Shown here: positions 1 to 64,000 of the stretch, piece after piece | Numbering within the stretch: position 1 is the first letter of the stretch | Layout: every line of letters begins with the position of its first letter | Assembly: GCF_056746865.1 (NCBI RefSeq) | Contig: NZ_CM163382.1 | Reading direction: 5' to 3' (one strand) | Length of the DNA stretch: 64,000 nt | Made by a program: the position numbers and the translations under genes | The notes under the pieces: model-generated | Told to the model about the DNA's origin: nothing | The model's database searches: none | What the model saw: only the letters and a program-made list of their open reading frames with translations

Positions 1-1
1 T

Positions 2-868
2 GAGTGCGAACTGTACGTGCTAGAGCTGTCGAGCTTCCAGCTTGAAACCACCTCCAGTTTACAGGCGGTAGCAGCGACCATTCTGAACGTAACTGAAGAT
101 CATATGGATCGCTATCCGTTTGGTTTACAACAGTATCGTGCAGCAAAACTGCGCATTTACGAAAACGCAAAAATTTGCGTGGTTAATGCTGATGATGCCT
201 TAACAATGCCGATTCGCGGTGCGGATGAACGCTGTGTCAGCTTTGGCGTCAACATGGGTGACTATCACCTGAATCATCAGCAGGGTGAAACCTGGCTGCG
301 GGTGAAGGGCGAGAAAGTGCTGAACGTGAAAGAAATGAAACTTTCCGGGCAGCATAACTACACCAATGCACTGGCAGCTCTGGCACTGGCAGATGCCGCT
401 GGTTTGCCGCGCGCCAGCAGCCTGAAAGCGTTAACCACATTCACTGGTCTGCCGCATCGCTTTGAAGTTGTGCTGGAGCATAACGGTGTGCGCTGGATTA
501 ACGATTCAAAAGCGACCAACGTCGGCAGTACGGAAGCGGCACTGAATGGCCTGCACGTAGACGGCACGCTGCATTTGTTGCTGGGCGGCGATGGTAAATC
601 GGCAGATTTTAGCCCACTGGCGCGTTACCTGAATGGCGATAACGTACGTCTGTATTGTTTCGGTCGGGACGGCGCGCAGCTGGCGGCGCTACGCCCGGAA
701 GTGGCAGAACAAACCGAAACCATGGAACAGGCGATGCGCTTGCTGGCTCCGCGTGTTCAGCCGGGCGATATGGTTCTGCTCTCCCCGGCATGTGCCAGCC
801 TTGATCAGTTCAAGAACTTTGAACAACGAGGCAATGAGTTTGCCCGTCTGGCGAAGGAGTTAGGTTGA
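2..868 (+). CDS. murD: UDP-N-acetylmuramoyl-L-alanine--D-glutamate ligase MurD, C-terminal part (5' end lies outside window)
   Basis: Frame open from window edge; translation is a Mur ligase C-terminal domain; position immediately upstream of ftsW as in the dcw cluster; stop TGA overlaps ftsW ATG. Confidence 0.9.
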
Positions 869-2112
869 TGCGTTTATCTCTCCCTCGCCTGAAAATGCCG
901 CGCCTGCCAGGATTCAGTATTCTGGTCTGGATCTCCACGGCGCTAAAGGGCTGGGTGATGGGCTCGCGGGAAAAAGATACCGACAGCCTGATCATGTACG
1001 ATCGCACCTTACTGTGGCTGACCTTCGGCCTCGCGGCGATTGGCTTTATCATGGTGACCTCGGCGTCAATGCCCATAGGGCAACGCTTAACCAACGATCC
1101 GTTCTTCTTCGCGAAGCGTGATGGCGTCTATCTGATCCTGGCATTCATTCTGGCGATCATTACGCTGCGTCTGCCGATGGAGTTCTGGCAACGTTACAGC
1201 GCTACGATGCTACTCGGATCAATCATCCTGTTGATGATCGTTCTGGTAGTGGGTAGCTCTGTTAAAGGGGCATCGCGTTGGATCGATCTCGGCTTGCTGC
1301 GTATCCAGCCTGCGGAGCTGACAAAACTGTCGTTGTTTTGCTATATCGCCAACTATCTGGTGCGTAAAGGCGACGAAGTACGTAATAACCTGCGCGGCTT
1401 CCTGAAACCGATGGGCGTGATTCTGGTGTTAGCAGTATTACTGCTGGCACAGCCAGACCTTGGTACGGTGGTGGTGTTGTTTGTGACTACGCTGGCGATG
1501 TTATTCCTGGCGGGAGCGAAATTGTGGCAGTTCATTGCCATTATCGGTATGGGCATTTCAGCGGTTGTGTTGCTGATCCTCGCCGAACCGTACCGTATCC
1601 GCCGTGTTACCGCATTCTGGAACCCGTGGGAAGATCCCTTTGGCAGCGGCTATCAGTTAACGCAATCGCTGATGGCGTTTGGTCGCGGCGAACTGTGGGG
1701 GCAAGGCTTAGGTAACTCCGTACAAAAACTGGAGTATCTGCCGGAAGCGCACACTGACTTTATTTTCGCCATTATCGGCGAAGAATTAGGTTATGTCGGT
1801 GTGGTACTAGCACTTTTAATGGTATTCTTCGTCGCTTTTCGTGCGATGTCGATTGGCCGTAAAGCATTAGAAATTGACCATCGTTTTTCCGGTTTTCTCG
1901 CCTGTTCCATTGGCATCTGGTTTAGCTTCCAGGCGCTAGTGAACGTAGGCGCGGCCGCGGGGATGTTACCGACCAAAGGTCTGACATTGCCGTTGATCAG
2001 TTACGGTGGTTCGAGCTTACTGATTATGTCGACAGCCATCATGATGCTGTTGCGTATTGATTATGAAACGCGTCTGGAGAAAGCACAGGCGTTTGTACGA
2101 GGTTCACGATGA
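868..2112 (+). CDS. ftsW: Peptidoglycan glycosyltransferase / lipid II flippase FtsW (SEDS family)
   Basis: ORF 865..2112; ATG at 868 gives 414 aa ([16 protein letters not shown]...); polytopic membrane protein; overlaps murD stop. Confidence 0.93.
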
Positions 2113-3176
2113 GTGGTCAAGGAAAGCGATTAATGGTGATGGCAGGCGGAACCGGTGGACATGTATTCCCGGGACTGGCGGTTGCGCACCATCTAATGGC
2201 TCAGGGTTGGCAAGTTCGCTGGCTGGGGACTGCCGACCGTATGGAAGCGGACTTAGTGCCAAAACATGGCATCGAAATTGATTTCATTCGTATCTCTGGT
2301 CTGCGTGGAAAAGGTATAAAAGCACTGATAGCTGCGCCACTGCGAATCTTCAACGCCTGGCGTCAGGCGCGGGCGATTATGAAAGCGTACAAACCTGACG
2401 TGGTGCTCGGAATGGGCGGCTACGTATCAGGTCCAGGTGGTCTGGCCGCGTGGTCGTTAGGCATTCCGGTTGTGCTTCATGAACAAAACGGTATTGCGGG
2501 CTTAACCAATAAATGGCTGGCGAAGATTGCCACCAAAGTGATGCAGGCGTTTCCAGGCGCTTTCCCTAATGCGGAAGTGGTGGGTAACCCGGTGCGTACC
2601 GATGTGCTGGCGCTGCCGTTGCCGCAGCAACGTTTGGCTGGACGTGAAGGTCCGGTTCGTGTGTTGGTAGTGGGTGGTTCCCAGGGCGCACGCATTCTTA
2701 ACCAGACAATGCCGCAGGTTGCTGCGAAACTGGGTGATTCAGTCACTATCTGGCATCAGAGCGGTAAAGGTTCGCAACAATCCGTTGAACAGGCGTATGC
2801 CGAAGCGGGGCAACCGCAGCATAAAGTGACGGAATTTATTGATGATATGGCGGCGGCGTATGCGTGGGCGGATGTCGTCGTTTGCCGCTCCGGTGCGTTA
2901 ACGGTGAGTGAAATCGCTGCGGCAGGACTACCGGCGTTGTTTGTGCCGTTTCAACATAAAGACCGCCAGCAATACTGGAATGCTCTACCGCTGGAAAAAG
3001 CGGGCGCAGCCAAAATTATCGAGCAGCCACAGCTTAGCGTGGATGCTGTCGCCAACACCCTGGCCGGGTGGTCGCGAGAAACCTTATTAACCATGGCAGA
3101 ACGCGCCCGCGCTGCATCCATTCCGGATGCCACCGAGCGAGTGGCAAATGAAGTGAGCCGGGCTGCCCGGGCGTAA
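2109..3176 (+). CDS. murG: UDP-GlcNAc:undecaprenyl-PP-MurNAc-pentapeptide GlcNAc transferase MurG
   Basis: 355-aa [32 protein letters not shown] glycosyltransferase motif; 4-nt overlap with ftsW. Confidence 0.95.
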
Positions 3177-3229
3177 TTGTAGCGATGCCTTTTGCATCGT
3201 ATGAATTTAAGAAGTTAATGGCGTAAAGA

Positions 3230-5618
<2,389 letters not shown>

Positions 5619-5619
5619 T

Positions 5620-6450
5620 ATGTCGCAGGCTGCTCTGAACACGCGAAACAGCGAAGAAGAGGTTTCTTCTCGCCGCAATAATGGAACGCGTCTGGCGGGG
5701 ATCCTTTTCCTGCTGACCGTTTTAACGACAGTGTTGGTGAGCGGCTGGGTCGTGTTGGGCTGGATGGAAGATGCGCAACGCCTGCCGCTCTCAAAGCTGG
5801 TGTTGACCGGTGAACGCCATTACACGCGTAATGACGATATCCGGCAGTCGATCCTGGCATTGGGTGAGCCAGGTACCTTTATGACCCAGGATGTCAACAT
5901 CATCCAGACGCAAATAGAACAACGCCTGCCGTGGATTAAGCAGGTGAGCGTCAGAAAGCAGTGGCCTGATGAATTGAAGATTCATCTGGTTGAATATGTG
6001 CCGATTGCGCGGTGGAATGATCAACATATGGTAGACGCGGAAGGAAACACTTTCAGCGTGCCGCCAGATCGCACCAGCAAGCAGGTGCTTCCAATGCTGT
6101 ATGGCCCGGAAGGCAGCGCCAATGAAGTGTTGCAGGGCTATCGCGAAATGGGGCAGATGCTGGCAAAGGACAGATTTACTCTGAAGGAAGCGGCGATGAC
6201 CGCGCGGCGTTCCTGGCAGTTGACGCTGAATAACGATATTAAGCTCAATCTTGGCCGGGGCGATACGATGAAACGTTTGGCTCGCTTTGTAGAACTTTAT
6301 CCGGTTTTACAGCAGCAGGCGCAAACCGATGGCAAACGGATTAGCTACGTTGATTTGCGTTATGACTCTGGAGCGGCAGTAGGCTGGGCGCCCTTGCCGC
6401 CAGAGGAATCTACTCAGCAACAAAATCAGGCACAGGCAGAACAACAATGA
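5620..6450 (+). CDS. ftsQ: Cell division protein FtsQ
   Basis: 276-aa ORF with single N-terminal TM segment and POTRA-like region; position between ddlB and ftsA. Confidence 0.93.
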
Positions 6451-7709
6451 TCAAGGCGACGGACAGAAAACTGGTAGTAGGACTGGAGATTGGTACCGCG
6501 AAGGTTGCCGCTTTAGTAGGGGAAGTTCTGCCCGACGGTATGGTCAATATCATTGGCGTGGGCAGCTGCCCGTCGCGTGGTATGGATAAAGGCGGGGTGA
6601 ACGACCTCGAATCCGTGGTCAAGTGCGTACAACGCGCCATTGACCAGGCAGAATTGATGGCAGATTGTCAGATCTCTTCGGTATATCTGGCGCTTTCTGG
6701 TAAGCACATCAGCTGCCAGAATGAAATTGGTATGGTGCCTATTTCTGAAGAAGAAGTGACGCAAGAAGATGTGGAAAATGTCGTCCATACCGCGAAATCG
6801 GTGCGTGTGCGCGATGAGCATCGTGTGCTGCATGTGATCCCGCAAGAGTATGCGATTGACTATCAGGAAGGGATCAAGAATCCGGTAGGACTTTCGGGCG
6901 TGCGGATGCAGGCAAAAGTGCACCTGATCACATGTCACAACGATATGGCGAAAAACATCGTCAAAGCGGTTGAACGTTGTGGGCTGAAAGTTGACCAACT
7001 GATATTTGCCGGACTGGCATCAAGTTATTCGGTATTGACGGAAGATGAACGTGAACTGGGTGTCTGCGTCGTCGATATCGGTGGTGGTACAATGGATATC
7101 GCCGTTTATACCGGTGGGGCATTGCGCCACACTAAGGTAATTCCTTATGCTGGCAATGTCGTGACCAGTGATATCGCTTACGCCTTTGGCACGCCGCCAA
7201 GCGACGCCGAAGCGATTAAAGTTCGCCACGGTTGTGCGCTGGGTTCCATCGTTGGAAAAGATGAGAGCGTGGAAGTGCCGAGCGTAGGCGGTCGTCCGCC
7301 GCGGAGTCTGCAACGTCAGACCCTGGCAGAGGTGATCGAGCCGCGCTATACCGAGCTGCTCAACCTGGTCAACGAAGAGATATTGCAGTTGCAGGAAAAG
7401 CTTCGCCAACAAGGGGTTAAACATCACCTGGCGGCAGGCATTGTATTAACTGGTGGCGCAGCGCAGATCGAAGGTCTTGCAGCCTGTGCTCAGCGCGTGT
7501 TTCATACGCAAGTGCGTATCGGCGCGCCGCTGAACATTACCGGTTTAACGGATTATGCTCAGGAGCCGTATTATTCGACGGCGGTGGGATTGCTTCACTA
7601 TGGAAAAGAGTCACATCTTAACGGTGAAGCTGAAGTAGAAAAACGTGTTACAGCATCAGTTGGCTCGTGGATCAAGCGACTCAATAGTTGGCTGCGAAAA
7701 GAGTTTTAA
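6447..7709 (+). CDS. ftsA: Cell division protein FtsA (actin-like ATPase)
   Basis: 420-aa ORF, actin/HSP70-fold motifs ([14 protein letters not shown]); 4-nt overlap with ftsQ. Confidence 0.95.
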
Positions 7710-7769
7710 TTTTTATGAGGCCGACGATGATTACGGCCTCAGGCGACAGGCACAAATCGGAGAGAAACT

Positions 7770-8921
7770 ATGTTTGAACCAATGGAACTTACCAATGACG
7801 CGGTGATTAAAGTCATCGGCGTCGGCGGCGGCGGCGGTAATGCTGTTGAACACATGGTGCGCGAGCGCATTGAAGGTGTTGAATTCTTCGCGGTAAATAC
7901 CGATGCACAAGCGCTGCGTAAAACAGCGGTTGGACAGACGATTCAAATCGGTAGCGGTATCACCAAAGGACTGGGCGCAGGCGCTAATCCAGAAGTTGGC
8001 CGCAATGCGGCTGATGAGGATCGCGATGCACTGCGTGCGGCGCTGGAAGGTGCAGACATGGTCTTTATTGCTGCGGGTATGGGGGGTGGTACCGGTACAG
8101 GTGCAGCACCAGTCGTCGCTGAAGTGGCAAAAGATTTGGGTATCCTGACCGTTGCTGTCGTCACTAAGCCTTTCAACTTTGAAGGCAAGAAGCGTATGGC
8201 ATTCGCCGAGCAGGGGATCACTGAACTGTCCAAGCATGTGGACTCTCTGATCACTATCCCGAACGACAAACTGCTGAAAGTTCTGGGCCGCGGTATCTCC
8301 CTGCTGGATGCGTTTGGCGCAGCGAACGATGTACTGAAAGGCGCTGTGCAAGGTATCGCCGAACTGATTACTCGTCCGGGTTTGATGAACGTGGACTTTG
8401 CAGACGTACGCACCGTAATGTCTGAAATGGGCTACGCAATGATGGGTTCTGGCGTGGCGAGCGGTGAAGACCGTGCGGAAGAAGCTGCTGAAATGGCTAT
8501 CTCTTCTCCGCTGCTGGAAGATATCGACCTGTCTGGCGCACGCGGCGTGCTGGTTAACATCACGGCGGGCTTCGACCTGCGTCTGGATGAGTTCGAAACG
8601 GTAGGTAACACCATCCGTGCATTTGCTTCCGACAACGCGACTGTGGTTATCGGTACTTCTCTTGACCCGGATATGAATGACGAGCTGCGCGTAACTGTTG
8701 TTGCGACAGGTATCGGCATGGACAAACGTCCTGAAATCACTCTGGTGACCAATAAGCAGGTTCAGCAGCCAGTGATGGATCGCTACCAGCAGCACGGGAT
8801 GGCTCCGCTGACCCAGGAGCAGAAGCCGGTTGCTAAAGTCGTGAATGACAATGCACCGCAAACTGCGAAAGAGCCGGATTATCTGGATATCCCAGCATTC
8901 CTGCGTAAGCAAGCTGATTAA
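7770..8921 (+). CDS. ftsZ: Cell division GTPase FtsZ
   Basis: 383-aa ORF with tubulin signature GGGTGTG and conserved C-terminal peptide [11 protein letters not shown]. Confidence 0.97.
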
Positions 8922-9000
8922 GAATTGACTGGAATTTGGGTTTCGAGGCTCTTTGTGCTAAACTGGCCCGCCGAATGTATAGTACACTTCGGTTGGATAG

Positions 9001-9939
<939 letters not shown>

Positions 9940-9966
9940 CGACATTTATACTGTCGTATAAAATTC

Positions 9967-10682
<716 letters not shown>

Positions 10683-10743
10683 CAACAATAAACCTTTACT
10701 TCATTTTATTGACTCCGCAACGCGGGGCGTTTGAGATTTTATT

Positions 10744-13449
10744 ATGCTAATCAAATTATTAACTAAAGTTTTCGGTAGTCGTAACGATCGCACCCTGCGC
10801 CGGATGCGCAAAGTGGTCAACATCATCAATGCCATGGAACCGGAGATGGAAAAACTCTCCGACGAAGAACTGAAAGGGAAAACCGCAGAGTTTCGTGCGC
10901 GTCTGGAAAAAGGCGAAGTGCTGGAAAATCTGATCCCGGAAGCGTTCGCCGTGGTGCGTGAGGCAAGTAAGCGCGTCTTTGGTATGCGTCACTTCGACGT
11001 TCAGTTACTCGGCGGTATGGTTCTTAACGAACGCTGCATCGCCGAAATGCGTACCGGTGAAGGTAAAACCCTGACCGCAACGCTGCCTGCTTACCTGAAC
11101 GCATTAACCGGTAAGGGCGTACACGTTGTTACCGTCAACGACTACCTGGCGCAACGTGACGCCGAAAACAACCGTCCGCTGTTTGAATTCCTTGGCCTGA
11201 CTGTCGGTATCAACCTGCCGGGCATGCCAGCACCGGCGAAGCGTGAAGCTTACGCAGCTGACATCACTTACGGTACGAACAACGAATACGGCTTTGACTA
11301 CCTGCGCGATAACATGGCGTTCAGCCCTGAAGAACGTGTACAGCGTAAACTGCACTATGCGCTGGTGGACGAAGTGGACTCCATCCTGATCGATGAAGCT
11401 CGTACACCGCTGATCATTTCCGGCCCGGCAGAAGACAGCTCGGAAATGTATAAACGCGTGAATAAAATTATTCCGCACCTGATCCGTCAGGAAAAAGAAG
11501 ACTCCGAAACCTTCCAGGGCGAAGGCCACTTCTCGGTGGACGAAAAATCTCGCCAGGTGAACCTGACCGAACGTGGTCTGGTGCTGATTGAAGAACTGCT
11601 GGTGAAAGAAGGCATCATGGATGAAGGGGAGTCTCTGTACTCTCCGGCCAACATCATGCTGATGCACCACGTAACGGCGGCGCTGCGCGCTCATGCGCTG
11701 TTTACCCGAGACGTCGACTACATCGTTAAAGATGGTGAAGTTATCATCGTTGACGAACACACCGGTCGTACCATGCAGGGACGTCGTTGGTCCGATGGCC
11801 TGCATCAGGCAGTGGAAGCGAAAGAAGGTGTACAGATCCAGAACGAAAACCAGACGCTGGCGTCGATCACCTTCCAGAACTACTTCCGTCTGTATGAAAA
11901 ACTGGCGGGGATGACCGGTACTGCTGATACCGAAGCTTTCGAATTCAGCTCCATCTACAAGCTGGATACCGTCGTTGTTCCGACCAACCGTCCAATGATT
12001 CGTAAAGATCTGCCGGACCTGGTCTACATGACTGAAGCGGAAAAAATTCAGGCGATCATTGAAGATATCAAAGAACGTACTGCGAAAGGCCAGCCGGTGC
12101 TGGTGGGTACTATCTCCATCGAAAAATCGGAGCTGGTATCAAACGAACTGACCAAAGCCGGTATTAAGCACAACGTCCTGAACGCCAAATTCCACGCCAA
12201 CGAAGCGGCGATTGTTGCTCAGGCAGGTTATCCGGCTGCGGTGACTATCGCGACCAACATGGCGGGTCGTGGTACAGATATTGTGCTCGGTGGTAGCTGG
12301 CAGGCAGAAGTTGCCGCGCTGGAAAATCCGACCGCAGAGCAAATTGAAAAAATTAAAGCCGACTGGCAGGTACGTCACGATGCGGTACTGGCAGCAGGTG
12401 GCCTGCATATCATCGGTACCGAGCGTCACGAATCCCGTCGTATCGATAACCAGTTGCGCGGTCGTTCTGGTCGTCAGGGGGATGCTGGTTCTTCCCGTTT
12501 CTACCTGTCGATGGAAGATGCGCTGATGCGTATTTTTGCTTCCGACCGAGTATCCGGCATGATGCGTAAACTGGGTATGAAGCCAGGCGAAGCCATTGAA
12601 CACCCGTGGGTGACTAAAGCGATTGCCAATGCCCAGCGTAAAGTTGAAAGTCGTAACTTCGACATTCGTAAGCAACTGCTGGAATATGATGACGTGGCTA
12701 ACGATCAGCGTCGCGCCATTTACTCCCAGCGTAACGAACTGCTGGATGTCAGCGATGTGAGCGAAACCATCAACAGCATTCGTGAAGATGTGTTCAAAGC
12801 GACCATTGATGCCTACATTCCGCCACAGTCGCTGGAAGAAATGTGGGATATTCCGGGGCTGCAGGAACGTCTGAAGAACGATTTCGACCTCGATTTGCCA
12901 ATTGCCGAGTGGCTGGATAAAGAACCAGAACTGCATGAAGAGACGCTGCGTGAGCGCATTCTGGCGCAGTCCATCGAAGTGTATCAGCGTAAAGAAGAAG
13001 TGGTTGGTGCTGAGATGATGCGTCACTTCGAAAAAGGCGTCATGCTGCAAACTCTCGACTCTCTGTGGAAAGAGCACCTGGCAGCGATGGACTATCTGCG
13101 TCAGGGTATCCACCTGCGTGGCTATGCACAGAAAGATCCGAAGCAGGAATACAAACGTGAATCGTTCTCCATGTTTGCAGCGATGCTGGAGTCGTTGAAA
13201 TATGAAGTTATCAGCACGCTGAGCAAAGTTCAGGTACGTATGCCTGAAGAGGTTGAGGAGCTGGAACAACAGCGTCGTATGGAAGCCGAGCGTTTAGCGC
13301 AAATGCAGCAGCTTAGCCATCAGGATGACGGCTCTGCAGCCGCAGCTGCACTGGCGGCGCAAACCGGTGAACGCAAAGTAGGACGTAACGATCCTTGCCC
13401 GTGCGGTTCTGGTAAAAAATACAAGCAGTGCCATGGTCGCCTGCAATAA
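10744..13449 (+). CDS. secA: Preprotein translocase ATPase SecA
   Basis: 901-aa ORF; DEAD-like motor motifs and C-terminal zinc-binding [14 protein letters not shown]. Confidence 0.97.
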
Positions 13450-13468
13450 AAGCTAACAGTTGAAGTAA

Positions 13469-13496
13469 AAGGCGCAGGATTCTGCGCCTTTTTTAT
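13469..13496 (+). terminator. secA rho-independent terminator
   Basis: ggcgcaggattctgcgcc hairpin followed by tttttt. Confidence 0.7.
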
Positions 13497-13508
13497 AGGT
13501 TTAAGACA

Positions 13509-13907
13509 ATGAAAAAGCTGCAAATTGCGGTAGGTATTATTCGCAACGAGAACAATGAAATCTTTATAACCCGTCGCGCAGCAGATGCGCACATGGCGAA
13601 TAAACTGGAGTTTCCCGGCGGTAAAATTGAAATGAGCGAAACGCCGGAACAGGCGGTGGTGCGTGAACTTCAGGAAGAGGTCGGGATTACCCCACAACAT
13701 TTTTCGCTATTTGAAAAACTGGAATATGAATTCCCGGACAGGCATATAACTCTGTGGTTCTGGCTGGTCGAAAGCTGGGAAGGGGAGCCGTGGGGTAAAG
13801 AAGGGCAACCCGGTGAGTGGATGTCGCTGGTCGGTCTGATTGCCGATGATTTTCCGCCAGCCAATGAACCGGTAATTGCGAAGCTTAAGCGTGTGTATGT
13901 CGGATAG
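13509..13907 (+). CDS. mutT: 8-oxo-dGTP diphosphatase MutT (Nudix)
   Basis: 132-aa ORF with Nudix box GGKIEMSETPEQAVVRELQEEVGI. Confidence 0.9.
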   Translation: MKKLQIAVGIIRNENNEIFITRRAADAHMANKLEFPGGKIEMSETPEQAVVRELQEEVGITPQHFSLFEKLEYEFPDRHITLWFWLVESWEGEPWGKEGQPGEWMSLVGLIADDFPPANEPVIAKLKRVYVG

Positions 13908-13940
13908 GTGTTTATGCCGCATCCAACATTTGCACAAGAT

Positions 13941-13988
13941 GCCCGATGCGACGCTGGCGCGTCTTATCAGGCCAGCGTCGCATCAGAC
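13941..13988. repeat. REP-like palindromic element in mutT-yacG intergenic gap
   Basis: gcccgatgcgacgctggcgcgtcttatcaggcc resembles REP consensus; gatgcgacgct / agcgtcgcatc form an inverted repeat. Confidence 0.45.
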
Positions 13989-13994
13989 AAAATG

Positions 13995-14192
13995 TCACTG
14001 CTTTGGCTCTTCGCTCCAGTCATCGCTTTCGGAAAGATCGCCACTGCTGGGGATTCGTTTTTCTTCAGCAGCCCATTCTCCGAGGTCGATCAGCTGACAA
14101 CGTTTGGAGCAAAATGGCCGAAACGGGCTGATTTCACCCCATACCACCGTTTTCCCGCAGGTTGGGCAATTCACCGTAATAGTTTCTGACAT
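13995..14192 (-). CDS. yacG: DNA gyrase inhibitor YacG (zinc-ribbon protein)
   Basis: 65-aa [44 protein letters not shown], four-Cys zinc ribbon. Confidence 0.88.
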
Positions 14193-14201
14193 TTTTACTC
14201 C

Positions 14202-14945
14202 TTAGCAACAGGCCAATTCGAAATCCAGACGTTCCGGTACCTGTCCGTTTTCACTGTCCAGCGGCATAAAACGAATGGCAAAACGGCTCTTATGACCGGA
14301 AATTTGCGGATAAAGCTGTGAATCGAGCGACAGATTCAGGCGCAGCAAGTCGGCATCGCCACCGTTATCCTGATAAAAACCATTCAGGCTGGTTTGTTTA
14401 CGGAAGGGGGCCGACTGGCGAATTAAATCCAGCACCATGGTAAGTGCCTGGGTGAGCGGGTTCAGGCTGGCAATCCAGGTTTCTACCTGGCTGTCGCGCT
14501 GCGCCTGGGGTAGATGCAGCCAAATGTGCAATGAAGGTAAATCAAAGCTGCAACAGCCGCCTGGGATGCTCAGTCGCTGACGCACCAGAGCAATCAAACG
14601 ATCTTCACGCAGAAATTGCCCGATACGCGGCGCGGAAATTAATACGCTCCCCGCCGCTTTTAACTGCTGAATTAATGCTTCAATACGGCTCTGGTCCACG
14701 CCAGGCACGCCAATCCAGGTCTGGAGTTTACGTTGCTGCCGGTCAAGTTCTTTCAACAGCTCAGTGCGGACTTCGCCACGCTCGAAAACATCCAGTAATT
14801 CACTGACATTACGGAAGAAATGCAGTGCGCCAGCGTGGTCAGCGATGGGTAAATTAACGGTGAGTTGCTGAATCAAAAACTCAATGCGCAGCCACGTACG
14901 CATTTTTTCATTTAGTGGATGTTCAAAAAGGACCTGGGTCTGCAT
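14202..14945 (-). CDS. zapD: Cell division factor ZapD (YacF)
   Basis: 247-aa ORF immediately downstream of coaE on minus strand; start overlaps coaE stop by 1 nt. Confidence 0.88.
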
Positions 14946-15565
14946 TACGGTTTTTCCTGTGAGACAAACTGCGACGCAAGCTGCAAATAGTGTGCGTGCA
15001 GGCGGGCAACATCCGATGCGATAGCATCCGGTGCGCCGTTATTATCAATGACGTCATCTGCCACGGCAAGGCGAGCTTCGCGCGGTGCCTGAGCAGCAAG
15101 GATTTGTTCGACATGCTCGCGAGTTACATCATCGCGCTGCATGGTGCGCTTAAGTTGCGTTTCTGGGCTGGCATCCACCACCAGCACTCGATTCGCTTTT
15201 TTATACAGTGAGTTTTCTACCAGCAATGGCACAACCCACAGTACATAGGGGGAAGTTGCTTGCTGGATCTGGTGTTGCGTCTCTTGCTGAATCAGCGGAT
15301 GCAGCAGGGCGTTAAGCCAGTTTTTCTCTTCCGGGTTGGCGAAGATCCGCTCGCGCAAGGCCCGGCGCTGCAATGTTCCATCAGCAGCAATCATGTTAGC
15401 GCCAAAGTGATCAGCAATGGCATGTAGCGCAGGTGCACCTGGTTCAACCACCTGACGCGCAATAATATCGGCATCAATGACGTTAATTCCGAGATCAGCA
15501 AACGCATTGGCAACGGTACTCTTGCCACTGCCAATGCCTCCCGTTAAGGCAACTATATACCTCAT
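14945..15565 (-). CDS. coaE: Dephospho-CoA kinase CoaE
   Basis: 206-aa ORF with P-loop [11 protein letters not shown]. Confidence 0.92.
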
Positions 15566-15789
15566 AATTTATATTCCCGGGAATTCATCATGATTATCAA
15601 AACGTTAAAAATGAGCGCACGAAAGCGAAATTGATGAAACGTTCGCTCACTATTTACCAGGTAAATTTATGGGATTGTAGCGTAAAAAAAGACAATTTCG
15701 CAGTCTTGCGCCGCATTGATTAGTGCGTATGATAGCGTCACTGGAGTTGCGCTCTTACCCTTATAGCCATTAACCCCAGGAATCCGCAC

Positions 15790-16833
15790 ATGCGTATTGA
15801 AGAAGATCTGAAGTTAGGTTTTAAAGACGTTCTCATCCGCCCTAAACGCTCCACTCTTAAAAGCCGTTCCGATGTTGAACTGGAACGTCAATTCACCTTC
15901 AAACATTCAGGTCAGAGCTGGTCCGGCGTGCCGATTATAGCCGCAAATATGGACACCGTAGGCACATTTTCTATGGCCTCTGCGCTGGCTTCTTTTGATA
16001 TTTTGACTGCTGTGCATAAACACTATTCTGTCGAAGAGTGGCAAGCGTTTATCAACAATTCTTCCGCTGATGTGCTGAAACATGTGATGGTTTCTACTGG
16101 CACGTCTGATGCGGATTTCGAAAAAACTAAACAGATTCTCGACCTGAACCCGGCATTAAACTTCGTTTGTATTGATGTGGCGAATGGTTATTCCGAACAC
16201 TTCGTGCAGTTCGTTGCGAAAGCGCGTGAAGCGTGGCCGACCAAAACCATTTGTGCTGGCAACGTAGTGACTGGTGAAATGTGTGAGGAGCTTATCCTCT
16301 CCGGTGCTGATATCGTTAAAGTTGGCATTGGCCCAGGTTCTGTTTGTACAACTCGCGTCAAAACAGGCGTCGGTTATCCGCAACTTTCTGCGGTGATCGA
16401 ATGTGCCGATGCTGCGCACGGTCTGGGCGGAATGATCGTCAGCGACGGTGGCTGCACCACGCCGGGCGATGTCGCGAAAGCCTTTGGCGGCGGTGCCGAT
16501 TTCGTCATGCTTGGCGGCATGCTGGCGGGCCACGAAGAGAGCGGCGGTCGCATCGTTGAGGAGAACGGCGAGAAATTTATGCTGTTCTACGGCATGAGCT
16601 CCGAGTCTGCGATGAAACGTCACGTTGGCGGCGTTGCGGAATACCGCGCAGCAGAAGGTAAAACCGTTAAGCTGCCGCTGCGAGGCCCGGTTGAAAATAC
16701 CGCGCGTGATATTTTGGGCGGCCTGCGTTCAGCTTGTACATACGTTGGGGCTTCACGCCTGAAAGAGCTGACCAAGCGCACCACATTTATCCGTGTGCTG
16801 GAACAAGAAAACCGCATCTTCAACAACCTGTAA
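15790..16833 (+). CDS. guaC: GMP reductase GuaC
   Basis: 347-aa ORF, IMPDH/GMPR TIM-barrel; catalytic-Cys loop [11 protein letters not shown]. Confidence 0.95.
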
Positions 16834-16839
16834 TCTCCC

Positions 16840-16869
16840 AACGCTGGCGTGGAGCAACACGCCAGCGTT
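16840..16869. terminator. Convergent guaC/hofC hairpin (12-bp perfect stem), overlaps hofC stop codon
   Basis: aacgctggcgtg-gagcaa-cacgccagcgtt inverted repeat; no strong T-tract. Confidence 0.45.
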
Positions 16870-18070
16870 ATCCCATTCCACTCATCGCATCGCCTAAATG
16901 GAAAATGGGCAGATACATTGCCACCACCAGCGTACCGATAATTCCTCCCGTTATGATCAGCAACGCCGGTTCCAGTAAGGCTGCGAGGTTATCCGCCAGC
17001 GCCATTGTGTTATCCCGATGATGATGGGCGAGGTTGTCTAACATGAGATCCAGCGAGCCGGATGCCTCTCCTGTTCTCACTAATTGCAAACAGAGTGGGC
17101 TAAACTCACCGGCATTTTTTAGCGCCAGCCAGATGGGTTGACCGTTACTGATATCGTGCTGGATTTGTGTCAGAAGTTGCACCCAGTACGGGCAGCGCAT
17201 TGTTTCTCTGACGCTCTCTACGCCCTGTAAAAAAGTAATGCCTGCACTTTGAGTCAGCGCCAGAATCGTAAAGATCTGCGTGAGTTTTTGTCCCCGCATC
17301 AGTGAACCCATAATCGGGATGCGTAACAGCAATTTCTGCCGCGCGATAAGCCAGGTCGGGCGGCGCATCAGCAACTTATTGGCTATCGCCAGCAGAAAGC
17401 CGAATAACACCAGCAGCCAGCCCCATTCGCCACTAAAGTCTGCCAGCGTCATGATCCCCTGCGTTAGTACCGGTAGTGGGGTGTTGAAGGTCTTATAAAT
17501 AGCAGCAAACTCCGGCAGCACAAAATGCAGCATTGCCACAACCACCATGATTGCCATCGCTAAAATGATGATGGGATAACGCAACGCTGATTTCACTTTG
17601 TCGGTCAACTGACGCTGGGCTTTTTGCTGACGCGCCAGTTCAAAGCAGCATTCATCCAGCTTACCGGTCAGTTCACCCGTGCGGATCATCGCCTGATAGA
17701 GCGGCGGAAATACCTCTGACCAGGGTAATAAGGCATTGGAAAAAGCAATGCCCTGTTCGAGATCGTGCGCCAGCGATTGCAGCAACGCTTGCCATTGCTT
17801 ACTGGGATGCTGTTCCGCCAGCAGTGCCAGCCCTTCAGAAAGCGTTAACCCGGCTTTGAGTAGCGTCGCCAGTTGATGAATGACTTCCGCGCTTTTATCT
17901 CCTCGCCACTGCGCAGAATTGATGGCGATTCGCTTCAGGCTTAGTGGGGTAACCATCTGTTGCTGTAGTGCCATAAGCAGCAAAGCACGGCTCTCTGCCC
18001 ATAGCATCCCATCTTGCGCATTGCCGTCGCCGGTTATGCCACGCCAGCGCCAGAGTTGCTTACTCGCCAT
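16868..18070 (-). CDS. hofC: Type IV pilus assembly inner-membrane platform protein HofC (PilC/GspF family)
   Basis: 400-aa ORF, GspF-type polytopic protein; part of ppdD-hofB-hofC operon. Confidence 0.85.
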   Translation of the reverse strand: MASKQLWRWRGITGDGNAQDGMLWAESRALLLMALQQQMVTPLSLKRIAINSAQWRGDKSAEVIHQLATLLKAGLTLSEGLALLAEQHPSKQWQALLQSLAHDLEQGIAFSNALLPWSEVFPPLYQAMIRTGELTGKLDECCFELARQQKAQRQLTDKVKSALRYPIIILAMAIMVVVAMLHFVLPEFAAIYKTFNTPLPVLTQGIMTLADFSGEWGWLLVLFGFLLAIANKLLMRRPTWLIARQKLLLRIPIMGSLMRGQKLTQIFTILALTQSAGITFLQGVESVRETMRCPYWVQLLTQIQHDISNGQPIWLALKNAGEFSPLCLQLVRTGEASGSLDLMLDNLAHHHRDNTMALADNLAALLEPALLIITGGIIGTLVVAMYLPIFHLGDAMSGMG

Positions 18071-19445
18071 GCGGCATCCCCAATACGCGGATTAACTCTT
18101 CAAAGGTGGTTAAGCCTTGCTCCACGGCCAGGCAGCCGTTTTCAAAAAGCGTACGCATACCCGCCTGTCGGGCGTGCGTTTCCAGCGATTCAACGTCGGT
18201 ATTAGCGGAAATAAGCTGGCGTATGACCGGTGTTATGGGTAGAACTTCAAATAAGGCCGTACGACCATAAAAACCGTGGTAGCAATGTACACAACCGGGT
18301 GCTTGCCAGCGGGGCAGCGGCGACGACCATACATTGTCTGGAATATGGATGGACTCCCCTTGCTGCAGGCGACAATGTGGGCAAAGTTTGCGTACCAGAC
18401 GCTGGGCTATTACCAGTGTAAGCGCTGATGAGAGCATCCAGCGGGCGACTCCCATTTGCTGTAAACGTACCAGCGTTTCAGTGGTGGAATTGGTGTGTAG
18501 GGTAGACAACACCAGGTGACCGGTTTGCGCCGCTTTAATAGCGATCTCTGCTGTTTCGCCATCGCGGATCTCTCCGATCATAATGACGTCAGGGTCCTGG
18601 CGCAATAACGCACGCAAAACGCCCTGAAAGGTGAGTCCGGCACGCGGATGGATTTGCGTCTGGTTTAGTCCGGCTATGGGGATCTCAACCGGATCTTCGA
18701 CGCTACAAATATTAATGTCAGCGGTATTCAGCGTTTGCAGGGCACTATAAAGCGTGACCGTTTTGCCGCTGCCTGTAGGGCCTGTTACCAGCACCAGTCC
18801 CTGTGGTTGTTGCAAGGCATGAGCAAAGTCCGCCAGTTGTAACGGCTGCATTCCAAGCGTGTTGACATCCAGTGCCTGACTCACCTGCTGTAACAACCTT
18901 AATACCACCTTTTCACCACCCCGACATGGTAAGGTCGCAATACGAAATGAGACGGCGTTTCCTGCCAGTTCGACAGTGAATTGCCCGTCCTGCGGCAGGC
19001 GATGTTCCGCAATATCCAGGTTGCCCAGCACTTTTAATCTGGCGGTTAATGCGACTCCGACATCCGGTGAAACATCCGGTAAAGGATGCAATACGCCGTC
19101 GATACGCAAGCGGATGCGGTAGGCATTGTCCGCTGGTTCGATATGAATATCAGACGCGCGTTGTTCCAGCGCAGATTGTAGCGTTCGAGTCAGCAACTCT
19201 GCTTTGGGCTGATGCTTCTCATGAATAGCTACGGGCAATGTCTGTTGTGTGCGACTGGCGTGACCTTCCATTTGTTGGCGCGTCCAGCAGGTGATCTCAA
19301 TACGTTTGGTGGTAGCGAAATGCAATGCGTCTAGTAGCTCATGCGAAGGGGCATCGACCACCGCAACATGAACCACCTCTTCGCTGGCATCCAGCAAGAC
19401 TCCCTGATAACGCAGACACAGGGCGGTGAGCTGTGGAATATTCAT
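18060..19445 (-). CDS. hofB: Type IV pilus assembly ATPase HofB (PilB/GspE family)
   Basis: 461-aa ORF with Walker A GPTGSGKT and C-terminal CxxC...CxxC zinc motif; 11-nt overlap with hofC. Confidence 0.87.
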   Translation of the reverse strand: MNIPQLTALCLRYQGVLLDASEEVVHVAVVDAPSHELLDALHFATTKRIEITCWTRQQMEGHASRTQQTLPVAIHEKHQPKAELLTRTLQSALEQRASDIHIEPADNAYRIRLRIDGVLHPLPDVSPDVGVALTARLKVLGNLDIAEHRLPQDGQFTVELAGNAVSFRIATLPCRGGEKVVLRLLQQVSQALDVNTLGMQPLQLADFAHALQQPQGLVLVTGPTGSGKTVTLYSALQTLNTADINICSVEDPVEIPIAGLNQTQIHPRAGLTFQGVLRALLRQDPDVIMIGEIRDGETAEIAIKAAQTGHLVLSTLHTNSTTETLVRLQQMGVARWMLSSALTLVIAQRLVRKLCPHCRLQQGESIHIPDNVWSSPLPRWQAPGCVHCYHGFYGRTALFEVLPITPVIRQLISANTDVESLETHARQAGMRTLFENGCLAVEQGLTTFEELIRVLGMPHGE

Positions 19446-19454
19446 TGCCGCTCC

Positions 19455-19895
19455 TTAGTTGGCGTCATCAAAGCGGAAGACATCTTCGCAGGCTTGCTGC
19501 AATGCGCTGTCACTTTGAATATTGCAGTTGCGCGTCCAACCGGTGACGCCGTTTGCGTTATCCCAACCCGGCGTCATGACGACGCTTAGCCCATTGAGAC
19601 TTTCTTGCCCGGTCAGCGACACCACGCCCTTTGCCACACTCATGGCTGAAACATAGCGGGTGGTGGTAGGCGAGGGGATGCCATTACTGCCACCGTCGCA
19701 GGTATCTAATCCACCATGTTCCAGCGCGCACAACTCTACGGCGGTACGGTAAGGCACAAAGGTTTGTAGCATGTCGGTGAGTGCGGCTTTGCGCAGGTAG
19801 TTTTGATAAGCGGGAATACCAATGGCGCTTAAAATGGCAATGATGCCAATAACCACCATCAGTTCGATAAGTGTAAAACCGCGTTGCTTGTCCAT
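19455..19895 (-). CDS. ppdD: Type IV prepilin PpdD
   Basis: 146-aa ORF; N-terminus MDKQRGFTLIELMVVIGIIAILSAIGIP is a class III signal peptide / N-methylated pilin motif. Confidence 0.88.
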   Translation of the reverse strand: MDKQRGFTLIELMVVIGIIAILSAIGIPAYQNYLRKAALTDMLQTFVPYRTAVELCALEHGGLDTCDGGSNGIPSPTTTRYVSAMSVAKGVVSLTGQESLNGLSVVMTPGWDNANGVTGWTRNCNIQSDSALQQACEDVFRFDDAN

Positions 19896-20097
19896 TTGTT
19901 TCGCTCCTTGATTTGGTTGGCGCTACTTTGGCAAACGCCATCAGCACAAGCGAGGGGCAAAAAACGAAACGGGAAAGCAGCTTCCGGAGTTTTTTATTAT
20001 GTTGCAGCGAAAGACAAGAAATTTGCGAGGCGTTACGAAGAAAGTTGGGAAAGGGGAGATTATCCGCCCGCGATGGAGCGGATAAATCTGTCAGCAA

Positions 20098-21051
<954 letters not shown>

Positions 21052-21078
21052 TTAGCACCACATATAAGGAGATCCTGC

Positions 21079-21630
21079 ATGTTGTTAGAACAGGGGTGGC
21101 TGGTTGGCGCGCGCCGCGTTCCCTCACCACATTACGATTGCCGCCCGGATGACGAAACACCCACCCTGCTGGTGGTGCACAATATTAGCCTGCCGCCAGG
21201 CGAGTTTGGCGGTCCGTGGATCGACGCATTATTCACTGGAACTATTGATCCGCAGGCACATCCTTTCTTTGCTGAGATCGCCCATTTGCGCGTCTCCGCT
21301 CACTGTTTGATTCGCCGCGATGGTGAAATAGTCCAGTATGTTCCTTTCGATAAACGTGCCTGGCATGCCGGAGTCTCTCAGTATCAGGGGCGCGAACGCT
21401 GCAATGATTTTTCTATTGGGATTGAGCTGGAAGGCACCGATACGCTGGCGTATACCGATGCGCAGTATCAACAGCTTGCGGCGGTTACGCGGGCACTGAT
21501 TGATCGCTATCCAGATATCGCTAATAACATGACGGGCCATTGTGATATCGCGCCGGATCGGAAAACCGATCCCGGTCCTGCATTTGATTGGGCACGGTTT
21601 CGTGCACTGGTCAGCAAGGAGACAACATGA
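21079..21630 (+). CDS. ampD: 1,6-anhydro-N-acetylmuramyl-L-alanine amidase AmpD
   Basis: 183-aa ORF, amidase_2 / PGRP-like fold. Confidence 0.9.
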
Positions 21631-22481
21631 CGCTATTTACAACCTTACTGGTGTTAATTTTCGAGCGCCTGTTTAAGTTGGGCGAGCACTGGCAGCTTGA
21701 TCATCGTCTTGAAGCGTTCTTTCGGCGGGTGAAACATTTTTCTCTCGGGCGCACATTAGGCATGACCATTATTGCGATGGGCGTGACTTTTTTACTGTTA
21801 CGCGCATTGCAGGGAGTATTGTTCAACGTTCCCACGCTGCTGGTGTGGCTGCTGATTGGTTTGCTGTGTATTGGCGCAGGTAAAGTTCGTCTTCATTATC
21901 ATGCTTATCTGACAGCTGCTTCACGTAATGATAGCCATGCCCGTGCCACGATGGCTGGCGAACTCACCATGATTCACGGCGTCCCGGCAGGCTGCGATGA
22001 ACGTGAGTATTTGCGTGAGCTGCAAAATGCATTGCTGTGGATTAACTTTCGTTTTTATCTTGCACCGCTGTTCTGGCTGATTGTGGGGGGAACCTGGGGA
22101 CCCGTTACGCTGATGGGGTATGCGTTTTTGCGTGCATGGCAATACTGGCTGGCGCGTTACCAGACGCCGCATCATCGTTTACAGTCCGGCATTGATGCCG
22201 TGCTTCATGTACTGGATTGGGTGCCGGTTCGTCTTGCGGGTGTGGTATATGCCTTGATCGGTCATGGTGAGAAAGCGTTACCGGCCTGGTTTGCTTCGCT
22301 GGGTGATTTCCATACTTCGCAATATCAGGTATTAACGCGTCTGGCACAGTTCTCTCTGGCGCGTGAACCGCATGTCGATAAGGTGGAGACGCCGAAGGCA
22401 GCGGTTTCCATGGCGAAGAAAACCTCGTTCGTGGTCGTGGTGGTAATTGCGCTACTGACGATTTACGGGGCGTTGGTGTAA
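21627..22481 (+). CDS. ampE: Inner membrane protein AmpE
   Basis: ATG at 21627 overlapping ampD stop (ATGA) gives 284 aa [16 protein letters not shown]...; ORF track frame extends upstream. Confidence 0.85.
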
Positions 22482-22489
22482 AGATTATT

Positions 22490-22514
22490 GCCCTCACCCT
22501 GCACGGGTGAGGGC
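22490..22514. terminator. Convergent ampE/aroP hairpin
   Basis: gccctcaccc-tgcacg-ggtgagggc perfect inverted repeat between convergent genes. Confidence 0.5.
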
Positions 22515-22523
22515 GTAGAGAGA

Positions 22524-23897
22524 TTAATGCGCTTTTACGGCTTTGGCGGTTTTCTCTTTAAACAGATAGCCGATACCTAACACGATCAGCCATACCGGGA
22601 TCAGGTATACCGAAATCGCCATTCCTGGGGTCATCAGCATAATCACCAGTACCGCCGCCATAAACAGCAGGCAGATCCAGTTACCCAGCGGATAAAGCAG
22701 AGCAGGGAAGCGAGTTACCACGCCTTGTTCCTGCTTGGCGCGACGGAATTTCATATGCGCCAGGCTAATCATCGCCCAGTTGATTACCAGTGCAGATACC
22801 ACCAGCGCCATTAACAGGCCAAATGCGGATTCCGGAGCAAGATAGTTAATCAGTACGCACAATGCCGTAACCAGCGCAGACACCAGAATAGTGTTAACCG
22901 GTACACCGCGTTTGTCGACAGACGCCAGCGCTTTTGGCGCGTTGCCCTGTTGTGCCAGACCAAACAGCATACGGCTGTTGCAATATACGCAGCTGTTGTA
23001 CACGGAGAGCGCAGCAGTCAGTACCACGATGTTCAGCGCATTAGCCACAAAGGTATCGCCCAATTCGTGGAAGATCAGTACAAACGGACTGGTATCAGCA
23101 GTAACGCGGGTCCACGGCATCAGCGAGAGCAGAACGGCTAACGAACCAATATAGAAAATCAGGATGCGGTAGATAACCTGGTTAGTCGCTTTTGGAATAC
23201 TTTGCTCCGGGTTATCTGCTTCTGCTGCGGTGATGCCCACCAGTTCCAGACCACCGAAAGAGAACATGATAATCGCCATCATCATCACCAGCCCGGTGAA
23301 GCCGTGCGGCAGGAAACCACCCTGATCCCACAGGTTGCTAACGCTCGCCTGCGGGCCGCCGTTGCCGCTGAATAGCAGCCAGCCGCCGAAGATGATCATC
23401 GCTACCACCGCGATAACTTTGATAATGGCAAACCAGAACTCCATCTCGCCAAACACTTTTACGTTTGTCAGGTTGATGGCGTTGATCACCACAAAGAACA
23501 CGGCGGCAGAAACCCAGGTGGGGATTTCCGGATACCAGAACTGAATGTATTTACCCACGGCAGTCAGCTCAGCCATGGCAACTAAAACGTACAGTACCCA
23601 GTAGTTCCAGCCAGAGGCGAAACCGGCAAAACTGCCCCAGTATTTATAAGCAAAGTGGCTAAAGGAGCCTGCGACAGGTTCCTCGACCACCATTTCACCT
23701 AGCTGACGCATGATCAGAAAGGCGATAAAACCAGCAATGGCGTAACCCAGGATAATCCCTGGCCCTGCGGACTGTATTACGGAGGCGCTACCCAGGAATA
23801 GCCCTGTCCCTATCGCGCCTCCCAGCGCGATAAGCTGTATGTGGCGGTTTTTAAGGCCGCGCTTTAGCTGCTCGCCGTGCTGTTGACCTTCCATCAT
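22524..23897 (-). CDS. aroP: Aromatic amino acid:H+ symporter AroP (APC family)
   Basis: 457-aa ORF, 12-TM amino acid permease (MMEGQQHGEQLKRGLKNRHIQLIALGGAIGTGLF). Confidence 0.95.
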   Translation of the reverse strand: MMEGQQHGEQLKRGLKNRHIQLIALGGAIGTGLFLGSASVIQSAGPGIILGYAIAGFIAFLIMRQLGEMVVEEPVAGSFSHFAYKYWGSFAGFASGWNYWVLYVLVAMAELTAVGKYIQFWYPEIPTWVSAAVFFVVINAINLTNVKVFGEMEFWFAIIKVIAVVAMIIFGGWLLFSGNGGPQASVSNLWDQGGFLPHGFTGLVMMMAIIMFSFGGLELVGITAAEADNPEQSIPKATNQVIYRILIFYIGSLAVLLSLMPWTRVTADTSPFVLIFHELGDTFVANALNIVVLTAALSVYNSCVYCNSRMLFGLAQQGNAPKALASVDKRGVPVNTILVSALVTALCVLINYLAPESAFGLLMALVVSALVINWAMISLAHMKFRRAKQEQGVVTRFPALLYPLGNWICLLFMAAVLVIMLMTPGMAISVYLIPVWLIVLGIGYLFKEKTAKAVKAH

Positions 23898-24390
23898 GAA
23901 ACCTCGTGCGGTGATTGTTTTTTTGATCTACGCAGTGATGCGTGTGTAAGTTTTCAATTCCGTTTGTTGTATTGATTTGTTTACATCAAAGAAGTTTGAA
24001 TTGTTACAAAAGGACTTCCGTCAGATCAAGAATAATGGTATGCGGCAGCGAATGCACCCGCTTTATGCATGGTTGAAGATGAGTTGCTTAAAAAGAAACC
24101 GTTTGTAAAGCTCAGCCTCAACCCCTCTCAATATGTATAATGAATTTAAATTCGTTTTAATTGAATTAAAAATCACAAAATTGGTAAGTGAATCGGTTCA
24201 ATTCGGATTTTTATAGTTTAATAATCGTTAAAAAACCCCTTTCCTACGTAAAGTCTACATTTGTGCATAGTTACAACTTTGAAACGTTATATATGTCAAG
24301 TTGTTAAAATGTGCACAGTTTCATGATTTCAATCAAAACCTATATGGACATAAGGTGAATACTTTGTTACTTTAGCGTCACAGACATGAA

Positions 24391-24405
24391 ATTGGTAAGA
24401 CCAAT
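24391..24405 (+). promoter_or_regulatory. PdhR operator (perfect palindrome ATTGGTaagACCAAT) in pdhR promoter region
   Basis: attggtaagaccaat 33 nt upstream of pdhR ATG; matches known PdhR box. Confidence 0.75.
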
Positions 24406-24437
24406 TGACTTCGGCAAGTGGCTTAAGACAGGAACTC

Positions 24438-25202
24438 ATGGCCTACAGCAAAATCCGCCAACCAAAACTCTCCGATGTGATTGAGCAGCAACTGGAGTTT
24501 TTGATCCTCGAAGGCACACTCCGCCCGGGCGAAAAACTCCCACCGGAACGCGAACTGGCGAAACAGTTCGACGTCTCCCGTCCCTCCTTGCGTGAGGCGA
24601 TTCAACGTCTCGAAGCGAAGGGCTTGTTGCTTCGTCGCCAGGGTGGCGGCACTTTTGTCCAGAGCAGCCTATGGCAAAGCTTCAGCGATCCGCTGGTGGA
24701 GCTGCTCTCCGACCATCCTGAATCACAGTATGACTTGCTCGAAACACGACACGCCCTGGAAGGTATCGCCGCTTATTACGCCGCGCTGCGTAGTACCGAT
24801 GAAGACAAGGAACGCATCCGTGAACTCCACCACGCCATAGAGCTGGCGCAGCAGTCTGGCGATCTGGACGCGGAATCAAATGCCGTACTCCAGTATCAGA
24901 TTGCCGTCACCGAAGCGGCCCACAATGTGGTTCTGCTTCATCTGCTAAGGTGTATGGAGCCGATGTTGGCCCAGAATGTCCGCCAGAACTTCGAATTGCT
25001 CTATTCGCGTCGCGAGATGCTGCCGCTGGTGAGTAGTCACCGCACCCGCATATTTGAAGCGATTATGGCCGGTAAGCCGGAAGAAGCGCGCGAAGCATCG
25101 CATCGCCATCTGGCCTTTATCGAAGAAATTTTGCTCGACAGAAGCCGCGAAGAGAGTCGCCGTGAGCGTTCTCTGCGTCGTCTGGAGCAACGAAAGAATT
25201 AG
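24438..25202 (+). CDS. pdhR: Pyruvate dehydrogenase complex repressor PdhR (GntR/FadR family)
   Basis: ATG at 24438 gives 254 aa [26 protein letters not shown]... with GntR wHTH; ORF track begins at upstream TTG. Confidence 0.92.
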
Positions 25203-25362
25203 TGATTTTTCTGGTAAAAATTATCCAGAAGATGTTGTAAATCAAGCGCATATAAAAGCGCGGCAACTAAACGTAGAACCTGTCTTATTGAGCTTTCCGG
25301 CGAGAGTTCAATGGGACAGGTTCCAGAAAACTCAACGTTATTAGATAGATAAGGAATAACCC

Positions 25363-28026
25363 ATGTCAGAACGTTTCCCAAATGACGTGGATCCGATCGA
25401 AACTCGCGACTGGCTCCAGGCGATCGAATCGGTCATCCGTGAAGAAGGTGTTGAGCGTGCTCAGTATCTGATCGACCAACTGCTTGCTGAAGCCCGCAAA
25501 GGCGGTGTCAACGTAGCCGCAGGCACCGGTATCAGCAACTACATCAACACCATCCCCGTTGAAGAACAACCGGAGTATCCGGGTAATCTGGAACTGGAAC
25601 GCCGTATTCGTTCAGCTATCCGCTGGAACGCCATCATGACGGTTCTGCGTGCGTCGAAAAAAGACCTCGAACTGGGCGGCCACATGGCGTCCTTCCAGTC
25701 TTCCGCAACCATTTATGATGTGTGCTTTAACCACTTCTTCCGTGCACGCAACGAGCAGGATGGCGGCGATCTGGTTTACTTCCAGGGCCACATCTCCCCG
25801 GGCGTTTACGCTCGTGCTTTCCTGGAAGGTCGTCTGACTCAGGAGCAGCTGGATAACTTCCGTCAGGAAGTTCACGGCAATGGCCTCTCTTCCTATCCGC
25901 ACCCGAAACTGATGCCGGAATTCTGGCAGTTCCCGACCGTATCTATGGGTCTGGGTCCGATTGGTGCTATTTACCAGGCTAAATTCCTGAAATATTTGGA
26001 ACACCGTGGCCTGAAAGATACCTCTAAACAGACCGTTTACGCCTTCCTCGGCGACGGTGAAATGGACGAACCGGAATCCAAAGGTGCGATCACCATCGCT
26101 ACCCGTGAAAAACTGGATAACCTGGTCTTCGTTATCAACTGTAACCTGCAGCGTCTTGACGGCCCGGTCACCGGTAACGGCAAGATCATCAACGAACTGG
26201 AAGGCATCTTCGAAGGTGCTGGCTGGAACGTGATCAAAGTGATGTGGGGTAGCCGTTGGGATGAACTGCTGCGTAAAGATACCAGCGGTAAACTGATCCA
26301 GCTGATGAACGAAACCGTTGACGGCGACTACCAGACCTTCAAATCGAAAGATGGTGCGTACGTTCGTGAACACTTCTTCGGTAAATATCCGGAAACCGCA
26401 GCTCTGGTTGCAGACTGGACTGACGAGCAGATCTGGGCGCTGAACCGTGGCGGTCACGATCCGAAGAAAATCTACGCTGCATTCAAGAAAGCGCAGGAAA
26501 CCAAAGGCAAAGCGACGGTAATCCTTGCTCATACCATTAAAGGTTACGGCATGGGCGACGCGGCTGAAGGTAAAAACATCGCGCACCAGGTTAAGAAAAT
26601 GAACATGGACGGCGTGCGTCATATCCGCGACCGTTTCAATGTGCCGGTGTCTGATGCAGATATCGAAAAACTGCCGTACATCACCTTCCCGGAAGGTTCT
26701 GAAGAGCATACCTATCTGCACGCTCAGCGTCAGAAACTGCACGGTTATCTGCCAAGCCGTCAGCCGAACTTCACCGAGAAGCTTGAGCTGCCGAGCCTGC
26801 AAGACTTCGGCGCGCTGCTGGAAGAGCAGAGCAAAGAGATCTCTACCACTATCGCTTTCGTTCGTGCTCTGAACGTGATGCTGAAGAACAAGTCGATCAA
26901 AGATCGTCTGGTACCGATCATCGCCGACGAAGCGCGTACTTTCGGTATGGAAGGTCTGTTCCGTCAGATTGGTATTTACAGCCCGAACGGTCAGCAGTAC
27001 ACCCCGCAGGACCGCGAGCAGGTTGCTTACTATAAAGAAGACGAGAAAGGTCAGATTCTGCAGGAAGGGATCAACGAGCTGGGCGCAGGGTGTTCCTGGC
27101 TGGCAGCGGCGACCTCTTACAGCACCAACAATCTGCCGATGATTCCGTTCTACATCTATTACTCGATGTTCGGCTTCCAGCGTATCGGCGATCTGTGCTG
27201 GGCGGCTGGCGACCAGCAAGCGCGTGGCTTCCTGATCGGCGGTACTTCCGGTCGTACCACCCTGAACGGCGAAGGTCTGCAGCACGAAGATGGTCACAGC
27301 CACATTCAGTCGCTGACTATCCCGAACTGTATCTCTTACGACCCGGCTTACGCTTACGAAGTTGCTGTCATCATGCATGACGGTCTGGAGCGTATGTACG
27401 GTGAAAAACAAGAGAACGTTTACTACTACATCACTACGCTGAACGAAAACTACCACATGCCGGCAATGCCGGAAGGTGCTGAGGAAGGTATCCGTAAAGG
27501 TATCTACAAACTCGAAACCATTGAAGGTAGCAAAGGTAAAGTTCAGCTGCTGGGCTCCGGTTCTATCCTGCGTCACGTCCGTGAAGCGGCAGAGATCCTG
27601 GCGAAAGATTACGGCGTAGGTTCTGACGTTTATAGCGTGACCTCCTTCACCGAGCTGGCGCGTGATGGTCAGGATTGTGAACGCTGGAACATGCTGCACC
27701 CGCTGGAAACACCGCGCGTTCCGTATATCGCTCAGGTGATGAATGACGCTCCGGCAGTGGCATCTACCGACTATATGAAACTGTTCGCTGAGCAGGTCCG
27801 TACTTACGTACCGGCTGACGACTATCGCGTACTGGGTACTGATGGCTTCGGTCGTTCCGACAGCCGTGAGAACCTGCGTCACCACTTCGAAGTTGATGCT
27901 TCTTATGTCGTGGTTGCGGCGCTGGGCGAACTGGCTAAACGTGGCGAAATCGATAAGAAAGTGGTTGCTGACGCAATCGCCAAATTCAACATCGATGCAG
28001 ATAAAGTTAACCCGCGTCTGGCTTAA
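25363..28026 (+). CDS. aceE: Pyruvate dehydrogenase E1 component AceE
   Basis: 887-aa [32 protein letters not shown]..., ThDP-dependent E1. Confidence 0.97.
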
Positions 28027-28040
28027 GAGGTAAAAGAATA

Positions 28041-28960
28041 ATGGCTATCGAAATCAAAGTACCGGACATCGGGGCTGATGAAGTTGAAATCACCGAGATC
28101 CTGGTCAAAGTGGGCGACAAAGTTGAAGCCGAACAGTCGCTGATCACCGTAGAAGGCGACAAAGCCTCTATGGAAGTACCATCTCCGCAGGCGGGTATCG
28201 TTAAAGAGATCAAAGTCTCTGTTGGCGATAAAACCCAGACCGGCGCACTGATTATGATTTTCGATTCCGCCGACGGTGCAGCTGACGCTGCACCTGCTCA
28301 GGCAGAAGAGAAGAAAGAAGCAGCTCCGGCAGCAGCACCAGCGGCTGCGGCGGCAAAAGACGTTAACGTTCCGGATATCGGCAGCGACGAAGTCGAAGTG
28401 ACCGAAATCCTGGTGAAAGTTGGCGATAAAGTTGAAGCTGAACAGTCGCTGATCACCGTAGAAGGCGACAAGGCTTCTATGGAAGTTCCGGCTCCGTTTG
28501 CAGGCACCGTGAAAGAGATCAAAGTGAACGTGGGTGACAAAGTGTCTACCGGCTCGCTGATTATGGTCTTCGAAGTCGCGGGTGAAGCAGGCGCGGCAGC
28601 TCCGGCGGCTAAACAGGAAGCAGCTCCGGCAGCGGCCCCTGCATCAGCAGCTGGCGTGAAAGAAGTTAACGTTCCGGATATCGGCGGTGACGAAGTTGAA
28701 GTGACCGAAGTGATGGTGAAAGTGGGCGACAAAGTTGCCGCTGAACAGTCACTGATCACCGTAGAAGGCGATAAAGCTTCTATGGAAGTCCCGGCTCCGT
28801 TTGCAGGCGTCGTGAAGGAACTGAAAGTCAACGTTGGCGATAAAGTGAAAACTGGCTCGCTGATTATGATCTTCGAAGTTGAAGGCGCAGCGCCTGCGGC
28901 AGCTCCTGCGAAACAGGAAGCGGCAGCGCCGGCTCCGGCAGCAAAAGCTGAAGCTCCGGC
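28041..28960 (+). repeat. aceF: Three tandem ~300-bp in-frame repeats encoding the AceF lipoyl domains and linkers
   Basis: Near-identical nucleotide blocks around 28080-28260, 28380-28560 and 28680-28860. Confidence 0.85.

Positions 28961-64000: not shown

What the first reader, a model, noticed from the sequence alone, without database searches (positions are those of the whole stretch)
13908..13994. REP-like palindromic unit between mutT and yacG
The sequence gcccgatgcgacgctggcgcgtcttatcaggcc, with an adjacent inverted copy of gatgcgacgct, matches the REP consensus. Such elements can act as mRNA stabilisers, terminators or targets for IS insertion.
Basis: partly seen in the sequence, partly recalled or inferred. 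Interest (0 to 1): 0.25.

Follow-up and report, generated by a model that had tools for sequence, protein, structure and literature searches.

The report
Decayed REP pair (BIME-2) between mutT and yacG
This is an ordinary, well-known kind of E. coli repeat: a pair of repetitive extragenic palindromes between two convergent genes, here a shrunken and mutated copy whose only unusual feature is a locus-specific extension that makes one hairpin much longer and stronger.

Summary
Window 13941-13973 is a z2-type E. coli REP, matching 34 of 37 bases of the published z2 query. An adjacent inverted half-copy creates a perfect 14-bp stem (13945-13958 with 13971-13984).

A degenerate y-type REP (13895-13928) overlaps the mutT stop codon. 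With an 11-nt linker and the z2 REP it forms one BIME-2 unit, which Rfam scores as naRNA4 at 60.2 bits against a cut-off of 59.5.

The same locus carries one to five such units in every Escherichia species examined. No such unit was found in the other enterobacterial loci inspected. The window allele is a one-unit contraction.

It has lost both GTAG/CTAC motifs, the CT cleavage sites used by the REP transposase, and the IS621 target ATCAGGCCTAC. IS621 does occupy this REP in 181 of 5,426 E. coli genomes that keep the target.

The inverted tail is derived, confined to this locus, and present in about 32% of E. coli genomes. It raises hairpin stability from about -21/-22 to -30/-38 kcal/mol and brings the stem to 5-10 nt from the yacG stop codon.

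The most likely role is a passive repeat whose transcribed hairpins cap both convergent mRNAs. Kind: already known. Interest: low.

The parts
13895..13928 (+). Degenerate y-type REP in REP orientation (5' GTAG mutated to GTAT). It overlaps mutT codons 130-132 and the stop codon TAG at 13905-13907.
   Evidence: It aligns with the y REPs of the K-12, RM13322 and E166 alleles and of 23 other units at this locus. It covers Rfam naRNA4 model positions 1-31. It matches 28 of 35 bases of the published y query (sequence read against PMC11208160). The hairpin is weakened to -8.5/-12.1 kcal/mol, against -18.8/-19.2 for the intact RM13322 copy.
13929..13939 (.). Short head-to-head linker TTTGCACAAGA between the two REPs.
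   Evidence: It is conserved (ATTTGCACA[ACT]GAT) in all 24 units of this locus across Escherichia. It differs from the linker of the Rfam naRNA4 consensus.
13940..13977 (-). z2-type REP. The REP orientation is on the - strand. On the + strand it reads TGCCCGATGCGACGCTGGCGCGTCTTATCAGGCCAGCG.
   Evidence: blastn-short gave 33 of 34 bases, E = 1.5e-12. It matches 34 of 37 bases of the published z2 query GCCTGATGCGACGCTGGCGCGTCTTATCAGGCCTACG. The three differences are TGCC|T changed to TGCCC, and CTAC changed to CAGC (two bases). The canonical hairpin alone folds at -16.7 (+) and -19.8 (-) kcal/mol.
13971..13986 (-). Exact 16-nt inverted copy of the z2 5' arm (CTGATGCGACGCTGGC). This is the derived 'tail' abutting yacG.
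   Evidence: 16 of 16 bases match. Outgroup species and 3,664 E. coli genomes have GGCCTACGTGCG(G/A)CATCAG here instead. The REP-tail junction is single-copy and found only at this locus, in 685 genomes.
13945..13984 (.). Extended hairpin or cruciform. Perfect 14-bp arms at 13945-13958 and 13971-13984, with a 12-nt loop at 13959-13970. On the - strand RNA, G-U pairs extend the stem to 19 bp (13940-13989).
   Evidence: This is the minimum-free-energy structure on both strands, for RNA and for DNA. Energies are -30.3 (+) and -37.7 (-) kcal/mol, against -21.3/-22.2 for the ancestral allele.
13898..13973 (+). One complete y-linker-z2 BIME-2 unit as scored by Rfam RF02564 (naRNA4).
   Evidence: 60.2 bits against a gathering score of 59.5, E = 3e-10, model positions 1-77 of 77. 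The same model hits every unit of this locus in Escherichia species (59.7-86.4 bits) and none in the Citrobacter, Salmonella, Enterobacter or Klebsiella loci scanned.
13995..13997 (-). yacG stop codon (TGA). It lies 5 nt from the foot of the 19-bp stem, 10 nt from the perfect 14-bp stem, and 21 nt from the canonical z2 foot.
   Evidence: ORF table, sequence and fold.

Best explanation
The interval is one unit of a BIME-2, the classical E. coli mosaic of two repetitive extragenic palindromes in opposite orientation (y REP, short linker, z2 REP). It lies where the secA-mutT and coaE-zapD-yacG transcription units converge.

A BIME-2 array was already at this site in the common ancestor of the genus Escherichia, and its first y REP supplies the mutT stop codon. 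In this strain the array has contracted to a single unit, by deletion between direct repeats within CGCGTCTTATCAG.

The unit has also decayed. GTAG is now GTAT, which lengthens MutT by 3 residues. CTAC is now CAGC, TGCC|T is now TGCCC, and one base is missing from the y bulge. By published criteria it should no longer be bound or cut by the REP-associated transposase TnpA-REP (RAYT), and it is not an IS621 target.

The stump next to yacG has been rewritten to the exact complement of the z2 5' arm. This most likely happened by templated (quasipalindrome, strand-switch) mutation. It replaces the canonical bulged REP hairpin with a perfect 14-19-bp stem.

The mechanism of action is inferred, not shown. 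The element has no gene of its own. It is transcribed as the 3' untranslated end of both convergent mRNAs. Its hairpins then act as barriers to 3'-to-5' exonucleases and so define stable 3' ends. No U tract follows either stem, so any termination would be Rho-dependent or by attenuation.
For: **Identity**
- The z2 match and the inverted half-copy, checked against published REP queries.
- The Rfam naRNA4 hit above its gathering score.
- The sequence is a dispersed multi-copy family in 5,425 of 5,426 E. coli genomes.

**Array history**
- Allele alignments and the outgroup loci show 1-5 tandem units in all Escherichia species examined.
- Most other Enterobacteriaceae loci have an intergenic region of 0-60 nt. 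The Citrobacter, Salmonella, Enterobacter and Klebsiella loci scanned gave no naRNA4 hit.

**Derived tail**
- Outgroups and 3,664 genomes carry CTACGTGCGGCATC.
- 733 + 1,018 genomes carry CAGCGTCGCATC.
- One allele is intermediate (L087).
- The junction is unique to this locus.
- Hairpin energies.

**Loss of transposase and IS substrates**
- Read directly from the sequence and compared with three sources. TnpA-REP of E. coli tolerates no GTAG mutation and needs the C|T site and the bulge (PMC3333891; PMC8266576). The IS621 target is ATCAGGCCTAC (PMC11208160).
- IS621 actually occupies the intact version of this REP.

**Role as a 3' cap**
- General literature only: transcribed REPs resist exonucleases and mark steady-state 3' ends of Rho-dependent transcripts (PMC6061677).
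- No promoter-like site and no intrinsic terminator here.
Against: - There are no transcript data for this locus or this allele, so the 3'-cap role is extrapolated from other REPs.
- The covariation test on 24 units is uninformative: 96.4% of cells are paired and there are no double-sided changes. Nothing shows selection on the RNA rather than on the DNA palindrome, or any selection at all.
- The y half is so degraded (-8.5 kcal/mol) that only the z2 + tail hairpin can matter.
- The templated-mutation origin of the tail is inferred from its pattern. The intermediate allele could instead be a recombinant.
- Polarity rests on 5 outgroup species.
Confidence: 0.75

Rival explanations
1. It is an inert relic. 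The element is selfish or neutral repeat DNA left after array contraction, with no effect on the expression of mutT or yacG or on the chromosome.
For: - The motifs needed for mobility are lost, and the y half is degraded.
- Unit number varies freely from 1 to 5 among strains and species.
- Several independent one-unit recombinants exist: window, RM13322 and ECONIH1.
- There is no covariation signal.
Against: A hairpin of -30 to -38 kcal/mol in the 3' UTR of two mRNAs will form if transcribed, and such structures generally block exonucleases (PMC6061677). The locus has kept at least one unit in every Escherichia examined.
Confidence: 0.3
2. It is a translation-tuning hairpin. Its position close to stop codons stalls terminating ribosomes and lowers YacG and/or MutT output, as reported for REPs fewer than 16 nt from a stop codon.
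For: - The mutT stop codon lies inside the y REP in all alleles.
- The derived tail moves the stem foot from 21 nt to 5-10 nt from the yacG stop codon and nearly doubles its stability.
- The rule comes from Liang et al. 2015, as summarised in PMC12306157.
Against: - The primary paper could not be read.
- No data exist for these genes.
- The y hairpin is weak here.
- The extended stem is not a canonical REP, so the rule may not transfer.
Confidence: 0.15
3. It is a DNA-level gyrase site. As a BIME-2, it binds and is cleaved by DNA gyrase and helps manage the supercoiling generated between convergent operons.
For: Gyrase cleavage sites are over-represented in BIME-2, independently of transcription, and gyrase prefers y REPs (PMC6379681). 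The element sits between convergent transcription units.
Against: - Only a subset of BIME-2, mostly multi-unit arrays, is cleaved.
- mutT and yacG do not appear in the text of the held supplementary files, one of which was cut when stored.
- This allele has a single unit, and its y REP, the preferred target, is the degraded half.
Confidence: 0.1
4. It is a gene for a nucleoid-associated non-coding RNA of the naRNA4 type, which binds HU and bridges cruciforms.
For: It scores above the Rfam RF02564 gathering cut-off on the + strand over the full model. naRNA4 is a y-linker-z2 RNA (PMC4550694).
Against: - The model hits every BIME-2 unit tested, so it detects the repeat, not a specific gene.
- The window scores near the bottom of that range (60.2 bits).
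- The linker is different.
- There is no promoter-like site.
- The MFE fold of this allele is not the naRNA4 fold, because the tail captures the z2 5' arm.
Confidence: 0.04
5. It is a purpose-built bidirectional intrinsic terminator for the convergent genes, and its resemblance to REPs is only coincidental.
For: A strong GC-rich stem lies between convergent genes. On the - strand the stem is followed by UCUUGUGC, which has 4 U in 8 bases.
Against: - The scan found no terminator-like site here.
- There is no U tract on the + strand.
- The sequence is an obvious member of a family with 13-65 or more copies per genome.
Confidence: 0.03

Closest known systems
E. coli REP sequences of types y and z2, arranged as BIME-2 (Gilson/Bachellier nomenclature, as restated in Ton-Hoang et al. 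2012, PMC3333891)
   Same: - An imperfect palindrome of about 35-37 nt, matching 34 of 37 bases (z2) and 28 of 35 bases (y) of published queries.
- The two REPs are in opposite orientation, separated by a short linker.
- High copy number in the genome.
- Location at the 3' ends of genes.
- Copy number at this locus varies among strains.
   Different: - A single unit rather than a tandem array.
- Both GTAG/CTAC tetranucleotides are mutated, and the C|T cleavage sites are lost.
- The y REP overlaps a coding sequence and has a 1-nt deletion in the bulge.
- A 16-nt inverted half-copy of z2 is fused to the z2 foot, which is not part of any REP or BIME consensus.
Rfam RF02564 naRNA4 (unit of REP325, between yjdM and yjdN; Qian et al. 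2015, PMC4550694)
   Same: The same y-linker-z2 architecture and orientation. The score is above the gathering threshold.
   Different: - A different linker and a different locus.
- One unit instead of six.
- No evidence of a discrete RNA or of HU binding.
- The predicted fold is re-registered by the tail.
IS621 (IS110 family) REP target site ATCAGGCCTAC (Durrant et al. 2024, PMC11208160)
   Same: The homologous z2 REP of this very locus carries an IS621 copy in strain 7_33_80A. The junction is found in 181 of 5,426 genomes.
   Different: The window reads ATCAGGCCAGC. The core CT and the following base are changed, so the site should not be recognised.
Quasipalindrome (template-switch) mutation hotspots in E. 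coli (from my own knowledge of Ripley's and Lovett's work; not checked here)
   Same: A clustered, multi-base change with a length change (8 nt replaced by 6 nt) that converts an imperfect inverted repeat into a perfect one.
   Different: Here it is only inferred from comparing natural alleles, and an intermediate allele exists. Ectopic conversion from another z2 REP is not excluded.

Membership tests
E. coli REP, z2 type | An imperfect palindrome of about 37 nt matching the z2 consensus | tested here: met
   33 of 34 bases, E = 1.5e-12. 34 of 37 bases against the query printed in PMC11208160.
E. coli REP, z2 type | Conserved GTAG 5' of the stem foot (CTAC on the complementary strand) | tested here: not met
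   The window has GGCCAGC where the consensus has GGCCTAC. Other alleles and the outgroups have CTAC or close variants.
E. coli REP, z2 type | [quoted passage not shown] | tested here: met
   GC at 13948-13949 lies opposite TT at 13964-13965 and is unpaired in the canonical fold. This corresponds to the AA-GC bulge described in PMC8266576.
E. coli REP (any type) | Many dispersed copies per genome | tested here: met
   A 55-nt query finds 13-65 places per genome (capped at 40 matching pieces per record) in 5,425 of 5,426 genomes.
E. coli REP, y type | A 35-nt palindrome with 5' GTAG and an AA-GC bulge | tested here: inconclusive
   It is homologous by alignment to intact y REPs of the same locus. 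Only 28 of 35 bases match the consensus, GTAG is GTAT, one A of the bulge is deleted, and the stem has a C-A mismatch. It is a remnant, not an intact y REP.
BIME-2 | [quoted passage not shown] | tested here: met
   I did not check the linker against the published S motif, because the figure is not held.
BIME-2 | Occurs as tandem multiple copies | tested here: not met
   The window has one unit. The homologous locus has 2 units in K-12, 2 in E166, 3 in SCPM-O-B-8794, and 5 each in E. albertii and Escherichia sp. E1V33.
Substrate of TnpA-REP (RAYT) | Intact GTAG, plus the bulge, plus C|T cleavage sites at TGCC|TGAT and GCC|TAC | tested here: not met
   The window has GTAT, GCTG, TGCCCGAT and GCCAGC. 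The requirements are from PMC3333891 and PMC8266576. The biochemistry itself is not testable here.
IS621 target | ATCAGGCCTAC (or ATCGGGCCTAC) | tested here: not met
   The window has ATCAGGCCAGC. There is no match to CTTATCMGGCCTAC with up to 1 mismatch anywhere in the window. Other alleles meet this feature and are occupied by IS621.
Rfam RF02564 naRNA4 | Score at or above the gathering threshold over the full model | tested here: met
   60.2 against 59.5 bits, model positions 1-77.
Rfam RF02564 naRNA4 | A discrete HU-binding RNA that condenses the nucleoid | not testable with these tools
   No promoter-like site nearby. The model hits all BIME-2 units tested.
Intrinsic (Rho-independent) terminator | A GC-rich stem followed directly by a U tract | tested here: not met
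   No site was reported in the intergenic region. The tails are AGACAAAA on the + strand and UCUUGUGC on the - strand.

The most novel reading that the evidence does not exclude
The derived tail, carried by about a third of sequenced E. coli, is not neutral. A templated quasipalindrome correction did two things at once. It removed the GTAG/CTAC motif and the IS621 target, protecting the mutT-yacG junction from further REP-transposase and IS activity. It also placed a perfect hairpin of -30 to -38 kcal/mol within 5-10 nt of the yacG stop codon. As a result, expression of the gyrase inhibitor YacG, and the 3' end of the mutT mRNA, would differ systematically between E. coli lineages.
Probability: 0.1. 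Interest if true: 0.4.

Novelty: already known. Interest (0 to 1): 0.12.

Why it matters
As a REP/BIME it adds nothing new. These elements have been catalogued in E. coli for decades, and this locus behaves as the literature describes: variable unit number, an IS621 target, and a position between convergent genes.

The allele-level details have modest value.
- They give a clean natural series: intact array, one-unit contraction, loss of motifs, then a perfected hairpin. This shows how a REP decays once it escapes its transposase.
- They show that the last residues and the stop codon of MutT are encoded by a REP.
- They offer a simple allele-swap test of the rule that a REP close to a stop codon lowers translation, applied here to yacG.

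Tried and rejected
- **Covariation.** I tested 24 BIME units of this locus from seven Escherichia lineages. 96.4% of cells are paired, with no double-sided changes and no difference from shuffles. The units are 94% identical, so the test says nothing either way.
- **Other REPs in the window.** None reached E < 0.01, and there is no second naRNA4 hit. Within-window family statistics were therefore impossible, and I used the 5,426-genome collection instead.
- **REP annotation in K-12.** The feature table for NC_000913.3 at this locus lists only the four coding sequences. I could not confirm the EcoCyc/GenBank REP name for this site.
- **Locus-specific literature.** No paper in the library holds mutT, yacG, REP and intergenic together. 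For four papers, either the held supplementary files do not mention mutT or yacG, or no supplementary files are held.
- **Papers not held.** Liang et al. 2015 and Choi et al. 2003 could not be read. I cite their conclusions second-hand from PMC12306157 and PMC11208160.
- **RAYT-mediated origin of the tail.** Rejected. The junction GGCC|AGCG has no C|T partner site on the donor side.
- **Intrinsic terminator.** Rejected.

Full report
**What is in the sequence**

The window is E. coli. Bases 13400-14300 are 100% identical to strain 118UI, and the segment is found in 5,425 of 5,426 complete E. coli genomes. The flagged interval, 13908-13994, is the whole gap between mutT (13509-13907, + strand) and yacG (13995-14192, - strand). 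The two genes converge.

The quoted 33-mer is at 13941-13973. The inverted copy of gatgcgacgct is at 13974-13984. It is 14 bp perfect (13945-13958 with 13971-13984), or 19 nt at 89% complementarity.

Folding is far from chance. The z-scores are -4.85 (+ RNA), -7.21 (- RNA) and -4.31 (DNA), and no shuffle folded as well.

**Formal REP test**

Three REP queries are printed in the methods of Durrant et al. 2024 (PMC11208160).
- Against the z2 query, the window matches 33 of 34 aligned bases (E = 1.5e-12) and 34 of 37 overall.
- A second hit, on the opposite strand at 13971-13986, is an exact 16-nt copy of the z2 5' arm.
- The 29-mer core is expected 0.00 times in shuffled windows.
It is therefore a dispersed repeat family.

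Rfam has one family built on REP units, RF02564 naRNA4. It matches 13898-13973 on the + strand at 60.2 bits, just above its gathering score of 59.5, across the full 77-position model.

The Rfam alignment and the comparison with other alleles show that the element begins inside mutT. Bases 13895-13928 (GTATGTCGGAT-AGGTGTTTATGCCGCATCCAACA) are a degraded y-type REP. An 11-nt linker follows (13929-13939), then the z2 REP.

Together these make one BIME-2 unit as defined in Ton-Hoang et al. 2012: z2 and y REPs in inverse orientation with a short linker (PMC3333891).

In K-12, RM13322 and E. albertii, the TAG of the y REP's GTAG is the mutT stop codon. In the window GTAG has become GTAT. MutT therefore runs three residues further (..KRVYVG, 132 aa, against ..KRL, 129 aa), to a TAG created by a 1-nt deletion in the REP bulge.

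**History of the locus**

I fetched the mutT-yacG region from 80 species genomes and measured the intergenic gap.
- Most Enterobacteriaceae have a gap of 0-60 nt.
- Citrobacter has its own y/z1 REPs, and Salmonella has 314-340 nt of unrelated sequence.
- Every Escherichia examined has a tandem y-linker-z2 array whose first y REP overlaps the mutT stop codon.

| Lineage | BIME-2 units |
|---|---|
| E. albertii | 5 |
| Escherichia sp. E1V33 | 5 |
| SCPM-O-B-8794 | 3 |
| K-12 | 2 |
| MOD1-EC7003 | 2 |
| E. whittamii | about 1.5 |
| Window | 1 |

The naRNA4 model hits each of these units (59.7-86.4 bits) and none outside the genus. This also shows that RF02564 is a generic BIME-2 detector rather than a marker of one gene.

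Within E. coli, several one-unit alleles are different recombinants.
- The window keeps unit 1 plus the terminal tail of an E166-like two-unit allele. The crossover lies inside the shared CGCGTCTTATCAG, and 114 bp are lost.
- RM13322 keeps unit 2.
- ECONIH1 joins a K-12-like y REP to an E166-like z2 REP.

This variation in unit number is the behaviour reported for BIME-2.

**The tail**

Next to yacG, the five outgroup species and 3,664 E. coli genomes read GGCCTACGTGCG(G/A)CATCAGAC or close variants. The window reads GGCCAGCGTCGCATCAGAC.
- This form is in 733 genomes, 302 of them with a 61-mer identical to the window's.
- A variant with the same tail is in a further 1,018 genomes, including Nissle-derived strains and strain Ecol_276.
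- The three counts sum to 5,415 of 5,426. The derived tail is therefore in about 32% of genomes.
- The 32-nt REP-tail junction contains no unique flank, yet it is single-copy and always at this locus (685 genomes). It is not a REP subfamily.

The change replaces 8 nt with 6 nt and produces the exact complement of the z2 5' arm. That pattern is the signature of templated quasipalindrome correction. This is an inference from my own knowledge of that mutation class.

One allele (FEX669, GGCCAGCGTGCGACATCAG) is intermediate, or else a recombinant.

The 3' part of the tail (CGCATCAGACA) is a direct repeat of the y REP 3' end (family D2). The ancestral tail may therefore be the stump of a further y REP.

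**Consequences that can be computed**

Hairpin energies are, given as + strand / - strand in kcal/mol.

| Element | Energy |
|---|---|
| Window, canonical z2 hairpin alone | -16.7 / -19.8 |
| Window, z2 plus tail | -30.3 / -37.7 |
| FEX669, intermediate allele | -26.9 / -30.8 |
| RM13322, ancestral one-unit allele | -21.3 / -22.2 |
| Window, y remnant | -8.5 / -12.1 |
| RM13322, intact y REP | -18.8 / -19.2 |

- In all derived alleles the predicted fold switches from the bulged REP hairpin to the perfect long stem.
- The stem foot moves from 21 nt to 5-10 nt from the yacG stop codon.
- No U tract follows either stem, and the scan finds no intrinsic terminator or promoter here.

**Loss of mobility-related motifs**

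E. coli TnpA-REP needs the GTAG, tolerates no mutation in it, needs the stem bulge, and cuts at C|T in TGCC|TGAT and GCC|TAC (PMC3333891; PMC8266576). The window has GTAT, GCTG (CAGC on the + strand), TGCCCGAT and GCCAGC, plus a shortened y bulge. Neither strand offers an intact REP or cleavage site.

The IS621 target is ATCAGGCCTAC. The window has ATCAGGCCAGC, and no near match exists anywhere in the window.

In contrast, strain 7_33_80A has IS621 inserted exactly at ATCAGGCC^TAC of this REP. The junction between the IS and the yacG flank is present in 181 genomes.

**How it most likely works**

- Shown: identity as a contracted, decayed BIME-2 unit, with its history and structure.
- Inferred: it has no gene of its own, and it is transcribed as the 3' end of both convergent mRNAs. 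The z2 + tail hairpin then blocks 3'-to-5' exonucleases and sets stable 3' ends. This is the role described for REPs on Rho-dependent transcripts (PMC6061677). I put this at roughly 50%.
- An entirely inert relic: about 30%.
- Translation tuning through proximity to the stop codons, following the Liang et al. rule as summarised in PMC12306157: about 15%.
- Gyrase binding: about 10%. BIME-2 are enriched for cleavage, but mainly at y REPs and in a subset of arrays (PMC6379681). mutT and yacG do not appear in the held supplementary text.
- A naRNA4-like HU-binding RNA: under 5%.

These roles are not mutually exclusive.

**Comparison with what is known, and verdict**

The element is a member of the E. 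coli REP family by sequence and copy number, and of BIME-2 by architecture. It fails the GTAG criterion and the tandem-copy criterion, so it is best described as a degenerate one-unit BIME-2.

Nothing here departs from known biology. The kind is already known, and interest is low (0.12). The only mildly new points are the lineage-specific perfected hairpin, the MutT C-terminus encoded by a REP, and the natural decay series.

The most novel reading not excluded is that the tail is adaptive, either as protection against insertion or through altered YacG expression. I give it a probability of about 0.1.

Noticed in passing
window 13893-13907 (mutT 3' end): The C-terminus and stop codon of MutT are encoded by the y REP. 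In K-12-type alleles the stop is the TAG of GTAG (129 aa). In the window and other D/F/B2-type alleles GTAG has become GTAT or GTAC, giving a 132-aa MutT ending in RVYVG or RVYAG.
   Followed up: partly
L090 (E. coli 7_33_80A) 2077-3377; homologous to window about 13973: An IS621 copy is inserted at ATCAGGCC^TAC of the z2 REP of this same locus. The junction between the IS621 end and the yacG flank is present in 181 of 5,426 complete genomes.
   Followed up: yes
window 13425-13494 (+): An Rfam STnc40 (Salmonella sRNA) match at 81.7 bits spans the secA stop codon and the secA-mutT spacer. The same hit appears in all 15 loci among those scanned that include this region, from Escherichia to Klebsiella.
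   Followed up: no
window 7689-7778 (+): An Rfam PssrA ('plasmid-encoded Shigella sRNA A') match at 105.5 bits lies on the chromosome. By offset from K-12 coordinates it is at the ftsA-ftsZ junction.
   Followed up: no
window 25247-25360 (-): An Rfam tp2 sRNA match at 103.4 bits. By offset it lies around the pdhR 3' end and the pdhR-aceE spacer, on the antisense strand.
   Followed up: no
L015 (QXHL01000193.1, 'Alicyclobacillaceae bacterium I2511', 424-bp contig): This contig encodes a MutT 79% identical to the E. coli protein. It is almost certainly enterobacterial contamination in that assembly.
   Followed up: no
whole window: This is the only recognisable REP/BIME in 64 kb. No other hit to the y, z1 or z2 consensus reaches E < 0.01, and there is no other naRNA4 hit. 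That is sparse for E. coli, where 584 REPs were identified in the K-12 genome.
   Followed up: partly
window 13979-13989 and 13918-13928: CGCATCAGACA next to yacG is a direct repeat (82%) of the y REP 3' end CGCATCCAACA. The ancestral tail may therefore be the stump of an additional, truncated y REP.
   Followed up: partly

What the first reader, a model, noticed from the sequence alone, without database searches (positions are those of the whole stretch)
16868..19895. ppdD-hofB-hofC type IV pilus module embedded between guaC and nadC
A prepilin with the classic GFTLIE N-terminus, a GspE/PilB ATPase and a GspF/PilC platform protein are all intact. The cluster lacks a secretin or prepilin peptidase in the window. 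It is known as a cryptic pilus/competence-related operon in E. coli; intactness here suggests the function is maintained.
Basis: established knowledge. Interest (0 to 1): 0.3.

Follow-up and report, generated by a model that had tools for sequence, protein, structure and literature searches.

The report
E. coli ppdD-hofB-hofC pilus operon
This is the well-known, intact E. coli core-genome operon for the pilin, motor ATPase and membrane platform of a normally silent type IV pilus used for DNA uptake and adhesion; it is real but ordinary.

Summary
Three co-directional minus-strand genes, ppdD (19455-19895), hofB (18060-19445) and hofC (16868-18070), lie between guaC and nadC. The window is an E. 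coli chromosome with 3 mismatches in 50 kb to strain 118UI.

- **Integrity:** all three genes have the same length as in K-12 and O157:H7 and carry every catalytic or structural motif I checked. PpdD is 100% identical to K-12 PpdD.
- **Distribution:** the locus is in 5424 of 5426 complete E. coli genomes. The same gene order holds in all 12 Escherichia and Citrobacter loci retrieved.
- **Selection:** dN/dS is 0.04-0.12, the range of the housekeeping neighbours, so "function maintained" is supported. Strain-level knock-outs do occur (2 of 16 genomes inspected).
- **Missing partners:** they are elsewhere in the near-identical genome. hofMNOPQ is intact, and a 155-aa orphan prepilin peptidase sits beside bfr.
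- **Regulation:** a conserved CRP-S-like site lies upstream of ppdD, matching published Sxy/CRP-dependent induction.

Published work already covers the pilus structure (PDB 6GV9), heterologous assembly, DNA uptake and EHEC adhesion. Verdict: already known, low interest. The only mildly unusual detail is a near-consensus -10 hexamer (CATAAT) shared by 2.6% of genomes.

The parts
19455..19895 (-). ppdD (hcpA): type IVa major prepilin, 146 aa. It has a 6-residue leader MDKQRG, then mature F1, E5, C50-C60, C118-C130, E53 and H54.
   Evidence: ORF. NCBIfam NF007862 scores 269 bits against a cut-off of 138. The mature protein is 139/140 identical to PDB 6GV9. Residue check. Identical to K-12 WP_000360904.1.
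18060..19445 (-). hofB (hcpB; PGAP name 'gspE'): PilB/GspE-family hexameric assembly ATPase, 461 aa. Motifs: Walker A 222-229, Asp box 250-254, Walker B 287-295, His box 310-319, and the cysteine pairs CPHC 355 / CVHC 385.
   Evidence: Pfam T2SSE 5e-146. NF007755 scores 818 bits against 617. Motif scan. 11 aa differences from K-12.
16868..18070 (-). hofC (hcpC): PilC/GspF-family inner-membrane platform protein, 400 aa, with two T2SSF domains and three hydrophobic segments. Its start overlaps the hofB stop by 11 nt, which suggests translational coupling.
   Evidence: Pfam T2SSF in two stretches. NF007861 scores 662 bits against 401. Hydropathy and the junction sequence. 7 aa differences from K-12.
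20021..20042 (-). Candidate CRP-S (Sxy-dependent CRP) site, TTC-TTCGTAACGCCTCGCA-AAT. The right half, TCGCAAA, is perfect for CRP-S. The left half is weak.
   Evidence: Sequence and pattern hit. The pattern count alone is not above chance (32 found, 42 expected). The site is invariant in 8 E. coli strains, and its right half is conserved into Citrobacter. It lies inside the EMSA fragment that bound CRP in PMC1635313, where 'one predicted CRP-S site' is reported. That this exact 22-mer is that site is my inference.
19996..20001 (-). Putative -10 hexamer CATAAT, 22 nt downstream of the CRP-S core. This puts the CRP site centre near -41.5/-42.5, a class II geometry. K-12 and O157 have CGAAAT here.
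   Evidence: The exact 86-nt promoter haplotype is found in 141 of 5410 genomes. The transcription start is not mapped here, so this is an inference.
19904..19909 (-). Shine-Dalgarno AAGGAG, 8 nt upstream of the ppdD ATG. A second AAGGAG overlaps the ppdD stop codon, 6 nt before the hofB ATG.
   Evidence: Sequence. Conserved across genera.
16839..16870 (.). 13-bp GC-rich hairpin in the 34-nt gap between the convergent hofC and guaC genes, overlapping the hofC stop codon. It is a likely bidirectional transcript end.
   Evidence: strand folding gives -23.2 kcal/mol (z -3.6) on the minus strand and -23.9 kcal/mol (z -6.0) on the plus strand. It has no canonical U-tract, so the terminator function is inferred.

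Best explanation
This is the chromosomal ppdD-hofB-hofC (hcpABC) operon of E. coli, one of four unlinked gene sets that together build the enterobacterial type IVa pilus. PpdD prepilin is inserted in the inner membrane. A prepilin peptidase encoded elsewhere cleaves it after Gly-6. The HofB hexameric ATPase, docked on the HofC platform, polymerises it into a filament. The filament passes through the HofMNOP alignment complex and the HofQ secretin and is primed by the minor pilins PpdA, PpdB, YgdB and PpdC. Transcription is normally off and requires cAMP-CRP together with Sxy/TfoX acting at a non-canonical CRP-S site upstream of ppdD. The operon therefore belongs to the competence (DNA uptake and DNA-as-nutrient) regulon, and in some pathogens the same filament also acts as an adhesin. 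Shown here: gene identity, integrity, motifs, conservation, purifying selection, and presence of the partner genes in a near-identical genome. Taken from the literature: induction, pilus assembly, DNA uptake and adhesion. Inferred: the exact CRP-S site and promoter geometry.
For: Gene identity rests on equivalog HMMs above their cut-offs, PpdD being 100% identical to K-12, and 139/140 identity to the cryo-EM pilus subunit 6GV9. All functional residues are present. In PpdD these are the G-1/F1/E5 signal, both disulfide pairs, and the E53/H54 and calcium-site residues listed in bioRxiv 10.1101/2021.04.14.439816. In HofB they are Walker A and B, the Asp and His boxes and the tetracysteine motif. 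Operon architecture: a 9-nt gap and an 11-nt overlap between genes. The locus is core genome, in 5424 of 5426 genomes, and the same synteny holds in 12 of 12 Escherichia and Citrobacter loci. Purifying selection: within E. coli pN/pS is 0.09-0.12. Against other Escherichia species omega is 0.036 for ppdD, 0.083 for hofB and 0.088 for hofC, compared with 0.011-0.098 for guaC, nadC, ampD and coaE. Partners: hofMNOPQ is in 5425 of 5426 genomes and intact in 118UI; ppdAB-ygdB-ppdC is in 5425 of 5426; an A24 prepilin peptidase is present in 118UI. The CRP-S-like site is conserved. Literature: 90-fold induction of ppdD that depends on Sxy, CRP and cAMP (PMC1635313); processed PpdD and hofQ-dependent DNA uptake (PMC3330819); a 12-gene assembly set plus ppdD gives pili (bioRxiv 10.1101/856302); EHEC HCP pili (PMC2920817).
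Against: Nothing contradicts the identification. The limits concern activity. No expression data exist for this strain. [quoted passage not shown] The left half of the CRP-S site is weak, and the pattern as such is not enriched in the window. The retraction ATPase (yggR/PilT-like) and sxy were not checked in the source genome. The partner genes were checked in strain 118UI, which is near-identical to the window's own genome but not the same: it has 3 SNPs in 50 kb and lacks the IS insertion.
Confidence: 0.9

Rival explanations
1. The operon is a decaying cryptic remnant. It is intact here only by chance and has no selected function.
For: It is silent under laboratory conditions (PMC1635313, PMC3330819, PMC2649431). 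Sporadic inactivation is seen: a hofC frameshift plus a 12-bp deletion in hofB in SMN197SH3, and a stop at hofB codon 380 in AVS0226.
Against: dN/dS is 0.04-0.12, comparable to the essential neighbour coaE and far from 1. All three genes are full length in 11 of 12 Escherichia and Citrobacter species loci; the exception also has broken ampD and coaE, which points to assembly errors. All 8 genomes sampled blind are intact. The locus is present in 5424 of 5426 genomes.
Confidence: 0.04
2. The genes belong to a type II secretion system, as the RefSeq product name 'type II secretion system protein GspE' suggests, and secrete proteins rather than building a pilus.
For: PGAP names hofB 'gspE'. HofB and HofC match the T2SS GspE and GspF models at E-values of 1e-137 and 1e-79. 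According to the introduction of PMC2649431, PpdD can be assembled when expressed ectopically in Klebsiella oxytoca.
Against: HofB scores below the curated cut-off of the T2SS GspE equivalog (459 bits against 630), and HofC scores below the GspF cut-off (268 against 424). No gspC, D, G-M genes are adjacent. PpdD is a type IVa pilin with a solved pilus structure. The T2SS-alpha cluster is absent from the near-identical genome, yet the operon is retained.
Confidence: 0.02
3. In this urinary-isolate lineage the filament's main selected role is host adhesion and virulence (the 'hemorrhagic coli pilus' type of function), not DNA uptake or nutrition.
For: In EHEC, PpdD pili mediate adherence, invasion, biofilm formation and twitching (PMC2920817). 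The K-12-like T4P locus is reported to affect UPEC fitness in the mouse urinary tract (PMC2649431, as cited in PMC3855560). The nearest genome comes from urine. The lineage carries a stronger-looking -10 hexamer.
Against: PpdD is more conserved than its own motor: 89-92% identity to Citrobacter against 66-79% for HofB and HofC, with omega 0.036. That is unlike immune-exposed adhesive pilins and fits a rarely exposed, machinery-constrained filament. Regulation is through the competence regulator Sxy (PMC1635313). No pili were detected in UPEC (PMC2649431). The two roles are not mutually exclusive.
Confidence: 0.2

Closest known systems
E. coli K-12 ppdD-hofB-hofC (b0108-b0106) / EHEC O157:H7 hcpABC (hemorrhagic coli pilus)
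   Same: Same locus, gene order, gene lengths and flanks. PpdD is 100% identical to K-12 and differs at 2 residues from O157 strain Z866. HofB differs at 11 of 461 residues and HofC at 7-9 of 400. The conserved CRP-S-like site is the same.
   Different: Only allelic differences: about 2.5% nucleotide divergence, and a -10-like hexamer CATAAT in place of CGAAAT.
Haemophilus influenzae / Vibrio cholerae pilABCD competence pilus operons (CRP-S/Sxy-TfoX regulon)
   Same: A pilin, ATPase and platform operon under a CRP-S promoter. PMC1635313 treats ppdD as the pilA ortholog and hofB as the pilB homolog.
   Different: The E. coli operon lacks the fourth gene, pilD (the prepilin peptidase), which is encoded elsewhere: gspO at the end of the T2SS-alpha operon, or a 155-aa orphan gene beside bfr. 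Natural transformation has not been shown without artificial Sxy expression plus recombineering (PMC3330819).
Pseudomonas / Neisseria / Myxococcus type IVa pilus PilA-PilB-PilC
   Same: Class III signal peptide, alpha1 helix with E5, C-terminal disulfide loop, GspE-family ATPase and a two-domain platform.
   Different: HofB is about 100 aa shorter and scores below the PilB equivalog cut-off (488 bits against 676). [quoted passage not shown] The pilin here is highly conserved (omega 0.036); from general knowledge, not tested here, the major pilins of these species are far more variable.
Type II secretion system GspE/GspF/GspG
   Same: Homologous ATPase, platform and pilin-like N-terminus.
   Different: The scores are below the T2SS equivalog cut-offs, and no GspC, D, L or M genes or minor pseudopilin genes are adjacent.

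Membership tests
Type IVa major pilin (PpdD/HcpA equivalog) | Class III signal: a short basic leader ending in Gly, then Phe+1, Glu+5 and a hydrophobic alpha1-N segment | tested here: met
   MDKQRG|FTLIELMVVIGIIAILSAIG. Pfam N_methyl 2.5e-10 and TIGR02532.
Type IVa major pilin (PpdD/HcpA equivalog) | Full-length match above the curated equivalog cut-off, and identity to a structurally solved pilus subunit | tested here: met
   NF007862 scores 269 bits against a cut-off of 138. 139/140 identical to 6GV9 chain A.
Type IVa major pilin (PpdD/HcpA equivalog) | Two disulfides (C50-C60 and C118-C130) and E53/H54, the features of the enterobacterial subclass | tested here: met
   Residues verified. 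Their roles are taken from bioRxiv 10.1101/2021.04.14.439816.
Type IVa major pilin (PpdD/HcpA equivalog) | Cleavage by a prepilin peptidase and assembly into an extracellular filament | not testable with these tools
   Shown for the identical K-12 protein and the near-identical EHEC protein in the literature (PMC3330819, 10.1101/856302, PMC2920817).
GspE/PilB-family assembly ATPase (HofB equivalog PRK10436) | Walker A, Asp box, Walker B, His box and a tetracysteine Zn motif | tested here: met
   GPTGSGKT at 222, EDPVE at 250, VIMIGEIRD at 287, HLVLSTLHTN at 310, CPHC at 355 and CVHC at 385.
GspE/PilB-family assembly ATPase (HofB equivalog PRK10436) | Score above the curated cut-off of the family model | tested here: met
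   NF007755 scores 817.9 bits against 617.
Canonical T4aP PilB (TIGR02538) and T2SS GspE (TIGR02533) | Score above the equivalog cut-off | tested here: not met
   487.8 bits against 675.65 for PilB, and 459.1 against 630.25 for GspE. HofB is a separate, shorter subfamily. It works like PilB but is not filed as PilB or as T2SS GspE.
PilC/GspF platform protein (HofC equivalog PRK10573) | Two T2SSF domains, three transmembrane segments, and a score above the cut-off | tested here: met
   Pfam T2SSF in two stretches. NF007861 scores 662 bits against 401. Three hydrophobic segments at about 159-192, 212-236 and 361-395.
Complete enterobacterial T4aP machine (13-gene set) | Secretin and alignment complex hofMNOPQ present in the genome | tested here: met
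   Not in the window. Intact in the near-identical strain 118UI and present in 5425 of 5426 E. coli genomes.
Complete enterobacterial T4aP machine (13-gene set) | Prepilin peptidase (A24 family) present in the genome | tested here: met
   118UI carries a 155-aa A24 peptidase beside bfr: Pfam PF01478 at 3.8e-22, 41% identity to K-12 GspO, with both Asp-containing motifs aligned. The same allele is in O157:H7. Activity on PpdD was not tested here.
Complete enterobacterial T4aP machine (13-gene set) | Minor pilins ppdA-ppdB-ygdB-ppdC present | tested here: inconclusive
   Present in 5425 of 5426 genomes at the population level. Not looked up specifically in 118UI or in the source genome.
Complete enterobacterial T4aP machine (13-gene set) | Retraction ATPase (PilT-like, yggR) | not tested
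   Not searched.
CRP-S / Sxy competence regulon | A CRP-S site (TGCGA-N6-TCGCA type) upstream at an activating distance | tested here: inconclusive
   TTCGTAACGCCTCGCA at 20039-20024 has a perfect right half and a weak left half. It is invariant in 8 E. coli strains, and its right half is conserved in Citrobacter. The pattern itself is not enriched. The assumed -10 puts the site centre near -41.5 to -42.5, which is an inference.
CRP-S / Sxy competence regulon | Induction that depends on Sxy, CRP and cAMP | not testable with these tools
   Shown for K-12 ppdD (90-fold induction) in PMC1635313.

The most novel reading that the evidence does not exclude
The window's lineage carries a two-base change in the ppdD promoter. 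It turns the K-12 and O157 hexamer CGAAAT into the near-consensus -10 CATAAT at the position expected for a class II CRP-dependent promoter. The exact 86-nt haplotype is found in only 141 of 5410 complete genomes. If this hexamer is the real -10, the lineage might express the 'cryptic' pilus at a higher basal level or with less dependence on Sxy. That could be relevant to adhesion in the urinary tract.
Probability: 0.08. Interest if true: 0.35.

Novelty: already known. Interest (0 to 1): 0.07.

Why it matters
It matters little as a discovery. The operon, its regulation, its pilus structure and its partner genes are all published, and it is present in essentially every E. coli.

The value of this check is as a clean positive control. 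Its "function maintained" inference is now backed by numbers: dN/dS of 0.04-0.12, synteny across two genera, and all 8 blind-sampled genomes intact. The "missing" secretin and peptidase are accounted for elsewhere in a near-identical genome.

Two by-products could be useful to specialists. The first is the dimorphism of the prepilin peptidase at the rpsJ-bfr site: a 225-aa GspO with T2SS-alpha in about 58% of genomes, and a 155-aa orphan gene in about 42%. The second is the unusually strong constraint on the pilin compared with its motor.

Tried and rejected
1. **Attenuator in the ppdD 5' leader.** The simple scan flagged a terminator-like hairpin at 19970-19986. Folding gives -5.6 kcal/mol with z = +0.35, no better than shuffles, so I rejected it.
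2. **CRP-S pattern enrichment.** TGCGA-N6-TCGCA with up to 2 mismatches gives 32 hits against 42 expected. The pattern alone is therefore no evidence. I kept the site only because of its position, its conservation and the published EMSA fragment.
3. **Exact published CRP-S sequence.** It is not in the text of PMC1635313, and no supplement is held.
4. **Key papers not held.** Luna Rico et al. 2019 (reconstitution, doi 10.1111/mmi.14188) and Palchevskiy & Finkel 2006 (PMC1482900) could not be read. Their content is cited only through papers that quote them.
5. **Hidden RNA genes or defence-system relatives.** There is no Rfam match at E<=1 in 15500-21200. PADLOC gives only a P-loop-level hit.
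6. **The 155-aa peptidase as a truncated gspO.** I rejected this. It is only 41% identical to GspO yet covers the whole A24 domain, so it is a distinct allele or gene and not a deletion remnant.
7. **Apparent frameshifts in Citrobacter amalonaticus AUH (L027).** ampD and coaE are broken in the same contig, so these are probably assembly errors and I did not count them as pseudogenes.
Full report
**Observation**

The ORF listing shows three co-directional minus-strand ORFs that fill the stated interval exactly:
- 19455-19895, 146 aa, N-terminus MDKQRGFTLIELMVV
- 18060-19445, 461 aa
- 16868-18070, 400 aa

A 9-nt gap separates the first two. An 11-nt overlap joins the last two, and an AAGGAG sits before each of the first two start codons. 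This is a compact, translationally coupled operon.

The flanks are guaC (15790-16833, +) and nadC. PGAP starts nadC at 20991, not at the upstream ATG that the ORF listing reports. GC content (0.52-0.56) and skew are unremarkable, with no sign of foreign origin.

**Identity**

Pfam finds the following:
- N_methyl plus Pilin in the first protein
- T2SSE (5e-146) in the second
- two T2SSF domains (6e-57) in the third

NCBIfam equivalog models for PpdD, PRK10436 (the HofB model, which NCBI names "GspE") and HofC all score well above their curated cut-offs. HofB falls below the cut-offs of both the canonical PilB model and the T2SS GspE model. HofC falls below that of GspF. They work like PilB and PilC but form their own enterobacterial subfamily. 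The RefSeq product name "type II secretion system protein GspE" is a label, not evidence for a T2SS.

The window is an E. coli chromosome. The 3.5-kb region is 100% identical to strain 118UI, a urine isolate from Mexico. The first 50 kb of the window differs from that genome at 3 positions.

- PpdD is the same protein accession as in K-12 MG1655 (WP_000360904.1).
- HofB differs from K-12 at 11 residues and HofC at 7.
- Mature PpdD is 139/140 identical to the subunit of the EHEC pilus cryo-EM model 6GV9, and it also matches the NMR structure 6GMS.

**Integrity**

All three genes have one terminal stop and the same length as in K-12 and O157:H7.

Every residue the literature marks as important is present in PpdD (roles from bioRxiv 10.1101/2021.04.14.439816):
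- G-1, F1 and E5
- the G11-P22 linker
- C50-C60 and C118-C130
- E53 and H54
- the calcium-site residues K30, D35, E92, E131, D132, R135 and D137

HofB has Walker A, the Asp box, Walker B, the His box and the CxxC...CxxC motif. HofC has three hydrophobic segments.

**Is function maintained?**

The locus is present in 5424 of 5426 complete E. coli genomes.

A scan of species-representative genomes with HofC returned 12 loci: Escherichia albertii, E. whittamii, further Escherichia genomes (two labelled Escherichia sp., one labelled E. coli) and seven Citrobacter genomes. All 12 have the order ampD-nadC-ppdD-hofB-hofC-guaC-coaE. In 11 of the 12, all three genes align full length in one piece. The exception also has broken ampD and coaE, so it is probably an error-rich assembly.

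Nei-Gojobori estimates within E. coli give pooled pN/pS of 0.094 for ppdD, 0.115 for hofB and 0.117 for hofC. Against other Escherichia species:

| Gene | omega |
|---|---|
| ppdD | 0.036 |
| hofB | 0.083 |
| hofC | 0.088 |
| guaC | 0.011 |
| nadC | 0.030 |
| ampD | 0.032 |
| coaE | 0.098 |

The operon is therefore under purifying selection in the range of its housekeeping neighbours.

Loss does happen at strain level. SMN197SH3 has a frameshifted hofC and a 12-bp deletion in hofB. AVS0226 has a stop at hofB codon 380. Both came from the low-identity tail of the hit list. Eight genomes chosen blind with respect to gene integrity were all intact.

The pilin is more conserved between E. coli and Citrobacter (89-92% identity) than its ATPase (73-79%) or platform (66-76%). 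I infer that this fits a rarely exposed, machinery-constrained filament better than an immune-exposed adhesin.

**The missing partners**

No secretin or A24 peptidase is annotated in the window-equivalent 64 kb of 118UI. The window's only extra DNA is an IS element, described below.

Elsewhere in 118UI, hofMNOPQ is intact between aroK and mrcA. At population level, hofMNOPQ and ppdAB-ygdB-ppdC are each in 5425 of 5426 genomes.

The K-12-type gspO, a 225-aa gene at the end of the T2SS-alpha operon, is found in only 3159 genomes, 3145 of them at >=80% coverage. In 118UI the whole gspA-M cluster is absent between rpsJ and bfr. In its place sits a 155-aa "prepilin peptidase" with these properties:
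- It is only 41% identical to GspO but spans the entire Peptidase_A24 domain.
- It aligns with GspO through both Asp-containing motifs.
- It occurs in 2255 genomes, 2252 at >=80% coverage, including O157:H7.

At >=80% coverage the two forms account for 5397 of 5426 genomes between them, assuming they are mutually exclusive, which I did not verify. pppA, yggR and sxy were not examined.

**Regulation**

The 202-nt nadC-ppdD spacer starts with a nadC-proximal hairpin (20057-20089; -16 kcal/mol, z -2.0).

It then contains TTCGTAACGCCTCGCA (20039-20024). The right half matches the CRP-S half-site. The 16-mer and the next 22 nt are invariant in eight E. coli strains, and TCGCAA persists into Citrobacter. 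The sequence lies within the fragment that bound CRP weakly but specifically in PMC1635313. That paper reports one predicted CRP-S site, no CRP-N site, and 90-fold induction of ppdD dependent on Sxy, CRP and cAMP.

Twenty-two nucleotides downstream, the window has CATAAT where K-12 and O157 have CGAAAT. If this is the -10 hexamer, the CRP site centre is near -41.5/-42.5. The transcription start has not been mapped, so this is an inference. The window's exact 86-nt haplotype occurs in 141 of 5410 genomes. E. albertii also has CATAAT, and three other Escherichia loci have CGTAAT.

A terminator-like hairpin in the leader, flagged by the simple scan, does not fold better than shuffled sequence and was dropped. 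A strong 13-bp hairpin (16839-16870) fills the gap between the convergent hofC and guaC genes. No Rfam family matches the region.

**Mechanism**

This combines established knowledge with the results above.
1. cAMP-CRP and Sxy switch on the promoter.
2. PpdD is cleaved after G6 by the A24 peptidase.
3. HofB on HofC polymerises it.
4. The fibre exits through HofMNOP and HofQ, primed by the four minor pilins.

Published evidence for these steps:
- The 12 assembly genes plus ppdD give pili in E. coli (10.1101/856302).
- Sxy expression gives processed PpdD and hofQ-dependent DNA uptake (PMC3330819).
- EHEC makes the pilus on Minca medium, where it mediates adherence and cytokine induction (PMC2920817).
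- The K-12-like T4P locus is reported to affect UPEC fitness in the mouse urinary tract (PMC2649431, as cited in PMC3855560), although no pili were seen in UPEC (PMC2649431).

**Comparison and novelty**

This is the same entity as K-12 b0108-b0106 and EHEC hcpABC. It is the enterobacterial counterpart of the Haemophilus and Vibrio pilABCD competence operon, minus pilD. Nothing here departs from what is known, so novelty is "already known" and interest is low.

The most novel reading not excluded is that the CATAAT promoter allele alters expression in this lineage. I give it a probability of about 0.08.

Noticed in passing
window ~52821-54150: A ~1.33-kb insertion relative to strain 118UI with a 10-bp duplicated target. 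It has 33-nt imperfect terminal inverted repeats (52829-52861 and 54110-54142) and two minus-strand ORFs: 136 aa (HTH_Tnp_1) and 301 aa (rve integrase core). This is an IS3-family element and looks like IS2 from my recollection of IS2's ends. It interrupts the fimbrial-like adhesin gene of a chaperone-usher (yad-type) operon that is intact in 118UI.
   Followed up: partly
window 38820-39167 (-): yacC encodes a 115-aa protein of the PulS/OutS T2SS pilotin family (Pfam PF09691, 2.5e-09; PGAP: 'YacC family pilotin-like protein'). It is retained even though the nearest genome lacks the T2SS-alpha cluster. Which secretin it serves, if any, is unclear.
   Followed up: partly
outside the window: 118UI NZ_CP032515.1 3920799-3921266 (L009:5800-6267): The prepilin peptidase is dimorphic at the rpsJ-bfr site across E. 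coli. A 225-aa gspO follows a full T2SS-alpha operon in about 3145 genomes. A 155-aa orphan A24 peptidase, only 41% identical, stands with no gsp genes in about 2252 genomes, including O157:H7 and the window's nearest relative.
   Followed up: yes
window 19996-20001 (-): The -10-like hexamer upstream of ppdD varies between strains while the adjacent CRP-S-like site is invariant. It reads CATAAT in the window and in E. albertii, CGTAAT in strain 7/2 and several Escherichia species, CGAAAT in K-12 and O157 (the majority type), and CGAAGT in AVS0226.
   Followed up: partly
L011 (E. coli SMN197SH3) and L013 (E. coli AVS0226): These are natural knock-outs of the operon in otherwise complete genomes. 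SMN197SH3 has a hofC frameshift plus an in-frame 12-bp deletion in hofB. AVS0226 has a hofB nonsense codon at position 380. ppdD is intact in both.
   Followed up: yes
L002 (K-12 MG1655 isolate NZ_CP174267.1) 591-1634: guaC is flagged as a pseudogene (internal stop) in this particular K-12 stock. guaC is intact in the window.
   Followed up: no
window 20098-21033 (-): The mechanical ORF for nadC (311 aa) starts 14 codons upstream of the annotated start (297 aa, 20098-20991). The annotated start matches the family model and RefSeq.
   Followed up: yes

Follow-up and report, generated by a model that had tools for sequence, protein, structure and literature searches.

The 540-bp gap at positions 23898-24437 of a 64,000-nucleotide stretch of contig NZ_CM163382.1 (NCBI RefSeq assembly GCF_056746865.1; hereafter the window) is the exact interval between the divergently transcribed aroP and pdhR genes. 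According to the list of open reading frames, aroP (22524-23897, minus strand) encodes a 457-aa aromatic amino acid:H+ symporter, and pdhR (24438-25202, plus strand), which begins with an ATG at 24438, encodes a 254-aa pyruvate-sensing repressor of the GntR/FadR family. The aroP product shares 99.8% amino acid identity with AroP of Escherichia coli K-12 MG1655, the pdhR product is 100% identical to MG1655 PdhR over residues 1-228, and comparison with the same genome gives the gene order ampE-aroP-pdhR-aceE. The gap has a GC content of 34.8%, as against 51.1% for the window, and contains seven A/T runs of at least eight bases that lie mostly at 24143-24235. A first-pass annotation of this DNA had described a 540-bp AT-rich divergent aroP-pdhR control region with multiple AT-rich tracts, and both the description and all of its coordinates proved exact. 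Nothing is annotated within the gap in the 12 RefSeq genomes that were sampled or in K-12.

At the nucleotide level the gap matches that of E. coli strain 118UI completely (100% identity), and seven substitutions and no indels separate it from that of K-12 MG1655 (98.7% identity). The K-12 gap is likewise 540 bp long, at 121552-122091, and window coordinates are obtained by subtracting 97,654 from K-12 coordinates. All seven SNPs leave the consensus positions of the mapped sites intact; the two TyrR boxes have one SNP each, in the N6 spacer (strong box) and in the spacer (weak box), and a third lies in the -35 hexamer of the divergent promoter P3.

Conservation was assessed by phylogenetic footprinting on an alignment of 13 enterobacterial genomes from about eight genera. 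Divergent aroP-pdhR loci, with gaps of 524-593 bp, were found in 12 enterobacterial genomes among the matches listed. The comparison genomes were picked by an exact match to the 17-bp PdhR operator, and conservation of that box is therefore given by construction, whereas the other blocks are unbiased. In the alignment every element described below falls within a conserved block, and the blocks form two modules around an unconserved centre. On the aroP side the conserved blocks are the weak and strong TyrR boxes, AGAATAnTGnTA, (G)AATGCACCnGCTTTATG, and GAnGAGTTGnnTAAAAAGAAACCnTTTGTAAA; on the pdhR side they are TGAAtCGgTTCA, GTTT-N7-GTTAA, CATTTGTGCAnnGTTACAnnTTTGAAACGT, TTGTTAAAATGTGC, a near-invariant run at 24322-24377, and the PdhR box. 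The centre is a variable, very AT-rich spacer at 24110-24186, the least conserved part of the gap, which has almost no conserved columns and includes a strain-specific TATAAT at 24136-24141, the allele with T at 24138.

The PdhR operator is the most clearly defined element of the pdhR module. The first-pass annotation had placed a perfect PdhR palindrome at 24391-24405; ATTGGTAAGACCAAT is indeed present at these positions, and the full extent of the palindrome is the 17-mer AATTGGTAAGACCAATT at 24390-24406, a perfect inverted repeat with a 3-bp centre that shows the operator pattern (A)ATTGGTnnnACCAAT(T) with its GGTnnnACC core. When the 64 kb were scanned for AATTGGTNNNACCAATT with up to four mismatches, 23 matches were recovered, the only one with zero mismatches being AATTGGTAAGACCAATT, and when the region was dinucleotide-shuffled 2000 times the palindrome did not recur once. 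Genomic SELEX (gSELEX) on K-12 found the same PdhR site at 122052, with top intensity and a 14/14 match to the consensus (PMC7660256). The box lies ahead of pdhR and spans +11 to +27 relative to the transcription start at 24380, which is why its centre falls at +19. Protection by PdhR is said to cover about +11 to +27 (Quail and Guest 1995). In a scan of one genome per species, the exact 17-mer was present at 120 loci at the least; among the matches listed, some 80 loci carry it near the beginning of a homologue of pdhR, including loci in Shewanella, Vibrio, Photobacterium, Pseudomonas, Marinobacter, and others, and in many Gammaproteobacteria it is placed immediately upstream of that homologue. 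A second PdhR site, suggested by the 10-mer AATTGGTAAG at 24179-24188, was rejected, as this sequence has no right half-site and is kept only within Escherichia.

The promoter of pdhR-aceEF-lpd occupies 24345-24380 on the plus strand and consists of a -35 hexamer TGGACA (24345-24350), a 17-bp spacer, and a -10 hexamer TACTTT (24368-24373), with the start at the A of position 24380. The start had been mapped by 5′ RACE to an A that follows GTATGGACATAAGGTGAATACTTTGTTACTTTAGCGTCA and lies 58 nt before the ATG of pdhR (PMC2759082). Both hexamers are invariant in the 13 genomes. A simple sigma-70 promoter scan returned no matches and so missed this mapped promoter, because its -10 hexamer fits the consensus at only three of six positions. 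From the sequence, AGGA at 24430-24433 (plus strand) is the Shine-Dalgarno sequence of pdhR, and its AGG is conserved. In comparison with the pdhR promoter (Ppdh) of K-12, the -35 and -10 hexamers, the context of the start, the PdhR 17-mer, the FNR site, the second ArcA site, and the distance to the pdhR ATG are all the same; the difference within 24300-24437 is a single SNP at 24342 (A here, G in K-12), between the FNR site and the -35 hexamer, which alters no known element. The K-12 promoter and the PdhR operator are reportedly the subject of work by Quail and Guest (1994/1995), Ogasawara (2007), and Anzai (2020).

With regard to the upstream inputs of pdhR, the FNR site ATGATTTCAATCAA (24323-24336) has one mismatch to TTGAT-N4-ATCAA and is centred at 24329.5, that is at -50.5. 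FNR ChIP-seq in K-12 reported a peak at 121,987, a site at -50.5, and direct repression of pdhR-aceEF-lpdA (PMC3688515). The peak corresponds to window position 24333, and the consensus match, which was found independently, is centred exactly at the published -50.5. The best FNR-type match was equalled in 134 of 2000 shuffles (7%), and the TGATTTCAATCAA of the site is kept in 12 of the 13 genomes. ChIP-seq of ArcA lists two sites, at K-12 121868-121888 and 122007-122027 (PMC3798270 supplement), and both of the published 21-mers, each made of two 10-bp repeats with 11-bp spacing, are unchanged in the window. ArcA site 1, TAGTTTAATAATCGTTAAAAA (24214-24234, plus strand), covers -167 to -146, with its two direct repeats 11 bp apart and its GTTT-N7-GTTAA conserved; ArcA site 2, AGGTGAATACTTTGTTACTTT (24353-24373, plus strand), covers -27 to -7, overlaps the -10 hexamer of pdhR, and is invariant in the 13 genomes.

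Two overlapping 16-mers resemble CRP sites: TGTTAAAATGTGCACA (24302-24317; two mismatches to TGTGA-N6-TCACA, centre at -70.5) and TGTGCACAGTTTCATG (24310-24325; three mismatches, centre at -62.5). The best CRP-type match was equalled in 668 of 2000 shuffles (33%). Their common core TTAAAATGTGC is kept in about 12 of the 13 genomes, and one half-site alone, AAATGTGC, is conserved; either 16-mer is a candidate for the one that may be used. A palindrome of the Cra (FruR) type, TGAATCGGTTCA, lies at 24189-24200 (about -185) and matches both TGAAnCGnTTCA and TGAAWCSNTHHW perfectly, fitting the gcTGAAtCGaTTCAgc / TGAAWCSNTHHW motif. The pattern TGAAnCGnTTCA appeared in 3 of 2000 shuffles, a figure to be read in the light of the pattern having been picked after the site had been seen, and this core is kept in 11 of the 13 genomes. 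A second match to the Cra consensus, TGAAACGTTATA at 24280-24291, is included in the conserved block that begins with CATTTGTGCAnnGTTACAnnTTTGAAACGTTAT and extends over 24258-24300. CRP is listed among the regulators of pdhR. PMC5888115 places it as class II at the -35, gives ctgaAtCGaTtcag as the Cra motif, reports by ChIP-exo that Cra binds and represses pdhR-aceEF-lpd, and describes Cra as binding 'downstream of two promoters'. These descriptions of CRP and Cra do not obviously fit the candidate sites and the start at 24380; the Cra palindrome is treated here as a putative operator. Scans with 16-mer Cra, ArcA, and Lrp consensus sequences under mismatch limits were uninformative.

On the aroP side, the first-pass annotation had drawn attention to TGTAAG/TTTACA-like hexamers near 23950-23990 as possible TyrR boxes. 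TGTAAG (23945-23950) and TTTACA (23980-23985) lie within two TyrR-box-like 18-mers, the aroP-proximal weak box TGTAAGTTTTCAATTCCG (23945-23962), with four mismatches to TGTAAA-N6-TTTACA, and the strong box TGTATTGATTTGTTTACA (23968-23985), with two. Both boxes keep the G-N14-C signature and their centres are 23 bp apart. They are the published weak and strong boxes: the Pittard laboratory described an aroP-proximal weak and a distal strong TyrR box, both bound by TyrR (summarised in PMC7142922), and, according to a deletion series, it is the weak box that faces aroP and the strong box that faces P3 (PMC7142922). The match quality of the strong box was reached in 261 of 2000 dinucleotide shuffles (13%), and two or more matches as good occurred in 74 of 100 shuffles of the whole window, the observed count being equal to the expectation. 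Because the motif score is not above chance, the TyrR-box calls rest on conservation and on the published work. All 13 genomes preserve TGTA...TTTAC in the strong box (pattern TGTAtT..TtT.TTTAC), and 10-12 of them preserve TGTAA...ATTCC in the weak box.

Three promoters have been described at this end of the gap: P1, the major aroP promoter; P2, just downstream of it; and P3, a divergent promoter overlapping P1 (PMC7142922). P3 was located in the window by its published hexamers and lies downstream of the strong box, on the plus strand at 24011-24041, with a -35 hexamer AGGACT (24011-24016), a -10 hexamer TGGTAT (24036-24041), and an expected start near 24048 from which transcription would proceed towards pdhR. 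The same source gives TGGTAT as the -10 hexamer and AGTACT as the -35 hexamer of UTI89, two bases off that of K-12 (PMC7142922); the K-12 hexamer is AAGACT, and the G for A at 24012 moves the AGGACT of the window one step towards the UTI89 sequence. The earlier opinion that promoter positions could not be fixed without experiments did not hold for this region, where the pdhR start at 24380 and the P3 -10 hexamer at 24036-24041 had already been published for near-identical sequence.

A candidate core for P2 is found on the minus strand at 24000-24029, with a -35 hexamer TTGATC running from 24029 to 24024 and an extended -10 element TGTAACAAT from 24008 to 24000. These putative hexamers agree with the published statement that the UP element of P3 and the P2 -10 overlap (PMC7142922, legend to Figure 2). 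No convincing -10 hexamers could be fitted here to the '21 bp' spacing given for P1 and P2 (PMC7142922). The overlap of P1, on the minus strand, with P3, on the plus strand, occupies a conserved core at 24029-24067 in which AGAATAnTGnTA and (G)AATGCACCnGCTTTATG are nearly invariant. Upstream of P1, the block GAnGAGTTGnnTAAAAAGAAACCnTTTGTAAA at 24078-24109 is kept in 12 of the 13 genomes; AT-rich UP sequences have been mentioned for both P1 and P3 (PMC7142922), and 24078-24109 probably represents the UP-type, A/T-rich element that has been proposed for P1. As a separate observation, no factor could be matched to the conserved blocks at 24078-24109 and 24258-24279. Compared with the K-12 aroP promoters, the two TyrR boxes, the distance to the aroP ATG, and the P3 -10 hexamer TGGTAT are the same, and SNPs distinguish the spacer of the weak box at 23954 (T here, G in K-12) and the N6 of the strong box at 23974 (G here, A in K-12). 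The aroP promoters and their tandem TyrR boxes are said to have been worked out by Wang, Yang and Pittard (1997-98), and the TyrR regulon was reportedly reviewed by Pittard (2005). A terminator-like hairpin at 23929-23944, flagged by the terminator scan and considered as a conserved structure of the aroP leader, was set aside after RNAalifold on 10 orthologous leaders neither recovered it nor revealed covariation.

Binding of TyrR and activation of P3 have been reported, as has repression of aroP by TyrR that depends on aromatic amino acids in K-12, S. bongori, and UPEC (PMC7142922). The overlap of P1 and P3 and the competition for polymerase that it entails have been described (PMC7142922, PMC3167631), and TyrR with its cofactor bound is reported to recruit polymerase to P3 in a complex that excludes polymerase from P1 (PMC7142922, PMC3167631). 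In K-12, P3 is described as transcriptionally non-productive (PMC7142922).

The gap is also a site of variation within the species. Matches were obtained in 5423 complete E. coli genomes, of which 4363 have the greater part of the 540 bp and about 1060 match only the pdhR-proximal 26-35%; roughly 20% of the genomes lack most of the region, and the 61-bp centre is not detectable in 29%. In UTI89, window positions 24110-24186 are replaced by the 3982 bp of the usp island, PAIusp, which carries usp, a 1782-bp gene annotated tssD, and three bacteriocin-immunity genes. PAIusp invariably inserts between aroP and pdhR, P3 drives its transcription, and binding of H-NS beside P3 has been reported in island-bearing strains (PMC7142922). 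The aroP-usp region of UTI89, other B2 strains, and Salmonella bongori (PMC7142922) differs from the present one in having the island, which is absent here. As in the window, UTI89 retains the TyrR boxes with the P1/P3 core, the block at 24078-24109, the Cra palindrome, and the pdhR module in full. The UTI89 flanks beside the island are about 83% identical to the window, roughly as distant as Citrobacter, whereas the 190 bp adjoining pdhR are 98% identical, and this difference suggests that the flanks came in along with the island. CFT073 has an IS3-family element that borders the pdhR module near window position 24296. The strain studied here carries the ordinary, island-free allele of a textbook control region that has already been characterised.

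Judged by motif score alone, the PdhR box and the Cra core were the only elements to exceed chance; the TyrR, FNR, and CRP sites rest on conservation and the literature. The first-pass annotation had called for a scan with TyrR, PdhR, CRP, and FNR motifs and had held that its view of the region would fail if nothing but the PdhR box scored above threshold. The scan came close to that outcome, in that PdhR and the Cra-type palindrome stood out from the shuffles and the TyrR, CRP, and FNR consensus matches did not, the latter being rescued by conservation and by published ChIP-seq and footprints. Its statement that the region is densely regulated agrees with the published PdhR, TyrR, FNR, and ArcA sites and promoters.

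These scores leave room for the reading that the PdhR operator alone is real and that the sequences resembling TyrR, FNR, CRP, ArcA, and Cra sites arose by chance in AT-rich DNA: shuffled sequence equals the TyrR, FNR, and CRP matches as often as stated above, the number of TyrR-like matches in the window is the expected one, and the promoter scan is empty. Chance, however, would not keep these elements base for base in about eight genera while the neighbouring spacer DNA is not kept, nor would it centre the FNR match precisely on the site reported at -50.5, beneath a ChIP-seq peak; both ArcA 21-mers are moreover identical to the published ones, and TyrR binding and function at this locus have been published. 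This reading is consequently regarded as extremely improbable. The same conservation might instead reflect a small gene or a regulatory RNA that annotation has missed, such as a transcript from P3, which is a real promoter aimed into the spacer (PMC7142922); a terminator scan found none between P3 and pdhR, and no protein is assigned to the block at 24078-24109 or to that at 24258-24279. Yet a search of 23600-24700 against Rfam at E <= 1 gave zero matches, the 333-nt RNA from P3 to pdhR folds no better than shuffled sequence (z = -1.45), and the sole ATG frame after P3 (24069, 23 codons) is broken by stops in other genera. Taken with the empty annotation of the 12 RefSeq genomes and K-12 and the non-productive behaviour of P3 in K-12 (PMC7142922), this makes a hidden gene or RNA highly improbable as the source of the conservation.

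A further reading concerns the centre only and treats the AT-rich middle third as a neutral, H-NS-prone spacer and a target of recombination or integration, so that the gap would amount to two compact promoter modules and filler. It draws on the near lack of conserved columns at 24110-24186, on the replacement of just this segment by the usp island in UTI89, on the share of E. coli genomes that lack most of the region or its centre, and on the binding of H-NS next to P3 in island-bearing strains (PMC7142922). The gap is, however, held to 524-593 bp in the 13 genomes, so that the spacing itself may matter, and the flanking Cra site and ArcA site 1 are conserved although they lie far upstream of the pdhR start. 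We consider it a possible but on balance doubtful account of the centre, and one that is compatible with a shared control region rather than opposed to it.

The interval is almost certainly a regulatory region shared by two unrelated, divergently oriented transcription units and composed of two conserved modules and a variable AT-rich spacer. The present analysis itself establishes, for each element, the exact sequence and position together with the statistics and the conservation; the transcription start, the occupancy by proteins, and the competition between P1 and P3 are taken over from published K-12 experiments by virtue of identical sequence at these sites, and the following account is conditional to that extent. 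In the aroP module, at about 23940-24110, the two TyrR boxes lie downstream of the minus-strand promoters P1 and P2, and TyrR loaded with phenylalanine, tyrosine, or tryptophan would bind both of them. TyrR at the strong box would recruit RNA polymerase to the weak divergent P3 and, because P3 overlaps P1, polymerase held at P3 would keep polymerase off P1, making the module a repression-by-activation switch. It would share with other overlapping divergent promoter switches a core common to both promoters and a regulator that shifts polymerase from one to the other; aroP P1/P3 is already a cited textbook example of such switches, and nothing new is added to it here.

In the pdhR module, at about 24189-24437, the weak sigma-70/sigma-38 promoter TGGACA-17-TACTTT would drive pdhR-aceEF-lpd, and PdhR bound to the palindrome at +19 would block transcription until it is released by pyruvate, so that pdhR would be autoregulated. 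Anaerobic repression would be exerted by FNR at -50.5 and by ArcA-P at -27 to -7 and -167 to -146, and the carbon status of the cell would be conveyed by CRP near -62 to -71 and by Cra at the palindrome 24189-24200.

It is unlikely, though conceivable, that a regulator new to aroP and pdhR has its operators in the blocks at 24078-24109 and 24258-24279, or that in island-free strains transcripts from P3 run across the spacer into pdhR; read-through of this kind comes into consideration because no terminator was found between the two. If P3 transcripts did read through, aromatic amino acids would feed by way of TyrR into the expression of pyruvate dehydrogenase, and the Cra and ArcA sites would act as roadblocks that gate the passage.

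As a discovery the shared control region carries little weight, because every main element has previously been described in E. coli K-12. The analysis provides a base-accurate map of the published sites in the coordinates of this strain, checked against 13 enterobacterial genomes, and it illustrates that, where the A/T content is so high, genuine TyrR, FNR, and CRP sites cannot be separated from noise by simple consensus scans. The region is a compact example of repression through the recruitment of polymerase to a divergent, overlapping promoter, and equally of a regulatory gap that is also the integration site of a virulence island borrowing the resident promoter P3.

Two blocks of the aroP-pdhR gap (window 24078-24109 and 24258-24279, the latter with the sequence CATTTGTGCAnnGTTACA) are conserved in 11-12 of the 13 enterobacterial genomes aligned, and the first of these may be an UP-type element for aroP P1, the major promoter of the minus-strand gene. 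The aroP leader contains the inverted repeat TACGCAGTGATGCGTG (23929-23944), which adjoins a weak TyrR box (23945-23962). A conserved hairpin was considered here but was unsupported by RNAalifold, even though an ACGC...GCGT repeat is retained at this position in most genera. In Citrobacter sp. R56 (locus L045, 6052-6644), the aroP leader carries an additional GC-rich insertion of ~30 bp, beginning GGCGGCTTTGGCGCTGCCCGC, that is lacking in the other Citrobacter genomes and resembles a small palindromic element of the REP type.

On the pdhR side, the PdhR box (24390-24406) is found well beyond the enterobacteria. Among the listed loci of a one-genome-per-species scan (L004-L123), the exact 17-mer AATTGGTAAGACCAATT lies near the start of pdhR homologues, whose protein identity ranges from 41 to 72%, in genera that include Shewanella, Vibrio, Photobacterium, Pseudomonas and Marinobacter (for example, L005, L053, L070, L083 and L017). 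Some Shewanella genomes have the 17-mer at two or three additional loci among the matches listed, and two enterobacterial loci (L023 and L025) have an inverted central triplet in the box, CTT versus AAG. The left 10 bases of the box, AATTGGTAAG (24390-24399), recur exactly at 24179-24188, immediately abutting a Cra-type palindrome (24189-24200). The right half-site is absent beside this second copy, which is kept only inside Escherichia, and the recurrence may be due to chance.

The central spacer (24110-24186) is unconserved and includes a single-nucleotide polymorphism at 24138, where the window has T and K-12 has G, converting TAGAAT to a perfect TATAAT hexamer on the plus strand (24136-24141). 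The exact 61-mer surrounding the T allele is present in only 142 of the 3864 E. coli genomes that possess this segment; a search for a -35 element to match the hexamer found none. Any promoter created by the T allele would point towards pdhR.

Most of the 540-bp gap (23898-24437) is missing from ~20% of complete E. coli genomes. In UTI89, window positions 24110-24186 are exactly swapped for the 3982-bp usp/imu island PAIusp (locus L124, 2288-6269). In CFT073 (locus L003), an IS3-family element adjoins the pdhR promoter module at approximately 24296, so close that the CRP-like and FNR sites begin just downstream of this junction.

The intergenic DNA on either side of PAIusp (L124 2074-2287 and 6270-6340, compared with window 23898-24109 and 24187-24257) has only ~83% identity to the window, making these flanks about as distant as Citrobacter (79-87%), whereas the 190 bp of UTI89 beside pdhR that adjoin the island flank are 98% identical. 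This mosaic pattern of sequence identity suggests that the flanks were imported together with PAIusp through homologous recombination.

What the first reader, a model, noticed from the sequence alone, without database searches (positions are those of the whole stretch)
28041..28960. Triplicated lipoyl-domain coding repeats in aceF
Three ~300-bp near-identical direct repeats within one gene are substrates for RecA-dependent deletion or expansion (lipoyl-domain number variants are viable). They also spawn long spurious antisense ORFs (e.g. 28298..28990).
Basis: partly seen in the sequence, partly recalled or inferred. Interest (0 to 1): 0.2.

Follow-up and report, generated by a model that had tools for sequence, protein, structure and literature searches.

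The report
Three lipoyl-domain repeats in aceF
This is the well-known E. coli gene for the core subunit of pyruvate dehydrogenase, whose three tandem "swinging-arm" domains are old, only 71-79% alike at the DNA level, and very stable: about 0.2% of complete E. coli genomes have lost part of the array.

Summary
Window 28041-29933 (+) is E. coli aceF, inside pdhR-aceE-aceF-lpd. Its first ~950 nt hold three tandem units (309 and 303 nt apart), each a lipoyl domain plus an Ala/Pro linker.

The units are not near-identical. They share 71-79% of bases (73-83% in the folded cores). The longest perfect shared blocks are 32, 21 and 20 nt. Synonymous divergence is 0.56-1.05 with dN/dS about 0.2. Each domain is closer to its positional counterpart in Salmonella than to its neighbours, so the triplication is ancient and not being homogenised.

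Among 5,423 complete E. coli genomes carrying aceF, 12 (6-8 independent events) have in-frame deletions. Eight lost one unit (300-309 nt). Four clonal isolates have an out-of-register 192-nt deletion. None has an expansion. Four-domain versions occur only in draft or metagenome assemblies and two Salmonella records, and several are clearly chimeric. Junctions lie in short identical blocks, mostly the lipoyl-lysine core. That fits RecA-independent template switching at least as well as RecA-dependent crossing-over.

The antisense ORF 28298-28990 exists but follows from composition and codon bias. Longer antisense ORFs lie outside the repeats. The feature is textbook and of low interest.

The parts
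28041..29933 (+). aceF coding sequence (630 aa): dihydrolipoyllysine-residue acetyltransferase, the E2p core of pyruvate dehydrogenase
   Evidence: ORF and translation. NCBIfam equivalog NF008814 scores 1101.8 bits against a cutoff of 722. 100% DNA identity to annotated aceF. PDB 7b9k_A matches over residues 1-630.
28044..28271 (+). Lipoyl domain 1 (aa 2-77); lipoyl-lysine codon K41 at 28161-28163
   Evidence: Lipoyl HMM hit 2-77. DKA motif position.
28272..28352 (+). Ala/Pro-rich linker 1
   Evidence: Translation. Short Ala/Pro repeat family D2. A +3 aa length polymorphism occurs in strain TW10598.
28353..28580 (+). Lipoyl domain 2 (aa 105-180); lipoyl-lysine codon K144 at 28470-28472
28581..28655 (+). 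Ala/Pro-rich linker 2
   Evidence: A -8 aa polymorphism occurs in strain N31.
28656..28883 (+). Lipoyl domain 3 (aa 206-281); lipoyl-lysine codon K245 at 28773-28775
   Evidence: Matches the NMR structure 1qjo, query residues 206-284.
28884..29018 (+). Long Ala/Pro-rich linker 3, up to the subunit-binding domain
   Evidence: Polymorphisms of +8 aa and -4 aa in strains MLI106K4 and J31.
29019..29126 (+). Peripheral-subunit (E3) binding domain, aa 327-362
   Evidence: Pfam PF02817, E=1.9e-16.
29235..29927 (+). Catalytic acetyltransferase domain, aa 399-629, containing the DHRVIDG motif
   Evidence: Pfam PF00198, E=2.4e-80. Motif visible in the translation.
28131..28162 (+). Longest perfect block shared between repeats (32 nt), identical to 28440-28471 in lip2
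   Evidence: Longer than in codon-column shuffles, P about 0.009 (uncorrected for the three repeat pairs tested).
28449..28505 (+). 57-nt lipoyl-lysine core of lip2. It differs at only 3 sites from 28752-28808 in lip3. All four natural lip2/lip3 deletion junctions map here.
28752..28808 (+). Partner core in lip3 for the deletion hotspot
28298..28990 (-). Antisense ORF of 230 aa (TTG start): a low-complexity, repetitive A/S/T-rich translation, judged spurious
   Evidence: No Pfam or PHROG match. Translation and cause of the open frame.
25363..28026 (+). aceE (E1p), the upstream gene of the operon (context)
   Evidence: Pfam PDH_E1_M, E=5e-103. Annotation in a related genome.
30141..31565 (+). 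lpdA (E3), the downstream gene (context). The start is inferred from the annotated spacing in strain 463.

Best explanation
The region is the 5' third of E. coli aceF. It encodes three tandem lipoyl domains, each with a lipoyl-lysine in a DKA hairpin and each followed by a flexible Ala/Pro linker. From established knowledge, these are the swinging arms that carry acetyl groups between the E1, E2 and E3 active sites of pyruvate dehydrogenase.

The three units come from an ancient triplication that predates the Escherichia-Salmonella split. Each copy is kept by purifying selection, and their synonymous sites have diverged nearly to saturation. At the DNA level they are homeologous rather than homologous.

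The array is consequently very stable. Only rarely is one unit, or an out-of-register piece, lost by recombination or template switching between the short perfect blocks that remain. These blocks lie mainly in the conserved lysine-hairpin core and in the linkers. The losses are in-frame. They are inferred to be tolerated because fewer lipoyl domains suffice for activity.

The antisense ORFs are by-products of sense-strand codon bias and amino-acid composition.
For: Identity of the gene and domains.

Divergence: 71-79% nucleotide identity with perfect blocks of 32 nt or less. Other alleles have blocks of 29-38 nt.

Age and selection: dS is 1.05, 1.01 and 0.56, with dN/dS 0.17-0.20. E. coli lip1, lip2 and lip3 are 96%, 93% and 91% identical to the same-position Salmonella domains. 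Within the E. coli protein the domains are only 79%, 74% and 86% identical.

Stability: flank-only queries show 12 of 5,423 complete genomes with a deletion and none with an expansion of about 150 nt or more.

Junctions: they fall in 4-20 nt runs relative to this allele. Four of them lie in the 57-nt lysine core, and all are in frame.

Independence of the events: the flanks differ at 27-41 of 2,550 sites among strains C2, Rb-50, C4 and VTB97379v.

Viability and redundancy of domains: PMC5013485, citing Guest 1985, and PMC8421416.

Antisense ORFs: in the codon-aligned phase, TTA and CTA are absent and TCA occurs twice. Synonymous-codon shuffles give equally long antisense runs for aceF.
Against: The mechanism of the natural deletions is not shown by sequence alone. 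The parental alleles are unknown, so the true lengths of the shared blocks at each junction are uncertain (up to about 38 nt in sampled alleles).

Lipoylation and enzyme function were not tested here.

Across distant homologues, 88 of 220 lipoyl domains are most similar to a domain in the same protein. Over long time scales the arrays therefore do turn over or homogenise, so 'stable' holds only within the Escherichia-Salmonella time frame.

Some of the 12 deletions could be assembly or laboratory artefacts.
Confidence: 0.9

Rival explanations
1. One reading: the repeats are good substrates for RecA-dependent unequal crossing-over, which produces both deletions and expansions of lipoyl domains.
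For: Deletions of exactly one unit (300-309 nt) exist in 8 complete genomes. Junctions cluster in the longest or most similar stretches, as seen for RecABCD joints between 22%-diverged genes (PMC2327257). A 32-nt block (29-38 nt in other alleles) just exceeds the minimum processing segment. Four-domain proteins whose junctions are the reciprocal of the deletions appear in draft assemblies: P0001, P0003, P0005, P0011, P0012.
Against: Identity is only 71-79%, and RecABCD recombination at 22% divergence is about 1e-6. No expansion occurs in 5,423 complete genomes. Several junctions lie in runs of 4-20 nt, below the minimum segment. One event is out of register at a 5-nt run inside an imperfect VGDKV-coding motif. 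The four-domain records are mostly short-read assemblies. Some are inter-species chimeras or have permuted domains: P0002, P0007, P0016, P0027, P0043.
Confidence: 0.3
2. The rare deletions arise by RecA-independent template switching or slippage between short identical blocks during replication.
For: The repeats are close together, and their perfect blocks are far below 200 bp. That is the regime in which RecA-independent deletion predominates (PMC7145654). Junction microhomologies are 4-20 nt, and one event is out of register. In complete genomes deletions outnumber expansions 12 to 0.
Against: No genetic test was possible. The clustering of junctions in the most similar core is also expected for homeologous RecA-dependent exchange. 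The excess of deletions could reflect selection rather than mechanism.
Confidence: 0.5
3. The copy-number variants are assembly or laboratory artefacts, and natural E. coli always has three lipoyl domains.
For: Four-domain versions come mainly from SPAdes or MEGAHIT contigs. They have exact 308-356 nt duplications or mixed-strain copies, and some are chimeric or permuted.
Against: The deletions are in finished chromosomes from unrelated projects. Two of them are shared by sets of related isolates: 01_3327 and 03_3013, and 439, 446, 447 and 463. At 71-79% identity, repeat collapse during assembly is unlikely. The two-domain protein WP_032220595.1 is annotated in three genomes with two different DNA junctions.
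Confidence: 0.15
4. The 230-aa antisense ORF (28298-28990, minus strand) is a real overlapping gene.
For: It stays open in K-12, and the same phase is largely open in Salmonella. Its wobble positions coincide with those of aceF, so sense-synonymous changes are also synonymous in it (11:1 in both frames). The substitution test therefore cannot exclude coding.
Against: It has no Pfam or PHROG family. Its translation is low-complexity, repetitive and A/S/T/P/G-rich, and it starts with TTG. Openness is explained by the lack of Tyr and His codons and the rarity of T/C-wobble plus CA in the sense frame. Comparable or longer antisense ORFs occur throughout this highly codon-biased operon. The 409-aa antisense ORF shows 1 synonymous to 20 non-synonymous changes.
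Confidence: 0.02

Closest known systems
E. coli K-12 AceF (E2p, b0115), the classic three-lipoyl-domain dihydrolipoamide acetyltransferase
   Same: Same gene. 98.4% DNA identity to MG1655 aceF, with 30 nucleotide differences of which 29 are synonymous. Same domain order: lip1-lip2-lip3-PSBD-catalytic. Same operon. Solved structures 7b9k, 4n72 and 1qjo match.
   Different: Only allelic differences, for example one amino-acid change in linker 2 (S here, P in K-12).
Engineered and natural AceF variants with fewer lipoyl domains (Guest et al. 1985; Serratia symbiotica AceF)
   Same: In-frame loss of whole lipoyl units yields proteins reported as functional (PMC5013485). The natural E. coli two-domain alleles found here (C2, C4, Rb-50, VTB97379v, FDAARGOS_1283, DSM 103263, 01_3327 and 03_3013) have the same architecture.
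   Different: The window itself carries the full three-domain allele. The activity of the natural two-domain alleles was not tested.
E2 components of other 2-oxoacid dehydrogenases (SucB with one lipoyl domain; E2p of other bacteria with one or two)
   Same: Same lipoyl, PSBD and catalytic modules.
   Different: The number of lipoyl domains differs. Among 150 representatives of the nearest 50%-identity clusters, 45 have one, 96 have two, 7 have three and 1 has four; one had none detected.

Membership tests
AceF / E2p, long form (NCBIfam NF008814, TIGR01348) | Full-length match above the curated equivalog cutoff | tested here: met
   NF008814 scores 1101.8 bits against a cutoff of 722, covering residues 1-630. 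TIGR01348 scores 1041.5 against 552.1.
AceF / E2p, long form (NCBIfam NF008814, TIGR01348) | N-terminal lipoyl domains with the lipoyl-lysine in a DKA motif | tested here: met
   Three Biotin_lipoyl stretches. The DKASMEVP motif places the lysines at K41, K144 and K245.
AceF / E2p, long form (NCBIfam NF008814, TIGR01348) | [quoted passage not shown] | tested here: met
   PF02817 at aa 327-362 and PF00198 at aa 399-629. '[11 protein letters not shown]' is in the translation.
AceF / E2p, long form (NCBIfam NF008814, TIGR01348) | Operon context pdhR-aceE-aceF-lpdA | tested here: met
   Pfam hits for the neighbouring ORFs. The same order is annotated in strain 463.
AceF / E2p, long form (NCBIfam NF008814, TIGR01348) | Lysines actually lipoylated; acetyltransferase activity | not testable with these tools
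   Needs biochemistry. Inferred from identity to the characterised E. coli protein.
Efficient RecA-dependent homologous-recombination substrate (direct repeats) | High overall identity between the copies (a few percent divergence or less) | tested here: not met
   71-79% identity. Tandem Repeats Finder gives 79% matches.
Efficient RecA-dependent homologous-recombination substrate (direct repeats) | Uninterrupted identity well above the ~23-25 bp minimum efficient processing segment | tested here: inconclusive
   One 32-nt block; the others are 21 nt or less in this allele. Blocks of 29-38 nt occur in other alleles. The threshold is from PMC1636419.
Efficient RecA-dependent homologous-recombination substrate (direct repeats) | Rearrangement frequency depends on recA | not testable with these tools
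   Requires a genetic assay.
Hypervariable (contingency-type) intragenic tandem repeat | Copy number differs commonly among strains of the species | tested here: not met
   12 of 5,423 complete genomes have deletions and none has an expansion.
Overlapping antisense protein-coding gene | Homology to a known family, or a substitution pattern showing selection in the antisense frame | tested here: inconclusive
   No Pfam or PHROG hit. The synonymous/non-synonymous test is uninformative for the 230-aa ORF because its wobble positions coincide with those of aceF. The 409-aa ORF shows 1 synonymous to 20 non-synonymous changes, so it is not coding.

The most novel reading that the evidence does not exclude
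E. coli populations carry a recurrent, low-frequency polymorphism in lipoyl-domain number. It is generated at a hotspot in the lysine-hairpin core (28449-28505 / 28752-28808) and is strongly biased towards loss. It includes an out-of-register 192-nt deletion that uses the internal VGDKV pseudo-repeat of the lipoyl fold and leaves a '1.5-domain' chimera in a clinical clone (strains 439, 446, 447 and 463). If these alleles are real and functional, they are natural experiments on how many swinging arms PDH needs and on how far the lipoyl fold tolerates half-domain fusion.
Probability: 0.5. Interest if true: 0.3.

Novelty: already known. Interest (0 to 1): 0.12.

Why it matters

There are two practical lessons. 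First, repeats that look alike to a reader can be 21-29% diverged and therefore genetically stable. Second, such repeats still mislead short-read assemblers and annotation pipelines. PGAP calls the in-frame two-domain allele of strains 01_3327 and 03_3013 a pseudogene, and draft assemblies contain chimeric four-domain genes.

The census gives a baseline for natural variation in lipoyl-domain number: 12 deletions and no expansions in 5,423 complete genomes.

Tried and rejected
(1) Plain megablast of aceF or of the 950-nt repeat region against complete E. coli genomes. This could not count copy-number variants, because cross-repeat alignments still gave at least 80% coverage. I replaced it with flank-only queries whose length sets the tool's joining distance.

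(2) A synonymous versus non-synonymous test on the 230-aa antisense ORF. It is uninformative because its wobble positions coincide with those of aceF, so I do not use it as evidence against coding.

(3) Using four-domain proteins from the large protein collection as evidence for natural expansion. I rejected this as proof. The contigs are short-read assemblies, and several proteins are inter-species chimeras or have permuted domains. The Salmonella Pullorum CP006575 four-domain gene has non-identical copies and remains unresolved.

(4) Rfam scan of 24000-32000. No RNA family lies in the repeats. The only hit is the tp2 sRNA upstream of aceE.

(5) A gene-conversion signal between repeats. Only the lip1-lip2 32-nt block is longer than in shuffles (P about 0.009, uncorrected). 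The other two pairs are not. This is too weak to claim conversion.

Full report
**What is there.** The ORF at 28041-29933 (+) encodes a 630-aa protein.
- Pfam finds three Biotin_lipoyl stretches, an E3-binding domain (aa 327-362) and a 2-oxoacid dehydrogenase catalytic domain (aa 399-629).
- NCBIfam places it in the AceF equivalog NF008814 (1101.8 bits against a cutoff of 722).
- The PDB entry 7b9k, E. coli E2p, matches end to end.
- The DNA is 100% identical to annotated aceF of E. coli strain 118UI and 98.4% identical to MG1655.
- The neighbours are pdhR, aceE and lpdA.

The window is therefore the E. coli pdhR-aceEF-lpd operon.

**The repeats.** The repeat finder reports three 300-nt copies spaced 309 and 303 nt apart. 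Tandem Repeats Finder reports 28062-28879, period 303, 2.7 copies, 79% matches. Each unit is one lipoyl domain (aa 2-77, 105-180, 206-281) plus an Ala/Pro-rich linker. The lipoyl-lysine codons are at 28161, 28470 and 28773.

Codon-aligned nucleotide identity is 72.7%, 71.3% and 78.9% for whole units, 74.6%, 73.3% and 83.3% for the folded cores, and 62-65% for the linkers. The longest perfect shared blocks are 32 nt (lip1/lip2), 21 nt (lip2/lip3) and 20 nt (lip1/lip3). In five other E. coli alleles the longest blocks are 29-38 nt. 'Near-identical' is therefore wrong. A published figure of 73% amino-acid identity among the three domains agrees (PMC8421416).

**Age and selection.** Nei-Gojobori estimates on the 80-codon cores give dS of 1.05, 1.01 and 0.56, with dN/dS of 0.17-0.20. 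E. coli lip1, lip2 and lip3 are 96%, 93% and 91% identical to the same-position domains of Salmonella AceF. They are only 79%, 74% and 86% identical to each other. The triplication therefore predates the Escherichia-Salmonella split and has not been homogenised since.

Further out the picture changes. Among the 150 best representatives of 50%-identity clusters, 45 have one lipoyl domain, 96 have two, 7 have three, 1 has four and 1 had none detected. In the multi-domain proteins, 88 of 220 domains have their nearest neighbour in the same protein. Within-protein identity has a median of 54%, against 40% between proteins. Over long times the arrays do turn over or undergo concerted evolution.

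**Variation among strains.** Ordinary BLAST summaries could not separate copy-number variants. I therefore queried with the two unique flanks only and chose the query length so that the tool's joining distance discriminates.
- A 700-nt flank query joins the flanks only if at least about 100 nt of the 950-nt array is missing. Twelve of 5,423 genomes qualify.
- A 1,200-nt flank query would fail to join if at least about 150 nt were added. All 5,423 joined, so there are no expansions.

The mapped junctions are:
- C2 and Rb-50: 303 nt lost, lip2/lip3 hybrid, junction in the 20-nt run at 28449-28468.
- C4 and VTB97379v: 303 nt lost, junction in the 18-nt run at 28488-28505.
- FDAARGOS_1283: 300 nt lost, linker 1 to linker 2, 17-nt run.
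- DSM 103263: 306 nt lost, linkers, 4-nt run.
- 01_3327 and 03_3013: 309 nt lost, lip1/lip2 hybrid, next to the 32-nt block.
- 439, 446, 447 and 463: 192 nt lost, out of register. The deletion joins the VGDKV-coding motif in the C-terminal half of lip2 to the one in the N-terminal half of lip3.

All are in frame. The four lip2/lip3 junctions fall within a 57-nt core (28449-28505 against 28752-28808) that differs at only three sites. Flanking sequence shows that C2, Rb-50, C4 and VTB97379v are different lineages, whereas 01_3327 and 03_3013 are identical. That makes 6-8 independent events. Run lengths are measured against the window allele. The parental alleles are unknown, so the runs could be somewhat longer.

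**Expansions.** The large protein collection lists AceF proteins of 723-738 aa with four lipoyl domains. Their junctions are the reciprocals of the deletions. However, they come from short-read isolate or metagenome assemblies. Some carry exact 308-356 nt duplications and others mixed-strain copies. Several are inter-species chimeras (P0002, P0007, P0016, P0027) or have permuted domains (P0043). I treat them as unproven. The four-domain gene in the complete S. Pullorum chromosome CP006575 has non-identical copies and is unresolved.

**Mechanism.**
- Shown: the array is homeologous, its perfect blocks are short, and losses are rare, in frame and concentrated in the most conserved core.
- From the literature: the minimum efficient processing segment for RecA is about 23-25 bp (PMC1636419). 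RecABCD recombines 22%-diverged genes at about 1e-6, far below the rate for identical ones, with joints mostly in the longer identical blocks (PMC2327257). Deletions between short, close direct repeats are prominently RecA-independent (PMC7145654). One lipoyl domain suffices for activity (Guest 1985, cited in PMC5013485).
- Inferred: the rare natural deletions are at least as well explained by RecA-independent template switching as by RecA-dependent unequal exchange. Sequence alone cannot decide between them.

**Antisense ORFs.** The 230-aa ORF at 28298-28990 (-) exists. It has no family match, and its translation is repetitive and A/S/T/P/G-rich. In its phase, an antisense stop needs a T- or C-ending codon followed by a TA- or CA-starting codon. 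The lipoyl units lack Tyr and His and rarely meet the condition at Gln. Repetition only multiplies a stop-free unit.

In the codon-aligned phase aceF has no TTA or CTA and only two TCA codons. Synonymous-codon shuffles give equally long antisense runs for aceF. The largest antisense ORFs (757 aa in aceE, 409 aa over the aceF catalytic region) lie outside the repeats.

The substitution test is uninformative for the 230-aa ORF, because its wobble positions coincide with those of aceF (11 synonymous to 1 non-synonymous in both frames). It is clearly negative for the 409-aa ORF (1 to 20).

**Verdict.** The locus is correctly identified and is textbook. The repeat similarity and the recombination claim are overstated. 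Natural deletion variants exist at about 0.2%, and no verified expansions were found. Interest is low.

Noticed in passing
L001 3501-5201 (E. coli strain 463; also strains 439, 446 and 447); corresponds to window 28530-28726: Four related clinical isolates from Taiwan share an out-of-register 192-nt in-frame deletion in aceF. It joins the VGDKV-coding motif of the lip2 C-terminal half to that of the lip3 N-terminal half, leaving about 1.5 domains with two lysine hairpins. It exploits the internal pseudo-repeat of the lipoyl fold.
   Followed up: partly
L007 and L008 1054-2634 (E. coli strains 01_3327 and 03_3013): PGAP annotates the in-frame two-lipoyl-domain aceF allele (309-nt deletion, intact ATG) as a pseudogene 'missing N-terminus'. 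This looks like an annotation artefact of the repeat deletion.
   Followed up: partly
window 28272-28352, 28581-28655 and 28884-29018 (the three Ala/Pro linkers): Small in-frame length polymorphisms among complete E. coli genomes all fall in the linkers: +3 aa in linker 1 (TW10598), -8 aa in linker 2 (N31), and +8 aa (MLI106K4) or -4 aa (J31) in linker 3.
   Followed up: partly
window 25247-25360 (-), pdhR-aceE intergenic region: Rfam match to the sRNA family tp2 (RF02030, 103 bits, full length), antisense to the aceE leader.
   Followed up: no
window 25612-27885 (-): A 757-aa antisense ORF spans most of aceE, in the codon-aligned phase. aceE has no TTA or CTA and only two TCA codons. Its longest stop-free antisense run (804 codons) is matched or exceeded by only 3% of synonymous-codon shuffles.
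   Followed up: partly
L013 1501-3678 (Salmonella Pullorum CP006575.1); protein P0035 (Salmonella enterica, 723 aa): Two Salmonella chromosome-scale records encode AceF with four lipoyl domains whose extra copies are not identical (longest exact self-repeat 173 nt). They could be real expansions or old assembly errors.
   Followed up: partly
E. coli genome collection searches: A few matches to aceE/aceF lie on records labelled as plasmids (3-6 places). Three of 5,426 genomes lack the lipoyl region, one of them the engineered strain JCL301.
   Followed up: no
proteins P0036 (680 aa) and P0034 (707 aa), E. coli-like AceF from the protein collection: These variants duplicate the peripheral-subunit-binding domain region rather than a lipoyl domain. 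P0034 looks like an E. coli/other-enterobacterium chimera.
   Followed up: no
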